DNA of 64,000 bases from Alphaproteobacteria bacterium (GTDB taxonomy: Bacteria > Pseudomonadota > Alphaproteobacteria > CALKHQ01). Of the stretch, positions 1 through 64,000 are shown piece after piece; position 1 is the first letter of the stretch, and each line of letters begins with the position of its first letter. The position numbers and the translations under genes were made by a program. The notes below the pieces were generated by a model that saw only the letters and a list, made by a program, of their open reading frames with translations, searched no databases and was not told the DNA's origin. The stretch spans positions 480,001 through 544,000 of the forward strand of contig CBDDFZ010000001.1 in NCBI GenBank assembly GCA_965227515.1. Reading direction: 5' to 3'.

Positions 1-813
1 GACGAGATCCGGACCCGGGTCGAGAAGGTCGCGGAGATGCTGCGCCTGAGCCCGATGCTGAAGCGCAAGCCGTCCGAGCTGTCGGGCGGCCAGCAGCAGC
101 GCACCGCGCTCGCCCGCGCCCTGGTCAAGGATGCCGACCTGGTGCTGCTGGACGAGCCGCTGGCCAACCTGGATTTCAAGCTGCGCGAGGAACTGCGCGA
201 CGAGTTGCCCCGCCTGTTCGAGGATCGCGGCTGCACCGTCGTCTACGCCACCACCGAGCCTGGCGAGGCGCTGCTGCTGGGCGGCCATACCGCCACCCTG
301 CACGAGGGCCGGATCACGCAATTCGGGCCGACCGGCGCCGTTTATCGCCAGCCGCACGACCTGACCACCGCGCGGGTGTTTTCCGACCCGCCGATCAACA
401 CCGCGCCGATCACAAAACACAGCGACCGGGCAAGCTTCGGCAGCACCGCCGCCTGGAAGGTGACCGACGTCCTGCGCCCCCATGGCAACGGCGTCTACAC
501 CATGGCGATCCGGCCCCATTTCGTCAGCCCGGTGCGCCGCTCCCCGGACGACGTGGAAGTGACCGGCGAGGTGCAGGTGGCCGAGCTCAGCGGATCGGAG
601 AGCATCGTTCACTTCCGCCTGCACGACGGCCGCTCGTGGGTGTCGCAGTCCCATGGCGTCCACCCGTTCAATGTCGGCGACCAGGCACGCATGTACTTCG
701 ACCCGCGGCGTTGCCTGTACTTCGACGGTGCCGAGCGGCTGATCGGCTTGCCGGACGACGATCAGGGCAGCGCAGACGCCGGCGTGGCGCACGCCATGGG
801 CGGGGGCGACTGA
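1..813 (+). CDS. glpS: Glycerol-type (CUT1) ABC transporter ATP-binding subunit, GlpS-like; 5' truncated by window edge
   Basis: Frame open from base 1; signature LSGGQQQR, Walker B LVLLDEP, H-loop replaced by ATTEP; C-terminal OB-like region; first gene of the cluster. Confidence 0.85.
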   Translation, partial: DEIRTRVEKVAEMLRLSPMLKRKPSELSGGQQQRTALARALVKDADLVLLDEPLANLDFKLREELRDELPRLFEDRGCTVVYATTEPGEALLLGGHTATLHEGRITQFGPTGAVYRQPHDLTTARVFSDPPINTAPITKHSDRASFGSTAAWKVTDVLRPHGNGVYTMAIRPHFVSPVRRSPDDVEVTGEVQVAELSGSESIVHFRLHDGRSWVSQSHGVHPFNVGDQARMYFDPRRCLYFDGAERLIGLPDDDQGSADAGVAHAMGGGD

Positions 814-816
814 GCC

Positions 817-1920
<1,104 letters not shown>

Positions 1921-1923
1921 GCG

Positions 1924-3599
<1,676 letters not shown>

Positions 3600-3630
3600 T
3601 GGACGGCCAGCGCAGTGATTGGAGCCTGTC

Positions 3631-3969
3631 ATGCTAGGGCTTGCCTACGGCATGTACTGGACGCGGATCGACGCCGTGCTCAACTGGGCGTTCGGCTGGA
3701 TGGCGTGGACCTTACCGACCGGCCTGTTCTTCGTCGGTATCGCGCTTGCCTTGGTCGCGATGGGCGTCTGGGAAGCCGTCAGCCCCGGCGGCGGCCCGCG
3801 CGACGGCATCCTGGGGCTCAGGACCACCCGTGGCGACCGCCTGTTCATCTCGCTGTTGGGGTCGGCCTTCATCCACCTGCTGTGGCTGGCCTTCCTCGGC
3901 GAACCGCTGCTGTGGGTGGCGACGATCATCGCGGTGGTGTATGCCGTGCTGGTGTTCTGGCGCGTGTGA
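3631..3969 (+). CDS. DUF2160 small membrane protein (GlpU-like)
   Basis: WMAWT...TTRGDRLFISLLGSAFIHL motif typical of the small membrane protein in glycerol ABC clusters; start uncertain. Confidence 0.8.
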   Translation: MLGLAYGMYWTRIDAVLNWAFGWMAWTLPTGLFFVGIALALVAMGVWEAVSPGGGPRDGILGLRTTRGDRLFISLLGSAFIHLLWLAFLGEPLLWVATIIAVVYAVLVFWRV

Positions 3970-4067
3970 CGCCTGCGGCGAATGCGCGCCGCACCAAACT
4001 CGCGCCGCAAACGTTCCATATCGGTATTGAGCGAGATCGCTCGCAATACTGATGACGGACGGGCCGG

Positions 4068-5978
4068 ATGACGCCGACACCTTTGCTAGACACCGTGACC
4101 GAGCCGGCCGACCTGCGCCGGCTGGACCCGCAGGATCTGCCGCAACTGGCCGACGAGTTGCGCCAGGAGTTGATCGACGCGGTCTCCATCACCGGCGGCC
4201 ATCTGGGTGCCGGCCTCGGCGTCGTCGAGCTGACGGTGGCGCTGCACTACGTCTTCGACACGCCGCGCGACAAGCTGATCTGGGACGTCGGCCACCAGGC
4301 CTATCCGCACAAGATACTGACCGGCCGGCGCGACCGCATCCGCACCCTGCGCCAGCAGGGCGGGCTCAGCGGTTTCACCCGGCGTAGCGAGAGCGACTAC
4401 GATCCCTTCGGTGCCGCCCACAGTTCCACGTCCATCTCCGCCGGGCTCGGCTTCGCGGTGGCGCGCGACCTGCGCGGCCAGGACCACAAGGTGGTTTCCG
4501 TGATCGGCGATGGCGCCATGAGCGCCGGCATGGCCTATGAGGCGATGAACAACGCAGGCGCCCTGAACGCCGGCATGATCGTGGTTCTGAACGACAACGA
4601 TATGTCGATCGCCCCGCCGGTCGGCGCGATGTCGAGCTATCTGTCGCGGCTGGTCTCCTCCAACCCCTACCGGTCGCTGCGCCAGGTTGCCAAGCGCATG
4701 GCGCACCGCTTCCCCGGCCCGTTCGCCGAGGCGGCCCACCGGGCGGAGGAGTTCGCGCGCGGCATGGTGGCCGGCGGTACCCTGTTCGAGGAGATGGGCT
4801 TCTACTACATCGGCCCGGTCGACGGCCACGACCTGGAGCACCTGGTGGCGGTGCTGGACAACGTGCGCCGGTCGCGCCATCGCCGCCCCGTGCTGGTCCA
4901 CGTCGCCACCCAGAAGGGCAAGGGCTACGCCCCGGCGGAGGCGGCAGAGGACAAGTACCACGGCGTCGCCAAGTTCGACGTGGTCACCGGCACCCAGCGC
5001 AAGTCGGCCAGCAACGCGCCGAGCTACACATCGGTGTTCGCCCAGGAATTGGTCGCCCAGGCCGAGCGCGACGACCGCATTGTCGCCATTACCGCCGCCA
5101 TGCCCGGCGGCACCGGCATCGCCAAGTTCGCCGAGCGTTTTCCGCGCCGGACCTTCGACGTCGGCATCGCCGAGCAGCATGCGGTCACCTTCGCCGCCGG
5201 GTTGGCGGCCGAGGGCATGGTGCCGTTCTGCGCCATCTATTCCACCTTCCTGCAGCGCGCCTATGACCAGGTGGTCCACGACGTGGCGCTGCAGCATCTG
5301 CCGGTGCGCTTCGCTATCGACCGGGCCGGTCTGGTCGGGGCCGATGGCGCCACCCACGCCGGCGCCTATGACATCACCTATCTCGGCTGCCTGCCGGACA
5401 TGGTGCTGATGGCCTGCGGCGACGAAGCCGACATGAAGCACATGGTGGCGACCCAGGTCGCCATCGACGACCGGCCGTCGGCGCTTCGGTTCCCGCGCGG
5501 CGAGGGCATGGGCGTGGAGCTGCCGGAGGGCGGCACGCCGCTGGAGATCGGCCGCGGGCGGGTGCTGCGCGAGGGCAGTGCGGTTGCCCTGTTGAGCTAT
5601 GGCGGGCGGCTGGCGGCCTGCCTTGAAGCGGCCGAGACGCTGGCCCAGCACGGCCTGAGCGCGACCGTGGCCGACGCCCGCTTCGCCAAGCCGCTGGACG
5701 CCGACCTTGTGCGCCGGCTGGCCACCGGCCACGAGGTGCTGGTGACGGTGGAGGAAGGGGCTGTCGGCGGGTTTGCCGCCCAGGTGATGCAAACGCTGGC
5801 CCACGCCGACCTGGTCGGCGGCAGTTTGAAGCTCAGGCCGATGACGTTGCCCGACCGGCTGATCGACCATGGCGCCCCGGCGGCGCAGTACACCGACGCC
5901 GGCCTCGACGCTGCGGCCATCGTCGCCACGGCCCTGTCGGCGCTCGGCATCGAACGGGCCGCCGCGACGGGAGCGTAA
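4068..5978 (+). CDS. dxs: 1-deoxy-D-xylulose-5-phosphate synthase
   Basis: [19 protein letters not shown] motif GDGAM...[24 protein letters not shown]. Confidence 0.97.
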
Positions 5979-6013
5979 TCGGCGGGTGAATAGCCTATGA
6001 CACTTTCGCTTAG

Positions 6014-6093
6014 TCGGCACCGGCCCTCTCCCCCACCCGGCCGCCCAGCAATCATACTGTCGTTGGGCGGCCGGGTGGGGGAGAGGGCTGGCG
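6014..6093. repeat. Palindromic intergenic repeat, CCCTCTCCCCCACCCGG family, copy 1
   Basis: ccctctcccccacccggccgccca...tgggcggccgggtgggggagaggg; homologous copy in reverse orientation at 25571-25650. Confidence 0.85.
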
Positions 6094-6101
6094 CAGAATA
6101 G

Positions 6102-6950
6102 ATGCAAGAATCACTTGATCACCTGCGGTCGTGGATCGGCCGCAGCCGCACCGCGGACGACCGCATCGACCCCTGGCACGTGGCGGCGATGCACGCGACC
6201 CTGGACCGCGCCGGCGATCCGCCGGGGCCGGGCGACGCCCTGCCGCCGGGCTGGCACTGGCTGTTCTTTCGCGAGGCCGAGCCGGCCCGCGCACTTGCCA
6301 GCGACGGCCATCCGGCACGCGGCGCGTTCCTGCCGCCGGTGCCGCTGGACCGGCGGATGTGGGCCGGCGGGCGGTTGTCGTGGCAGGCGCCGATCCCGGT
6401 CGGCGCCGACGCGCGCCGCACGTCCACCGTTCTCGATGTGACGGCCAAGCAGGGACGCAGCGGGCCGCTGGTTTTCGTCACTGTCGGCCATGAGATCGCG
6501 GTCGATGGCACGGCGGTTGCGACCGAGGAACACGACATCGTCTATCGCGACGCGGACTTGGCGGCGCGGCCGGCCGCCGGCACACCGCCGCCCGCCACCG
6601 ACCCGTGGCAACAATCGCTGGTGCCGGATCCGGTGCTGCTGTTCCGCTATTCCGCGCTGACGTTCAACGGGCACCGCATCCACTACGACGCCGACTACAC
6701 CCGCGATGTCGAGGGGTATCCCGGCCTGATCGTGCACGGGCCGCTGACCGCGACCCTGTTGATGGGGCTGGTGGCCGAAGGCGCCGGCGCGCCGCCGGCA
6801 ACGTTCGATTTTCGCGCCCGCGCGCCACTGTTCTGCGGCGAGGCGCTCAGCCTGTCAGGCGGTCCCGATGGAAATGGCGGCTTCGCGGTCGCGGCCTACG
6901 GTCCGGAAGGCCGGGTCGTGATGACCGCCGAGGGCAAACTTCAGGGCTAG
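6102..6950 (+). CDS. Double hot-dog (MaoC/FAS1/HTD2-like) acyl-CoA dehydratase/hydratase
   Basis: LPPGWHWLFF, DGHPARG, RRMWAGG, LFRYSALTFNGHRIHYD, VHGPL motifs. Confidence 0.85.
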   Translation: MQESLDHLRSWIGRSRTADDRIDPWHVAAMHATLDRAGDPPGPGDALPPGWHWLFFREAEPARALASDGHPARGAFLPPVPLDRRMWAGGRLSWQAPIPVGADARRTSTVLDVTAKQGRSGPLVFVTVGHEIAVDGTAVATEEHDIVYRDADLAARPAAGTPPPATDPWQQSLVPDPVLLFRYSALTFNGHRIHYDADYTRDVEGYPGLIVHGPLTATLLMGLVAEGAGAPPATFDFRARAPLFCGEALSLSGGPDGNGGFAVAAYGPEGRVVMTAEGKLQG

Positions 6951-7997
6951 AGCGGGATCGTTTTATGCGGAAGCGTATCCTGCATTGACGATGTAGTTGT
7001 TGCATTCGTGTGGCTGGAACGCGTCGAGTAGTTTTCCGATACGCCGCCATGTGTCGTCGATGGTGCGCTCTGCGGCGCGCCTGAGCAGGTGCTTGAGCTT
7101 GGCGAACACCTGCTCGATGGGATTGAGGTCGGGGCTGTAGGGCGGCAGGAAGAGCAGCCTTGCGCCGGCTTGGCGCAGGGCGGCCCGTACGGCCTTGCCC
7201 TTGTGGCTGCCCAGGTTGTCCATGATGACGATGTCGCCGGGTTTGAGCGTCGGCACCAGGATTTGCTCGACATAGGCGAGGAAGGCCTGACCGTTAATCG
7301 GGCCGTCGAAGACGCACGGTGCGGTGAGCTGGTCGCAGCGCAGAGCAGCGAGGAAGGTCAGGGTGCGCCAGCGGCCGTGCGGTGCCTTGCCGACGAGGCG
7401 CCGGCCGCGCCGGCTCCAGCCCCGCAACGGCGCCATGTTGGTCTTGGCCCAGGTCTCGTCAATGAAGACCAGGCGGGCGGGATCAAGTTTCGCCTGATGA
7501 CGCTTCCAGCGCGCGCGGCGCCGCGCCACGTCGGGACGATCCTGCTCGCTGGCGAACGCGGTTTTTTTTGAAGCTCAATCCCTCGGCATGCACAAAGCGC
7601 CAGATCGCGCCGTAGCTCACCCGGATGCCGCGATCGGCCAACTCGCGCTGCAAGGAGCGCAAGGGAAGGTGCGGCTCGGCAGCCAAACGAGCCTGCACGA
7701 AGTCGCGATGCGGCGCCAATATGATCCGCTTGTGGCCACCGACCTTGCCCGGCGCAACGCTCCCGGTGCGCCGATATCGCTGCGACCACTTCACAACCGC
7801 AGACACGCTCACATCGAACGCGGATGCCACAGAGCGAACCGTCTCACCGGCCATCACCCGGGCAACAGCACGCTCACGAAGATCATTCGAATAGGGTCGA
7901 CCCATCGCGCCAGCCTCCTCTCAAGACCAACACGTTGAATCAGATTGCCACCCGAGTCGGGAATCCCCTTTCGATTCTTCCAAAAAAGACCCCGCTC
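6950..7997 (-). mobile_element. IS630-family insertion sequence
   Basis: Imperfect TIRs TAGAGCGGGATCGTTTT / TAGAGCGGGGTCTTTTT, TA on both sides (6948-6949, 7998-7999); split HTH + DDE transposase inside. Confidence 0.92.
6963..7905 (-). CDS. IS630 transposase in two frames (HTH OrfA 7483-7905, DDE OrfB 6963-7529) joined at an A8 run
   Basis: OrfA MGRPYSNDLRER; OrfB VFIDETW, IMDNLGSHK, YSPDLNPIE; A8 at 7562-7569 (minus strand), a +1/-2 shift gives KKTAFASEQDRPDV. Confidence 0.88.
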
Positions 7998-7999
7998 TA

Positions 8000-8820
8000 A
8001 GGCCTGTTGAGATTCAGGATTCCTCTCCGTGCTTGGTTGTGATTCAAGCTTCGGATGGAACGATTCGTACTGAGTGACGCCCAATGGGCGAAGATGGAAC
8101 CCCATTGCTTGGGCAAGCCGAGCGATCCGGGCCGCAGTGGCGCTGACAACCGGCGCTTTGTCGAAGCCGTGCTGTGGGTGGTGCGTACGGGCAGCCCGTG
8201 GCGTGATCTCCCGACATCTTTTGGCCCTTGGAACACGGTCTTTAAGCGATACCGCGACTGGGTCAAAGCAGACGTCTTCGTGCGGCTGTTCGAGGCCTGC
8301 TTGGACGAGCCGGACATGGAATACGCCATGGTTGATGCCACCATTGTCAAGGTGCACCGCCACGGCCAGGGCGCAAAAGGGGGACTCAAAGCCAGGCCAT
8401 CGGCCGCTCCAAGGGCGGGATGACGACGAAGATCCTCGCGCTGTGTGATGCGCTTGGCAATCTGGTGCGTTTCGTGCTCCTGCCCGGCCATCGCTACGAT
8501 ACGGTTGGCGTGCCGCCGCTCATCGACGGACTCTCCTTCAAGGCGATGATCGCGGACAAAGCGTTCGACACCAGCGCCATCGTTGCTGACCTCAACGAGC
8601 GCGGTGCCAAGATCGTCATATCCCAGCATCCGCGCCGCGCCAGCCCGCTGCAAATCGACGCCGAGATGTACAAATGGCGTCATCTGATCGAAAACTTCTT
8701 CTGCAAACTCAAAGAGTTCAAGCGAATCGCCATGCGTGCAGACAAAACCGACACAAGCTTCAACGCCATCATCCATCTCGCAGCAGCTGTCATAAACTCG
8801 CGATGAATCTCAACAGGCCC
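8000..8820 (+). mobile_element. IS5-family (IS427-like) insertion sequence, copy 1, 821 bp
   Basis: 16-bp TIR GGCCTGTTGAGATTCA / TGAATCTCAACAGGCC, flanking TA duplication; second copy at 35171-35991. Confidence 0.93.
8055..8806 (+). CDS. IS5 transposase OrfA (8055-8423) / OrfB (8420-8806), -1 frameshift
   Basis: LSDAQW, RTGSPWRDLP, VDATIVKVH, ADKAFD, YKWRHLIENFF; slippery AAAAGGGGG at ~8375-8383. Confidence 0.9.
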
Positions 8821-8831
8821 TAGAGCACTTT

Positions 8832-8984
8832 TCAGCTAGTCGGCGCCGGCTCGCCGGCAATGCTGCCGCTGCTGCCCTGCGGCTGGCCCAGGCCGACCTG
8901 GGCGGACGCGGTGCCCAGCGATACGATCGACGCGATGGCCGCGGCCATGCCTGCCCAAAGCGCAGGCGATGCATTGAATGTCAT
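8832..8984 (-). CDS. 50-aa signal-peptide ORF; possibly a truncated secreted protein
   Basis: RBS AAGGGGA, MTFNASPALWAGMAAAIASIVSLGTASA|QVG; ends next to the IS cluster. Confidence 0.45.
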   Translation of the reverse strand: MTFNASPALWAGMAAAIASIVSLGTASAQVGLGQPQGSSGSIAGEPAPTS

Positions 8985-9240
8985 CTGAAGATGTCCCCTT
9001 GCTGGCCGCAATTGCCGTGGCGTCCGGCATGCAACGCCGCCGCAGGGTTTGAGTATCCAAGAAATACGGCGGATTGTTGGCGTGGACGACGTATGCGGCA
9101 TCCGGTGATCCGCCTCACACCTGCGCCGCCTCACCCAGCCCAGATATTGATATGCGCTGCGGCCCCGGTTCCCTCTCCCGTCCGGCCGCCGCGTCGCAGA
9201 TGCGCGTCGCCACCGGTTCTCTGCCGGTGGCGGCCGCGTG

Positions 9241-9453
9241 CTACTTCTTCTTGGTCAGGTAGTCGGACCAGCTGGTGACGCCCATCTTGATCATATGCGA
9301 CGTCAACTCGACCAGCCGGTTGGCGTCGACCAACATGGTCATGCTGATCGCCACCTTCCCGTCTTCGCGCATTTCCATGCCCGTGACCTCGACCGTGCTT
9401 GGCGGATACTCCCCCGCATCGGGCATCCGGTCGGACTTGGGTAGATCGGTCAT
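9241..9453 (-). CDS. Small hypothetical protein (~70 aa)
   Basis: GC3-rich codons, lies downstream of hsp20-DUF1150 on the same strand; GC hairpin at ~9208-9232 follows it. Confidence 0.55.
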   Translation of the reverse strand: MTDLPKSDRMPDAGEYPPSTVEVTGMEMREDGKVAISMTMLVDANRLVELTSHMIKMGVTSWSDYLTKKK

Positions 9454-9560
9454 GCGCATTGGTCTCGGCGCGGTGTGGTGCGCGTACGCCATGTCTGTCG
9501 CAGCCGCAATCCGGTGCGACGGCAAAGCATAGCTTGCCGCGGCCGCGGCGTCATCCGGCG

Positions 9561-9776
9561 CTAATGCAGCGTCGCCGCCTCCATCTCGTTCTGATGGATC
9601 AGGCTGATTGCGGCCTCATAGCTGGGCGCCATCGCCAGCTTACGGCCATTGGCGGCGCATACCGCGAAACCGGTGCTGCCGTCCTTGTCCACCTGCTTGA
9701 TGTAGGCGACGTCGTTAACGCCAAGGGCCGCAAGGTCCTGGGTCGTGATTTCGCGCCATTGTTGTGCCATGTCCAT
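9561..9776 (-). CDS. DUF1150 family small protein (Hsp20-associated)
   Basis: QDLAALGVNDVAYIK...FAVCAANG...LH; RBS AGGAGG; directly after hsp20. Confidence 0.8.
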   Translation of the reverse strand: MDMAQQWREITTQDLAALGVNDVAYIKQVDKDGSTGFAVCAANGRKLAMAPSYEAAISLIHQNEMEAATLH

Positions 9777-9795
9777 GGTGCACCTCCTGGCTGGA

Positions 9796-10290
9796 TTAAT
9801 CGGACGTCGCGGCGCTGGTTGGCGCGCGCTTGGCCCTACCTGTTGAAGTTGCTGCAGCTTTCGTGCCGCCACCACCTTCGGCGTCGCGAATGGCAATTTT
9901 GCGGACGTTCTCGTGCGCCAGCGGCTGGTTCAGGTCAATCATCAGCAACCCATTGCGCAAGCTGGCGTCCCGCACTTCCACGCCGTCGGCCAGCAGGAAG
10001 GTGCGCTTGAACTGCCGCGCGGCAATGCCACGGTGCAGGAATACGCGCCCGTCATCCTCGTCCGACTGGCTGCCGGCGACGGTCAACTGGTTGGCCTCGA
10101 TCTCGATGTGCAGGTCGTCGAGGGTGAATCCGGCCACCGCGAGCACGATCTGCAGACGGTCTGGGCCAAGCCTCTCGATATTGTATGGGGGATAACCGTC
10201 GGGCGCGGCCTTGGTCATCCGGTCCAGCGATCGCTCGATCTGATCGAAACCGAGCATCAGCGGGCTGTTGAACAGCGACATTCGTGCCAC
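9796..10290 (-). CDS. ibpA: Small heat-shock protein Hsp20/IbpA family
   Basis: FNSPLMLGFD, GYPPYNIE, LAVAGF, FLHRGIAARQF, NGLL; GTG start with GGAGG. Confidence 0.92.
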   Translation of the reverse strand: MARMSLFNSPLMLGFDQIERSLDRMTKAAPDGYPPYNIERLGPDRLQIVLAVAGFTLDDLHIEIEANQLTVAGSQSDEDDGRVFLHRGIAARQFKRTFLLADGVEVRDASLRNGLLMIDLNQPLAHENVRKIAIRDAEGGGGTKAAATSTGRAKRAPTSAATSD

Positions 10291-10410
10291 CGTCACCTCC
10301 ATGCGTGAGCGTGAACGGCGATCGGGCCCTATGGGTGCACGCATGGAGTACGTCCTGTGTGCAAACTTCAGGCACCCGTCCGCGCGGCCGACCCTGTCGG
10401 CATCGGCCGC
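10288..10410 (-). promoter_or_regulatory. Putative ROSE-like RNA thermometer in the hsp20 5' UTR
   Basis: Hairpin CGCCGUUCACGCUC-loop-GAGGUGACGGUG buries the SD and GUG, with a bulged G opposite the SD; upstream hairpin GCGGCCGA/UCGGCCGC. Confidence 0.6.
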
Positions 10411-10418
10411 AGGTCAAG

Positions 10419-10447
10419 AAATGGGGCGCGGCAACGCGGAAATCAAG
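10419..10447 (-). promoter_or_regulatory. RpoH (sigma32) promoter of hsp20
   Basis: CTTGAT-N15-CCCCATTT, matching CTTGAA-N13-17-CCCCATNT. Confidence 0.8.
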
Positions 10448-10489
10448 GAATTGGAACCGAGGGTCGGATGTCCGGCGGCCCGTTGCCGG

Positions 10490-10828
10490 CTACAGCGCCT
10501 CGTCGCCGCGCTCGCCGGTGCGCACCCGCACCGCCTCGCCGATGGGCATGACGAAGACCTTGCCGTCGCCGATCTTGCCGGTGTTGGCGGTGGCGCGGAT
10601 GGTTTCCACCACCTGGTCCACCAGGTCGTCGGGCACCGCCACGTCGATCCGCACCTTGGCGACGAAATTGATGTGGTACTCGGCGCCGCGATAGACCTCG
10701 GTCTGGCCCTTCTGGCGGCCGAACCCCTTCACTTCCGTCGCCGTCATTCCGGCAACGCCGATGCCGGTGAGCGCGTCGTGAATGGCATCGAGCTGATGCG
10801 GCCGGATGATCGCCACCACCATTTGCAT
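10490..10828 (-). CDS. glnK: P-II nitrogen regulatory protein
   Basis: 112 aa; KGFGRQKG, T-loop YRGAEY, TGKIGDGKVF, RVRTGE; adjacent to amt. Confidence 0.93.
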   Translation of the reverse strand: MQMVVAIIRPHQLDAIHDALTGIGVAGMTATEVKGFGRQKGQTEVYRGAEYHINFVAKVRIDVAVPDDLVDQVVETIRATANTGKIGDGKVFVMPIGEAVRVRTGERGDEAL

Positions 10829-10968
10829 AGACCTGTCTCCTTCGCCCCGCCCGTCTTACTCACCCCGGCAGCGCACGCGTCCACGGTTTCGAACGCCAGC
10901 ATAGCGCATATCGGATGACATGCAGCAATGACCGTGCCGCAATGTGCCCGAGCCATGCGGCATGGCGG

Positions 10969-12204
10969 TCAAGTGTGGTCGTAGCCGCGTTCGCCATGGA
11001 TGTTGATGTCCAGGCCCTCGTTGAGCACCTCGTCGTGGACCCGAATGCCGACCAACGCGCGGCAGACCACGGCGATGATGGCGGTGACGACCAGGGTGTA
11101 GGCGAGCACGATCAGGATGCCGACAAGCTGGACGGTGAACTGGGTGCCCGCCTCGACCCCGCCGAGGCCGGCGCCGCCCAGCGACTCCGCGGCCAGGAAC
11201 GGCAATACCAGGGCGCCCCAGATGCCGCCCAGCCCATGGACCGCGAAGACGTCCAGGCTGTCGTCCACCCGGCAGCGGCGCTTCAGCACGCCAATCGCTT
11301 CCTGGCACAGGATGCCCGCGACGCCGCCGATGATCAGCGCGCCGACCGGGCCGACATGGCCGGACGCCGGGGTGATGGAGGCCAGGCCCGCCACCATGCC
11401 GGTGACGATGCCGACCAGGCTGGGCTTGCCGTGGCGCAGCCATTCCCAGCCCAGCCACGTCAGCGAGGCGGTCGCGGCGGACAGATGGGTCACCAGCACC
11501 GCCGACACCGCATCGTTGTTGGCGGCCCCCGGCGAGCCGCCGTTGAAGCCGAACCAGCCCACCCAGAGCATGGAAGCGCCGATCATCACCAGCACCGGGC
11601 GGTGCGGCGGCTGCACGTGCTCGGGGAAGCGCGGCGCGCGGCCGACCAGGATTGCCAAGACCAGGGCCGCGATGCCCGCCGTCTCGTGCACCACCACGCC
11701 GCCGGCGAGGTCCTGCACGCCGACGCCGTTGAACAGGCCCCAACTGCTGTCGGCGCTGAGGATGCCGCCGCCCCAGACCCAATGCGCCACCGGCGCGTAG
11801 CACAGCAGCATCCACAAAAGGCTGAACAGCATCACGAAACCGAACTTGATGCGCTCGACGAAGGCGCCGACGATCAGCGCCGGCGTGATGATCGCGAACG
11901 TCATCTGGAACACGACCGTCAGCAGTTCGGTGGTCGACCCGTCGTCGGGCGCGCGCGACAGCGACAGCAGCAACGCGGCATCGAAGCCGCCGAACCAGCC
12001 GGCGTCAGGCCCGAAGGCGATGCTGTAGCCAATGACCATCCAGCCGATCGACACGACGCAACAAATCGCGAAGCAGTGCATCAGCACCGAGACGACGTTG
12101 CGTGCGCGCACCAGGCCGCCATAGAACAGCGCCAGCCCCGGCAGCGTCATGAACAGGACCAGCGCGGTTGCCGTCAGCAACCATGCCGTGTCGGGTGACG
12201 ACAT
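10969..12204 (-). CDS. amtB: Ammonium transporter
   Basis: PGLALFYGG, FQMTFAIIT, HWVWGGG, D(L)AGGVVVH, GWFGFNGGS, DDSLDVFAVHG; both pore His present. Confidence 0.95.
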   Translation of the reverse strand: MSSPDTAWLLTATALVLFMTLPGLALFYGGLVRARNVVSVLMHCFAICCVVSIGWMVIGYSIAFGPDAGWFGGFDAALLLSLSRAPDDGSTTELLTVVFQMTFAIITPALIVGAFVERIKFGFVMLFSLLWMLLCYAPVAHWVWGGGILSADSSWGLFNGVGVQDLAGGVVVHETAGIAALVLAILVGRAPRFPEHVQPPHRPVLVMIGASMLWVGWFGFNGGSPGAANNDAVSAVLVTHLSAATASLTWLGWEWLRHGKPSLVGIVTGMVAGLASITPASGHVGPVGALIIGGVAGILCQEAIGVLKRRCRVDDSLDVFAVHGLGGIWGALVLPFLAAESLGGAGLGGVEAGTQFTVQLVGILIVLAYTLVVTAIIAVVCRALVGIRVHDEVLNEGLDINIHGERGYDHT

Positions 12205-12352
12205 GCGGTACCTCACATTTCCCAAGACAAGGCCGCCCGAACGGACGGCCGCGAACCGACGCCTGATGGAGCGCCTAAGCCGAACTCCTACGCCCAGGTG
12301 CACATTTCTTGATCGGTTTTTGCACGCGGCGTGTGCGGAATGCCATATCAGC

Positions 12353-12369
12353 CGCCTGTTTATTGGGCA
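12353..12369. promoter_or_regulatory. Possible NtrC-binding site upstream of amtB
   Basis: cGCctgtttattggGCa: GC-N11-GC with AT-rich centre; no matching sigma54 site found. Confidence 0.3.
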
Positions 12370-12482
12370 AGTGACAGGTTCGCCGGGCGCGACCGCGGCC
12401 CGCGGCATCGTGCGTGCAACCGCCCCGGCGATGGCCTACAGTCGCCCCTCGCAAGGTACAGAAAGTCTGGGGGTCGGCCGCG

Positions 12483-13163
12483 ATGGCAAACAGGTACGTA
12501 CGGTTTCTGACGGGCGCCATGGCGGCGGTATGTGCGTCCGGGGCGCTGCCCACGACGGCATCGGCCTATGAACTCTGGCTGGCCGGCATCTATTGCACCA
12601 GCGAGGCCAACCACAGCCTTGGATCGGACTCCGACGAGACATTCGTCATTGTGACGATATTCGACAACAACACGGGCGAATTGCTGGCCGGGCCACTGCT
12701 GCTGCCGCGGACGGCGGATGACGAGCCGACGTACTGGACCGATGTCGATGCCGGCGAATTTCGCGACTACTACTACGACATCTGGTCCGGCGGCGCGCGC
12801 GACCTGTTCATCGACACCCAGGTGTGGGAGTACGACAGCCATGCCGCCAACGCGCTGCGGGTGCTGGTCAGCATCAATATCGCGCTCGGCGTCAGCCTGA
12901 TGACAGCAAATCCGGTCTATGGCGCGGGGGCCGGCGTGGCCGCAGACATGGTGGCCCAACGCATGCTGGAGGACCTGGAGTCGGCCGACCATGACTTCAT
13001 GGGCCGGGCAACTACGGTGATTCTCGGATCGGACATGGAAGCCTGGGCGCGCGAAAGCCACTACTACGACCACAACGATGCCGGTGAGCGCCTGGAGTAC
13101 GACTTCAGCGTCGAGACCGCCGGCCACGGCGCCAAGTACGTCGTATATTTCGACATATTTTAG
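12483..13163 (+). CDS. Secreted acidic hypothetical protein
   Basis: Signal peptide ending TASA|Y; Tyr/Asp-rich beta-type sequence with a central hydrophobic Gly/Ala segment. Confidence 0.75.
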   Translation: MANRYVRFLTGAMAAVCASGALPTTASAYELWLAGIYCTSEANHSLGSDSDETFVIVTIFDNNTGELLAGPLLLPRTADDEPTYWTDVDAGEFRDYYYDIWSGGARDLFIDTQVWEYDSHAANALRVLVSINIALGVSLMTANPVYGAGAGVAADMVAQRMLEDLESADHDFMGRATTVILGSDMEAWARESHYYDHNDAGERLEYDFSVETAGHGAKYVVYFDIF

Positions 13164-13234
13164 GTCATGATCGTTTCGGTCGGCACCGGGTTGGCACCGG
13201 CTCTCACATTAACGAACCGGAAGGATCGGGTGAC

Positions 13235-13666
13235 GTGCGAAACCGCTATGTTGTTCTGTGCGCTCTGGTGGCGGCAACCGCCGTCACCGCCCCGGCAAGC
13301 GCCGACCAGAAGGACAAGGCCCAGCCGCCCTTGACCGAGGACCTCTGGGGCGTGGTGGGGTGCGATCTCGAATGGCAGTTACACTCGATCAACTCGGATG
13401 CGGCGCTCGATCTGTCCGTCGACAACTTCGCATCGTTTCCGATCCAGCTCATCTGGCTCGACTATGAGGGCGGGCGCGTGCACTACGCCGACATCGCGCC
13501 CGAGCAATCGCTGGTGCAGGGCACCTATTTCACCCATCCCTGGGTGCTGGCCGACCTGAATGGCAATTGCCTGGACATCGTCGTCCCGGCGCAGAGCAAC
13601 CACGGCGAGCCACCGGCAATGTGGGTGCACGTGTTCGACGACGGCGCGGCCATGCTGGCCGAATAG
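13235..13666 (+). CDS. Secreted protein with a von Hippel-Lindau (VHL) beta domain
   Basis: Signal peptide APASA|D; N..S..IQLIWLDYEG..VHY..IAP......TYFTHPW motif. Confidence 0.8.
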   Translation: MRNRYVVLCALVAATAVTAPASADQKDKAQPPLTEDLWGVVGCDLEWQLHSINSDAALDLSVDNFASFPIQLIWLDYEGGRVHYADIAPEQSLVQGTYFTHPWVLADLNGNCLDIVVPAQSNHGEPPAMWVHVFDDGAAMLAE

Positions 13667-13683
13667 GCGGAAGGCGCTAGCCC

Positions 13684-14964
13684 CTAATCCAGCATCGCGA
13701 AGGCCTTGGCGAAGAAGTCCTCGGCGCCGAAGTTGCCTGACTTCAACGCCAGGGCCAGGGTCGGAGCGCCCAGGTCGGCGCCGGCCGGCGCCTCGGTCCA
13801 CGGCACGCCGGGATCGATCTCCGGGCCGATGCGCAGCATCTCGACCCCCAGGGCGGAGACCACGGCGCCTGCGGTCTCGCCGCCGGCGACGATCAAGCGA
13901 TGCGCGCCGCCGCCGACCAGCCCGCGGGCGATCTCGCCCATCGCGCGTTCGATGGCCGCCCCGGCGCGGTCGCGGCCGTGACGCTGCTGAACGTCGGCCA
14001 CTTCCTGCGGATCGGCGGAACTGTAGATCAACACAGGTGTCTCGGCCGGCTGCGCCAGCGCCCAGGCGATCGTCTCGCCAGCAACCTCCGCGCCTGCAAC
14101 GATGCGGTCGACATCGAGCTTGGCGGTCGGCCACGCCTTCTCGGCAAGCGCGATCTGGCCGCGGGTCGCGGCACTGCAACTGCCGGCCAGCACCACGGAC
14201 CGCCCCTCGGCGTTCGGCAACGTTGGCGCCTGCGGCCCGCCAAGCGCGCCGTGGTCGCGGAAATTCGCCGGCAGGCCGAGCGCGATGCCGGACCCGCCGG
14301 TGATCAGCGCGTGGTCGGCCGCCGCCCGCCCGATGGCGCGCAGGTCGTCGTCGGCGATCACGTCGACCACGCCATAGCTCTTGCCCGCGCCGCGCAGGCC
14401 GTCCACTGCCGCGGCGATGGCCGTGGCGCCCGCCGCGACCCGCGCATGGGGCACCAGCCCGACCTCGCGCGCCGATTGCGCGCCCATCAGCCGGACGAGG
14501 TCGCTGTCGCGCATCGGCGTCAGGGGATGGTCCTTCATCGACGATTCGGCGAGCAGCCGGTCGCCGACGAACAGATAGCCCTGATAGATGGTGCGCCCGG
14601 TGCCGGGAAAGGCCGGGCAGACCAGGGCGAAGTCGGTGTCCAGCGCATCCATCAGCGCATCGGCCACCGGGCCGATATTGCCCTCGGCGGTGGAATCGAA
14701 GGTCGAGCAGTACTTGAAGAAGATCTGCCGTGCGCCCTGGCCGCGCAGCCAGTCGAGGGCGGCCAGCGATTGCGCCACTGCGTCATTGGCCGGAATGGTG
14801 CGCGATTTCAGTGCCACCACGACGGCGGCGGCATCGCCGATGTCGAGCCCGGGGCGCGGCACCCCGATCACCTGGACCGTCGACATGCCCTCCTTGACCA
14901 GGGTGTTGGCCAGATCGGTGGACCCGGTGAAATCGTCGCCAATGGCGCCCAGCAGCACACTCAT
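13684..14964 (-). CDS. otnK: 3-oxo-tetronate kinase (four-carbon acid sugar kinase family)
   Basis: GAIGDDFTGSTD, KYCSTFDST.EGNIG, HPLTPMRDS, GSCS.AT, AGGET, LKSGNFG. Confidence 0.9.
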   Translation of the reverse strand: MSVLLGAIGDDFTGSTDLANTLVKEGMSTVQVIGVPRPGLDIGDAAAVVVALKSRTIPANDAVAQSLAALDWLRGQGARQIFFKYCSTFDSTAEGNIGPVADALMDALDTDFALVCPAFPGTGRTIYQGYLFVGDRLLAESSMKDHPLTPMRDSDLVRLMGAQSAREVGLVPHARVAAGATAIAAAVDGLRGAGKSYGVVDVIADDDLRAIGRAAADHALITGGSGIALGLPANFRDHGALGGPQAPTLPNAEGRSVVLAGSCSAATRGQIALAEKAWPTAKLDVDRIVAGAEVAGETIAWALAQPAETPVLIYSSADPQEVADVQQRHGRDRAGAAIERAMGEIARGLVGGGAHRLIVAGGETAGAVVSALGVEMLRIGPEIDPGVPWTEAPAGADLGAPTLALALKSGNFGAEDFFAKAFAMLD

Positions 14965-15019
14965 TCCCGTATTCCCCTCCGTACGCGTACGTGCCACCGC
15001 CCCGGCGGCACGTCGCGGC

Positions 15020-15886
15020 TCACCGCACGCCGCCTGTCGTCAGCCCGCGGATCAGCCATCGCTGAAAGAACGTGGCCAGCAAGTACACCGGCACCATCGC
15101 CGCCAGCGACGCCACCGCCATCTGCCCGAACCGCAACTGCCGGTCGCCCTGGTAGAGCGACAGACCCACCGGCACGGTCTGGGTCTCGGTGCCGCGCTGG
15201 AAGAACGAGGCCAGCAGGAACTCGTTGTACGACAGGATCATGCAGATGATGCCGGTGGACACGATGCCCGGCATCATCAGCGGCACCACCACCTTCGCCA
15301 GCACGCCGAAATAGCCGGCGCCGTCGATGGTCGCCGCCTCCTCCAGCTCCGCCGGCAGCCGGCGCACGAAGCTGGACAGCAGCCAGAACGCCACCGGCAG
15401 GTTCATCACCCCGTAGACGAGGCCCAGCCCCCACACCGAGTTCGACAGGCCCACGGTGCGCAACAGGTAGAACAGCGGGAACAGCGCCACCACCGGGGGC
15501 GCCACATAGGTCGCCAGCACGAACGCCGGCAGCACCTTGCCGCCGACCCGATGCCGCACGATGGCGTGGGTCGCCGGCACCGCCACGATCAGCGTCACCA
15601 GCATGCCGACGATGGCGGCAATGGCCGAGTTCTGCAGATAGGTCGGCATGTCGATGGCGCCCGCGCTCTGGACGTCCAGCGCCGCCGGATAATTCTGCCA
15701 GTGCCACGCGTTCGGGAAGAACCCGCTAACCGCGATGTCGTCCTGGCTCTTGAACGACACCATGATGAGATAGAGGATCGGGAACACGAAGAACGCGACG
15801 GCGACCGCCGTGCCGATCCAGCGCCCGATCGGCAGCCGCGGCCGGTAGGCGCCTGACGCGTGCGTTTGCGCGGTGGAGACGGTCAT
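15020..15886 (-). CDS. Carbohydrate ABC permease (MalG-like)
   Basis: EAA loop LEEAATIDGA; TM helices. Confidence 0.9.
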   Translation of the reverse strand: MTVSTAQTHASGAYRPRLPIGRWIGTAVAVAFFVFPILYLIMVSFKSQDDIAVSGFFPNAWHWQNYPAALDVQSAGAIDMPTYLQNSAIAAIVGMLVTLIVAVPATHAIVRHRVGGKVLPAFVLATYVAPPVVALFPLFYLLRTVGLSNSVWGLGLVYGVMNLPVAFWLLSSFVRRLPAELEEAATIDGAGYFGVLAKVVVPLMMPGIVSTGIICMILSYNEFLLASFFQRGTETQTVPVGLSLYQGDRQLRFGQMAVASLAAMVPVYLLATFFQRWLIRGLTTGGVR

Positions 15887-16869
15887 GCCAGCCGCCGCTC
15901 GGCCACGTCATGGCCGATGGTGAACGGCAGCGTGATCAGCCCGACCACCAGCGCGAACACCAGGGTCTCGGCCGACGCCAGCCCGATGTCCATCTGCTGC
16001 ACGCCGACCTCGTAGATCTGATAGCTGGAGACCATGGTCACGCTGCCGGGTCCGCCGGCGGTCAGCACGTGGATCAGATCGAACACCTTGAAGCCGATCA
16101 CCAGCTTCAGCACCGCGATGGCCAGCAGGGCCGGCGCCAGCATCGGCAGGGTGATGCGGAAGAACACCTGGCGGTCGGTGGCGCCGTCCAGCTTCGCCGC
16201 CTCGTAGACGTCCTCCGGCAGGGTCTGCAAGGCGGCGTACGTCATCAGCGCCACGAACGGCGTCCATTGCCACACGTCGGCCAGCATCACTGCCGGGAAC
16301 GCCAGCAGATTGTCGCCCAGGAAGCTGACCGGCGCGCTGATCAGCGACAGGTCGGTCAGGAAGCTGTTCAGCCAGCCGCCCTGCGGCATGTAGATTAGCT
16401 TCCACATGATGCCGACGGTGATCGGCGGCGTCATCAGCGGCAGCAGGATGATGGTGCGCAACACCTGGCGGGCGCGCACCGCCCGGTCGACCAGCAACGC
16501 GACCGCAATGCCGGTCAGGATGGTCACCGCCGTCGTCATCAGCGCGAACAGTGCCGAGCGCCACAGCGAGTTGACGAACATCTCGTCCTCGAACGCGTCG
16601 GCGTAGTTCTCGCCGCCGTTGAGGTTGCCGCCCAGGTAGTCGAGCGACCGGTCGCTGAAATCCAGAAAAAAGGGCGCCGCCAGGTTGGCGTCCAGCAGCG
16701 ACAGCACGATGAGATAGAGGAACGGATAGACCGCGAAGACAATCAGCCCGAACAGCAGCGGCGTCACGCAGGCCCAGGCCGCCAGCCGCCGCCGATCGAA
16801 CTGCCGGGGGGCCGGCCGCCGCCTGCCGAGGGTCCGGCGCGCCTGTGGAGATGCGTCCATCGAGGTCAT
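15883..16869 (-). CDS. Carbohydrate ABC permease (MalF-like)
   Basis: DVWQWTPF, YEAAKLDGA, FDLIHVLTAGGPG. Confidence 0.9.
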   Translation of the reverse strand: MTSMDASPQARRTLGRRRPAPRQFDRRRLAAWACVTPLLFGLIVFAVYPFLYLIVLSLLDANLAAPFFLDFSDRSLDYLGGNLNGGENYADAFEDEMFVNSLWRSALFALMTTAVTILTGIAVALLVDRAVRARQVLRTIILLPLMTPPITVGIMWKLIYMPQGGWLNSFLTDLSLISAPVSFLGDNLLAFPAVMLADVWQWTPFVALMTYAALQTLPEDVYEAAKLDGATDRQVFFRITLPMLAPALLAIAVLKLVIGFKVFDLIHVLTAGGPGSVTMVSSYQIYEVGVQQMDIGLASAETLVFALVVGLITLPFTIGHDVAERRLA

Positions 16870-16902
16870 CTACGCCAGACCGGTGGCCAACTCTCGCGGT
16901 TT

Positions 16903-16939
16903 AGAAAAGGAACGGGCCGAACCACAGGGTCCGGCCCGC
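16903..16939 (-). terminator. Probable intrinsic terminator after the TRAP SBP gene
   Basis: GCGGGCCGGACC-loop-GGTTCGGCCCGT followed by TCCTTTTCT on the minus strand. Confidence 0.6.
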
Positions 16940-16960
16940 AATGCATTCGGGTAGGCCCGA

Positions 16961-18100
16961 CTAGAAGCTGAGCTTGCCCGGGAAGTAGTGCTCGTACGCC
17001 AGCTTGTAGTCGGCGCTGTTGGTCAGGTCGTAGTAGGCGACCCGGTCCGACCATTCGCGCTGGCTCTCGACGACGCGGCCGAAGAACTCGTCCTGGGTCA
17101 GGTCGGCAAGGACCGTATCCCACGACTCAAGCTGCGCGGCCATCACCGACTCCGGCGTGCGGTAGACGGTGACGCCATCCTCGTTGATCAGCTTCTGCAG
17201 GTCGGCCGAATACTGGTTCATCGCCAGGCCGTAGTTGGCGGTGTTCGCCGCCTCGGCGCCGTGCTTCAGGATCGCCTGCATGTCGGGGCTGAGGCCCTCG
17301 TACACATCGCGGTTGAAGATGATCTCGAAGAACTCGGCCGCCTGGTGGTAGGAGCCCAGCATGTAGGTCTTGGAGACGTCCTGCGCGCCGAACCGGCTGT
17401 CCGACGTCGGGTTGTTGAACTCGAACGCCTCGATCACGCCGCGCTCCAGCGCCGGCACGATTTCGCCGCCCGGAAGCTGGGTCACGTTCAGGCCCATGCC
17501 CTGCATGATGTCCGTGGCCAGGCCGACGGTGCGGTACTTCAGGCCCTGCATGTCCTCGGCCGAGGTGATCTCGTTCTTGAACCAGCCCAGCGGCTGGGTC
17601 GGCATCGGCATCGCGAAGAAGCCGACGAGGTCGAGGCCCAGGATGTCTTGCACCAGTTCGTTGTACAGCGCTTCGCCGCCGCCATAGTGGATCCAGGCCA
17701 GGATCTGCGAGGCATTGGCGCCGAACACCGGGCCGGTGCCGAACAGCGACGCGGCCTTGTTCTTGCCGTACCAGTACGCGGTCACGGTATGGGCGCAGTC
17801 CAGAACGCCGTCATGGCAGGCGTCCTGCACCTGGAAGGCCTGCACCACCGCGCCGGCCGGCAGCAGGTCGATGGTCAGACGGCCGCCGGACATGGCGGCG
17901 ACGCGGTCGGCGTACTGCTGCGCCATCTCCTGGAAGATGTCGCTGGCGCTCCAAGACGACTGCATCTTCAGGACGACGGCGTCCTGCGCGCGCACGATGG
18001 CGGGCGCCGCCAGCGTGCTGGCCGCTGCCGCGGCAGCAACGGTACCGGAATTCTTCAGGAATTTACGGCGGCCGGACGTGGCCGCGGTCTTGTCAGACAT
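16961..18100 (-). CDS. TRAP transporter solute-binding protein (TakP-like, keto-acid type), Tat signal
   Basis: GRRKFLK Tat motif, LAAPAIVRAQ, YWYGK, PMPTQPLGWF, GLKYR, FEFNNP. Confidence 0.9.
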   Translation of the reverse strand: MSDKTAATSGRRKFLKNSGTVAAAAAASTLAAPAIVRAQDAVVLKMQSSWSASDIFQEMAQQYADRVAAMSGGRLTIDLLPAGAVVQAFQVQDACHDGVLDCAHTVTAYWYGKNKAASLFGTGPVFGANASQILAWIHYGGGEALYNELVQDILGLDLVGFFAMPMPTQPLGWFKNEITSAEDMQGLKYRTVGLATDIMQGMGLNVTQLPGGEIVPALERGVIEAFEFNNPTSDSRFGAQDVSKTYMLGSYHQAAEFFEIIFNRDVYEGLSPDMQAILKHGAEAANTANYGLAMNQYSADLQKLINEDGVTVYRTPESVMAAQLESWDTVLADLTQDEFFGRVVESQREWSDRVAYYDLTNSADYKLAYEHYFPGKLSF

Positions 18101-18421
18101 CTGTGTCCTCCCTTGGCGCCGACTTGACGCCGGCATCGTATCTGTGAGCCGCCCCCGGAGCTCCGCGCCCGGATTCGTGCCCGCTTTTTCGCTCTGCCGA
18201 GACCGCGTCCTGCACGCGCAAACGCGCGTCCAGTGGCAACCCCCACTCGCGTACCGGACAGGCTTACAGATTGAGAGCCGGTTACGCAAATGTTGCGCGC
18301 ACGCGAAACCGTCCCAGGCATACACAATCTGGGCATGGGCATGCCGGCAAGGCTATACGTTCGCGCGCGTGTGCTATTGTCCCCCCGCCCGCGCGTCGCC
18401 GCCCGAACACAAGCCATTGCA

Positions 18422-19681
18422 ATGCCCGACACCGACAACCTCCGTCCCGCCGATGCCACCCAGCTGCGCGAGTTGATCGCCTGGGCGGCGGCCGAAGAGC
18501 ACCCACTGGAAATCGTCGGGACCGGCACCCTGCGGACAGTGGGACGCCCGATGCAGACCGCGCACCTGGCGTCGCTGGCCGCCCTTGCCGGCATTCGCGA
18601 CTACGCGCCGGAGGAACTGGTGCTGACCGCCGGCCCGGGCACGCCAATGGCGGAGATCGCCACGGCGCTGGGGCAGGCGCGCCAGCAACTGGCGTTCGAG
18701 CCGCCGGACCTGGGGCCGCTGCTTGGCGGGACTGCCGGTGGCGGCACATTGGGCGGTGCGATCTCGGCCAACCTGGCCGGGCCGCGCCGCATCAAGGCCG
18801 GCGCCGCGCGAGACCACTTCCTGGGCTTTTCCGGCGTGACCGGGCGCGGCGAGGCGTTCAAGGCCGGCGGCCGAGTGGTGAAGAACGTCACCGGCTACGA
18901 CATCTGCAAACTGGTCACCGGCGCATGGGGCACCCTGGTCGCCCTCGACGAGGTCAGCGTCAAGGTGCTGCCGGCGCCGGAGGCGACCGCCAGCCTGGTG
19001 CTGGCCGGACTGAGCGACGATGCCGCGCAACGGGCGATGAGTGCTGCGCTGAATTCCAGCCACGACGTCTCCGGCGCGGCACATCTGCCGGCCGGTATCG
19101 CGGCCCGCAGCCCGGTCAAGCCGGTGGCGGCCGCCGGCGACGCGGTCACCGCGATACGGCTGGAGGGTTTCGCGCCATCGGTGGCCGCGCGGGTGGCGGC
19201 CCTGCGCGACGAATTGGCGGGCCACGGCAACGTCGATGTTCTGGAGGGCGACGACGCGCTCGCCCTGTGGGCCGATATCCGCGACGTGGGCGCGCTGGCG
19301 CCGCCGCACACGGCCATCGACAGCGCCTGCGTGTGGCGCGTCAGCGTCACCCCGACCCTGGGGGCGGACGTGATGGCGCGGGTGCGGGACGCGGCCGAGG
19401 CGCAAGGCTACTACGACTGGGGCGGCGGCCTGCTGTGGATCGCGGTCTCCGGCCAGCCGGATGGTGGCGCCGGCGCCGTGCGCGACGCGGTCGCGGCGGC
19501 CGGCACCCCTGGCCAACCGGCAGGCCATGCCACCCTGATCCGGGCACCGCAGGCCGTCCGCGCCGCCGTCGACGTGTTTCAGCCGCAAGCGCCCGCGTTG
19601 GCCGGTCTGGGGGCTCGGCTGAAACAGCAGTTCGATCCCAACGGCGTGCTCAACCCCGGACGGATGGTGCCGGGGGTATAG
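18422..19681 (+). CDS. glcE: Glycolate oxidase FAD-binding subunit
   Basis: YAPEELV, LAFEPP, GPRRIKAGAARD, GGRVVKNVTGYD, GHATLIRA, FDPNGVLNPGR. Confidence 0.92.
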   Translation: MPDTDNLRPADATQLRELIAWAAAEEHPLEIVGTGTLRTVGRPMQTAHLASLAALAGIRDYAPEELVLTAGPGTPMAEIATALGQARQQLAFEPPDLGPLLGGTAGGGTLGGAISANLAGPRRIKAGAARDHFLGFSGVTGRGEAFKAGGRVVKNVTGYDICKLVTGAWGTLVALDEVSVKVLPAPEATASLVLAGLSDDAAQRAMSAALNSSHDVSGAAHLPAGIAARSPVKPVAAAGDAVTAIRLEGFAPSVAARVAALRDELAGHGNVDVLEGDDALALWADIRDVGALAPPHTAIDSACVWRVSVTPTLGADVMARVRDAAEAQGYYDWGGGLLWIAVSGQPDGGAGAVRDAVAAAGTPGQPAGHATLIRAPQAVRAAVDVFQPQAPALAGLGARLKQQFDPNGVLNPGRMVPGV

Positions 19682-19808
19682 GACCGGCCGCTGGCACGGT
19701 GCCGGTGGACCCAAACCAGCCGAATTGCCGTGCGCGTCCCGGGCAATGCGCTATAACCGGGCGAACGCTACACGCAGCATCGAGTCGGGCCCGGATCGCG
19801 CGCGTTCC

Positions 19809-20723
19809 ATGCAGATCTACCTCCCCATTGCCGAGATATCGGTCGACGCATTCTTGTTGATCGGGCTTGGGGGGATTGTCGGCATCCTGTCCGGCATCTT
19901 CGGTGTCGGCGGCGGCTTTCTGATCACGCCCCTGCTCATCTTCGTCGGCATTCCGCCGCCCGTCGCGGTCGGCACGGTGTCGAACCAGATCGTCGCGGCG
20001 TCGGTTGCCGGCGTGGTCGCCCATTTCCGGCGCGGCAATGTCGACCTGTTGATGGGCTGCGTGCTGACCGCGGGCGGCCTGGTCGGCACGGTTGCCGGCG
20101 TCTTCCTGTTCCAGCTCCTGCGCCAGATCGGCCAGGTCGACCTTGTCATCAGCCTGGCCTACGTCATTTTCCTCGGCTCGATCGGCGCCACCATGGCGGT
20201 GGAGGCGACCCGCGCCATGCTGCGGTCCCGGCGCGGCGGGGCGGGACGGCGCAAGCTGCACAAGCACACCTGGATCCACGGCCTGCCGTTCAAGATGCGC
20301 TTCCGCAAGTCGAAGCTCTACATCAGCGCCATCCTGCCGCTGGGTATCGGCTTCGCCGTCGGCGTGCTGGCCGCCATCATGGGTGTGGGCGGCGGCTTCA
20401 TCATGGTGCCGGCGATGATCTATCTGCTGGGCATGCCCACCGCCATGGTGATCGGCACCTCGCTGTTCCAGATCATCTTCGTCACCGCCAGCGCGACATT
20501 CCTGCACGCCGCCACCAACCAGACCGTCGACATCATGCTGGCGCTGCTGCTGCTGGCCGGTGCGGTGGTGGGCGCGCAGTTCGGCACCCGCCTGGGCGCG
20601 AAGCTGAAGGGCGAGCAGTTGCGCGGCCTGCTGGCGCTGATGGTGCTGGCGGTGTGCGGCAAGCTGCTGGTCGACCTGGTCACCACGCCGGCGCAGATGT
20701 TCGAAGTGAGCCCAGCGCTGTGA
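19809..20723 (+). CDS. Sulfite exporter TauE/SafE family membrane protein
   Basis: MQIYLPIAE start, two GVGGGF repeats, multiple TM helices. Confidence 0.9.
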   Translation: MQIYLPIAEISVDAFLLIGLGGIVGILSGIFGVGGGFLITPLLIFVGIPPPVAVGTVSNQIVAASVAGVVAHFRRGNVDLLMGCVLTAGGLVGTVAGVFLFQLLRQIGQVDLVISLAYVIFLGSIGATMAVEATRAMLRSRRGGAGRRKLHKHTWIHGLPFKMRFRKSKLYISAILPLGIGFAVGVLAAIMGVGGGFIMVPAMIYLLGMPTAMVIGTSLFQIIFVTASATFLHAATNQTVDIMLALLLLAGAVVGAQFGTRLGAKLKGEQLRGLLALMVLAVCGKLLVDLVTTPAQMFEVSPAL

Positions 20724-20730
20724 GCACCCC

Positions 20731-21534
20731 ATGACCCTCGCCACGACCACGACACAGGGTGCTACCCGTAGAGCCGGCGCCACCGCCCGCTGGCACGGCT
20801 GGGCCGTGGCCGCATTGCTTTGCCTGCCGCTGGGCGCGGCAGCCCAAACGCCGGTGATGGCCGACCTGTCATCGCACACCATCGAGATCGATACCCGTTT
20901 CATCGGCACCGACGTGGTGCTGTTCGGCGCCGCCGACGGGCCGACCGATATCGCCGTGGTCATTCGCGGGCCGCGCGAGAGCTTCGTGGTGCGCGAAAAG
21001 ACCAATGTCGGCGGCATCTGGGTCAATGCCGCCGGGATCGAGTTCACCGACGCGCCCGGCTTCTACGCGGTGCTGTCCACCGGAGCGTTGAGCGACATGC
21101 TGCCGGCGACAATCCTGGACCGGCACGAAATCGGCACCAACCGGTTGCAGCTCGGCCCCTCGGCAGCGGCGCTGGCCGAACGCACGCCGGGCGAAATCGA
21201 CCGTCACCGGCGAGCACTGCTCGAGACCATGCAGCGCAGCGACCTCTACCTTGCCGAGCCCGGCGCGGTGTCCTTCCTGGGCGGGCGGCTGTTCCGGGCG
21301 GACGTGCGGTTTCCGGCCAATGTCCCCACCGGAGCCTACAAGGTGGACGTCTACACCCTGCACGAAGGCAACGTTATCGGCGCCCAGTCGATCCCGCTGA
21401 TCATCCGCAAGGTGGGGCTGGAGGCGGACCTGTTCGATTTTGCCAACGGCAGTCCGGTCCTCTACGGTATCGTGGCGGTCCTGGTCGCGATCGCGGCCGG
21501 TTTCCTGCCGCGGCTGTTCGGCGGCAGAACGTAG
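20731..21534 (+). CDS. TIGR02186-type conserved membrane protein
   Basis: ADLS...I.I...F.G..V.LFGA, GIWVN, LFRA...PANVP.G.Y, KVG.E; C-terminal TM; usual partner of this TauE. Confidence 0.85.
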   Translation: MTLATTTTQGATRRAGATARWHGWAVAALLCLPLGAAAQTPVMADLSSHTIEIDTRFIGTDVVLFGAADGPTDIAVVIRGPRESFVVREKTNVGGIWVNAAGIEFTDAPGFYAVLSTGALSDMLPATILDRHEIGTNRLQLGPSAAALAERTPGEIDRHRRALLETMQRSDLYLAEPGAVSFLGGRLFRADVRFPANVPTGAYKVDVYTLHEGNVIGAQSIPLIIRKVGLEADLFDFANGSPVLYGIVAVLVAIAAGFLPRLFGGRT

Positions 21535-21651
21535 CTGCGGGCAGGCGGGCGCACGACTCCGCGACGGAAGAAGCCAAGAGGGCAGAGATACCGATTGCGC
21601 GATAAGGGCCGAAGCACAAGGCCACGGCGCAACGAGGGATGAGGACACGAG

Positions 21652-22167
21652 ATGGCCGAACAGGAGCCATCGCAGGACGACACGGAACAACCGGCGGAAG
21701 AGAACGCGGAACGCATCTTCCTGGCGGTGGTGGACGACTCGCCGGAGTTCAGTTCGGCGCTGCGGTTCGCCGCACGCCGGGCCAAGCGCACCGGCGGCCG
21801 CGTCGCGCTGCTCTATGTCATCGAGCCCGGCGATTTCCAGCACTGGCTGTCGGTCAGCGAGCTGATGCGCGAGGAGGCGCGGCAGGAGGCGGAGGCGATC
21901 CTGCGCCGCCACGCCGCGACCTGCCAGGAACTGAGCGGCAAGATGCCGATCCTGCACATTCGCGAGGGCAGGCCCAGCGACGAGCTGCTGGCGCTGTTGG
22001 AGGAGGAGCCGTCGATCTCGGTCCTGGTGCTGGGCGCCAACCCCGGCTCCAAGGGCCCCGGCCCACTGGTCAGCTATCTGGTCGGCAAGGCGGCCAATCG
22101 CCTTTCGGTGCCGGTAACGATCGTTCCTGGTACTTTGGACGGCGACAAGATAGACCTGTTGACGTGA
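21652..22167 (+). CDS. Universal stress protein
   Basis: FLAVVDDSPE, ALRFAARRA, LVLGA, GPGPLV, PVTIVPG. Confidence 0.9.
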   Translation: MAEQEPSQDDTEQPAEENAERIFLAVVDDSPEFSSALRFAARRAKRTGGRVALLYVIEPGDFQHWLSVSELMREEARQEAEAILRRHAATCQELSGKMPILHIREGRPSDELLALLEEEPSISVLVLGANPGSKGPGPLVSYLVGKAANRLSVPVTIVPGTLDGDKIDLLT

Positions 22168-22219
22168 CTATTTGACCTGAGCTGGGGTCGTCGGGGGACG
22201 CTTACAGGATCGGACCAGG

Positions 22220-22729
22220 ATGGACAGGAAACACCCGAACAATTCTCGTGGATGGCGGTTGGCGGCATTGGGCGCCGTGGCCGCATTGTGCATGGGGGGC
22301 ACGACCGGGCCGGCGACGGCGCAAGGCGGCGTGGTTCCGAGCAACGGCCAGTTGATGCTGGCCGACACGTGCGACGTGACCTTCGGCGGCCGCCTGCTGG
22401 AAGAATGCGATTGCCTGCTGATGGTGATCGGCCAGGGCGGAACGTACGTGCTGAGCAGCGTCAACCTGGGCTGTGAGGGCTATGCCGGTATGGCCGGCCA
22501 GTTCCAGGGCGAACTGGGCTCAACCTCCGGCCTGCAACTGGCCTACGAGCGCAACTACGCGCAGGTGCAAAGCTCGCGCATGCAGGTCAGCGCCAGCCAG
22601 GCCCAATTGGCCGCCGTGGCGAGTGAGGCCGGCTGGCTGTTGCTGCGCCTGGAACTGCTGGGCCCGACGATCTTCGAGAACTCCCTGGGCCGCATCTGCA
22701 TCGACGGCGGCAGCGGTTCGCAATGTTGA
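22220..22729 (+). CDS. Secreted Cys-containing hypothetical protein
   Basis: Signal peptide ending ATA|Q; six Cys in the predicted mature chain. Confidence 0.65.
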   Translation: MDRKHPNNSRGWRLAALGAVAALCMGGTTGPATAQGGVVPSNGQLMLADTCDVTFGGRLLEECDCLLMVIGQGGTYVLSSVNLGCEGYAGMAGQFQGELGSTSGLQLAYERNYAQVQSSRMQVSASQAQLAAVASEAGWLLLRLELLGPTIFENSLGRICIDGGSGSQC

Positions 22730-22843
22730 ATTGAGCTCAGGGCATCACGCGCCGTCGACGGGACCTTAAGAAGCGGCGGGTACGGTTCGGCCATTCGGCT
22801 CGCGTAATGCAGCGCCGACACTCTCTCAGCCATCGGCGGCGCG

Positions 22844-24115
22844 ATGATCGTCATCTCCAACGGGTTTTCCAAGTTCCACCTGGCGATCGCCGCCAGCGAG
22901 ATGGCGCGGCGCGACCGGCTGACGGCGATGCTAACCGGCGCCTACCCGACGCCGTTCGTGCGCCAAGTGGTCAAGCGCCTGGGCGGCCACGCCAAGCTCG
23001 CCCGCCTGCTGGCCCGCGCCGAGCAGGTGCCCGACGCGCTGGTCCATCCGCTGTGGATGGGCGAGGTGATGGACGGGGTGGCGCGGCGCTTCCACGGCAG
23101 CCCGCTGAACGGGCTGGCCGGAAAGCTGGAGGTCGCGGCCCACCGCCGCTATTCCAAGGCGGCGGCGACCGCGCTGCGCCGCCACGGCGCCGGTGCGCGC
23201 ATCTATCACTATCGTGCTGGCTTCGGCGGCCCTTCGGTGGCGACGGCCCGCGCCATGGGCATGATCCCGGTCTGCGACCACACCATCGCCCACCCGGCTC
23301 TGGTCGGCTATCTGGTCGAGAATGCCGGCGCGATGCCGCCGGCCGACGTGTCGCCGCCGCTGGACGGGTTCTGGACCCAGGTGATGGACGACATCCGGCT
23401 CGGCGACCACATCGTGGTCAATTCCGACTTCGTGAAGGACACGTTCGTCAATCGCGGCTGGGACCCGGACAAGATCACCGTGATCTATCTCGGCGTCGAC
23501 GACGCGTTCCTGGACGGGCTGCCGCCGCGCGACGTGGACGACGCAACCGATGGGCCATTGCGCTTGCTGTTCGCCGGCCATCTGAGCGCGCGCAAGGGCG
23601 GGCCGGACGTGGTCGCGGCCTTCAACATGCTGGACGATGTCGACTGGCGGCTGGAGATTGCCGGCAACATCGAGCCGGCGGTGCTGGCCGCCGACCCGGC
23701 GTTTTTCGAGGACCCGCGCGTGGTCCGGCTCGGCAGCCTGTCGCGTGCCGAGCTGGCCAAGGTCATGGCACGCAACGAGGTGTTCGTCTTCCCGTCGCTG
23801 GCCGAGGGCTCGGCGCGGGTGGTGTTCGAGGCGCTGGCCGCCGGCTGCTACGCCATCGTCACACCGAATGCCGGGTCAGTGGTGCAAGACGGGGTGCACG
23901 GCGCCCTGGTGCCGCCGGGCCGTCCGGATGCCATTGTCGATGCGGTGCGCGCCGCAGCCGCCGACCGTCCGCGTACGGCGCAGATCGGCGCCGCCAACGC
24001 CGCCGCCGTGCGCGACCACCACCGCCAGCGCCACTATGGCGATGGTTTGGTGGCGCTCTACGACCGGTTGTTGGGGAAACGAGGCGCGTCCGGCGTCGCC
24101 AAACCCACCGGTTGA
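22844..24115 (+). CDS. Glycosyltransferase family 4 (GT-B)
   Basis: LFAGHLSARKG, FVFPSLAEGSARVVFEALAAG (EX7E). Confidence 0.9.
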   Translation: MIVISNGFSKFHLAIAASEMARRDRLTAMLTGAYPTPFVRQVVKRLGGHAKLARLLARAEQVPDALVHPLWMGEVMDGVARRFHGSPLNGLAGKLEVAAHRRYSKAAATALRRHGAGARIYHYRAGFGGPSVATARAMGMIPVCDHTIAHPALVGYLVENAGAMPPADVSPPLDGFWTQVMDDIRLGDHIVVNSDFVKDTFVNRGWDPDKITVIYLGVDDAFLDGLPPRDVDDATDGPLRLLFAGHLSARKGGPDVVAAFNMLDDVDWRLEIAGNIEPAVLAADPAFFEDPRVVRLGSLSRAELAKVMARNEVFVFPSLAEGSARVVFEALAAGCYAIVTPNAGSVVQDGVHGALVPPGRPDAIVDAVRAAAADRPRTAQIGAANAAAVRDHHRQRHYGDGLVALYDRLLGKRGASGVAKPTG

Positions 24116-24288
24116 CGCCCTCGCCCTTGTGGCGAGGGCCCATTTGTGGGGCGGGCCCAGCCGTTTCCGAGAGACGCTGCCAAAGCCGGCCCGGTCACAG
24201 CACCTGCCGCCACCCCGGACGGCGTTTTGCCTCAAGCCATTGGTGTATTGGACGAGAATGGGTCCTCGCCACAAGGGCGAGGACGACG
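24116..24288. repeat. REPIN-like element (inverted doublet of CGTC-type REP), copy A
   Basis: CGCCCTCGCCCTTGTGGCGAGGGCCCAT ... ATGGGTCCTCGCCACAAGGGCGAGGACGACG between convergent genes. Confidence 0.88.
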
Positions 24289-24296
24289 ATAATCTC

Positions 24297-25514
24297 TTAG
24301 GCCCCCAGGGCGCGCTTCAAATTGCCGTCGATGGCGTCGAAGAAGCCTGCCGAGGTCAGCCAGTCCTGATCGTCGCCGACCAGCAGCGCCAGGTCCTTGG
24401 TCATCTGGCCGCCTTCCACGGTGTCGATGCAGACTTTCTCCAGCGTATCGGCGAATTTCTCCACTTCGGGCGTGCTGTCGAACTTGCCGCGGTACTTCAG
24501 CCCACGGGTCCAGGCGAAGATCGACGCGATTGGGTTGGTCGACGTCTCCTTGCCTTCCTGCCACTGGCGGTAGTGGCGGGTGACGGTGCCGTGCGCGGCC
24601 TCCGCCTCCACGGTCTGGCCATCGGGCGTCATCAGCACCGAGGTCATCAGGCCCAGCGAGCCGAAGCCCTGCGCCACCGTGTCGGACTGCACGTCGCCGT
24701 CGTAGTTCTTGCAGGCCCACACGAACCCGCCTTCCCACTTCATGGCGCAGGCGACCATATCGTCGATCAGCCGGTGCTCGTAGGTCAGCCCGGCCTCGTC
24801 GTACTTGGCCTTGAACTCGGTGTCGAAGATCTCCTGGAACAGGTCTTTGAAGCGCCCGTCATAGGCTTTCATGATCGTGTTCTTGGTCGACAGATACAGC
24901 GGATAGCCGCGCTGCAGGCCATAGTTCATGCAGGCGCGCGCAAAGCCGGCGATGCTCTCGTCGACGTTGTACATCGACATCGCGACACCGCTGCCCTCGA
25001 AGTGGAACACCTCGTGGCTGACCGGTTCGCCGCCGCCATCGGGCGTGAAGGTCATGGTCAGCTTGCCCGGCCCCGGCACCTTGATATCGGTGGCGCGGTA
25101 CTGGTCGCCGAACGCATGGCGGCCGATCACGATCGGCTTGGTCCAGCCCGGCACGTAGCGCGGCACGTTGGAGCAGATGATCGGCTCGCGGAACACGGTG
25201 CCGCCGATGATGTTGCGGATGGTGCCGTTGGGCGAGCGGTACATGCGCTTCAGCCCGAACTCCTCCACCCGCGCCTCGTCCGGCGTGATGGTGGCGCACT
25301 TGACGCCGACCCCGTACTTCTTGATCGCGTTGGCCGCATCGACGGTGATCTGGTCGTCGGTCTCGTCGCGCTTCTCGATGCCCAGGTCGTAGTATTCCAG
25401 CTTGATGTCGAGATAGGGCTCGATCAGCCGGTCCTTGATCCACTGCCAGATCACCCTGGTCATTTCGTCGCCGTCGATCTCAACGACCGGTGTCTTCACC
25501 TCAATCTTGCTCAT
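24297..25514 (-). CDS. icd: NADP-dependent isocitrate dehydrogenase (type II)
   Basis: [46 protein letters not shown]. Confidence 0.97.
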
Positions 25515-25570
25515 CTGATCCTCGTCTGAGAGTCCGATTTACGCGCGTCGCTCTCATTGTACTCATTGTA

Positions 25571-25650
25571 CGCCAGCCCTCATCCCCACCCGGTCAGCCA
25601 CAGAACGCATCATGCCTGGGTGGCCGGGTGGGGGAGAGGGCCGGTGCCGA
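25571..25650. repeat. Palindromic intergenic repeat, CCCTCTCCCCCACCCGG family, copy 2
   Basis: Reverse complement aligns with 6014-6093 including the flanks tcggcaccggccctctccccc and gagggctggcg. Confidence 0.85.
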
Positions 25651-25670
25651 ATTGGCGCTAGAACAACGCG

Positions 25671-26300
25671 CTACATCCATTTCTGTTTCAGGTCGGACTG
25701 CGGCTGTGCGGTTTCCGCAATGGCGGCGGGTACGTCGGCCACGTCCGACACCACCGTCACCAGCCCGCGGTGTTCCGGCCCCAGATAGCCGGTTGCCGCC
25801 ATATCGTCCAGCAACGCCGTCAGGTGGCGCCAGTAACCGTCGACGTCGATCACGATCACCGGCTTGTTGTGCAGCCCGAGCTGCCGCCAGGTCACGATCT
25901 CGAAGGTCTCGTCCAGGGTGCCAAGCCCGCCCGGCAGCACCAGGAAGGCGTCGGACAGCTCGGCCATGCGCTGCTTGCGCAGGTGCATGTTGTCGACGAT
26001 TTCCAGCCGGGTGACGCCGGAATGGCCGACCTCGTGCTCGTGCAGGAAGGTCGGGATGATGCCGATCACCTCGGCCCCCGCCTCCAGCGCGGCATCGGCC
26101 ACCCGGCCCATCAGGCCGACGCGACCGCCGCCGAAGACCAGCCGCCAGCCATTCGCGCCGCACATCCGGCCCAGCGCGTCGGCCGCGGCCTTGTGCGTGT
26201 CGGGGCCGCGATTGGATGACCCGCAATAGACGCAGACGCTGATGCCGGAGGTGCCCGGCCCCATGTCTGCGGACTGTTCCGGGGCTTTGGAGCGTTCCAT
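25671..26300 (-). CDS. LOG family (TIGR00730) nucleotide phosphoribohydrolase
   Basis: VCVYCGSS, GGGRVGLMG, MHLRK, PGGLGTLDE; start uncertain (26300 or 26264). Confidence 0.92.
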   Translation of the reverse strand: MERSKAPEQSADMGPGTSGISVCVYCGSSNRGPDTHKAAADALGRMCGANGWRLVFGGGRVGLMGRVADAALEAGAEVIGIIPTFLHEHEVGHSGVTRLEIVDNMHLRKQRMAELSDAFLVLPGGLGTLDETFEIVTWRQLGLHNKPVIVIDVDGYWRHLTALLDDMAATGYLGPEHRGLVTVVSDVADVPAAIAETAQPQSDLKQKWM

Positions 26301-26629
26301 ATCTGAGGACTGTTTGGGCAATCGCCACTCCCACGGGCGCGCGCCGCCCGGTGGGCGGCACACGGCCCGACAACAACAAAAAGCGCCGAACGGGGGCTGC
26401 CCGATCGGCTGTCGCACCAGCCTATGCCAGACCCGGCGCCAACAGGCAAGTCCCGCACCGTCCAGGCGGCGGCGAGCACCGGTTTGGCGCGCCCGTCGCG
26501 TTCATGCCATATTGCTGTGCCTGACTGGTTGCGCCGTTAGGTGCTAATGCTGTGCGTCCGAGACGTTGGGCTGTGCCGCGTCGCGCGGCGTATCGCCCGC
26601 GCGATGGACGCAATTGGAGATCCGATCCC

Positions 26630-29600
26630 GTGAACAAGTCTCTCAGCCTGGTGATTGCGGTTCTGGTCATCGCGGTGGCGATTGCCGTTTATGTCGGTTC
26701 GCTCGAGGACGAGGAGCCCGACCCGCAGACCGGCCCGGATAGCGACGTCAGCGATACCGACACGGGTGACGACACCGACACGGGTGACGATGCCGACACA
26801 CCGGAGGATGCCGATAGCGATACGCCGGCCTCCGACGATGCTACCGACGAGCCGGCGTCCGATGACGCAGTTGATGAGCCCGCATCCGACGATGCGGCTG
26901 ACGAACCGGCGTCCGACGACGCCACCGACGAACCGGCTTCCGATGACGCGGCTGACGAACCGGCGCCTGACGATGCGACCGATGAGCCCGCATCCGACGA
27001 CGCCACCGACGAGCCGGCGTCCGACGACGCCACAGACGACGCCACAGACGAGCCGGCATCCGATGACGCCACCGACGAACCGGCATCCGACGACGCGGCT
27101 GACGAACCGGCATCCGACGACGCCACCGACGAACCGGCATCCGATGACGCGACCGACGAGCCGGCATCCGACGACGCGACCGACGAGCCGGCTTCCAACG
27201 ACGCCACCGACGAACCGGCATCCGATGACGCGACCGACGAACCGGCATCCGACGACGCGACCGATGAGCCGGCATCCGACGACGCCGCGGCGGACGATGC
27301 TCCCGGTGACATGGACATCGACACCAATGCGGCGATCAGTGTCGAAGATCCGAACGCGGACGCGCTCGAACTGCCGCTGGAGCCCGAAACGCCTGACGCA
27401 GGCGACACCGACGCGGCGCCCGCCGACGAAGACGCAACGGTCGAAGATGACCCCGATATCGCGCCGGACGATCAGTCCGACGCCGCCATTGGTGACGCGC
27501 CCGACGCAAGCCTGGCAGACGTGGCGGACGAGACACCCGCCGTGGATATCGCCGAGGACGTGGCCGAGGACACGATCGACGAAGCGGTTGAGGACCTTGC
27601 CGCCACCGACGGCCCGGTCGATGTGCCGGTGGCGGTGGAAGACGCCACTGCCGAAGACGTGGCCGAAGACGTGGCCGAAGACTTGGCCGAAGACTTGGCT
27701 GAGGATGTCGTCGAGGACTTGGCCGAGGACGTCGTCGCGGACGGGACCGAGATTCTCGGCGACGAAACAGCGCCTGACGCGGTCGACCCCGCGCAGGAGG
27801 TCGTCGAACACATCGTCACCGATGCCGCTGATGAGATCGCGGAGGATCTGGCGGCTGTCGACGACGCGCCGATCGACGAAGCGGCGCCGGGCGACCTCGT
27901 CGACGTGCCGGCGGAGGATGGGTTGCCGGCTGATGACACCGGCCCCGTTGTTGCCGAGGACACGCCGGAGGTCCTGGACGAGGATGTGGCGGTCGTCGAA
28001 GACGCGCCAGTGGACGATGTGCCGGTGGCCGATGTGCCGGTGGCCGATGCGCCCGTGAACAATGCGCCGGTGGACGATGCGCCCGTGGCCGATGCGCCCG
28101 TGGATGAAATGCCAATCGACCAGGCGCCAACCGATACCGTGGACGCCGATGTCCTGGAGCCCGACACCGACGTCGCGGACGCGGATGTACCGGCCGAGAT
28201 CGCCGACACCGACGTCGCGGACGCGGATGTACCGGCCGAGACCGCCGACACCGACGTCGCGGACGCCGATGTGCCGGCCGAGACCGCCGATGCCATTGAG
28301 ACGATCGGCGAGACCACGGACGAAACGGTTTCGTCGGTGGTCGACTTGGCCGACTCCATCGCGGAATCGCTGGCGAACCCATCCGAGACTGCGGATGCGG
28401 ATGCGCCCGACACCGAGGCGCCCGACACTGAGGCGATAACCGCGCTGGACGACCCGGTCGAGCCGGCGACGCCCGACGAGCCCACAGCAGACCAGGCCCC
28501 GTCCGACCGGCCGGCGGACGATCTGCGCCCCCGCGACGAGTCGACCCTGGTCGACGCCATGCCTGAGCAGCCCGACGACCAGGATGGACCGGTCGCCGAT
28601 GTGGCGGACGCGGCGGATATGGCCCCAGAAAACACAACGGAAGAAACAGCCGAAGACCCAGTGGAAGACGTTGTGGCAGACGCCGTCGAAGACGGCCCGG
28701 TCGCGGATGTGGCGGCCGACGGTGTCGACGATGCCGCCGACCCGGCCTCCGAGGACGGCACCAGCACGCCAGTGATCGCCGGCGTGCCCGGCGATGTGCC
28801 GGAAGAAACCGACGCCGCCGTCGTGGAGGCGCCGGGCGACAGCCTGAACGGCGATGAGGTCGCCATTCTCGACCGCCCATCGCTGCTGCCGTCTGACGAC
28901 ACGCCGGATCAGGACCAGGCCGCCAGCGATGAGCCCGCCCTGGACGCGCCGCTGGATACCGGGCCCAACACCGCCTCCGACGTGCCGGATTCCGCCACCG
29001 CCATCGGTGAGGACGCGCCCGTGCGCACCCTCAGCGACAGCCAGCAGGACGTGGAGGAGGGGCCGACCTACGACGTGGTCCGCGTGTCCGGCAGCGGCAT
29101 GCTCACCATCGCCGGCCTCGGCACGCCCTACACCAAGATCGTGCTGACCAAGGACGGCGAGGTCATCGGCGAGGAAATCTCCGACTCCCAGGGCAACTGG
29201 GTGTTCTTCGGGCTCGATCCGCTGCCGCCCGGCGTCCATCGCATCGGCGCCATCGAGATCAAGCCGGACGGCTCGCAGGTGCCGTCTGAGAACCTGGTGC
29301 TGATCGTGGTGCCCGAACGCGGCGCCGACATTGCCGGGCGCACCGGCAACGACCGCGCCGACCAGCCATTGGTGATGCTGGTGCCGAGCGACGGCGGCCC
29401 GGCCTCTGTCGTCATGCAGGTGCCGGAGCCCGACCAGCCTGTGGTCGCGGATGCGGCCGATGCCGAGGAGGGCGACAGCCCGATCATCTTCGATCGGCCG
29501 GCGATGCCCGGCGCGGACGACGAGGCGGTTGCCGACAATGATGCGGCCGACAGCGATGTCGTGGAGCCGGCCGAGGTGGCCGACGCCTCCGCCGATGAAC

Positions 29601-30289
29601 CGATTGACGGCCCAGTGGATAGTTTGGCCAGCGACGACCCGGAGGACAGCGCCCCCATCGGCGATCTGGCGCTGGCCGACCCGGCCGACACGCCGGCGCC
29701 CCTGGTGCCGGACCGTACCGTCGAGGACATCGCGGTCGATCCCGATGTTGCGGAAGACGGTCCTGCCGACGACGGGTCCGAGGCCGATGAGGCGCCCCTG
29801 CTGTCGCGCACCCCGATGCCGGAAGGCGACGAAACCGGAGAGGACGCCGACATCGGCGTCGGCGTGGTCGACTATGACGACGGCGGCGTTATCAACTTCA
29901 CCGGCGACGCACCGCCGGGGGCGACCGTGCAGGTCTATCTCGACAACGTCGCGCTGGGCATCACCGAGGCCGAGCCGAGCGGTGCCTGGCAGCTCGCGCC
30001 GACCCAGGTGGTGCCGGTAGGCCGTCATGAGATCCGGATCGACCAGATCGCGCCCAATGGCGACGTGATCGCCCGCATCGAACTGCCGTTCGAGCGCGCG
30101 GCCCCCATCGACGACATGCCGACCAATGCCTATGTCGTGGTGGAGCCGGGGCAGAGCCTGTGGCGGATCGCGCGCCGGGTCTATGGCGAGGGCATCCGCT
30201 ACACCGAGATCTATGCCGCCAATGCCGGCCAGATCGCGGACCCGAATATGATCTATCCGGGCCAGGTGTTCATCATCCCCAACGGGTGA
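26630..30289 (+). CDS. Membrane-anchored LysM protein with ~770-aa acidic repeat region and two Ig-like domains
   Basis: GTG start after GGAGA; N-terminal TM; D/E/A/P-rich repeats; YDVVRV..SG and VDYDDGG..G.A.PG beta domains; C-terminal LysM VVEPGQSLWRIA...IYPGQVF. Confidence 0.88.
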   Translation: MNKSLSLVIAVLVIAVAIAVYVGSLEDEEPDPQTGPDSDVSDTDTGDDTDTGDDADTPEDADSDTPASDDATDEPASDDAVDEPASDDAADEPASDDATDEPASDDAADEPAPDDATDEPASDDATDEPASDDATDDATDEPASDDATDEPASDDAADEPASDDATDEPASDDATDEPASDDATDEPASNDATDEPASDDATDEPASDDATDEPASDDAAADDAPGDMDIDTNAAISVEDPNADALELPLEPETPDAGDTDAAPADEDATVEDDPDIAPDDQSDAAIGDAPDASLADVADETPAVDIAEDVAEDTIDEAVEDLAATDGPVDVPVAVEDATAEDVAEDVAEDLAEDLAEDVVEDLAEDVVADGTEILGDETAPDAVDPAQEVVEHIVTDAADEIAEDLAAVDDAPIDEAAPGDLVDVPAEDGLPADDTGPVVAEDTPEVLDEDVAVVEDAPVDDVPVADVPVADAPVNNAPVDDAPVADAPVDEMPIDQAPTDTVDADVLEPDTDVADADVPAEIADTDVADADVPAETADTDVADADVPAETADAIETIGETTDETVSSVVDLADSIAESLANPSETADADAPDTEAPDTEAITALDDPVEPATPDEPTADQAPSDRPADDLRPRDESTLVDAMPEQPDDQDGPVADVADAADMAPENTTEETAEDPVEDVVADAVEDGPVADVAADGVDDAADPASEDGTSTPVIAGVPGDVPEETDAAVVEAPGDSLNGDEVAILDRPSLLPSDDTPDQDQAASDEPALDAPLDTGPNTASDVPDSATAIGEDAPVRTLSDSQQDVEEGPTYDVVRVSGSGMLTIAGLGTPYTKIVLTKDGEVIGEEISDSQGNWVFFGLDPLPPGVHRIGAIEIKPDGSQVPSENLVLIVVPERGADIAGRTGNDRADQPLVMLVPSDGGPASVVMQVPEPDQPVVADAADAEEGDSPIIFDRPAMPGADDEAVADNDAADSDVVEPAEVADASADEPIDGPVDSLASDDPEDSAPIGDLALADPADTPAPLVPDRTVEDIAVDPDVAEDGPADDGSEADEAPLLSRTPMPEGDETGEDADIGVGVVDYDDGGVINFTGDAPPGATVQVYLDNVALGITEAEPSGAWQLAPTQVVPVGRHEIRIDQIAPNGDVIARIELPFERAAPIDDMPTNAYVVVEPGQSLWRIARRVYGEGIRYTEIYAANAGQIADPNMIYPGQVFIIPNG
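26819..27289 (+). repeat. Coding 27-bp tandem repeat, 17 copies (DEPASDDAT)
   Basis: Counted from the translation; one 12-bp DDAT insertion; copies vary mostly at synonymous positions. Confidence 0.92.
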
Positions 30290-30297
30290 GTCCATTT

Positions 30298-30419
30298 CGT
30301 CATTGCGAGCGAAGCGAAGCAATCCAGGCGATTGCCGCGACTATGCCCGAGATGCCTCTGGATTGCCGCGTCGCGCCCGCCCTCGCTTGGCGATAGGGCA
30401 GGCGCTCCTCGCAATGACG
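30298..30419. repeat. CGTC-type palindromic repeat (CGTCATTGCGAG...CTCGCAATGACG)
   Basis: cgtcattgcgagcgaagcgaagcaatccag ... ctggattgccgcgtcg...ctcctcgcaatgacg, a common alphaproteobacterial intergenic repeat. Confidence 0.85.
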
Positions 30420-30473
30420 GCAAAGTTCCGCAACGCCACCGCCATCGCAACCGCGCTTTCGGTGCCCCGCCAC

Positions 30474-30495
30474 TGCTGACATAATGTTGTCAGTA
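30474..30495. promoter_or_regulatory. Putative operator of the WYL regulator
   Basis: TGCTGACA-taatgt-TGTCAGTA palindrome ~21 bp upstream of the ATG. Confidence 0.7.
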
Positions 30496-30516
30496 GGGGC
30501 GGGGTAAACCTCCACC

Positions 30517-31200
30517 ATGCGGCGTGCCGACCGGTTGTTCCAGATCATCGAGTTTCTGCGTGCCCGCCGGCGCGCGGTAACGGCGCACGAGATCGCCGAG
30601 ACCCTGGAGGTCTCGGTGCGCACCATTTATCGCGACATGGCCGACCTGGTGATGTCCGGCGTGCCGATCGAGGGCGAGGCCGGGGTCGGCTATGTGCTGC
30701 GCGACGGCTTCCACTTGCCGCCGATCATGCTGGACCGCGACGAGATCGAGGCGGTGGCGCTGGGCATGGCCCTGGTATCGCGCTGGGCCGATCCGCCGCT
30801 GGCGTCCGCCGCCGAGCGGGTGCGGGCCAAGCTCGCCTCGGTGCTGCCGCGCCATATGTCCGGTGACTTCGCCAACGCCATGCTGTTCGCGCCCGCGTTC
30901 CCCGGCAATTTCGGCGCGCCGGAGGTGATGACCCAGTTGCGGCTGGCGGTGCGCGAGCGCCAGCGGGTGGCCCTGAACTACACCGACGTCAACGGCAACA
31001 ACACCGAGCGCGAGGTCCGCCCGCTGGGCCTCGCCTTCTTCGCCCCGCACTGGACCCTGGCGTCATGGTGCGAGTTGCGGGAGGATTTCCGCACCTTCCG
31101 GCTCGACCGGATGCTGAAGGTCTTGCCGACCGGCACCAATTTCCGCGACGAGCCCGGCAAGCGGATGGCCGACTACGTCAAGCGCTCGATGAGTTGTTGA
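30517..31200 (+). CDS. YafY-family HTH-WYL transcriptional regulator
   Basis: MRRADRLFQII, EVSVRTIYRD, GEAGVGY, R.VRPLGL, WCELREDFRTFRLDR. Confidence 0.93.
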   Translation: MRRADRLFQIIEFLRARRRAVTAHEIAETLEVSVRTIYRDMADLVMSGVPIEGEAGVGYVLRDGFHLPPIMLDRDEIEAVALGMALVSRWADPPLASAAERVRAKLASVLPRHMSGDFANAMLFAPAFPGNFGAPEVMTQLRLAVRERQRVALNYTDVNGNNTEREVRPLGLAFFAPHWTLASWCELREDFRTFRLDRMLKVLPTGTNFRDEPGKRMADYVKRSMSC

Positions 31201-31296
31201 TTCTTTCGATTCTGGCTCGCAGCCCCTCCTTCGAGCAGGCTACCTGATCTTCATCAGCCCCCACGCCTCGCCCGGCTCCTGCAACAGCAAGCTATT

Positions 31297-31472
31297 GTCG
31301 TCCTCGCCCTTGTGGCGAGGACCCATTCATAGCCAGTACTTCAACGGGTTGAGGTGAATCGCTGTGAGAGGTGGCAGGCGGCCGGATGCGATGGTCCGAC
31401 TCAGCCAACTCCTTTCGGCACTGGCCCGGACCGCCCCACAAATGGGCCCTCGCGACAAGCGCGAGGGCGACG
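31297..31472. repeat. REPIN-like element, copy B (reverse of copy A)
   Basis: Same REP termini; internal ccgccccacaaatgggccctcgc is the reverse complement of the start of copy A. Confidence 0.88.
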
Positions 31473-31475
31473 GGG

Positions 31476-32444
31476 TCAATTCCGCGGTGGTGGCGGGCCC
31501 TGGCCCGGCCGTGGCGGCGGCGGGCCTTGTCCAGGACCTTGGCCTTGTCCGGGACCTTGTCCCTGCCCCGGCCCTTGGCCCTGTCCGGGTCCTTGCCCCT
31601 GCCGACCGCCGCCGAGGGTGAACGACGGGTCGGGCGTACCCATGAAGCAGCGCGGAATGAACGGGAACGTGTCGGTCAGCACATAATGATAGATGCCGCC
31701 CGGGTATTCCGGCGTCGCCGCGAAACGGCCGTTGCACTGGTCGAGGTCGCCCAGGCCCGGCACGTATTCGTAGTCCTGCACGAACGTGCCGTCATGGGCG
31801 CCGCCGGGACCGCCGGTGCGCTGGCCGCTCCTGACCCGCCAGCTCGACCGCAACGGCACGACCTGGCCGCCGGCAACCGACGGGTCGGCATAGCCGGTGC
31901 GAATGTAGATCGGAAAGCCGTCGGCGGCCCAGCCGATCAGCTGGCCGTGGCCGTCGCCATGCACCCGCGCGGCCAACGCCGCCGGGATGCCGTGATAGTG
32001 GTAGGCGCCGGTCGGCTGCACGTGGGCATTCTGGCTGTCGACACCCAGATTGATGCCACCGCCCAGCGCCTCGTACTGCCAGCCGGACTGCGGGTTGCGG
32101 TTCCAGTATTCGGCCGCGCCCGGATCGAACGGCACGCCGTTGACCGCGATGCCGAACTTGCCGAGCGACACATCTGTCGGCACGCCTGTCATCTGCGGGG
32201 TGGCCGGCACCCTGAATGCAAAGCTCTGCGCCGAAATGGCATTCGGGTTGCCGCTGTTCGGGAACTGGCCGACGGCATGGTCGGGAATGCCATTGGACAC
32301 GATGACCCGATAACCGCCATCGACCGAGATGTTGACCTGGTTGGACTGCGCGGCTGCCGGCAGCGACGCGGCGCCGAGCGCCATCAGTGCCCCAGAAAAC
32401 AGATACGCGCGCGCCAACCGCCCCGCAGCTACCTTGGTCCCCAT
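31476..32444 (-). CDS. Secreted YHYH-domain protein with Gly/Gln/Pro tail
   Basis: Signal peptide AAA|Q; SNGIPDH, GIAVNGVPF, AHVQPTGAYHYHG, GWAADGFPIY, DLDQCNG, YHY; (GQGQGP)x4 tail. Confidence 0.9.
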   Translation of the reverse strand: MGTKVAAGRLARAYLFSGALMALGAASLPAAAQSNQVNISVDGGYRVIVSNGIPDHAVGQFPNSGNPNAISAQSFAFRVPATPQMTGVPTDVSLGKFGIAVNGVPFDPGAAEYWNRNPQSGWQYEALGGGINLGVDSQNAHVQPTGAYHYHGIPAALAARVHGDGHGQLIGWAADGFPIYIRTGYADPSVAGGQVVPLRSSWRVRSGQRTGGPGGAHDGTFVQDYEYVPGLGDLDQCNGRFAATPEYPGGIYHYVLTDTFPFIPRCFMGTPDPSFTLGGGRQGQGPGQGQGPGQGQGPGQGQGPGQGPPPPRPGQGPPPPRN

Positions 32445-32545
32445 GAATTCGCCTCGTCGTCGGATGCCCGGATGGCGTCCAGCCTACCACTGGCAGGCAT
32501 CGCCGGCGGCGCGGCGTTGTCGCACCCCACCGCCGGATTGCGCCG

Positions 32546-33640
32546 TTACGCCGCTTCGATGCGCGTCCACGCCTCGTCGTAGTACTGGGTCGTCTCCTGG
32601 CCAAGGAAGAGCTGCGCCTCGCTGTTCGCCAGCACCTCGTCGGACGGGAACACCGCCGGGTTTTCCAGATAGTCGGCGTCCATCAGCTCCTTCGCCGCCG
32701 CATTCGCGGTGGCGTAATAGATGTACTCGGCGATGGCCGCATTCACCTCGGCATCGTGGATGAAGTTGATGAACGCGTGCGCGTTCTCGGGGTTTGGCGC
32801 GCCATTGGGGATGCTCAGGCAGTCCTGCCACAGCAGCCCGCCCTCCTTCGGCACCACGTAGGAGATCTCGTCGTCCTCCTCCATCACCTGCAGGATGTCG
32901 CCGTTCCATTCCATGGTCAGGTCGACCTCGCCCGACAGCAGCAGGTCCTGCCCGTTGTCTGGCGCGAAGGTCTTGATGTTGGACTTGGCGCGGATCAGCA
33001 ATTCGACCGCCTCGTCGATCTGGCTCCGGTCCTGGGTGTTCATCGAATAGCCCAGGTACTTCAGCGCCATGCCGATGACCGTGGTCGGCTCGGAGAGCAG
33101 CGCCACGCGCCCGGCGTACTGGTCGGAATCGAACAGCGCCGCCCAACTGTCCGGCACGCCATCGACCTCGGTGGTGCGATAGCCGATGCCGATGGTGCCC
33201 CACATATAGGGCAGCGAGAACTTGCGGCCGGGGTCGAAACTGGCGTCCTGGAACGCGGGCTCGATGTTGGCGATGTTCGGGATCAGGCTGTGGTCGAGCT
33301 CCTGCAGCATGTTCGCTTCCATCATCCGCTCGACGAAATCGTTGGTCGGCACGATCACGTCATAGCCGGGATTGCCCTCGCGGAAGCGCGCGAACAGCTC
33401 GGCGTTGTCGGCGAACAGATCGTAAGTGACGTCGATATCGGTGGCGTCGGTGAAGTCCGACAGCGTGCTTTCGCCGATATAGGTGTCCCAGTTGTAGACG
33501 TTCACCTCACCGGCGGCGAAGGCGCGGCGGCTGACCGCCGGCAGGGTGATGCCGATGGCGGCGACCCCCTGCAGGAAGGTGCGGCGCTTGAGCGAGAAAG
33601 GCGATGCGACGCCGCGGCGGCGGCGGTTGGGCGTCATCAT
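32546..33640 (-). CDS. Polyamine ABC substrate-binding protein (PotD/PotF/SpuD), Tat signal
   Basis: KRRTFLQG, VYNWDTYI, YDVIVP, PYMWGTIGIGY, PKEG. Confidence 0.92.
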   Translation of the reverse strand: MMTPNRRRRGVASPFSLKRRTFLQGVAAIGITLPAVSRRAFAAGEVNVYNWDTYIGESTLSDFTDATDIDVTYDLFADNAELFARFREGNPGYDVIVPTNDFVERMMEANMLQELDHSLIPNIANIEPAFQDASFDPGRKFSLPYMWGTIGIGYRTTEVDGVPDSWAALFDSDQYAGRVALLSEPTTVIGMALKYLGYSMNTQDRSQIDEAVELLIRAKSNIKTFAPDNGQDLLLSGEVDLTMEWNGDILQVMEEDDEISYVVPKEGGLLWQDCLSIPNGAPNPENAHAFINFIHDAEVNAAIAEYIYYATANAAAKELMDADYLENPAVFPSDEVLANSEAQLFLGQETTQYYDEAWTRIEAA

Positions 33641-33781
33641 TGGTTGGTCTCCCCCACAATCGAGACGGTGAATTTGGCGGTCTTGCTTGCGCGAAGTCGG
33701 CACCAGCCCGCACCGACTATTTTCAAGTCGATGCAACACCCTGCGTGGAGGACTGTCAACGCAGCATCGCGCGCGTGGAAG

Positions 33782-35167
33782 TCAGGCCGCGTTCAGGTCC
33801 CTCGCGGTGGCGTCCAGCGCCTCGCTCAGGATCGCGATCATCTCGTCGACCTCGGCGTGGCCGATCGTCAGCGGCGGTGCGAACAGCATGCTGTCGCGGG
33901 TGGCCCGCATGATCAGTCCGCTTGCGGTGCAGTGGTCGCGGCAGGTCTCCCCGGCCAGGCCGCGCGGGTCGAAAAAGCGCCGCGTGGCCTTGTCGGCGAC
34001 CAGTTCCACCGCACCGATCATGCCCTGGTGACGGATTTCGCCGACCAGTGGGTGATCGACCAGCGGCCGCAGTTTTTCGGCCAGATAGGGGCCGATGTCG
34101 TCGCGCACCCGGTCGACCAGCCCCTCGTCGCGCAAGATGCGCAGATTGGCCAGCGCGACCGCGCACGCCGCCGGATGGCCGGAATAGGTGAAGCCGTGGG
34201 CGAACTCGCCGCCGGCCGCGAACAGCCGGTCGCCGACCCGCGGCCCGACGCCGACCGCCGAGATCGGCAGGTAGCCCGACGACAGCCCCTTGGCCATGGT
34301 CATGATATCCGGCGCGATGTCGAAGGTGTCGCAACCGAACCAGTTGCCGGTTCGCCCGAAGCCGCAGATCACCTCGTCGGCGATCAGCAGGATGTCGTGC
34401 GCGCGGCAGATGCGCTGGATTTCCGGCCAATAGGTGGCGGGCGGCACGATCACGCCGCCGGCGCCCATGATGGGTTCGCCGATGAACGCGGCGACGTGCT
34501 GCGGGCCGATATCGCGGATGCGCTGCTCCACCCAGCCCGCCGCGCGCAGGCCGAAGTCCTCGGGACCGAGGTCGCCGCCGAGTTCGTACCAGTAGGGCGG
34601 ATCGACATGGGTGAAACCCGGCAGCGGCAGGCCGTCCAATTCGTGCATCGCGGCCATGCCGCCCATGCTGGCGCTGGCCATGGTCGAGCCGTGATAACCC
34701 CAGTAGCGCCCGATGAAGACGGTCTTTTCCGGCTTGCCCTCGGCGCGCCAGTAATGACGCACCATGCGCGCGATGGTGTCGTTCGCCTCCGAGCCGGAGT
34801 TGGCGAAGAAGAACCGGTCGATCCCCTGCGGGGTCAGGACCGACAGCGCCGCCGACAGCTCGGCCGCCGGCGGATGCGTGGTCTTGAAGAAGGTGTTGTA
34901 GTAGGGCAGCTCCAGGAGCTGGCGATAGGCGGCCTCGGCCAGTTCCTTGCGCCCGTAGCCGACATTGACGCACCACAGCCCGGCCATGGCGTCCAGGTAC
35001 CGCCGGCCGTCGGCATCCCAGATATAGACCCCATCGGCGCCGGTGATCACCCGGCTGCCCTGCGCCGCCAGCGACGCGAACTCGGTGAACGGGTGCAGGT
35101 GGTGCGCGGCATCGTGGGTCTGCAAGTCGCTGAACCCCGCCGGCGGGGCGGTCGTGGTCGTCGTCAT
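33782..35167 (-). CDS. Class III PLP aminotransferase (putrescine/omega-amino acid:pyruvate, SpuC-like)
   Basis: HHLHPFT, DAMAGLWCVNVGYG, SGSEAND, GEPIMGAGG, ADEVICGFGR, AKGLSSGY. Confidence 0.92.
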   Translation of the reverse strand: MTTTTTAPPAGFSDLQTHDAAHHLHPFTEFASLAAQGSRVITGADGVYIWDADGRRYLDAMAGLWCVNVGYGRKELAEAAYRQLLELPYYNTFFKTTHPPAAELSAALSVLTPQGIDRFFFANSGSEANDTIARMVRHYWRAEGKPEKTVFIGRYWGYHGSTMASASMGGMAAMHELDGLPLPGFTHVDPPYWYELGGDLGPEDFGLRAAGWVEQRIRDIGPQHVAAFIGEPIMGAGGVIVPPATYWPEIQRICRAHDILLIADEVICGFGRTGNWFGCDTFDIAPDIMTMAKGLSSGYLPISAVGVGPRVGDRLFAAGGEFAHGFTYSGHPAACAVALANLRILRDEGLVDRVRDDIGPYLAEKLRPLVDHPLVGEIRHQGMIGAVELVADKATRRFFDPRGLAGETCRDHCTASGLIMRATRDSMLFAPPLTIGHAEVDEMIAILSEALDATARDLNAA

Positions 35168-35170
35168 CTA

Positions 35171-35991
35171 GGGCCTGTTGAGATTCATCGCGAGTTTATG
35201 ACAGCTGCTGCGAGATGGATGATGGCGTTGAAGCTTGTGTCGGTTTTGTCTGCACGCATGGCGATTCGCTTGAACTCTTTGAGTTTGCAGAAGAAGTTTT
35301 CGATCAGATGACGCCATTTGTACATCTCGGCGTCGATTTGCAGCGGGCTGGCGCGGCGCGGATGCTGGGATATGACGATCTTGGCACCGCGCTCGTTGAG
35401 GTCAGCAACGATGGCGCTGGTGTCGAACGCTTTGTCCGCGATCATCGCCTTGAAGGAGAGTCCGTCGATGAGCGGCGGCACGCCAACCGTATCGTAGCGA
35501 TGGCCGGGCAGGAGCACGAAACGCACCAGATTGCCAAGCGCATCACACAGCGCGAGGATCTTCGTCGTCATCCCGCCCTTGGAGCGGCCGATGGCCTGGC
35601 TTTGAGTCCCCCTTTTGCGCCCTGGCCGTGGCGGTGCACCTTGACAATGGTGGCATCAACCATGGCGTATTCCATGTCCGGCTCGTCCAAGCAGGCCTCG
35701 AACAGCCGCACGAAGACGTCTGCTTTGACCCAGTCGCGGTATCGCTTAAAGACCGTGTTCCAAGGGCCAAAAGATGTCGGGAGATCACGCCACGGGCTGC
35801 CCGTACGCACCACCCACAGCACGGCTTCGACAAAGCGCCGGTTGTCAGCGCCACTGCGGCCCGGATCGCTCGGCTTGCCCAAGCAATGGGGTTCCATCTT
35901 CGCCCATTGGGCGTCACTCAGTACGAATCGTTCCATCCGAAGCTTGAATCACAACCAAGCACGGAGAGGAATCCTGAATCTCAACAGGCCT
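35171..35991 (-). mobile_element. IS5-family insertion sequence, copy 2, 821 bp (OrfA 35568-35936, OrfB 35185-35571)
   Basis: Same TIRs and TA duplication; translated ORFs identical to copy 1; opposite orientation. Confidence 0.93.
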
Positions 35992-36264
35992 TAGAGCGTA
36001 TTCAATGTAATCGTGATCAATTCTGTTTCCTGTCCGGCGAGGCAGTCCGGCAGGAGCGGTCCGCAGCGCGATGCCGAAGCATCGGGCAAGGATCGCGACG
36101 CAGCGGATGCCCGCCGGGTGGAAACCCATGTGGGCCGGGCGCCGTTGGCCGGAGGCCGCGTCGCTCGTCCTCGAATATGCTTCGGCATGTCCTTCGTCCT
36201 CGCTCCTAACCTCCGGCCAATGGCGCTCCGGCAGAATGACCTCGATTGCACTGAACACGCTCTA
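35992..36264. mobile_element. Non-autonomous MITE with IS630-type TAGAGC termini
   Basis: ~33-bp imperfect TIRs TAGAGCGTATTCAATGTAATCGTGATCAATTCTG / TAGAGCGTGTTCAGTGCAATCGAGGTCATTCTG; internal inverted ~53-bp units; no transposase. Confidence 0.8.
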
Positions 36265-36336
36265 GGCGTGATCCGTGGCTGAAGGGGCGCGTGCTGTGCA
36301 ACGCCGCGCAGCAGATTATCCACTATTGGCGGCACC

Positions 36337-37704
36337 TCATAGCGGCAGGCGCACCACCGCGCGCAGGCCCCCGGCGGGCGAGGTGTGCAGGGTCAGGTCG
36401 CCGCCATGGCCGCGCACGACGTCGCGGGCGATGGTCAAGCCCAGCCCAACGCCGCCGGTGGACGGATTGCGCGACGGGTCGAGCCGGTGGAACGGGCGGA
36501 ACACATCCTCGCGGTCGGCCTCGTCGATGCCGGGGCCGTCGTCGTCGATGGTGATCTCCACCGCTTTGCCGCGCCGTGCCGCGGTCACCGATACCTTCTC
36601 GGCATAGCGCAGCGCGTTCGACAGCAGATTGCCGATGCAGCGCCGGAATGCGTTCGGGCGGATCACCAGCCGGCTCTTGGTCGTGCCGGAGAAGCTGACC
36701 TCGCCGCCCTGCCGGCGCGCGCCCGCCACCAGGTCCTCCAGCAACGGGTCGATGTCGGTCTCCACCGCCGGTTCCTCGCCCTCGCCGCGCGCGAAAGCCA
36801 GATACCCCTCGATCATGCTTTCCATCTCGCCGATGTCGCGCCTCAAATCGTCGACATCGGGGCCGTCGCCCAGCATGGCCAGTTGCAGGCGCATGCGGGT
36901 GAGCGGCGTCTTCAGGTCGTGGCTGACTCCGGCCAGCATCTCGGTGCGCTGCTGCATCTGGCGCTGGATGCGGTCGCGCATCAGCCCGAAGGCGCGTGCC
37001 GCCTGGCGCACTTCCGACGCGCCCTGGGGCCTGAACTCGCCCACCTGCTGGCCCTTGCCGAACCGGTCGACCGCGCGGGCGAGCCGGCGGATCGGCCTGA
37101 TCTGGTTGCGCATGAAGATGATGGCGATGGTGAACAGGATGATCGAGGTACCGACCATCCAGATCACGAAGACATAGGTGGTGAAGCTGAACAGGCGCTC
37201 GCGCGGGGCGATCACCTGCAAGACGCCGTTCTCGAGCTGGATCCTGATCTCGACCTGCCGGTCGCCGTAATCGGCATCGACGGTGAACGGCCGCTCGATC
37301 CGCGCGACGATCTCCTCGGCAAGCTTGGTGCTGAGGGTGTCGCGCCCCGGCTCCGGCAGCGGGTCCGGCAGCACCTCGCCCTCGTGCATGCGGAACTGCA
37401 AGCCCAGCCGGCGCATGGCGTAGAACGCGGCCAGGCTCTCCGAATCCGTGGCGTCCAGCCGGTCGCGGATGTCGATCACCAGGGCGATCTCGGCGACCAC
37501 GGCACCGGCCAGCCGGCGCGCGATCAGGTCCCAGTGGTTTTCGTAGAAGATGAAGGCCAACCAGACCTGCAACAGCACCGCCGGGGTGACGATGATCATC
37601 AGCGCCCGGCCGAGCAGGCTCTTCGGCAGCACCGCCTTGACGCGCTGGCGGATGTTCATGCGCCGCGGCCCGGATCCGGCGCGCGTATTTGGGATCGCGA
37701 CCAC
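36337..37704 (-). CDS. EnvZ-like sensor histidine kinase
   Basis: Two TMs, HAMP, H-box SHDLKTPLTR, N-box NLLSNALRY, DDGPG, GLGL; start may be 37659. Confidence 0.93.
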   Translation of the reverse strand: MVAIPNTRAGSGPRRMNIRQRVKAVLPKSLLGRALMIIVTPAVLLQVWLAFIFYENHWDLIARRLAGAVVAEIALVIDIRDRLDATDSESLAAFYAMRRLGLQFRMHEGEVLPDPLPEPGRDTLSTKLAEEIVARIERPFTVDADYGDRQVEIRIQLENGVLQVIAPRERLFSFTTYVFVIWMVGTSIILFTIAIIFMRNQIRPIRRLARAVDRFGKGQQVGEFRPQGASEVRQAARAFGLMRDRIQRQMQQRTEMLAGVSHDLKTPLTRMRLQLAMLGDGPDVDDLRRDIGEMESMIEGYLAFARGEGEEPAVETDIDPLLEDLVAGARRQGGEVSFSGTTKSRLVIRPNAFRRCIGNLLSNALRYAEKVSVTAARRGKAVEITIDDDGPGIDEADREDVFRPFHRLDPSRNPSTGGVGLGLTIARDVVRGHGGDLTLHTSPAGGLRAVVRLPL

Positions 37705-38415
37705 CTAATCCGGCACCAGCACGTAGCCGATGCCCCGCACGGTCTGGATGTAGCGCGGCTGGCGGGGGTCCGGCTCGATCTTGCGCCTGAGCCGCGTGAT
37801 CTGCACATCCACGGCGCGCGCAGTCCCGGTGTCGCTGTCGTCGATCAGGTCGTCGCGCGACACCGGACGGTTGGCGGAGGCGGCCAGCACCCGCAGCAGG
37901 CCGACTTCGCCCGAGGTGAGGCGCACCGGCGCGTCGCCATCGGTCAGCCGGCCGGACACCGGCTCGAACACCACCTTGCCGAAGCTTATCGGCGGCACCT
38001 CCTCCACCACGGGCACCGCCTTGGCCCGGCGCAGGATGCTCTGGATCCGCAACAGCAGCTCACGCGGCTCGAACGGCTTGGCCAGATAGTCGTCGGCGCC
38101 ATGCTCCAGGCCGGTGATCCGATCCTCCGGCTCGCCACGCGCGGTCAGCAACAGGATCGGCACGTCGTTGGTGCGGCGCAGCTCGCGCGTCCAGTCCAGG
38201 CCCGACTGGCCCGGCATCATGATGTCGAGGACCAGCGCGTCGAAATCGAACAGGCCCATCTGGTGCTTGGCCTGCCGGGTGTCGGCGGCCACGGTCACCC
38301 GAAAGCCGGTTTCGGCCAGATAGCGCTGCAGCAGCCGGCGCAGGCGCTCGTCGTCGTCGACCACCAGTACATGCGGTGCCTCGTCATCGACCGGTCCTGG
38401 CGCGGATGCCGACAT
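37705..38415 (-). CDS. OmpR-family response regulator (PetR-like)
   Basis: VVDDD, LDIMMPG, GADDYLAKPF, RAVDVQITRLRRKIE, TVRGIGY. Confidence 0.93.
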   Translation of the reverse strand: MSASAPGPVDDEAPHVLVVDDDERLRRLLQRYLAETGFRVTVAADTRQAKHQMGLFDFDALVLDIMMPGQSGLDWTRELRRTNDVPILLLTARGEPEDRITGLEHGADDYLAKPFEPRELLLRIQSILRRAKAVPVVEEVPPISFGKVVFEPVSGRLTDGDAPVRLTSGEVGLLRVLAASANRPVSRDDLIDDSDTGTARAVDVQITRLRRKIEPDPRQPRYIQTVRGIGYVLVPD

Positions 38416-38430
38416 CTTCCGGACGCCGCG

Positions 38431-38937
38431 CTACTTGCGGTCCGGCCGCGGCCGCGGCGCCGGCAACGGCATGTCCCTGTTATGCTCGTCCATGATGCCG
38501 GACATCACCTTCTTGAACCCCTCCACCGCCTCGGCGCCGGCCTCGCGATAGGCCCGCGCCACCCGGGCGCGCTGGTTGGCGGTCAGCTCGTGTTCGAGTT
38601 GATGGCCCTTGTCAGTGAGATAGAGCAGGCGCTGGCGCCTGTCTTCCACCCCGGTCACCTGCTCGATGTAGCCGTCCTGCACCAGGCGGCTGAGCACCCG
38701 CGACAGGCTCTGCTTGGTGATCTTCAGCACGCCGAGCAGGTCGCTGACCGTCAGCCCCGCCGACCGGCCGACGAAGTAGATCACCCGGTGATGCGCCCGC
38801 CCAAGGTTGCGCTTGGCCAGGATGGTGTCCGGCTCGCCGGTGAAATCGCGATAGGCATAAAACAGCAGCTCGATGCCCAACCGCAGCTCCTGGTCGCGCA
38901 GGAACAGCGGATTGGGCGGAATTTTTATGTCAGCCAT
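38431..38937 (-). CDS. MarR-family regulator (PetP-like)
   Basis: IELLFYAYRDFT, GRAHHR, ITKQSLSRVL, DRRQRLL. Confidence 0.9.
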   Translation of the reverse strand: MADIKIPPNPLFLRDQELRLGIELLFYAYRDFTGEPDTILAKRNLGRAHHRVIYFVGRSAGLTVSDLLGVLKITKQSLSRVLSRLVQDGYIEQVTGVEDRRQRLLYLTDKGHQLEHELTANQRARVARAYREAGAEAVEGFKKVMSGIMDEHNRDMPLPAPRPRPDRK

Positions 38938-38946
38938 GTTGACATA
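38926..38946. promoter_or_regulatory. Palindromic operator overlapping the MarR start codon
   Basis: TATGTCA-N7-TGACATA; includes TTGACA, a possible -35 for ilvE. Confidence 0.65.
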
Positions 38947-39081
38947 TCTTTTTTCGGATGTTACGCATGATACCTACAGACGGAAACGAAGTTGCGTCAC
39001 AGGGCCGCTGGGCGGACATTCATTGCGGCAGGCGCGTTTCGAGGCTCCACGGGCAACTCCTTTCAGTGGGAACGACAACCA

Positions 39082-39993
39082 ATGGCTCTCATCCCTTTCG
39101 ACGACCGCGATGGCAAAATCTGGTTCAATGGCGAGTTTATCGACTGGCGGGACGCGAGGGTACACGTTCTGAGCCACGCCTTGCACTATGCGAGTGCGGT
39201 GTTCGAGGGCGAGCGGGTCTATGGCGGTGACGTCTTCAAGCTGACCGAGCATTCCGAGCGCCTGATTTTCTCCGGCAAGGTTCTGGATTTCGACATTCCG
39301 TACTCGGTCGAAGAGCTGGACACGGCGACGATGGAAACGTGCCGCGTGAACAGCATCGGCGACGGCTATGTGCGGCCGATCGCGTGGCGCGGCAGCGAGA
39401 TGATGGGGGTTTCGGCGCAGAACACCCGCATCAACGTCGCCATCGCCACCTGGCAGTGGCCGGCCTATTTCACGCCGGAAGCACGGTTGCAGGGCATTCG
39501 CATGGCTTTCGCCAAGTACCGCCGCCCGGCGCCCGAGACGGCACCGGTGCACGCCAAGGCGGCCGGTCTCTACATGATCTGCACGCTGTCGAAGCACGAG
39601 GCGGAGCGCAACGGCTACAACGATGCGCTGATGCTGGACTGGCGCGGCCAGATCGCCGAGGCCACCGGCGCCAACATCTTCCTGGTGCAGGACGGCGTGC
39701 TGCACACGCCCAAGCCGGACTGTTTCCTGGACGGCATCACCCGCCGCACCGCCATCGATCTGGCCAAGGCACGCGGCTATGAGGTGGTCGAGCGCGCAAT
39801 CATGCCCGACGAGCTGGCCCGCACCGACGAGGTGTTCATCACCGGCACCGCCGTGGAAGTGACGCCGGTGCGCGAGATCGGGCCCTATCAGTTCAAGGTC
39901 GGCGACGTCTGCCGCACCCTGGTCGAGGACTTCGACAACATGGTGCAGCGCCGTGACGCCAATGCCGCGGCCGCCCAGGCAGTGGCAGTCTAG
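39082..39993 (+). CDS. ilvE: Branched-chain amino acid aminotransferase
   Basis: ALHYASAVFEG, YVRP, AKAAGLY, EATGANIF, LDGITR, TGTAVEVTPV. Confidence 0.95.
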   Translation: MALIPFDDRDGKIWFNGEFIDWRDARVHVLSHALHYASAVFEGERVYGGDVFKLTEHSERLIFSGKVLDFDIPYSVEELDTATMETCRVNSIGDGYVRPIAWRGSEMMGVSAQNTRINVAIATWQWPAYFTPEARLQGIRMAFAKYRRPAPETAPVHAKAAGLYMICTLSKHEAERNGYNDALMLDWRGQIAEATGANIFLVQDGVLHTPKPDCFLDGITRRTAIDLAKARGYEVVERAIMPDELARTDEVFITGTAVEVTPVREIGPYQFKVGDVCRTLVEDFDNMVQRRDANAAAAQAVAV

Positions 39994-40149
39994 CGCCAAT
40001 CTACTGATTTCGTTCGATGTTCCCAGGGCGGCGCCGATGCGCCGCCCTCTTGCGTTTGTGCTGCCGCAACTCCGCCGTATTGTGCCGCTGGACTGCCGGC
40101 CCATTCAACGGGGCCAGTCCCCCGATCCCCCCGCCCGAAGGAGCGCGCG

Positions 40150-42075
40150 ATGACGGTTCACCACAGGTCGGTTGCGCAAGCGATCCTCAACCTGGCCTTC
40201 GACCGGCGCGCGCTGCTGCGCGGCAGCGCGGCGACCGCACTGCTGGCGCCCCTGCATCCGGCGCTGGCCCAGGACGGCGATGCAAGCCCGGGCGGCTCCG
40301 CGCCGGGCATCGACATTCACTGCCACATCTTCAACGCCGCCGACCTGCCGATCCGCGGTTTCGTGGAGAACGTCGTCTTCCAGCTCGAGGACTTCGGGCA
40401 GTGGCCGAACGAGGTGCTGCCGGAGCTGAACGACGTGCTGCCGGAGCTTCTGGAGCTGATCGTCGCCATCCTGAAGACCGGCGCCCCAAGTGCTGCTGAG
40501 GAACTGGCGCTGCTGCCGGCCCCTGAAGACGCAACCGATCCGCGCTGGAACGAGGATGCCGGCACCGGGCTGGACGACTGGAACACGGACAAGGAGCGGA
40601 TCTCGCGCGCCATGGGCGAGTATTTCGCCGCCCTGTTCACCGACATTGCCGATTCCGACATCCTGTCGCTGTTCGAGGAGCCCGACCTGAATAACCTCTT
40701 GGGGGCGGTCCAGTCCGGCCTGCAGATCCAGAGCCGCATCGTGCTGTTGCGGCGGCTGGTGGACGAGGTGCGCGAAAAACTGGCCACCGAAGGCGCGGAC
40801 ATCGACCTGGATATCGACGACCTGATCGACTTCGACGTCGATTTCGACATCGACCTGGATCTCGACCTCGACTTCGACATGGCCGCCGACCTGCTGCGCG
40901 GCAATTTCAGCGGCACCGACGAGATCGTCGATGCGATGACCGATGCGCTGCAGCAGGTGGTGGAGCACGTGCTGGACTGCGACGGCGACCTGTGCCGCGT
41001 CATCGGCTGGACCCGCCGCTTCCTGCGCTACCGCTACCAGAACGCCAACCGGCTGATCGCGCTGTATGGGGAGGACGCCAATCTGGGGCTGGTCACACCG
41101 GCCGTCGTCGACCTGTCGTACTGGCTGGCCGACGCGCCGCAGCAGGATTCGGAACTGGCGGCGCAGATCGAGGTGATGCACCGCATCTCGCTCACCCGCG
41201 ACGCGGTGAAGGTGCACGGCTTCGTGCCGTTCGACCCCTGGCGCGACATTGCGCCGGCGCGCGAGGACCGCCGCTTCGAGCCGCCCGGCCCGTCGTTCGC
41301 GATGGTGGAAACGGCGATCGCCACCCAGGGCTTCGTCGGCGTCAAGCTCTATCCGCCGATGGGCTTCCAACCCGCCGACAACCATCGCTCAGAGCGATAT
41401 CCGCGCGAGTTACGCCGCATCCGCGGCTTCGACGACAAGATGAACGCGGCCCTGGACCATCTGTTCGGCTGGTGCGCCGCCAACGGCGTGCCGGTGATGA
41501 CCCATACCGCCAACAGCCAGGCCGCCGGCGACGATTTCGGCGAACGGGCCGACCCGCGCCACTGGCTGGCGGTGTTGGAACGGCACCCGGAACTCAGGCT
41601 GAACCTGGCGCACTTCGGCAATTTCACCGCCGCGATGCACATCGACGGCCGACCCGAGGACACCTGGGAATGGACCATCGGCGCGATGATGGCCGCACCG
41701 GCCTTCCCCAACATCTATGCCGACATCAGCCATTTTGCCGAAGTCTTCAACGACCGGGTGCCGGCGACAGTGCGCAACCGCATCGCCAACCTGCTGGCCC
41801 AGTTTATCGAGGCATTCGATCCCGGACTCGACTACCTGATGTTCGGCACCGACTGGGTGATGACCGGCATCGAGCGCGGCTATCGCGGCAATGTGGACGG
41901 GGTGCGTGACCTGCTCGCGGAGATCGGCGTGGGCGCGGACGGTCAGGCAAGGGTGTTTGGCGGCAACGCGGCCCGCTTCCTCGGCCTGCAGTCCGGCGAA
42001 CAGAACCGCGGGCGGCTGGAGAAGTATTATGCCCAGCATGGCCTGGATGCCGGCTGGCTCAGCCGGTTTGGCTGA
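40150..42075 (+). CDS. Tat-type metal-dependent amidohydrolase (Amidohydro_2-like) with a large acidic insert
   Basis: DRRALLRG signal; IDIHCH, GVKLYPPMG, VMTH, LAHFG, YADIS, FGTDW. Confidence 0.85.
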   Translation: MTVHHRSVAQAILNLAFDRRALLRGSAATALLAPLHPALAQDGDASPGGSAPGIDIHCHIFNAADLPIRGFVENVVFQLEDFGQWPNEVLPELNDVLPELLELIVAILKTGAPSAAEELALLPAPEDATDPRWNEDAGTGLDDWNTDKERISRAMGEYFAALFTDIADSDILSLFEEPDLNNLLGAVQSGLQIQSRIVLLRRLVDEVREKLATEGADIDLDIDDLIDFDVDFDIDLDLDLDFDMAADLLRGNFSGTDEIVDAMTDALQQVVEHVLDCDGDLCRVIGWTRRFLRYRYQNANRLIALYGEDANLGLVTPAVVDLSYWLADAPQQDSELAAQIEVMHRISLTRDAVKVHGFVPFDPWRDIAPAREDRRFEPPGPSFAMVETAIATQGFVGVKLYPPMGFQPADNHRSERYPRELRRIRGFDDKMNAALDHLFGWCAANGVPVMTHTANSQAAGDDFGERADPRHWLAVLERHPELRLNLAHFGNFTAAMHIDGRPEDTWEWTIGAMMAAPAFPNIYADISHFAEVFNDRVPATVRNRIANLLAQFIEAFDPGLDYLMFGTDWVMTGIERGYRGNVDGVRDLLAEIGVGADGQARVFGGNAARFLGLQSGEQNRGRLEKYYAQHGLDAGWLSRFG

Positions 42076-42122
42076 TCGGCGTTACTCTTGCCATGAGAGA
42101 GCAGTGGCAAATGAACCAATAC

Positions 42123-42308
42123 CATCGTCGCCCTCGCCCTTGTGGCGAGGGCCCATCCGAATGCATGGTTGATTGCGTCCGCTTGCCACTGATTGTCGAT
42201 GCAGCAATGCTTGCGATTGCAACCGCCGCACCGTTCCGTGAGTTCCACTTGAGCCTTTGGCGTGCAGGACAAAAATGGGTCCTCGGGACAAGCCCGAGGA
42301 CGACGATG
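42123..42308. repeat. REPIN-like element, copy C
   Basis: CATCGTCGCCCTCGCCCTTGTGGCGAGGGCCCAT ... ATGGGTCCTCGGGACAAGCCCGAGGACGACGATG between convergent genes. Confidence 0.88.
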
Positions 42309-42354
42309 TCGCGATATTGAGGGTGACATAGGCGAGTTCGTAACCGACAGCCCC

Positions 42355-43467
42355 CTACCGCGCCGGACCGACCGAGAGATAGTAGAACGGGCCCGGCGGG
42401 CCGATGAACACGAAGTACAATGGGAAAAAGAACGGGCACCCACTGGCGATCCAGTCGCCGAGCGCGTCGCGCGTCTCCGGTCCGATGCCGGCGGGTGGGT
42501 GATCCTCGTGGCCCAGTTCGGTGATCGTGATGCTGCCGAAATAGCCCAGGCGGAACATGGCGTTGCGCCATTCATAGCCGCCAACATGGCCGTCCGCGGC
42601 GGCCGTGGAGATCAAGTCCCAGGCCGCATCGACGTCCCCGCTTCTGCACGCCGCAACGATCTCGCCGGTCGGCGCCACTATGCTGTTGTCCGGGATCGCC
42701 CGGGCACGCTGGAAGACGGCGGTCGCGTCGTCATATTGCTCCGCGATGATCAGAACGGTGCCTAGCAGCTGCTCCGGCCCCATTATCGGCACCAATGGGT
42801 CGAGCGCGTAGGCCTCGGCAGCAGCGCCATCCTCCTCAAGCAGCGCGATGGCACGCTCCAGGTGGCCGAGCGCGGCTTCGGTCTCGCCCAGGCTCGCCTC
42901 TGCAAAGCCAAGCACCGTGAGTTGCGCAATGTCATCGGGCGCCGCATCGAGCGCCGCCCGCAGGTCGTCGCGCGCCGTTTCAAATTCGCCTTGCGAGGCG
43001 GCGCGCTGCACCAACAGCAGGCGGCCGCGCTCGCCGCGCGCCACCGCGTCGTCCGGCTGCAACCGGATCAGGTTGTCGAGCGCGGTGCGCCGCTCTTCGG
43101 TATCTGTGGTCAGGTTCGCAATGCCACGCCAGGCCGCGGCGAGATCGGGGTCTGCCTCGACCGCATCGCGATAGGGGTGAAGCGCGCGCCCCGGCGACTC
43201 GCCGCGGGTGAACCAGCCGGCGTAGGCCATATGCCACTGCGCCAGTTCCGCCCCTTCGTATTCGCCTGACTCGATCAGTTGCCGGCAGGCAGCGCGGGAC
43301 TCGTTGATGTCGGCGCCCTCGGGATCGGCAAGACAGAGGTCTCGCAAGGCCGAGTCGTCGGCCATCAGCACGATCACCACCACGGCGACGATCGCAGCCA
43401 CGGCCAGCCCACCGGCGGCGAGCAAAAGGCGACGCTTGTTTCCGGGCGGGTTACCAGGCGGGCTCAT
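42355..43467 (-). CDS. Membrane-anchored TPR protein, possible C-terminal peptidoglycan-binding-like module
   Basis: N-terminal TM; TPR-like A..L.PD..A...RG helices; C-terminal FRLGYF...GIGPETRDAL. Confidence 0.7.
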   Translation of the reverse strand: MSPPGNPPGNKRRLLLAAGGLAVAAIVAVVVIVLMADDSALRDLCLADPEGADINESRAACRQLIESGEYEGAELAQWHMAYAGWFTRGESPGRALHPYRDAVEADPDLAAAWRGIANLTTDTEERRTALDNLIRLQPDDAVARGERGRLLLVQRAASQGEFETARDDLRAALDAAPDDIAQLTVLGFAEASLGETEAALGHLERAIALLEEDGAAAEAYALDPLVPIMGPEQLLGTVLIIAEQYDDATAVFQRARAIPDNSIVAPTGEIVAACRSGDVDAAWDLISTAAADGHVGGYEWRNAMFRLGYFGSITITELGHEDHPPAGIGPETRDALGDWIASGCPFFFPLYFVFIGPPGPFYYLSVGPAR

Positions 43468-43535
43468 TGATGGTCGGCCTCCCTCGTCCGCATGCTAGCC
43501 AGACCGAATTGAATGTCCATGCCACAGGCCCCCTA

Positions 43536-43582
43536 TTGACAACCGGCATTGTGGCGAGATTATAGTTGTATGTTACAACTAT
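43536..43582 (+). promoter_or_regulatory. Sigma70-like promoter with a perfect MarR-type operator
   Basis: TTGACA at 43536; ATAGTTGTA-tgt-TACAACTAT palindrome (43562-43582) overlapping the -10 region. Confidence 0.75.
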
Positions 43583-43595
43583 TTGGGACCGAGCA

Positions 43596-44588
43596 GTGAC
43601 CACGGCGCAAGACCGGGACCAGATCGACCGCATTCGCAGCGCATCCAGGCTGCTGGTGCGCGAGTTGGGGTTCATGCGCCCGACCCTGGCCGACACCGAA
43701 TTCTCTGCCTCGTCGGTGCACGCGCTGATCGAGATCGGCGGCGGGCGGGCAAACACTGCGACGATGCTGTGCGACCGGCTGCTGCTGGAAAAGTCGTCGA
43801 TCAGCCGCCTGCTCAAGCGTCTGCAAGCGGAAGGCTTGGTCGCAGGGGTGCGGGATGCCGAGGATGGTCGCAGCAAGCGGCTGCGATTGACGCCGTCCGG
43901 CGCCCGGGTCCTCGAACGCATCCATGCTTTCGCCCGCGACCAGGTTGCCGGCGCCACCCAGCCCCTGCCTGCCGACATGGTCGACGGGATCGAACGCAGC
44001 CTTCGTGCGTACGCGTACGCGCTGAAAGCCGCCCGAACCGGCGATACGCGACCCAGGGAATCGCCGGCATGTCGTATCGAGGCGGGCTACCGGCCTGGCC
44101 TGATCGGCAGGCTGGTGGCGATGCAGACCGAGTACTACGCTGGCACGGTCTCGTTCGGCCGCGCGTTCGAAGCCAAGGTCGCGACCGAGATGGCCGCGTT
44201 CATGGAGCGCGCCGACCGGCCGATGAACCGGACCTGGGCCGCCCTGTCCGGCACCGATGACGAGATCGTCGGCGGCATCTCCATTGATGGCGAAGACCTG
44301 GACGGCGAAGACGGGGACGGCAGCGTCGCGCACCTGCGCTGGTTCATCACCGGCGACGCTGTCCGGGGCAAGGGCGTCGGCCGCGACCTGCTCGGCACAG
44401 CCATGGCCTTTGTCGACGACCGCGGGTTCGCGGAAACCCGGCTGTGGACCTTCGACGGGCTTGCCGCCGCACGCCGGCTCTACGAACAGGTGGGGTTTGT
44501 GCTGGTCGAGGAACAGGCCGGCGCGCAATGGGGCCGCGAAGTCCTGGAACAGCAGTTCGTGCGCCGCCGGCCAGCAGCAACTCGGTGA
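43596..44588 (+). CDS. MarR HTH-GNAT acetyltransferase fusion
   Basis: SRLLVRELG, LEKSSISR, DGRSK; AHLRWFI, RGKGVG, LWTF.GL.AARRLYE..GF. Confidence 0.92.
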   Translation: MTTAQDRDQIDRIRSASRLLVRELGFMRPTLADTEFSASSVHALIEIGGGRANTATMLCDRLLLEKSSISRLLKRLQAEGLVAGVRDAEDGRSKRLRLTPSGARVLERIHAFARDQVAGATQPLPADMVDGIERSLRAYAYALKAARTGDTRPRESPACRIEAGYRPGLIGRLVAMQTEYYAGTVSFGRAFEAKVATEMAAFMERADRPMNRTWAALSGTDDEIVGGISIDGEDLDGEDGDGSVAHLRWFITGDAVRGKGVGRDLLGTAMAFVDDRGFAETRLWTFDGLAAARRLYEQVGFVLVEEQAGAQWGREVLEQQFVRRRPAATR

Positions 44589-44589
44589 G

Positions 44590-45372
44590 CTAACGGCCCA
44601 GGAATGTCGCCCCAACTGGCACGCCGAGCTCTTCCAGCGCGGCAAGAAACGTTGCGTTCAGGCGGACCGCCAGATTGCTCCGGTCGCAGACATTGCTGCC
44701 GCCGGGCAGGCTGTGCCGGGCGTGCACCGCGACCACGAAACGCCGGGTGCCGATGGCGACGTGGAGCGGCGCACCGGACGCGCCGACGTCGCTGTCGCAA
44801 TCGTGGATGATCACGCCGGCGGTGTACGTGTCTTCCAGGCAGGGCGGCGGGATAGTGCACCCAGCCTGCACGTACGGCTGACGGTCGAGATCGGCGTGGT
44901 AGCCGGCCAGCACCAGGCGGTCGGCGATGCCGGGCAGCGCGGCGTCGGCAATGGGCCAGGGCACGAACGGCACGCAACCGGGCACCGGCGCCGCCAGCCG
45001 CATCACTGCCCAGTCGTCGGCGTCGTCATGACTGGCGCCGGTCGCCACCGACCCGGCGATGACTTGGATGGACGCGCCACCGGCGGCGGGAATGAACTCC
45101 ATGCGGTCGGCATAGGGCGTGCCGTCGGGGTGGGCGACCGTGTGGCGCGCGGTCGCCAGCACGTCGCACGCGCCGATCAGAAAAGCCGTGCTGCCGACTT
45201 CGCCCTCGGGATAGAGGATGCCGAGCGCCGACATCAGCGCGGTATCGCCGCTGTCCGCCGGCACCCGGTCGTCGGGGCCGATCACATCGACCGGTAGCGC
45301 CGGCGGGCCGGAGACATCAGGTGCGATGAGCAGGAACCAGCCAAGCGGCAGCAGGGCCGCCGCGGCAATCAC
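44590..45372 (-). CDS. Trypsin-like (V8-type) serine protease, exported
   Basis: TARH, DWAVMRL, HDCDSDVGASGAP catalytic triad; hydrophobic N-terminus. Confidence 0.8.
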   Translation of the reverse strand: MIAAAALLPLGWFLLIAPDVSGPPALPVDVIGPDDRVPADSGDTALMSALGILYPEGEVGSTAFLIGACDVLATARHTVAHPDGTPYADRMEFIPAAGGASIQVIAGSVATGASHDDADDWAVMRLAAPVPGCVPFVPWPIADAALPGIADRLVLAGYHADLDRQPYVQAGCTIPPPCLEDTYTAGVIIHDCDSDVGASGAPLHVAIGTRRFVVAVHARHSLPGGSNVCDRSNLAVRLNATFLAALEELGVPVGATFLGR

Positions 45373-45731
45373 GACTGTGGCCGGCGCAGGCGGCGATAAC
45401 GCGTGACGGCAATGGCGAGGCCACCGGTGAACACCAGCACGCCGATGACGGTCGGCAACCAGAGCGTCGCCGACGCCTCCGGCTCGTCCTGCAGGTCGCT
45501 GGCGAAGTACGCGCCGGCAATGGCAAACACCAGGCCGACCAGCATGATCATGAACGGGGTCGAGCCGATGGCGTAGAGCACCAGCAACGGGTTACGTGAC
45601 TGGCCGGCGTGGACCGCATCCAGCTTGGCCTGCAGGCCTTCGCCCTTCTCCAGCACGGATTCGGCGAGATCGCGCATTTGCGGGTCGAGCTTGTCGAGCT
45701 CGCGCCGCAGCTTGGGGTCGGTTTCCTGCAT
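45369..45731 (-). CDS. Hypothetical two-TM membrane protein
   Basis: Coiled N-terminus and two hydrophobic segments; GTGA overlap with the protease gene. Confidence 0.65.
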   Translation of the reverse strand: MQETDPKLRRELDKLDPQMRDLAESVLEKGEGLQAKLDAVHAGQSRNPLLVLYAIGSTPFMIMLVGLVFAIAGAYFASDLQDEPEASATLWLPTVIGVLVFTGGLAIAVTRYRRLRRPQS

Positions 45732-45767
45732 CGGTCGTTCGCGCGCGGATCGGCCGAAAATGCCCGG

Positions 45768-46187
45768 CTAGGCCGCCTGCTCCGGCATGCGGAACGGGGA
45801 GATATCCGCGTCCGGGTCGTCGTCTGGCGTGAACTGGATTTCCAGATGATTGCCGTCCGGATCGTAGTGATTGACCTGGCGGACGTTGATCTCCGGCACG
45901 ATCGAGACCCAGTAGGGAATGTCGTTGGCGCGCAGCTTCTCCAGATAGGCGTTCAGGCCCTTGCACATGAAGGCCACGTGCTCCATCTGCGGCTCGCCCA
46001 CGTCCATCGGCTTGTCCATGGTCACCAGGTGCACCACGGCGCGGTCGTTGCAATAGAGCCAGGTCCCGCCCATGCCGAACGGCGGACGGTAGCCGTCGGT
46101 CAGGCCCAGGATCTTGCGGTAGAAATCCGCCATCGCCGGTTCGTTGGCGGTGCGAATGTTGATGTGGTCGAGCCACTGGATGGACAT
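45768..46187 (-). CDS. VOC/glyoxalase family protein
   Basis: LDHINI, FYRKILGL..G.RPPF, EHVAF, DPDGNHLE. Confidence 0.88.
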   Translation of the reverse strand: MSIQWLDHINIRTANEPAMADFYRKILGLTDGYRPPFGMGGTWLYCNDRAVVHLVTMDKPMDVGEPQMEHVAFMCKGLNAYLEKLRANDIPYWVSIVPEINVRQVNHYDPDGNHLEIQFTPDDDPDADISPFRMPEQAA

Positions 46188-46269
46188 GGCAACCTCCCCG
46201 AGATTTGCCGGCAGTCTACACCAGCTAATCGGCAACGCCCAGCCGTCGCGGGGCGGATATGGCGTGTGA

Positions 46270-46611
46270 TCAGGCCGGCGCGCGGGTGGTGACGCCGTTC
46301 TCGGCGAACAGGTCGCCCAGCTCGCCGGTCTGGTACATCTCGCGCACGATGTCGCAACCGCCGACGAACTCGCCCTTCACATAGAGCTGCGGAATGGTCG
46401 GCCAGTCGGAATAGGTCTTGATGCCGTTGCGGATCGAGGGGTCGCTCAGCACGTCGACGCCCTGGAACTCCACGCCCATCTCGCTGAGCACGTGCACCAC
46501 GGCCGCCGAAAAGCCGCACTGCGGGAACATCGGCGAGCCCTTCATGAAAAGCACCACCGGGTTGTCGGTGACCACTTGCTTGATGCGTTCGTGGGTCTGG
46601 TCTTCGCTCAT
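46270..46611 (-). CDS. grxD: Monothiol glutaredoxin Grx4
   Basis: FMKG.P.FPQCGFS, WPTIPQLY, GGCDI. Confidence 0.96.
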   Translation of the reverse strand: MSEDQTHERIKQVVTDNPVVLFMKGSPMFPQCGFSAAVVHVLSEMGVEFQGVDVLSDPSIRNGIKTYSDWPTIPQLYVKGEFVGGCDIVREMYQTGELGDLFAENGVTTRAPA

Positions 46612-46657
46612 ATCGCGCCCTTCTCAGCGTCGTCGTGGGTGACAGTCCTGCCTATCA

Positions 46658-46897
46658 TCAGTCTTGTGGGGGGACCGCGGTGTGGAGTTGCAAGGCATGC
46701 AGTTGCTCGCCCATGCCGCCTTTCAGGGCCGCATAGACCATCTGGTGCTGGCGCACGCGGGTCTTGCCGCGAAACGCCGCAGAGGTGACGTGGGCTGCAT
46801 AGTGGTCGCCATCGCCGGCAAGGTCCTGGATCAGCACCTCCGCATCGGGCAGCGCTTCCTTGATCATGCGTTCGATGTCTGCTGCGGCCATGGCCAT
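46658..46897 (-). CDS. bolA: BolA/IbaG family protein
   Basis: DLAGDGDHY, F.GK.RV.QHQMVY, LHALQL. Confidence 0.93.
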   Translation of the reverse strand: MAMAAADIERMIKEALPDAEVLIQDLAGDGDHYAAHVTSAAFRGKTRVRQHQMVYAALKGGMGEQLHALQLHTAVPPQD

Positions 46898-46936
46898 AGC
46901 GTGCGCGATATCCCCTGTAGACGACCGCGTATGCGG

Positions 46937-49149
<2,213 letters not shown>

Positions 49150-49153
<4 letters not shown>

Positions 49154-49896
49154 GTCTCGGCTCCAGCCGTGGCCGGGGTGCCGGCCGTCTTGCCCGCCGC
49201 TTTGTCCGCCGACTTGCCGCCCGCCAGTGCCTGCAGCAGCGCCAGGCCGTCCTCGCCGCCCAGCGCCGGTTCGATCATCCGTTCCGGGTGCGGCATCATG
49301 CCGACCACATTGCGCGCCGCATTGCAGATGCCGGCGATGTTGTCGACCGAGCCGTTCGGGTTGGCCTCGCGGTGGATCTCGCCACGGCGGTCGCAATAGC
49401 GGAAGACGATGCGGTTCTCGTCGCGCAGCGTCGCCAGCGTGCGCTCGTCGGCGGTGTAGTTGCCGTCGCCGTGCGCCACCGGCATGCGCAGCACCTGGCC
49501 GGTCGAATGGGTGCAGGTGACCGGCGTCATCGCCGACTCGACCTTGATATAGATCTCGCGGCAGACGAAGCGCATCTGCGCATTGCGCAGCAGCGCGCCC
49601 GGCAACAGGCCGCATTCGACCAGCACCTGGAAGCCGTTGCAGATGCCCAGCACCGGCACGCCCTTGGCCGCGCGGTCCTTGACCTCGCGCATGATCGGGC
49701 TGGCCGCGGCCATGGCGCCGGGGCGCAGATAGTCGCCATAGGCGAACCCGCCGGGCAGGACGATGGCGTCGCAGTCGGGCAGCACGCCGTCGGCATGCCA
49801 GACCATGCGCGGCGGCACGCCGGTGATCTTCTCGATCGCGACCTTGGCGTCGCGATCGCAGTTGGAGGCGGGAAAGACGATGACGGCGACGGTCAA
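49150..49896 (-). CDS. purQ: FGAM synthase glutaminase subunit PurQ
   Basis: [44 protein letters not shown]; TTG start. Confidence 0.95.
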
Positions 49897-50141
49897 ATGG
49901 CGGACCCGGTCAAAAGATATGGGAAGCGGCGGTCGGCGCGACGCGGCCGCATCATAACGATCATCGGTCCACTGTCGCTAGTGGTTCGATTCGTCGCGGC
50001 GCACGCGATATGCGCCCCCCAACCGGCACCCATGCCCGCTTCGCGATGTTCCCGGCCGCGGTTTCGACCTATATTCCGGTGAAACAACGAAATCGGACCC
50101 GCCGCTGAGCGCCGGTCCGGCAATAACAGGCGCGGAGGACC

Positions 50142-53100
50142 ATGGCCAAAGCGGCAAAAGCCCCGGCGGCGATATCGCTGGACGACCGCTACGAGCAGCT
50201 CGACGGGCGGGTCTATCTGACCGGCACCCAGGCGCTGGTGCGCCTGCCGATGATGCAGCGCCGGCGCGACGAGGCGGCGGGCCTGAACACCGCCTGCTAC
50301 GTCTCCGGCTATCGCGGCTCGCCACTCGGCGGGCTCGACCAGCAGATGTGGCACGCCAAACAGTTCGTGGAGCGCCACCACATCAAGTTCCAGCCCGGCG
50401 TGAACGAGGACATGGCGGCGACCGCGATCTGGGGCACCCAGTCGGTCCACCTCTACGGCAAGCCGAAATACGACGGCGTGGTCGGCATCTGGTACGGCAA
50501 GGGCCCCGGCGTGGATCGAACGGGTGACGTGTTCAAGCACGCCAATCTGGCCGGCACCTCACCACATGGCGGCGTGTTGGCGCTGGCCGGCGACGACCAC
50601 ATGGCGAAGTCGTCGACCACCGCCCACCAGTCCGACTTCGCGTTCGTCGACGCCTCGATCCCGACCATGAACCCGGCCGGCGTGCAGGAGTTCATGGACC
50701 TGGGCCTCTATGGCATCGCCATGTCGCGGTTCTCCGGCCTGTGGATCGGCATGAAGTGCGTCGCCGATACCGTGGAGAGTGCCGCGTCGGTGTCGGTGGA
50801 CCCGCAGCGGGTGAACATCGTCTTGCCCGAAGACGTGCCCAACACCCCCGGCGGCCGCGGCGTGCGCTGGCCCGATGGCATGCTGGAGCAGGAGGCCCGC
50901 CTGCACGAGGTGAAGCTGCCGGCGGCGATGGCGTTCCTGCGCGCCAACAGCCTGGACCGGGTGATCTGGCGGCCGAAGGGCTCCCGGCTGGGCATCGTCA
51001 CCGCCGGCAAGTCCTATCTGGACGTGCGCCAGGCGCTGGACGAGCTGGGCGTCGACGAGGTCGACGCCGCGCGCCTGGGCATCGCGATGATGAAGATCGC
51101 CGTCACCTGGCCGATCGAGCCGAACGGCATCGCCGCGTTCGCCGACGGGCTGGACGAGATCCTGGTCGTCGAGGAGAAGCGCGGGCTGATCGAACCGCAG
51201 CTCAAGGACATTCTGTATGGCATGCCGGCCGACCGGCGGCCGCGCATCGTCGGCAAGCGCGACGAGAAGGGCCGCGACCTGTTGCCGGCGCCGGGCGAGC
51301 TGACCCCGGCGCGGATCGCGCGCACCATCGCCGCCCGCCTGAAGCGCATCGAGGACGTCGACGACCCGGAGATCGCGGCCAAGCTGAAATGGCTGGACCG
51401 TAAGGAAAAGGCGATGCAGCGCGTGACCGCGCCGCTGCAGCGCACGCCCTATTTCTGTTCCGGCTGCCCGCACAACAGCTCGACCAAGATCCCCGACGGC
51501 AGTGTCCAGCTCGCCGGCATCGGCTGCCACTACATGGTGGTGTGGACCGACCGCAACGCCAAGACCTTCAGCCAGATGGGCGGCGAGGGCATGGCCTGGT
51601 GCGGCGCCAGCGCCTTCACCGAAATCCCGCACGCCTTCGCCAATCTGGGCGACGGCACCTATTTCCACAGCGGCATCATGGCGATCCGCGCCGCCGTCGC
51701 GTCCGGCGCCAACATCACCTACAAGATCCTCTACAACGACGCGGTGGCGATGACCGGCGGCCAGCCGGTGGACGGGCCGCTTAGCGTGCCGCGGATCACC
51801 CAGCAGGTCCGCGCCGAGGGCGTCAACCGCATCGCCGTGGTCACCGACGAGCCGCAGAAATATCCGCTGGCCGCCGGTTTCGCCGAGGGCGTGACCATCC
51901 ACCACCGCGACGACCTGGACGCCGTGCAGCGCGACCTGCGCGAGGTGAAGGGATGCTCGGTGCTGGTCTACGACCAGACGTGTGCGGCGGAGAAGCGGCG
52001 CCGGCGCAAGCGCGGCACCTTCCCCGACCCGGCGCGCCGGGTGGTGATCAACGAGCGGGTGTGCGAGGGCTGCGGCGACTGTTCGGTGCAGTCGAACTGC
52101 CTGTCGGTGGTGCCGGTGGAGACCCCGTTCGGCCGCAAGCGCGCCATCGACCAGTCGTCCTGCAACAAGGACTATTCGTGCCTGAAGGGCTTCTGCCCCA
52201 GCTTCGTGACGGTGGAGGGCGGCAAGCTGCGCACGCCCAAGACCGTGAAACCGACCACCGATCCGGCCCGGCAATGGACGGCGGAGGTGCCCGAGCCCGA
52301 TCTGCCGGCGGTCGACGCGCCCTACAACATCGTCGTCACCGGCATCGGCGGCACCGGCGTCGTGACCATCGGCGCGCTGCTGGGCATGGCCGCCCACATC
52401 GACGGCAAGGGCTGCTCGGTGATGGACATGACCGGCCTGGCGCAAAAGGGCGGCGCCGTGGTCAGCCACATCCGCATCGCCGACGAGCCGGACGCGCTGC
52501 ACGCCGTGCGGATTGCCGCCGGCGGGGCCAATTTGATCCTGGGCTGCGATATGGTGGTGACCGCCGGGTTCGAGACCATGGCCAAGGCGCAGAAGGGCGT
52601 GACCCGCGCCATCGTCAACGACAAAGAGACGGTGACCGCCGATTTCACCCGCAACCCGGACCAGCCCTTCCCCGGCGACGGGCTGCGCCACACCATCGTC
52701 CAGGGTGCCGGCAAGGACGCCGCCGAGTTCGTGTCGGCGACCCGGCTGGCCACCGCCCTGCTGGGCAATTCGATCGCCACCAACCTGTTCATGCTGGGCT
52801 ATGCCTGGCAGCGCGGCCTGGTGCCGGTGAGCGCCGAGGCGCTGGAGACAGCCATCGCGCTCAATGGCGTCGCGGTGGAGGCGAACAAGCGCGCCTTCCT
52901 GTGGGGCCGGCGCGCCGCCGTGGACATGGCGGCGGTCGAGCGGGCCGCCGCACCCCTGGACGCCGAGAAGGACCGACCGAGTGCCGAGCCGGTGCCGGAC
53001 ACGCTGGAGGCGATCCGCGCGCACCGGGCGGAATTCCTGGTCGGCTACCAGAACCGGGCCTATGCCGACCGCTATACCGCACTGGTCGACAAGGTGGCCG

Positions 53101-53666
53101 CCGCCGAGGCGGATCGCGCACCCGGCATGAGCGGGCTGGCCGAGGCGGTCGCCCGCTATGCGTTCAAGCTGATGGCCTACAAGGACGAGTACGAGGTCGC
53201 GCGCCTGTTCACCGACGGTGCGTTCATGAAGCGGGTGCGCCACATGTTCGACGGCGACTACAAGCTGAAATTCCACATGGCGCCGCCCGTTCTGGCCGAC
53301 CGCGACCCCGCCACCGGCCATTTGCAGAAGAAGGCCTATGGCCCGTGGATGATGCGCGCGTTTGCCGTGCTCGCCCGGCTGAAGGGGCTGCGCGGCACCT
53401 GGGCCGACCCGTTCGGACGTACCGCCGAGCGCAGGCGCGAGCGGGCGATGATCGCGGCCTACGAGCGCACGGTGGATGAGCTGATCAGCGGGCTCGATCA
53501 CGACAACCATGCGCTGGCGGTGGAGATCGCCAGCCTGCCCGAGCACATCCGCGGCTATGGCCACATCAAGGAGGCGTCCATCGACGCGGCCGAGGCGCGC
53601 CAGGCCGAGCTGTTGGCCGCGTTCCGCAATCCCGTCGCGCCCACCGACATCCAGGCCGCCGAGTGA
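50142..53666 (+). CDS. Indolepyruvate ferredoxin oxidoreductase family protein (fused subunits)
   Basis: GYRGSPLG, WYGKGPGVDR, FCSGCPHN, GDGTYFHSG, CEGCGDC, GIGGTGV, GLAQKGG, YKDEYEVAR. Confidence 0.95.
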   Translation: MAKAAKAPAAISLDDRYEQLDGRVYLTGTQALVRLPMMQRRRDEAAGLNTACYVSGYRGSPLGGLDQQMWHAKQFVERHHIKFQPGVNEDMAATAIWGTQSVHLYGKPKYDGVVGIWYGKGPGVDRTGDVFKHANLAGTSPHGGVLALAGDDHMAKSSTTAHQSDFAFVDASIPTMNPAGVQEFMDLGLYGIAMSRFSGLWIGMKCVADTVESAASVSVDPQRVNIVLPEDVPNTPGGRGVRWPDGMLEQEARLHEVKLPAAMAFLRANSLDRVIWRPKGSRLGIVTAGKSYLDVRQALDELGVDEVDAARLGIAMMKIAVTWPIEPNGIAAFADGLDEILVVEEKRGLIEPQLKDILYGMPADRRPRIVGKRDEKGRDLLPAPGELTPARIARTIAARLKRIEDVDDPEIAAKLKWLDRKEKAMQRVTAPLQRTPYFCSGCPHNSSTKIPDGSVQLAGIGCHYMVVWTDRNAKTFSQMGGEGMAWCGASAFTEIPHAFANLGDGTYFHSGIMAIRAAVASGANITYKILYNDAVAMTGGQPVDGPLSVPRITQQVRAEGVNRIAVVTDEPQKYPLAAGFAEGVTIHHRDDLDAVQRDLREVKGCSVLVYDQTCAAEKRRRRKRGTFPDPARRVVINERVCEGCGDCSVQSNCLSVVPVETPFGRKRAIDQSSCNKDYSCLKGFCPSFVTVEGGKLRTPKTVKPTTDPARQWTAEVPEPDLPAVDAPYNIVVTGIGGTGVVTIGALLGMAAHIDGKGCSVMDMTGLAQKGGAVVSHIRIADEPDALHAVRIAAGGANLILGCDMVVTAGFETMAKAQKGVTRAIVNDKETVTADFTRNPDQPFPGDGLRHTIVQGAGKDAAEFVSATRLATALLGNSIATNLFMLGYAWQRGLVPVSAEALETAIALNGVAVEANKRAFLWGRRAAVDMAAVERAAAPLDAEKDRPSAEPVPDTLEAIRAHRAEFLVGYQNRAYADRYTALVDKVAAAEADRAPGMSGLAEAVARYAFKLMAYKDEYEVARLFTDGAFMKRVRHMFDGDYKLKFHMAPPVLADRDPATGHLQKKAYGPWMMRAFAVLARLKGLRGTWADPFGRTAERRRERAMIAAYERTVDELISGLDHDNHALAVEIASLPEHIRGYGHIKEASIDAAEARQAELLAAFRNPVAPTDIQAAE

Positions 53667-53762
53667 TACCCCGTCGCGTGATTGCCCGGCCCGTGCCATC
53701 ATGGCGCCATCAAACGAGGGTATGCACAACCTCGCGGCAGTGATCTTTAGGGGGAGAAGCTC

Positions 53763-54422
53763 ATGCGCGCAGTCGCATCGGCCGTTCTGGCCACACTGAT
53801 CGGATCGACATCCGCCTACGCCATCGACGAGGGATGGACACCGCAAACCGGCGACGACTATGTGCGCGCCGCGTGGGTGTTGTACGACCAGACGTGTGGG
53901 GTGAGTCTGGAGCTGCCCGAAAGCGAATTGACGGCTCTGCTGGGCGCGGACGGTGCGGGCAAATGCACGCTGATCAACGAGATCGCCCAGGTCTACCTGT
54001 CGCACGTGCTGGCGCTGGAGGAAGCGCAGAAGCGCGCCGGTCTGGAGGTCGACCTGCCGCCTTTTCCGGACTTCGAGGACGAGATTTCCGCGCGCATAGC
54101 GGAGTTGGTCTCGGGCAGCGGCACGCCGGCGTGGCACATCGTGGCCGATCCCAATCTGTCCGGCGCGCCGATCAACATCATAACCATGGCCGTCGATGCG
54201 TCGATGCTGAGCTATGGCATGGCGCAGCGTCTGGCCATCAGCACGGCACTCGCGAACGATCCCGAGGTTTTGATGTTGGACGAGCCGACGACGGCGCTCG
54301 ACGCCGAGACGGCCGCCGCCGTCGAGGCGGCGATGGAGGAAGCGGAAAGCGCCGCAGCCGGCAGCGCGGCGGGAGCCGATGCGGTCTCTGTCGAGCCGGC
54401 AACGCCAGATGCCAGCCAATAA
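53763..54422 (+). CDS. Signal-peptide protein containing a degenerate ABC ATPase domain
   Basis: RBS GGGGAG; AYA| cleavage site; GADGAGKC, LSYGMAQR, VLMLDEPTTALD; no recognisable Q-loop or H-loop. Confidence 0.7.
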   Translation: MRAVASAVLATLIGSTSAYAIDEGWTPQTGDDYVRAAWVLYDQTCGVSLELPESELTALLGADGAGKCTLINEIAQVYLSHVLALEEAQKRAGLEVDLPPFPDFEDEISARIAELVSGSGTPAWHIVADPNLSGAPINIITMAVDASMLSYGMAQRLAISTALANDPEVLMLDEPTTALDAETAAAVEAAMEEAESAAAGSAAGADAVSVEPATPDASQ

Positions 54423-54424
54423 TA

Positions 54425-54506
54425 TTTCAGGGACGGTTTACTAGATTCCAGATTTGCTGAGCGCGGACGGGACCCGCGGTTCTAATTTAGTAAACCGTCC
54501 CCGAAA
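54425..54506. repeat. Short palindromic element (GGGACGGTTTACTA termini)
   Basis: TTTCAGGGACGGTTTACTAGATT ... AATTTAGTAAACCGTCCCCGAAA between convergent genes. Confidence 0.75.
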
Positions 54507-54560
54507 CAGATGGCGCCACACGTAGTGGGAGGGCCAGCAAAAAGTGCCGTTGGTAGAATT

Positions 54561-56213
54561 CTACTGCCCGGTGCTGATCGGGATGACGCCGTTCACGTTG
54601 GCGTCGCTGAGGTCGCCCTCGATCGGATTGCCGTCCTCGTCGACGGCAGCGCGCAGCACCACGATAGAGATGCGGCGGTTGATCGGGTCGTAGGGGTCTT
54701 CCAGCAGCATCGGCTCGCGGTCGGCGCGGCCGACCACCCGGGTGATGCGGTCCTCGTCGATGCCGGCGGCGATCAGCGCACGGCGGCTGGCATTGGCGCG
54801 GTCGGTCGACAGCTCCCAGTTGCCATAGCCATTGTCGTTGGCGAACGGGCGCGCGTCGGTGTGGCCGGTGATCATGATCTCGTTGGGGATTTCCGCCAGC
54901 GCCAGCGCGATATTGGCCATCAGGTTACGGCTGTTCTCGGCCATGTCGGCGCTGCCTGACGGGAACATCGCCTGGTCCTCGCCATCCACGATCTGGATGC
55001 GCAGGCCCTCCGGCGTCTCTTCGATGATCAGGTTGTCGGCGAATTCGTTCAGCTCGGGGATCGAGTCGATTGCCGCGCGCACGTCCTCAGCCACCTGGTC
55101 AAATTGGGCCGCTTCGCGCAGTGCCAGCATCTCGGCGAAGTCGGCATCGGTCAGGCCGGCCAGTTCCTGCAGGGCGTTGTCGTCCATGCCGGCCAGTTCT
55201 TGCACCACCTCGTCATCCATGCCGGCCAACAGTTCGCCCATCGGCATCTGGCCGGGATATTCCGAGCCTTCCGGCGCTTCGCCGCGTGCGAGGGCGCCGA
55301 TCTCCGCTTCGCCCATGGCCATGTCGCCGATTTCGGCCTCGCCCATCGCGAGATCGCCGATTTCGGCCTCGCCCCGCGCCAGGTCGCCTTCGGCCGCATC
55401 GCCCTGCGCAACGTCGGCGTCGGCCGGATTGCCGGCAGCGTCGCCATTGTCCGCCTGACCGGCCGACAGATCGCCATTGGTCATCGTGCCCTGGGCGAGA
55501 TTGCCGTCGAGCAATGCCCCCGGCGCGCCGTCGCCATAGTCCTCGGTGCCGGGCCGCAACAGGCCCTCGATCTGCTCGCCGTAGTAGGCCAGGCCGTTGT
55601 CGCCCTCGGTCAGGTCTCCGGGCGGCCGATCGCCCTCGCTGTCGGACGGGTTCTCGATGCCCTGGGCGGCGAATTCGAACACCCGCTCCAGCGCCTCCGG
55701 GTGGCTCATGATGTCGATGCCCTCGGCCTCCAGGGCGTTCATCACCTCCTGATACGAGGTCTGCTCGACCAGTTCGGCCAGCATCTCGGGGTGTTCGACA
55801 ATATAGACCCCGTCCTCGACCATGTTCTCGATCATCTCTTCGGCACTGGTGCCGGAGAAAGTGCCGTTGGCCGGTCCACCGAAATTGTCGTCGCTGGAGT
55901 CGGGCAGCGACAACACGATCTCCGCCGGCGTGCCCGACGCCCGCAGCATGCCTTCGGACATGATCGAAGTGCCGCCCAGGATGCCGCCGGCGCCATGGCC
56001 GGACGGCCGCGCGTTCGACGGGGTGAAATAGTTGGCGATGCCGGTGAGCTGGTCGGGGCTGGTGGCGTTGATCAGCCACATCAACAGGAAGAACGCCATC
56101 ATCGCCGTCACGAAGTCGGCGTACGCGATCTTCCACGCGCCGCCGTGGTGGCCGTGGTCGCCCGCCTTCTTCTTCTTGACAATGATCGGTGCCAGTTCGG
56201 CGTTGGCCGCCAT
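54561..56213 (-). CDS. motB: Flagellar stator MotB with a large acidic repeat insertion
   Basis: WKIAYADFVTAMMAFFLLMWL; OmpA-like GHTD, NWELSTDRA, NRRI; 550 aa. Confidence 0.92.
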   Translation of the reverse strand: MAANAELAPIIVKKKKAGDHGHHGGAWKIAYADFVTAMMAFFLLMWLINATSPDQLTGIANYFTPSNARPSGHGAGGILGGTSIMSEGMLRASGTPAEIVLSLPDSSDDNFGGPANGTFSGTSAEEMIENMVEDGVYIVEHPEMLAELVEQTSYQEVMNALEAEGIDIMSHPEALERVFEFAAQGIENPSDSEGDRPPGDLTEGDNGLAYYGEQIEGLLRPGTEDYGDGAPGALLDGNLAQGTMTNGDLSAGQADNGDAAGNPADADVAQGDAAEGDLARGEAEIGDLAMGEAEIGDMAMGEAEIGALARGEAPEGSEYPGQMPMGELLAGMDDEVVQELAGMDDNALQELAGLTDADFAEMLALREAAQFDQVAEDVRAAIDSIPELNEFADNLIIEETPEGLRIQIVDGEDQAMFPSGSADMAENSRNLMANIALALAEIPNEIMITGHTDARPFANDNGYGNWELSTDRANASRRALIAAGIDEDRITRVVGRADREPMLLEDPYDPINRRISIVVLRAAVDEDGNPIEGDLSDANVNGVIPISTGQ

Positions 56214-56277
56214 GTGGTCTTCCTACCTGCTGACGCGACCTTGCCGGCGTCGTGCCGCGCCACGCGTCATGTCACGA

Positions 56278-57144
56278 TCACACCGCCGGCAGGTTGCCGG
56301 TCGCTTCTTCCACCTCGGCGAAGGTCGGCCGCACGTTCGACAGCAGCGTCTTGCGCGCGAACTCGATCGAGACCTGCGGGGCGTAGCCCTGCATGTGGGC
56401 GAGCAAGCCGGTCTTGATGCACTCCAGGTACTTGGAGTCCGCCTCCTGCGCCGCCTTCAGCGCGCTCGCCATCGGCCCGACCATGCCATAGGACAGGAAG
56501 ATACCCAGGAACGTACCGACCAGGGCGCCGGCGATCAGGCCACCCAGCACCTCCGGCGGCTGGTCGATGGCCGACATGGTCTTGATGACGCCCAGCACGG
56601 CGGCGACGATGCCCAGCGCCGGCAGGCCGTCGGCCATGCCCTGCAGCGCGGACTGGGCGGCGTGATCCTCGGCGTGGTGGGTTTCCAGTTCCTCGTCGAT
56701 CACCGACTCCAGCTCATGCGGGTTGTCGGTGCCCAGGGTCAGCATGCGCAGGTAGTCGCAGACGAACTCCACCGCGTGGTGGTCCTTGTGGAAATTCGGA
56801 AACTGCTTGAACAGCTCGCTGTCGTGCGGGTTCTCGACGTGCGCCTCCAGGGCCAGCATGCCCTTGGACTTGGCCAGCCGGAACACCTGGTAGAGCAGGC
56901 TGAGCAGTTCGAGATAATCGTCCTTCTTGAACCGCGGCCCCTTCATGGAGCGGCCGAAGCCCTTCAGCGCCTTGACCAGCACGCTCTTCGGATTGGAGAT
57001 GACGATGGCGCCCGCGGCCGCACCGCCGATCATCATCAGCTCGAAGGGCAGCGCCTTGATGATGACGTCAAGCTTGCCGCCGGCTGCGATATAGCCGCCG
57101 AACACCATGACGAAAACGACAACAAGACCGATGATGACGAACAT
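56278..57144 (-). CDS. motA: Flagellar stator MotA
   Basis: LALEAHVENP, DYLRM, ADGLPALGIVAAVLG, ALVGTFLG, EFARK. Confidence 0.95.
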   Translation of the reverse strand: MFVIIGLVVVFVMVFGGYIAAGGKLDVIIKALPFELMMIGGAAAGAIVISNPKSVLVKALKGFGRSMKGPRFKKDDYLELLSLLYQVFRLAKSKGMLALEAHVENPHDSELFKQFPNFHKDHHAVEFVCDYLRMLTLGTDNPHELESVIDEELETHHAEDHAAQSALQGMADGLPALGIVAAVLGVIKTMSAIDQPPEVLGGLIAGALVGTFLGIFLSYGMVGPMASALKAAQEADSKYLECIKTGLLAHMQGYAPQVSIEFARKTLLSNVRPTFAEVEEATGNLPAV

Positions 57145-57200
57145 TCGGGCGCGCGCTCGATGCTGATGCGAACAGAACGCGGCGACTCAAACCTATTTTG

Positions 57201-57216
57201 GTTAAGGGGCAGTGAA
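57201..57216 (-). promoter_or_regulatory. Putative CtrA box upstream of motA
   Basis: TTCA-N7-TTAAC, one mismatch to TTAA-N7-TTAAC. Confidence 0.55.
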
Positions 57217-57244
57217 AACCGGCCGGCCCAGTTCGATAATCTGT

Positions 57245-58453
57245 TCAGCCGGCGCCATCGGTGCGGAACACGGTCCCGATCTCGGCCAGCGCGGCGACGA
57301 TGGCATCGCCATGCGCCCTGCTGCGGGTCTCGATCAGGAACTCGATATCGACGTGCTTCACCGACGTTTCCAGCGCCAGCCGGTGGTGGGCGACGTCGAC
57401 GATATTGCCCTCTTCCGCCGCGATCCGGTCGACGATGCGGGCCAGCGCGCCCGGCCTGTCCTGCGCCTGGATGCGCAGCCTGACCAGCCGGCCGTCGACG
57501 ATCAGCCCACGGGTCAGGATCGAGGCGAGCACACGGTTGTCGATGTTGCCGCCGCACACCACCGCGCCGGCATTGCACCCGGCGAAGGCGGCGTTGTGGG
57601 CTAGCATGGCGGCCACGCCGGCGGCACCCGCGCCCTCCGCCACCACATTGCCGACCTCGGCCAGCAGGCTGATCGCCTGTTCGACCTGGCTGTCGGTGAC
57701 CTGCAGCACCTCGTCCACCAGTTCGGCGATCACCGCGCCGGTCAGCGCACCCGGTCGCGCGACCGCTATGCCTTCGGCCAGGGTTGCGCCGCCGGGCAAG
57801 TCCGGCCCACCGCGCACGAACGTGGGATAGCGGTCGGACTGCACGCCGACGATACGGATCTGCGGCCGCAGCGCCTTGGCGGCGACCGCAATGCCGGCGA
57901 TCAGCCCGCCGCCGCCGACCGGCACCACCAGCGTGTCGAGGTCCGGGGCGTCGGCCAGCATCTCCAGGCCGACCGTGCCCTGGCCCGCCATGATCGCGGG
58001 GTCGTCATAGGGATGCACCGGCGTCAGCGCCTCTCGCGCCGCCAGCTCGTCGGCAAAGCCGATGCAGTCCGCCAGCCCGTCGCCGTGCAGGATGACCCGG
58101 GCGCCATGGCGCTCGGTCGCCTCGATCTTGGTGAAGGGGGCCGACTGCGGCATCACGATGGTGGCGGGAATGCCGAGCCGCCCGGCGTGGTAGGCGACGC
58201 CCTGCGCGTGATTGCCGGCGGAGATCGCGATCACGCCGTTCGCCCGCGCCTCGGCGGGCAGGCTGGCAAGCTTGTAGAGCGCGCCGCGCGCCTTGAACGA
58301 GCCGGTGACCTGCAAGTTCTCCAGCTTCAGCCACAGCTCGCAGCCCAGCCGACGGCTCAGAGAGGGTGCGCGCACCGTCGGCGTGCGCACGACCTCGCCC
58401 TCGAGTACGACCGCTGCGGCCCGCACATCGTCAATGCCGATCGCCAGCGCCAT
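57245..58453 (-). CDS. ilvA: Threonine/serine ammonia-lyase with C-terminal ACT domain
   Basis: KLENLQVTGSFKARG, SAGNHAQG, PVGGGGL, EGAGAA, GGNID, DRPGAL. Confidence 0.92.
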   Translation of the reverse strand: MALAIGIDDVRAAAVVLEGEVVRTPTVRAPSLSRRLGCELWLKLENLQVTGSFKARGALYKLASLPAEARANGVIAISAGNHAQGVAYHAGRLGIPATIVMPQSAPFTKIEATERHGARVILHGDGLADCIGFADELAAREALTPVHPYDDPAIMAGQGTVGLEMLADAPDLDTLVVPVGGGGLIAGIAVAAKALRPQIRIVGVQSDRYPTFVRGGPDLPGGATLAEGIAVARPGALTGAVIAELVDEVLQVTDSQVEQAISLLAEVGNVVAEGAGAAGVAAMLAHNAAFAGCNAGAVVCGGNIDNRVLASILTRGLIVDGRLVRLRIQAQDRPGALARIVDRIAAEEGNIVDVAHHRLALETSVKHVDIEFLIETRSRAHGDAIVAALAEIGTVFRTDGAG

Positions 58454-58458
58454 GGCGC

Positions 58459-60900
58459 TCAGGGCGACGCGGGTTGCAGGGTCAGGCTGCCGATGGCGGT
58501 CGCGCGGACGCTGTCGATATCCGTTGCGATGGTGAAATAGTCCGCGTCACGCCAGCGCTCGGCCAGGTGCGACCAGTAGGACGAGAACGGGTTGTCCGAT
58601 TGTCCCGGCGCCATCGAGAACCGCGAGTTGGCCAGGTCCGACAGATCGTAGACCGCCCGGTAGCCGGCGCCGTGGCCGTTGCGGAACGGCATGTCGCCGC
58701 CGCCCCGCGTGCCGCCGGCCATCACGGTCGAACCGGAGCCGCCGGTTTCCACCGACGCATCCAGCCAACCGCCAACGAGCGGGATCATGCCGAAGATCTG
58801 GTGGCGGAAGTCGGCCTGGTGCGCCTCGCCCCAGCGCCATTCGGCCATGTCGTCGCCGTAGATGCCGGTCAACAGGTCCAGCCCTGCCAGCAACGCCTGC
58901 TCCTTGGCCCAGGCGCAATCCTCAACCACGTCATCGGTGGCAACGTTGTCGCACCAGTGTTCCTGGCCGGTGAAGACATTGACGATCAGGGTGTCGCTGC
59001 CCAGCGCGCCTTCTTCGAACAGCTCCGCCAGCTCGTCGCCGAACAGAACTTCCGGCATCTCCCGGTCCCAGGCGGCATAGATCAGGGGCTCGGCGGCGTC
59101 GGCGGCCATGTTGCCGTCCCAGCCGCGCAGCATCTCGACCGCGGCCTGGGCACGTGGGTTGCGGAACTCGGCATCCAGGTAGAGCGGCAACAGCTTCTGT
59201 ACGGCCAGCGACAGGGTGTCGTGCTGCATGGCCTGGAAGCTTGCGATGTCGTGGGTCTCGCGCGCCTCCAGCATCTGGTGGATGCGGTCGGAGCGATAGG
59301 CCGGGATGTAGGTGTGGCCCAGGAAGTACGGATAGTCGTCGTCGATCAGCCGGTTGTTGGCGTTGACCAGCAAACCGGACGACGGGTTCAGGCGGCGCGG
59401 CAGCCCCTCGATCGGAATGCGCCCGGTCCAGTCGTACTCCCCAGTCCAGCCGGGCGCGGGGATCGTGCCGTCGCCGGCGCCACGGATCGGCACCCACGCC
59501 GGCGCATAGAGCCCGATATTCCCGTCGGTATCGGCGTAGTGCATGTTCTGCTGCGGCGCATTGAACAGCGAGGCGGCGTCGACGAAGCTCTGCCAGTCGG
59601 TCGCCTGGTTGATGCCGAGCATGCCCTCGGCGGTACGGTCCGGCGAGAACAGATAGGGTGCGGCCAGCGCGACCACCTGGTCGGGTTCCAGCAGGTCCTC
59701 GGTATCCTCCGGCCGCAAGTCCGAGATGATCGGGCCGTGGCGGCTGACGCGCACGGTGAAGGTCTCGGTCTCGCCATTGGCCAGGTAGAGCGTTTCCTCG
59801 CGCACCTCGAACGGCTCCGAGCCGTCCGGCGTCAGATAGGCGTCCGGGTTGTCGGGGTCGATCCGCTCGACGAACAGGTCGGCCATGTCGGAGTGGGAGG
59901 TGGTGAACCCCCAGGCGATGTGGCCATTGTGGCCGACGATCAGCAACGGCACCCCCGGCGTGGTGCCGCCGACCAGGTTCATCCCCGGCGCTTCGATATG
60001 GGTGAGGTACCAGGTGCCGGGCAGGCCGTGGCGCAAGTGAGGGTCGTTGGCCAGCAACGGCGCGCCTGTGTCGGTGTGGCGGCCGTCGACCACCCAGGCG
60101 TTGGAGGCATCCCACGGCGTGCGCATCGGCTCCGGGATTGCCTGCACCACCCGCGCCCAGTCACGCTGCAGCATCGACTGCTGCTCCGCCGGCAATGTCG
60201 GGCCGTATTCGGAGCCCGGATATTCCGGGAAGAATTCGGTGGCGAGTTCCGGCCCCAGCAACTGCTCCACTTGCAGGCGCTCGATCTCGCGCATGAAGTT
60301 CCAGCCGGCCAGGAAGATCGCCATCACCTTGCCCCAGACCAGCGAGTCCGCCGGGCGCCACGGCTCGGGCCGGTAGTCGTCCAGGTCCAGGCTGACCGGC
60401 AGCCGGGCATAGATCGCCGGCGACCACGCGCCCTCGTGGGTGTCCAGGTAGGCGTTCACCCCGGCGGTGTAGGCTTCGACAACGGCGCGCGCATCCGGCG
60501 ACATATCCTCAAAGGCCTGTTCCGCCAGCCGATAGAGGCCCAGCGTGCGGGTCAGCTTGTCGAACTCGATGGCGAACTCGGCGGGGATCAGCTCCGACAA
60601 CCGGCCGGCGCCGAGACGGCGCATCTGCTCCATCTGCGGCAGGCGGTCCTGCGCATGGGCGAAACCCAATGCAAAATAGGCATCATGCGGATTATCTGCC
60701 TTGATATGCGCAACATAGTTTTCGTCACGCACAATATCGACCGGCGCCGACAGGCCCTCCACCAGCACCGTGCCGTCGATCTTCGGCTCCGAACTGGACA
60801 GCCAGATCACCAGCGCGCCGATCGCCAGCACCACCAGAACGACAAGGCCGCCGACCAGCCAGCCGAGGATTTTCAGGGTGCGTCGGATCGGCCGTTTCAT
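58459..60900 (-). CDS. Penicillin acylase family (S45) Ntn-hydrolase
   Basis: N-terminal anchor; GFAHAQDR, beta-chain A|SNAW, LANDPHL, GHNGHIAWG, YADTDGNIG, NANN, PGQS. Confidence 0.92.
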   Translation of the reverse strand: MKRPIRRTLKILGWLVGGLVVLVVLAIGALVIWLSSSEPKIDGTVLVEGLSAPVDIVRDENYVAHIKADNPHDAYFALGFAHAQDRLPQMEQMRRLGAGRLSELIPAEFAIEFDKLTRTLGLYRLAEQAFEDMSPDARAVVEAYTAGVNAYLDTHEGAWSPAIYARLPVSLDLDDYRPEPWRPADSLVWGKVMAIFLAGWNFMREIERLQVEQLLGPELATEFFPEYPGSEYGPTLPAEQQSMLQRDWARVVQAIPEPMRTPWDASNAWVVDGRHTDTGAPLLANDPHLRHGLPGTWYLTHIEAPGMNLVGGTTPGVPLLIVGHNGHIAWGFTTSHSDMADLFVERIDPDNPDAYLTPDGSEPFEVREETLYLANGETETFTVRVSRHGPIISDLRPEDTEDLLEPDQVVALAAPYLFSPDRTAEGMLGINQATDWQSFVDAASLFNAPQQNMHYADTDGNIGLYAPAWVPIRGAGDGTIPAPGWTGEYDWTGRIPIEGLPRRLNPSSGLLVNANNRLIDDDYPYFLGHTYIPAYRSDRIHQMLEARETHDIASFQAMQHDTLSLAVQKLLPLYLDAEFRNPRAQAAVEMLRGWDGNMAADAAEPLIYAAWDREMPEVLFGDELAELFEEGALGSDTLIVNVFTGQEHWCDNVATDDVVEDCAWAKEQALLAGLDLLTGIYGDDMAEWRWGEAHQADFRHQIFGMIPLVGGWLDASVETGGSGSTVMAGGTRGGGDMPFRNGHGAGYRAVYDLSDLANSRFSMAPGQSDNPFSSYWSHLAERWRDADYFTIATDIDSVRATAIGSLTLQPASP

Positions 60901-62114
60901 GACGCGCCCGCCTCCGGCCCATCCAGCCACTGCATGATCGCGTTGCGGTCGGCATCCAGGTCGGGCGCCGCCGGCCGATAGGTCGTATCCGCCATATCGG
61001 AGAGCTTGATCGGGTTGCCGGCGACCTTGAAACCGGCGTTGGCGCCGGCGCCGATCTCCGCCACCATGTTGCGCGCATGGACATGCGGATCGGACAAGAC
61101 GTGGGCCACGTCGTTGATCGGCCCGCATGGCAGGCCCGCCGCCTCCAGCCGCCGCAGCCACGCCTCGACCGTGTCGGTCACCAGCGCCGACTCCATCTCG
61201 GCCTGCAGGGCGTCGACATTGGCAATCCGGTCCTCGTTCGACAGGAACCGGGTGTCGGCCGCCAGTTCCGGCCGCCCGAGCGCGTTGGCGAGCTTGGCGA
61301 ACAAGCTGTCGTTGCCGGCGGCGATGATGATGTGGCCATCGCCGGCCCTGAAGGCGGCGAACGGCGCGATCGAGGGGTGGCGCGCGCCCAGCGGCCGCGG
61401 CGCCTCCCCGGTCGAGGCGAAGCGGGCGATCGCGTTCTCCAGGATCGCCACCTGGCAGTCCAGCATGCCGACATCGACGTAGCAGCCGATGCCGGTGGCG
61501 GCGCGGCGGACCAGGGCCGCGTTAACGCCGACGGCGGTGAACAGGCCGGCGGTAATGTCGCCGATGGACGTGCCGACGCGGGTCGGCGGGCCGCCGGGAT
61601 GGCCGGTGATGCTCATGACCCCGCCCATGCCCTGCACCACCATGTCGTAGGCCGGGCGCTGGGCGTAGGGGCCGGTCTGCCCGAAGCCGGAGCAGGCGGC
61701 GTAGACCAGCTTGGGAAAGCGCGCGTGCACGGCATCCCAGCCATAGCCGAGCTTGTGCATGGTGCCGGCGCGGAAATTCTCCACCAACACGTCGGCGCGG
61801 CCCAGCAGCCGGTCGAACACCACCCGGTCGGCCTCGTCCTTCAGGTCGAGCGCAATCGACTGCTTGCCGCGGTTAAGCGAGAGGAAATAGGCCGACTGGC
61901 CGTTGACGAACGGCCCGAACGAGCGGCTGTCCTCCCCGGTTTCCGGGCGTTCCACCTTGATCACCCGTGCGCCCAGGTCGGCCAGCAACATGGTGCAATA
62001 CGGCCCGGCCAGCACCCGGGTCAGGTCGATCACCACCAGACCGGCCAGCGGCCCGGCCGCATGGGGTTGGGCTTTGTCGATGAAATCTTCAGTTGATCCA
62101 GGCTGGCTGTTCAT
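60897..62114 (-). CDS. CaiB/BaiF family (class III) CoA-transferase
   Basis: LAGPYCT..LADLGA.VIKVE, NRGKQS, ENFR.G, SGFGQTGP, AYD..VQ. Confidence 0.93.
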   Translation of the reverse strand: MNSQPGSTEDFIDKAQPHAAGPLAGLVVIDLTRVLAGPYCTMLLADLGARVIKVERPETGEDSRSFGPFVNGQSAYFLSLNRGKQSIALDLKDEADRVVFDRLLGRADVLVENFRAGTMHKLGYGWDAVHARFPKLVYAACSGFGQTGPYAQRPAYDMVVQGMGGVMSITGHPGGPPTRVGTSIGDITAGLFTAVGVNAALVRRAATGIGCYVDVGMLDCQVAILENAIARFASTGEAPRPLGARHPSIAPFAAFRAGDGHIIIAAGNDSLFAKLANALGRPELAADTRFLSNEDRIANVDALQAEMESALVTDTVEAWLRRLEAAGLPCGPINDVAHVLSDPHVHARNMVAEIGAGANAGFKVAGNPIKLSDMADTTYRPAAPDLDADRNAIMQWLDGPEAGAS

Positions 62115-62210
62115 GCCACTCCGCTTCACACCAAGTCGTCGCTGCGCCGCCCGCGGTCCCTTTCGGCGTCCGGGCTTCGGCCGGCGGCGACCCTAGCAGG
62201 CTGCCGACCC

Positions 62211-63065
62211 ATGGAACAGAAGCACGTTCTGGCACTTTCCCGTGAGGGGTTCCACAAGGTTGCCTACGTAGAGTGGGGCGATCCGGATGACCCGTGCCCG
62301 GTGGTCTGTGTCCATGGCCTGACCCGCAACGGGCGCGATTTCGACCCGCTGGCCAAGGCGTTGGCCGATGCCGGCCGCCGCGTCGTGTGCCCGGATATCG
62401 TCGGGCGTGGCCTCAGCGACCGGCTCGATGCCGCCGATCTCTACGGCTACCCGCAATATTGCAGCGACATGGCGACGATGATCGCGCGGCTGGACGTCGA
62501 CGCGGTGGACTGGGTCGGCACCTCCATGGGCGGGCTGATCGCCATGTTCCTGGCCCAGCACCGCAACGTGCCGATCCGCCGGCTGGTGATGAACGACATC
62601 GGCCCGTTCGTCCCGAAGGCATTCGTTGCCCGGCTGCGCGACTATGTCGGTCAGGCACCCGAATTTCCGGACCTGGCCGCCGCCGAGGCCTATCTGCGCC
62701 AGATCCACGCCCCGTTCGGCGACCTTGACGACGATGCCTGGCGCCATCTGGTGACCCACAGCACATGGCGGCTGGAGGGCGGTGGCTTCGTGCTCGCCTA
62801 CGACCCCAAGATCGCCGTCCCGCTCCGCGCCGGTGGCGACCCGACGGATATCGATATGTGGTCGTTCTGGCCCAACGTGCGGATGCCGGTCTTGCTGGTC
62901 AGAGGCGCCGAGAGCGACCTGTTGCTGCCGCAGACCGTGCAGCGAATGGCCAAGGACTACCAGGGCTCGGCCTTCGAGGTCTTCGAGGTCGAGGGCGCCG
63001 GGCACGCACCGGCGCTGATGGCCGACGATCAGATCGCGGCCGTCCAAGACTGGCTGGCGGCGTGA
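62211..63065 (+). CDS. Alpha/beta-fold hydrolase
   Basis: VHGLTRN, GTSMGG nucleophile elbow, RGAESDLL, GHAP. Confidence 0.9.
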   Translation: MEQKHVLALSREGFHKVAYVEWGDPDDPCPVVCVHGLTRNGRDFDPLAKALADAGRRVVCPDIVGRGLSDRLDAADLYGYPQYCSDMATMIARLDVDAVDWVGTSMGGLIAMFLAQHRNVPIRRLVMNDIGPFVPKAFVARLRDYVGQAPEFPDLAAAEAYLRQIHAPFGDLDDDAWRHLVTHSTWRLEGGGFVLAYDPKIAVPLRAGGDPTDIDMWSFWPNVRMPVLLVRGAESDLLLPQTVQRMAKDYQGSAFEVFEVEGAGHAPALMADDQIAAVQDWLAA

Positions 63066-63068
63066 ACG

Positions 63069-64000
63069 ATGAGCCAGGGCGCGCCGCTGATCCTGACCGG
63101 GTTGGCGCGTGACCTTGGGCTGACGCCGTTTCGCCCGCGCCTGCCGTGGGTCGGCCCCGACCTGCAGACCATGCGCAATCTGCTGATGGGCCATCGCCCG
63201 GACCTCAGCGACTTTCCCCAGGAACGGCACGTCACGCGCATGCCGGACGGGGACCAGCTGATCAGCGCCCTGAACCTGCCCACCCAGCCGGCGCCCGACG
63301 CACCGCTGGTGGTCATCGTCCACGGCATGACCGGCTGCGCCGACAGCCGCATCGTCAGCACGACCGCGCTCTGCCACCTCAAGCGGGGCTGGCCGGTTCT
63401 GCGGCTGAACCTGCGCGGCGCCGGGCCGTCCCGCGCGGTGTGCCAGGGCGCCTACCATGCCGGCAGCAGCGCGGACATTGCCGCCGTGCTGGCTGACGTG
63501 CCGCCGGAGTTGCGCGAGAACGGCATGGTCGGCGTCGGCTTCTCGCTCGGCGGCGCACTGCTGCTGAAACATCTGGGCGAGACGGGTGCCGCGAGCGGAT
63601 TGCGGGCGGCGGCCAGCGTGTCGGCGCCACTGGACCTCGCCGCCTCGGAACTGCGATTGCGGCGGCGGCGCAACTGGATCTACCGGCGCGAGCTGTTGCG
63701 CGACCTGAAGGCCCAGGCGGTCGACCATATCGGCCGCATGCCGGCGGCGCGCCAGCGCGCGGTGCGGGCGGCGCGCAACATCGCCGCCTTCGATACCCAT
63801 TTCACCACCGCGTTCACCGGCCACACCGATGCCGCGCGTTATTACGAGGACTTCGCGCCGTTACGCTATCTGGCCGGGATCGAGACCCCGACCCTGGTGG
63901 TGCACGCGCTGGACGATCCATGGATCGCGCCGGCGCCATACCGGGCGCTCGCCCACCAGCACCACCCGCACATTTCTCTGGCGTTGTCGCGCAAAGGCGG
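63069..64000 (+). CDS. YheT-family alpha/beta hydrolase, 3' truncated by window edge
   Basis: Manual translation: VHGMTG, LNLRGAG, YHAG, GFSLGG, HALDDP. Confidence 0.85.
   Translation, partial: MSQGAPLILTGLARDLGLTPFRPRLPWVGPDLQTMRNLLMGHRPDLSDFPQERHVTRMPDGDQLISALNLPTQPAPDAPLVVIVHGMTGCADSRIVSTTALCHLKRGWPVLRLNLRGAGPSRAVCQGAYHAGSSADIAAVLADVPPELRENGMVGVGFSLGGALLLKHLGETGAASGLRAAASVSAPLDLAASELRLRRRRNWIYRRELLRDLKAQAVDHIGRMPAARQRAVRAARNIAAFDTHFTTAFTGHTDAARYYEDFAPLRYLAGIETPTLVVHALDDPWIAPAPYRALAHQHHPHISLALSRKG

Follow-up and report, generated by a model that had tools for sequence, protein, structure and literature searches.

The window, which is the entire stretch of 64,000 nucleotides analyzed here, contains on its plus strand an open reading frame (ORF) that extends from 53763 to 54422, begins with ATG, terminates in TAA, and encodes 219 amino acids. 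The ORF is flanked by an indolepyruvate-ferredoxin-oxidoreductase-like gene and by motB/motA, and the features within and beside it are as follows.

53750..53756, plus strand: Shine-Dalgarno-like GGGGGAG, 6 nt 5' of the ATG (read from the sequence)
53763..53822, plus strand: predicted Sec (SPase I) signal peptide, residues 1 to 20, with cleavage after A-Y-A (heuristic script)
53823..54197, plus strand: family-specific N-domain, residues 21 to 145 (alignment A3)
53895..53897, plus strand: codon of Cys45, the first of an invariant Cys pair (12-row alignment)
53898..53996, plus strand: ABC-like island 1, residues 46 to 78, comprising a strand, the Walker A-like GADGAGKC, and the start of a helix (phmmer against the ABCB1 and ABCB4 nucleotide-binding domains)
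54198..54350, plus strand: ABC-like island 2, residues 146 to 196, comprising the signature, Walker B, D-loop, and next helix, and conserved family-wide
54351..54422, plus strand: Ala/Ser-rich acidic low-complexity tail, residues 197 to 219, with the TAA stop (translation)
54425..54506, no strand assigned: long hairpin between the ORF and the convergent motB-like gene (RNA fold), probably a bidirectional terminator

The ORF is a genuine gene. Its three codon positions have G+C contents of 0.67, 0.50, and 0.81, the pattern of a coding sequence, and just four codons separate the ATG from the upstream in-frame stop, the open frame amounting to 223 amino acids. The GGGGGAG ahead of the ATG bears out the good ribosome-binding site described in an earlier note on this DNA, as does the abundance of Ala, Glu, and Ser in residues 197 to 219 for the acidic, Ala-rich tail described there. 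Residues 200 to 214 and 216 to 219 of this tail have pLDDT values of <50 in the AF2 model built from the family multiple-sequence alignment (MSA), and the tails of other family members are alike in composition but unlike in sequence in the 12-row alignment. Downstream of the ORF, the region from 54420 to 54512 folds at -39 kcal/mol (z -5.9), with 0 of 200 shuffles folding equally well, and a consensus terminator scan also detects the inner stem at 54462 to 54478.

The protein belongs to a very rare alphaproteobacterial family, represented among billions of proteins by 12 full-length-type members and one distant relative of 191 amino acids (P0275). The family consists of this ORF, P0121, P0122, P0123, P0213, P0269 to P0274, and the L014 ORF. 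The first four of these relatives, all full length and at 33 to 40% identity, came from an exhaustive phmmer search; a profile search added P0269 to P0272, and loci L010 to L014 were recovered by scanning contigs of genomes and metagenomes. Members are about 200 to 240 amino acids long, and the identity of this ORF to the others is 32 to 40% over the full length. Two members, from Pseudomonadota MAGs, carry the NCBI label "ATP-binding cassette domain-containing protein." Apart from a generic ABC match, no Pfam or NCBIfam model covers the family, and the N-domain has no Pfam family in any member, so that the undescribed family suspected earlier is now one of 12 known members. When seven candidates were scored in each of 401 genomes of the class, the full-length profile A1 recovered nothing beyond G000, and the N-domain profile A2 added only a weak match in G001. 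With P0275 as the query, 61 genomes gave no match outside G001, and a search for longer, fused forms of the family, weak by the tool's own description, found none.

The alignment of the family (A3) has 12 rows but represents about five distinct lineages and is hence shallow. It contains 21 invariant columns, including C45, C68, and three Trp, and this ORF carries every one of the invariant family positions: W-x-P, AAW, C-G ... C, FP, P-x-W, AP, and SYG..QR. Those located in the N-domain are W25, P27, A36, W38, C45, G46, C68, L79, G93, F101, P102, P122, W124, A135, and P136. In the main clade, the overall dN/dS is 0.12 to 0.22, with values of 0.035 to 0.12 in the N-domain, 0.075 to 0.385 in the ABC-like part, and 0.37 to 0.87 in the signal peptide; purifying selection acts on the relatives. 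Contigs of near relatives from three other runs (X2, X3, and X5) show 35 listed differences from this copy, distributed over the codon positions as 11, 4, and 20, and no frame-breaking change is listed in them.

These data make it very improbable that the ORF is a nonfunctional remnant or chimera, i.e., the decaying remains of a gene for a cytoplasmic ABC ATPase, left open by chance behind a fortuitously hydrophobic N terminus. Such a remnant might be expected from a truncated protein, shorter than a nucleotide-binding domain (NBD), whose gene has a third-position G+C content of 0.81, below the 0.87 to 0.93 of its neighbors, and has no orthologue in three genomes of the sister genus when the full-length sequence is the query. 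Moreover, a word-based search with the single protein returned, besides the ORF itself, P0002, the 133-amino-acid product of a 543-nt contig, and otherwise nothing but generic ABC ATPases with some 30% identity. (P0002 is identical for 65 residues and unrelated thereafter; its tail has no counterpart in the genome, the contig was deemed chimeric or rearranged, and it was left out of the analysis.) However, the 11 full-length-type relatives share the invariant positions and the layout of the signal peptide, the relatives are under purifying selection, and the reading frame is preserved in the near relatives, most of whose changes fall at third positions, while the gene itself has a good ribosome-binding site at its 5' end and a strong terminator hairpin at its 3' end. 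The decaying pseudogene that the earlier note named as its potential undoing is therefore not what the dN/dS values describe.

The N terminus has the layout of a Sec/SPase I signal peptide. According to the heuristic script, residues 1 to 20 contain a single basic residue, R2 (n-region charge of +1), a 19-residue uncharged stretch, and A-Y-A directly before I21, giving an n-region, an h-region, and small residues at -3 and -1; the best 11-residue Kyte-Doolittle mean in the signal peptide is 2.38. By the same script, a signal-peptide-like N terminus is present in all 12 members and in P0275, in each case with a basic n-region, an uncharged stretch of 19 to 22 residues, and, a few residues ahead of the invariant Trp, an AXA-type site. 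The Sec-like signal peptide noticed at the outset is thus shared across the family, and the ORF product is likely exported. The periplasm contains no ATP.

C45 and C68 are the only two Cys in the 219-residue protein. Both are invariant in 12 of 12 members, and the mature part of each family member contains exactly two Cys. Homologues that combine a signal peptide with both Cys, for which the earlier note had proposed a search, were thereby found, with C45, C68, and the N terminus kept in all 12. C68 (53964 to 53966) sits at the position of the Walker A Ser/Thr, and a predicted C45-C68 disulfide probably staples the protein. In the AF2 model from the family MSA, C45 terminates helix 1 and C68 falls within helix 2, 15 residues from its start, a modeled geometry that may not let the pair meet in this copy.

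ABC NBDs are among the most conserved cytoplasmic engines, and their motifs occur in this protein in the correct order, as first described: GADGAGKC at residues 61 to 68 (53943 to 53966), LSYGMAQR at 149 to 156 (54207 to 54230), VLMLDE at 169 to 174 (54267 to 54284), and TALD at 177 to 180 (54291 to 54302). Pfam ABC_tran (PF00005) matches residues 46 to 177 with 57.7 bits against a cutoff of 25, over profile positions 3 to 137 of 137, and by this score the similarity of the product to ABC proteins exceeds chance. A phmmer search of the PDB aligned two islands, residues 46 to 78 and 146 to 196, and left the gap between them unaligned in the three alignments shown. The best-scoring solved relatives are the exporter-type NBDs of ABCB1, ABCB4, and MsbA, with which identity is 40 to 50% over about 50 residues that take in LSYGMxQR, the Walker B hhhhDE, the D-loop, and the next helix; this copy alone adds a Walker A-like GxxGxGK after a strand-like segment. 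The top NCBIfam rows are CydD, CydC, PstB, and AztA, all with scores far below the family cutoffs (for CydD, 62 bits against 435). A functional lead to CydDC, prompted by these rows and by the relative in G001, which adjoins cydAB, was dropped: PstB and AztA score equally, and the cydAB of G000 has no such neighbor.

The product differs from an ABC NBD in several respects. NBDs are cytoplasmic, whereas this product has a signal peptide by the heuristic script. The GxxGxGK[ST] of Walker A is incomplete, with the glycines and the Lys in place and Cys68 where the Mg-coordinating Ser/Thr belongs. The signature, LSYGM, aligns to LSGGQ in every alignment shown and retains the Ser and the second Gly, but the first Gly is replaced by Tyr and the Gln is replaced by Met. 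The Walker A Lys and the signature are 82 residues apart, and about 67 residues between the islands are devoid of ABC similarity: residues 79 to 145, where a Q-loop and helical subdomain would lie, are unaligned in the three PDB alignments shown, and tblastn of residues 79 to 146 against the organism's own genome found only itself. No His follows H125, and there is therefore no H-loop, so that both absences pointed out in the earlier note hold. Immediately after the helix that follows the D-loop, the product ends in its low-complexity tail, and the C-terminal strands of an NBD are absent. Furthermore, a permease partner gene is not found nearby; as had been remarked before, a Pfam scan of the 24 other ORFs between 40150 and 63824 gave no ABC permease, SBP, or ATPase.

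Across the family, ABC homology is confined to island 2. The family profile matches the ABC NBDs of the PDB only over this island, at about 37 bits per domain, and hhalign of the family minus this copy against 84 ABC ATPases yields a probability of 99.05% over 43 columns, which begin at the signature and extend to the helix that follows the D-loop. Within the island, S150, Y151, G152, Q155, and R156 are invariant and D173, E174, P175, and D180 are conserved in at least 90% of the rows of A3. D173 and E174 fall opposite columns that do not vary among the 84 ABC ATPases, and Walker B and the D-loop are both recognizable. In the distant relative P0275, a degenerate signature helix is retained and Walker B is absent.

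Island 1, in contrast, is unique to this copy. None of the 11 other members has the Walker A-like motif; their segment between the two Cys is 6 to 9 residues shorter and does not resemble a P-loop, and the position of Lys67 is occupied by Q or L in the four relatives shown. In 10 of these 11, the ABC_tran match is confined to profile positions of about 98 to 137, with 22.8 to 35.8 bits, and the matches never extend to the Walker A part of the profile. In this copy, G61, G64, G66, and K67 are all preserved, each opposite a column that is invariant in the 84 ABC ATPases, and island 1 is as similar to ABC ATPases as these are to one another. Judged by sequence comparison, this copy is the most ABC-like member of a family that it otherwise resembles in length, signal-peptide layout, the 21 invariant residues, the ABC-like C-terminal segment, and the acidic low-complexity tail.

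The predicted fold depends on the alignment supplied. With the family MSA, AF2 returned a model made up of helices only, with a mean pLDDT of 73.2, 65 residues at 90 or above, helices at 30 to 45, 53 to 91, and 106 to 118, and block-mean pLDDT values of 77 to 97 over residues 31 to 140; in the region of the Walker B strand (169 to 179), pLDDT is <50. Foldseek gave 0 PDB matches for this model at an E value of ≤1e-3, and VIA-align retrieved generic helical bundles, with a best Z of 8.3. Periplasmic four-helix bundles (the PcaY_PP and McpS chemoreceptor domains), alpha-catenin VH1, and the talin rod align at Z values of 6 to 8 over 83 to 93 residues, which is the range of common arrangements for helical models and, at 5 to 10% identity, carries no claim of membership. 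With an MSA of ABC proteins only, the mean pLDDT is 63.9 and one residue reaches 90, but Foldseek finds 21 NBD matches at an E value of ≤1e-3 (best, 1.2e-4; TMq, 0.39 to 0.53). AF2 may over-predict helices, the family alignment being shallow. The ABC fold proposed in the earlier note thus fares poorly in the modeling, the more confident model being all helical and the weaker one being partly NBD-like. A homodimer prediction for two copies of residues 21 to 200 with the family alignment scored 0.02, against a mark of 0.42, a result that speaks neither for nor against a dimer.

The features peculiar to this copy raise the question of whether it alone has a working P-loop and serves as a periplasmic binder or sensor of nucleotide, phosphate, or pyrophosphate, with a stripped-down ABC-like fold and a disulfide-stabilised P-loop. 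We consider this unlikely. It accords with the intact glycines and Lys of the motif, with an ABC_tran score about 25 bits higher than that of any other member, with the family-wide retention of S150, G152, Q155, R156, D173, and E174, and with the NBD structures weakly matched by the ABC-only model (TMq of up to 0.53); ESM Atlas features of residues 21 to 146 also match ABC fragments at 0.89, just under the tool's lead threshold of 0.9. In addition, the three listed differences in codons 1 to 93 of the X2 relative are all synonymous, a pattern that fits continued constraint on the P-loop and counts against the reading that we prefer. However, all 11 other members have both Cys and no Walker A, and the nucleotide or phosphate binder put forward in the earlier note is not upheld as the function of the family. 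In place of the Mg-coordinating Ser/Thr stands a Cys, probably disulfide bonded, and the Q-loop, the H-loop, and all NBD strands beyond the D-loop helix are missing. The all-helical model is also the more confident of the two, and the ABC-only model has just one core strand of at least three residues (57 to 60), with pLDDT values of <50 at 85 to 89, 95 to 100, and 133 to 143.

The restriction of island 1 to a single member could also mean that the N-domain was never part of an NBD. An unrelated secreted helical protein would have captured a C-terminal ABC fragment of about 45 residues, and the Walker A island would have been recombined in later, an origin to which we attach a similarly low probability. 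ABC homology shrinks to 43 columns once this copy is removed, and ABC similarity in the N-domain is absent in all other members. In the tree, this copy branches within the family and not basally, a weakly supported placement (81/91); ancestral retention of Walker A therefore needs several independent losses, and one gain is more parsimonious than at least three losses. Yet the genome offers no donor. The best tblastn match of island 1 to a resident ABC gene has 57% amino acid identity over 30 residues (E value, 1.8e-5), no nucleotide match to these genes exceeds 23 nt, and these comparisons identify none of the resident ABC genes as a recent source. The island matches the remainder of the gene in third-position G+C content, C68 is separated from Y78-L79 by exactly as many residues as in other members, and an inserted patch would have had to place its Cys exactly at an invariant position. 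At the aligned site, P0123 and P0121 have G-P-x4-Q-C, which resembles a decayed P-loop, and P0275, with its degenerate signature helix and lack of Walker B, shows that ABC motifs have decayed progressively in this lineage. The intact-looking Walker A region of this copy is best read as an ancestral retention that documents the origin of the family.

Taken together, we favor, with a probability of roughly 0.6, the reading that the ORF product is an exported, probably disulfide-stapled, noncatalytic protein descended from an ABC NBD. The precursor would be exported via Sec and cleaved after Ala20, and a disulfide formed in the periplasm between C45 and C68 would staple an N-domain that is largely helical. 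An evolutionary relic of the NBD would make up the C-terminal 50 residues, in which the helix of the signature, the strand of Walker B, the D-loop, and the next helix are followed by a disordered acidic tail. The protein would act as a noncatalytic periplasmic binding or scaffold protein, in which the strongly constrained N-domain does the work, nucleotide binding has been lost, and the ABC relic serves as a structural or interaction element. The product has almost certainly lost any ATPase activity, because it lacks the Q-loop, the H-loop, and the C-terminal half of an NBD, because a structural Cys fills the position of the Walker A Ser/Thr, because Walker A is missing in every other family member, and because it would be sent to a compartment without ATP. 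The conservation of D173, E174, P175, S150, G152, Q155, and R156 seems to go beyond the needs of a mere scaffold and argues against this reading.

A more speculative variant, which we regard as doubtful, is that this copy is a living intermediate in a fold transition, in which a truncated NBD has gained a signal peptide and a disulfide and is being remodelled into an exported helical protein; its P-loop may then still bind a ligand that carries phosphate in an extracytoplasmic compartment. Were this so, it would be the first binder with an ABC-type P-loop beyond the cytoplasm. Among the entries listed by full-text literature search, none concerned an exported derivative of an ABC NBD.

On the preferred reading of descent from an NBD, the family illustrates how a domain can decay and be exapted. 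Purifying selection has kept the signature helix, Walker B, and D-loop in proteins that also bear a signal peptide and two conserved Cys; the other members would have lost the P-loop, Q-loop, and H-loop, and the P-loop of this copy would tie the family to its origin. The label "ATP-binding cassette domain-containing protein" would wrongly imply a transporter ATPase, a warning to annotators, and the family could provide an inexpensive way to examine what the signature and Walker B elements are capable of without ATP. Since the family is tiny, the practical impact is limited for now.

Gene neighborhoods are not conserved among the lineages of the family, and context therefore yields no hint as to function. 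In the main clade, the gene has an MFS transporter gene on one side and, on the other, a small secreted ORF with four Cys, DUF2794, a YfgM-like gene, bamB, and der. The small four-Cys ORF was considered as a conserved partner and rejected, as it has no homologue in G000.

The open reading frame (ORF) at 53763-54422 on the plus strand encodes 219 residues, with GGGGGAG 6 nt 5' of its start. Its N-terminus cannot extend further because an in-frame stop lies just four codons 5' of the ATG (open frame, 223 aa). The G+C contents of its three codon positions (0.67/0.50/0.81) follow the coding pattern of a G+C-rich genome, the third-position value (GC3) being lower than those of the four neighboring genes (0.87 to 0.93). 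The ABC motifs attributed to the protein in an earlier note are all present, in the order claimed. Pfam ABC_tran matches residues 46-177 at 57.7 bits (cut-off, 25), and similarity to solved structures forms two islands, the gap between them being empty in the alignments shown:

Residues 46-78 (island 1): strand, GADGAGKC, start of a helix
Residues 146-196 (island 2): LSYGMAQR, VLMLDE, TALD, helix

Many NCBIfam ABC equivalogs are matched, all below threshold (e.g., CydD, 62 bits versus a cut-off of 435). There is no His beyond residue 125 and therefore no H-loop.

A word-indexed search returned nothing beyond generic ABC ATPases and one odd protein of 133 aa (P0002). An exhaustive phmmer search of 1.84 billion representatives recovered four proteins that match over the whole length, including the N-terminus:

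P0121: 206 aa, 40% identity to the ORF protein
P0123: 207 aa, 40% identity
P0122: 238 aa, 36% identity
P0213: 175 aa, truncated, 33% identity

A profile built on residues 1-146 yielded four further members, and five loci in MAGs labelled Pseudomonadota or Alphaproteobacteria turned up on scanned genome and metagenome contigs. The family is real and very rare: full-length and N-domain profiles detected no further members in 401 genomes of the class, and none longer than 275 aa was found, in a search that is weak evidence on this point. The 12-row alignment contains 21 invariant columns (M1, W25, P27, A36, W38, C45, G46, C68, L79, G93, F101, P102, P122, W124, A135, P136, S150, Y151, G152, Q155, and R156), and D173, E174, P175, and D180 are conserved in at least 90% of rows. 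The proposal of an undescribed family agrees with the N-domain, for which there is no Pfam model, and with the titles and abstract openings returned by a full-text literature search, among which no paper on exported ABC-derived proteins was found.

A more distant relative, P0275 (191 aa; hhalign probability, 90.6% over 130 columns), occurs in one sister-genus genome and was not found in 60 others. It has four Cys and a signal peptide; an LDLPPFP motif is present, the signature helix is degenerate, and Walker B is missing. Its gene (L017:9118-9690, minus strand, on G001:C18) is flanked by cydA-cydB and by a gene for a DsbA/ScsC-like thioredoxin-fold protein. The cydAB genes of the window organism (G000, C2:881440-883886) have no such neighbor.

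Export is predicted for the ORF protein, as the earlier note had it, and a signal-peptide-like layout is common to all 12 members and P0275: a positive start, an uncharged hydrophobic stretch of 19 to 22 residues, and AXA-type sites a few residues ahead of the invariant Trp. The charges that precede the hydrophobic stretch, together with the acidic residues that follow, are consistent with an N-in, C-out orientation, by which the protein body would be periplasmic even if the peptide were uncleaved. C45 and C68 are the only Cys of the ORF protein, and the mature part of each family member has exactly two, at the aligned positions. The signal-peptide-like layout and the two Cys, which the earlier note proposed to look for in homologues, are kept in 12 of 12 members. 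Because invariant Cys pairs of exported proteins usually signal a disulfide, C45 and C68 are probably bonded.

ABC_tran is matched by 10 of the 11 other members (9 above cut-off), in each case only at profile positions ~98 to 137, from the signature to Walker B, and profile-profile comparison of the family minus this copy with 84 ABC ATPases gave 99.05% probability over just 43 columns. The Walker A-like motif occurs in this copy only; the other members have a segment 6 to 9 residues shorter at that place, with Q or L at the K67 position, and keep Cys at the Walker A Ser/Thr position. At the level of sequence, the ABC-likeness of island 1 is significant (tblastn against resident ABC genes, at most 57% identity over 30 residues; E, 1.8e-5). 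The Walker A region reads as an ancestral retention in this lineage, with decay in others, since all members have the same spacing between C68 and Y78-L79, P0121 and P0123 have G-P-x4-Q-C aligned to the Walker A place, and this ABC-like island has no nucleotide-level donor among resident ABC genes. The island may instead have been gained by secondary capture, because the tree, which is poorly resolved, nests this copy within the family (support, 81/91); the missing donor and the island's GC3, which shows no anomaly, argue for retention over capture. W38 would lie about as far before Walker A as the adenine-stacking aromatic residue of nucleotide-binding domains (NBDs).

P0002, encoded on a 543-nt public contig, shares its first 65 residues exactly with the ORF protein (window 53763-53957), and this identity ends within the Walker A-like motif. 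Its remaining 68 residues are unrelated, with no counterpart in the window organism's genome (best tblastn E, 0.002), and it may represent a chimeric assembly or a rearranged allele of a related strain.

The ABC fold suggested in the earlier note did not emerge from the family alignment, and the model built from ABC ATPases resembled NBDs weakly:

AF2, 12-row family alignment: mean pLDDT 73.2, pTM 0.60, 65 residues at 90 or above; helices 30-45, 53-91, 106-118, 137-165, 167-170, and 181-199; no strand
AF2, 84 ABC ATPases only: mean pLDDT 63.9, pTM 0.58, 1 residue at 90 or above; one core strand (57-60) plus helices

In the family model, pLDDT falls below 50 across the Walker B region (169-179), Foldseek found zero PDB matches at E ≤ 1e-3, and VIA-align returned only generic helical bundles (best Z, 8.3, in the range of common arrangements). 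The ABC-based model has pLDDT below 50 at 85-89, 95-100, and 133-143, and its 21 Foldseek matches to NBD structures at E ≤ 1e-3 (best E, 1.2e-4) have TMq of 0.39 to 0.53 and rmsd of 5 to 10 Å. Main-clade members, which cannot have a P-loop core, are 32 to 37% identical to this copy and have every invariant residue in common with it, making a largely helical fold common to the family the better bet, albeit as a prediction from a shallow alignment.

The check on dN/dS proposed earlier indicates purifying selection, based on five main-clade genes with DNA sequence:

Whole gene: 0.12-0.22
N-domain: 0.035-0.12
ABC-like segment: 0.075-0.385
Signal peptide: 0.37-0.87, typical of signal peptides

Contigs of near relatives from three other public runs (X2, X3, and X5) are 90 to 99% alike to this copy and cover parts of the gene. 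The 35 substitutions listed fall 11/4/20 at codon positions 1/2/3, and 15 of the 29 changed codons among them are synonymous; nonsynonymous changes concentrate in the variable stretch 116-127, sparing P122 and W124. In codons 1 to 93 of the X2 contig, all three differences listed are synonymous, and the contig has two more outside that list. Past 54040, where an X2 contig ceases to resemble this copy, its loose end still reads in frame as a diverged form of the conserved DLPPFPD stretch. The gene is thus no decaying fragment.

Among known families, the ABC NBD comes nearest to the ORF protein, which differs from it in Walker A Ser/Thr, Q-loop, H-loop, and cytoplasmic location with a membrane partner (its own location being predicted). 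We therefore class the ORF protein as a relic of ABC origin in a new setting and not as an ABC ATPase, and the NCBI label "ATP-binding cassette domain-containing protein" overstates the two members that carry it. ATP hydrolysis is very unlikely because there is no Q-loop, no H-loop, and no strand past the D-loop helix, Cys occupies the Mg-ligand position, relatives lack Walker A, and the periplasm has no ATP supply. Most likely, this is a non-catalytic periplasmic binding or scaffold protein. It would be exported by Sec, with probable cleavage after A20, and stapled in its mature form by the C45-C68 disulfide; the helical, highly constrained N-domain would be the functional core, the ABC-derived helix-strand-helix element would be kept as a structural or interaction module, and the C-terminal end would form a disordered acidic tail. 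The strong conservation of S150, Y151, G152, Q155, R156, D173, and E174 goes beyond what a pure scaffold role would account for and leaves room for a candidate phosphate-, metal-, or partner-binding site. For domain evolution and annotation the case holds moderate interest, which would rise if the P-loop of this copy were functional outside the cytoplasm.

The surroundings of the gene are as follows:

Directly upstream, same strand: indolepyruvate-ferredoxin-oxidoreductase-type (IOR-type) gene (1174 aa)
54425-54506: strong hairpin (-39 kcal/mol; z, -5.9; matched in folding by 0 of 200 shuffles) between the ORF and the convergent motB-like gene
Directly downstream, convergent: motB-like gene and motA

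No ABC permease, binding protein, or ATPase is encoded by the 24 other ORFs scanned in window 40150-63824. Main-clade genes lie instead with an MFS transporter gene, a small secreted four-Cys ORF, DUF2794, a YfgM-like gene, bamB, and der, so that context, which differs again beside P0275, gives no functional help. The four-Cys ORF (104 aa, with a signal peptide) is convergent to and directly downstream of every main-clade member examined (minus strand at L012:8662-8976, L011:4814-5128, L013:3673-3987, and L014:6653-7024), with no Pfam match and no homologue in the window organism.

The hairpin is near-perfect, 82 nt long, and higher in A+T than its surroundings. One 24-nt arm is found again, in an inverted pair, at G000:C2:1437089-1437174, so the hairpin may be a small repeated element of the terminator type. 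The MotB-like protein (54561-56213, minus strand) is unusually long at 550 aa. The linker between its plug (residues 13-64) and OmpA domain (416-502) spans ~350 residues, is highly acidic, and contains near-tandem repeats of G-E-A-E-I-G-D-[LM]-A-[MR]. A 543-aa ORF at 62193-63824 (minus strand) matches no Pfam family at E ≤ 1e-4. Its GC3 is only 0.72 (0.81 to 0.93 in other ORFs at 40-64 kb), so it may be of foreign origin or evolving fast. Two ORFs side by side at 44590-45731 (minus strand; 260 and 120 aa), with no Pfam match and a GC3 indicating good coding (0.85 to 0.88), adjoin glyoxalase-, glutaredoxin-, and BolA-type genes.
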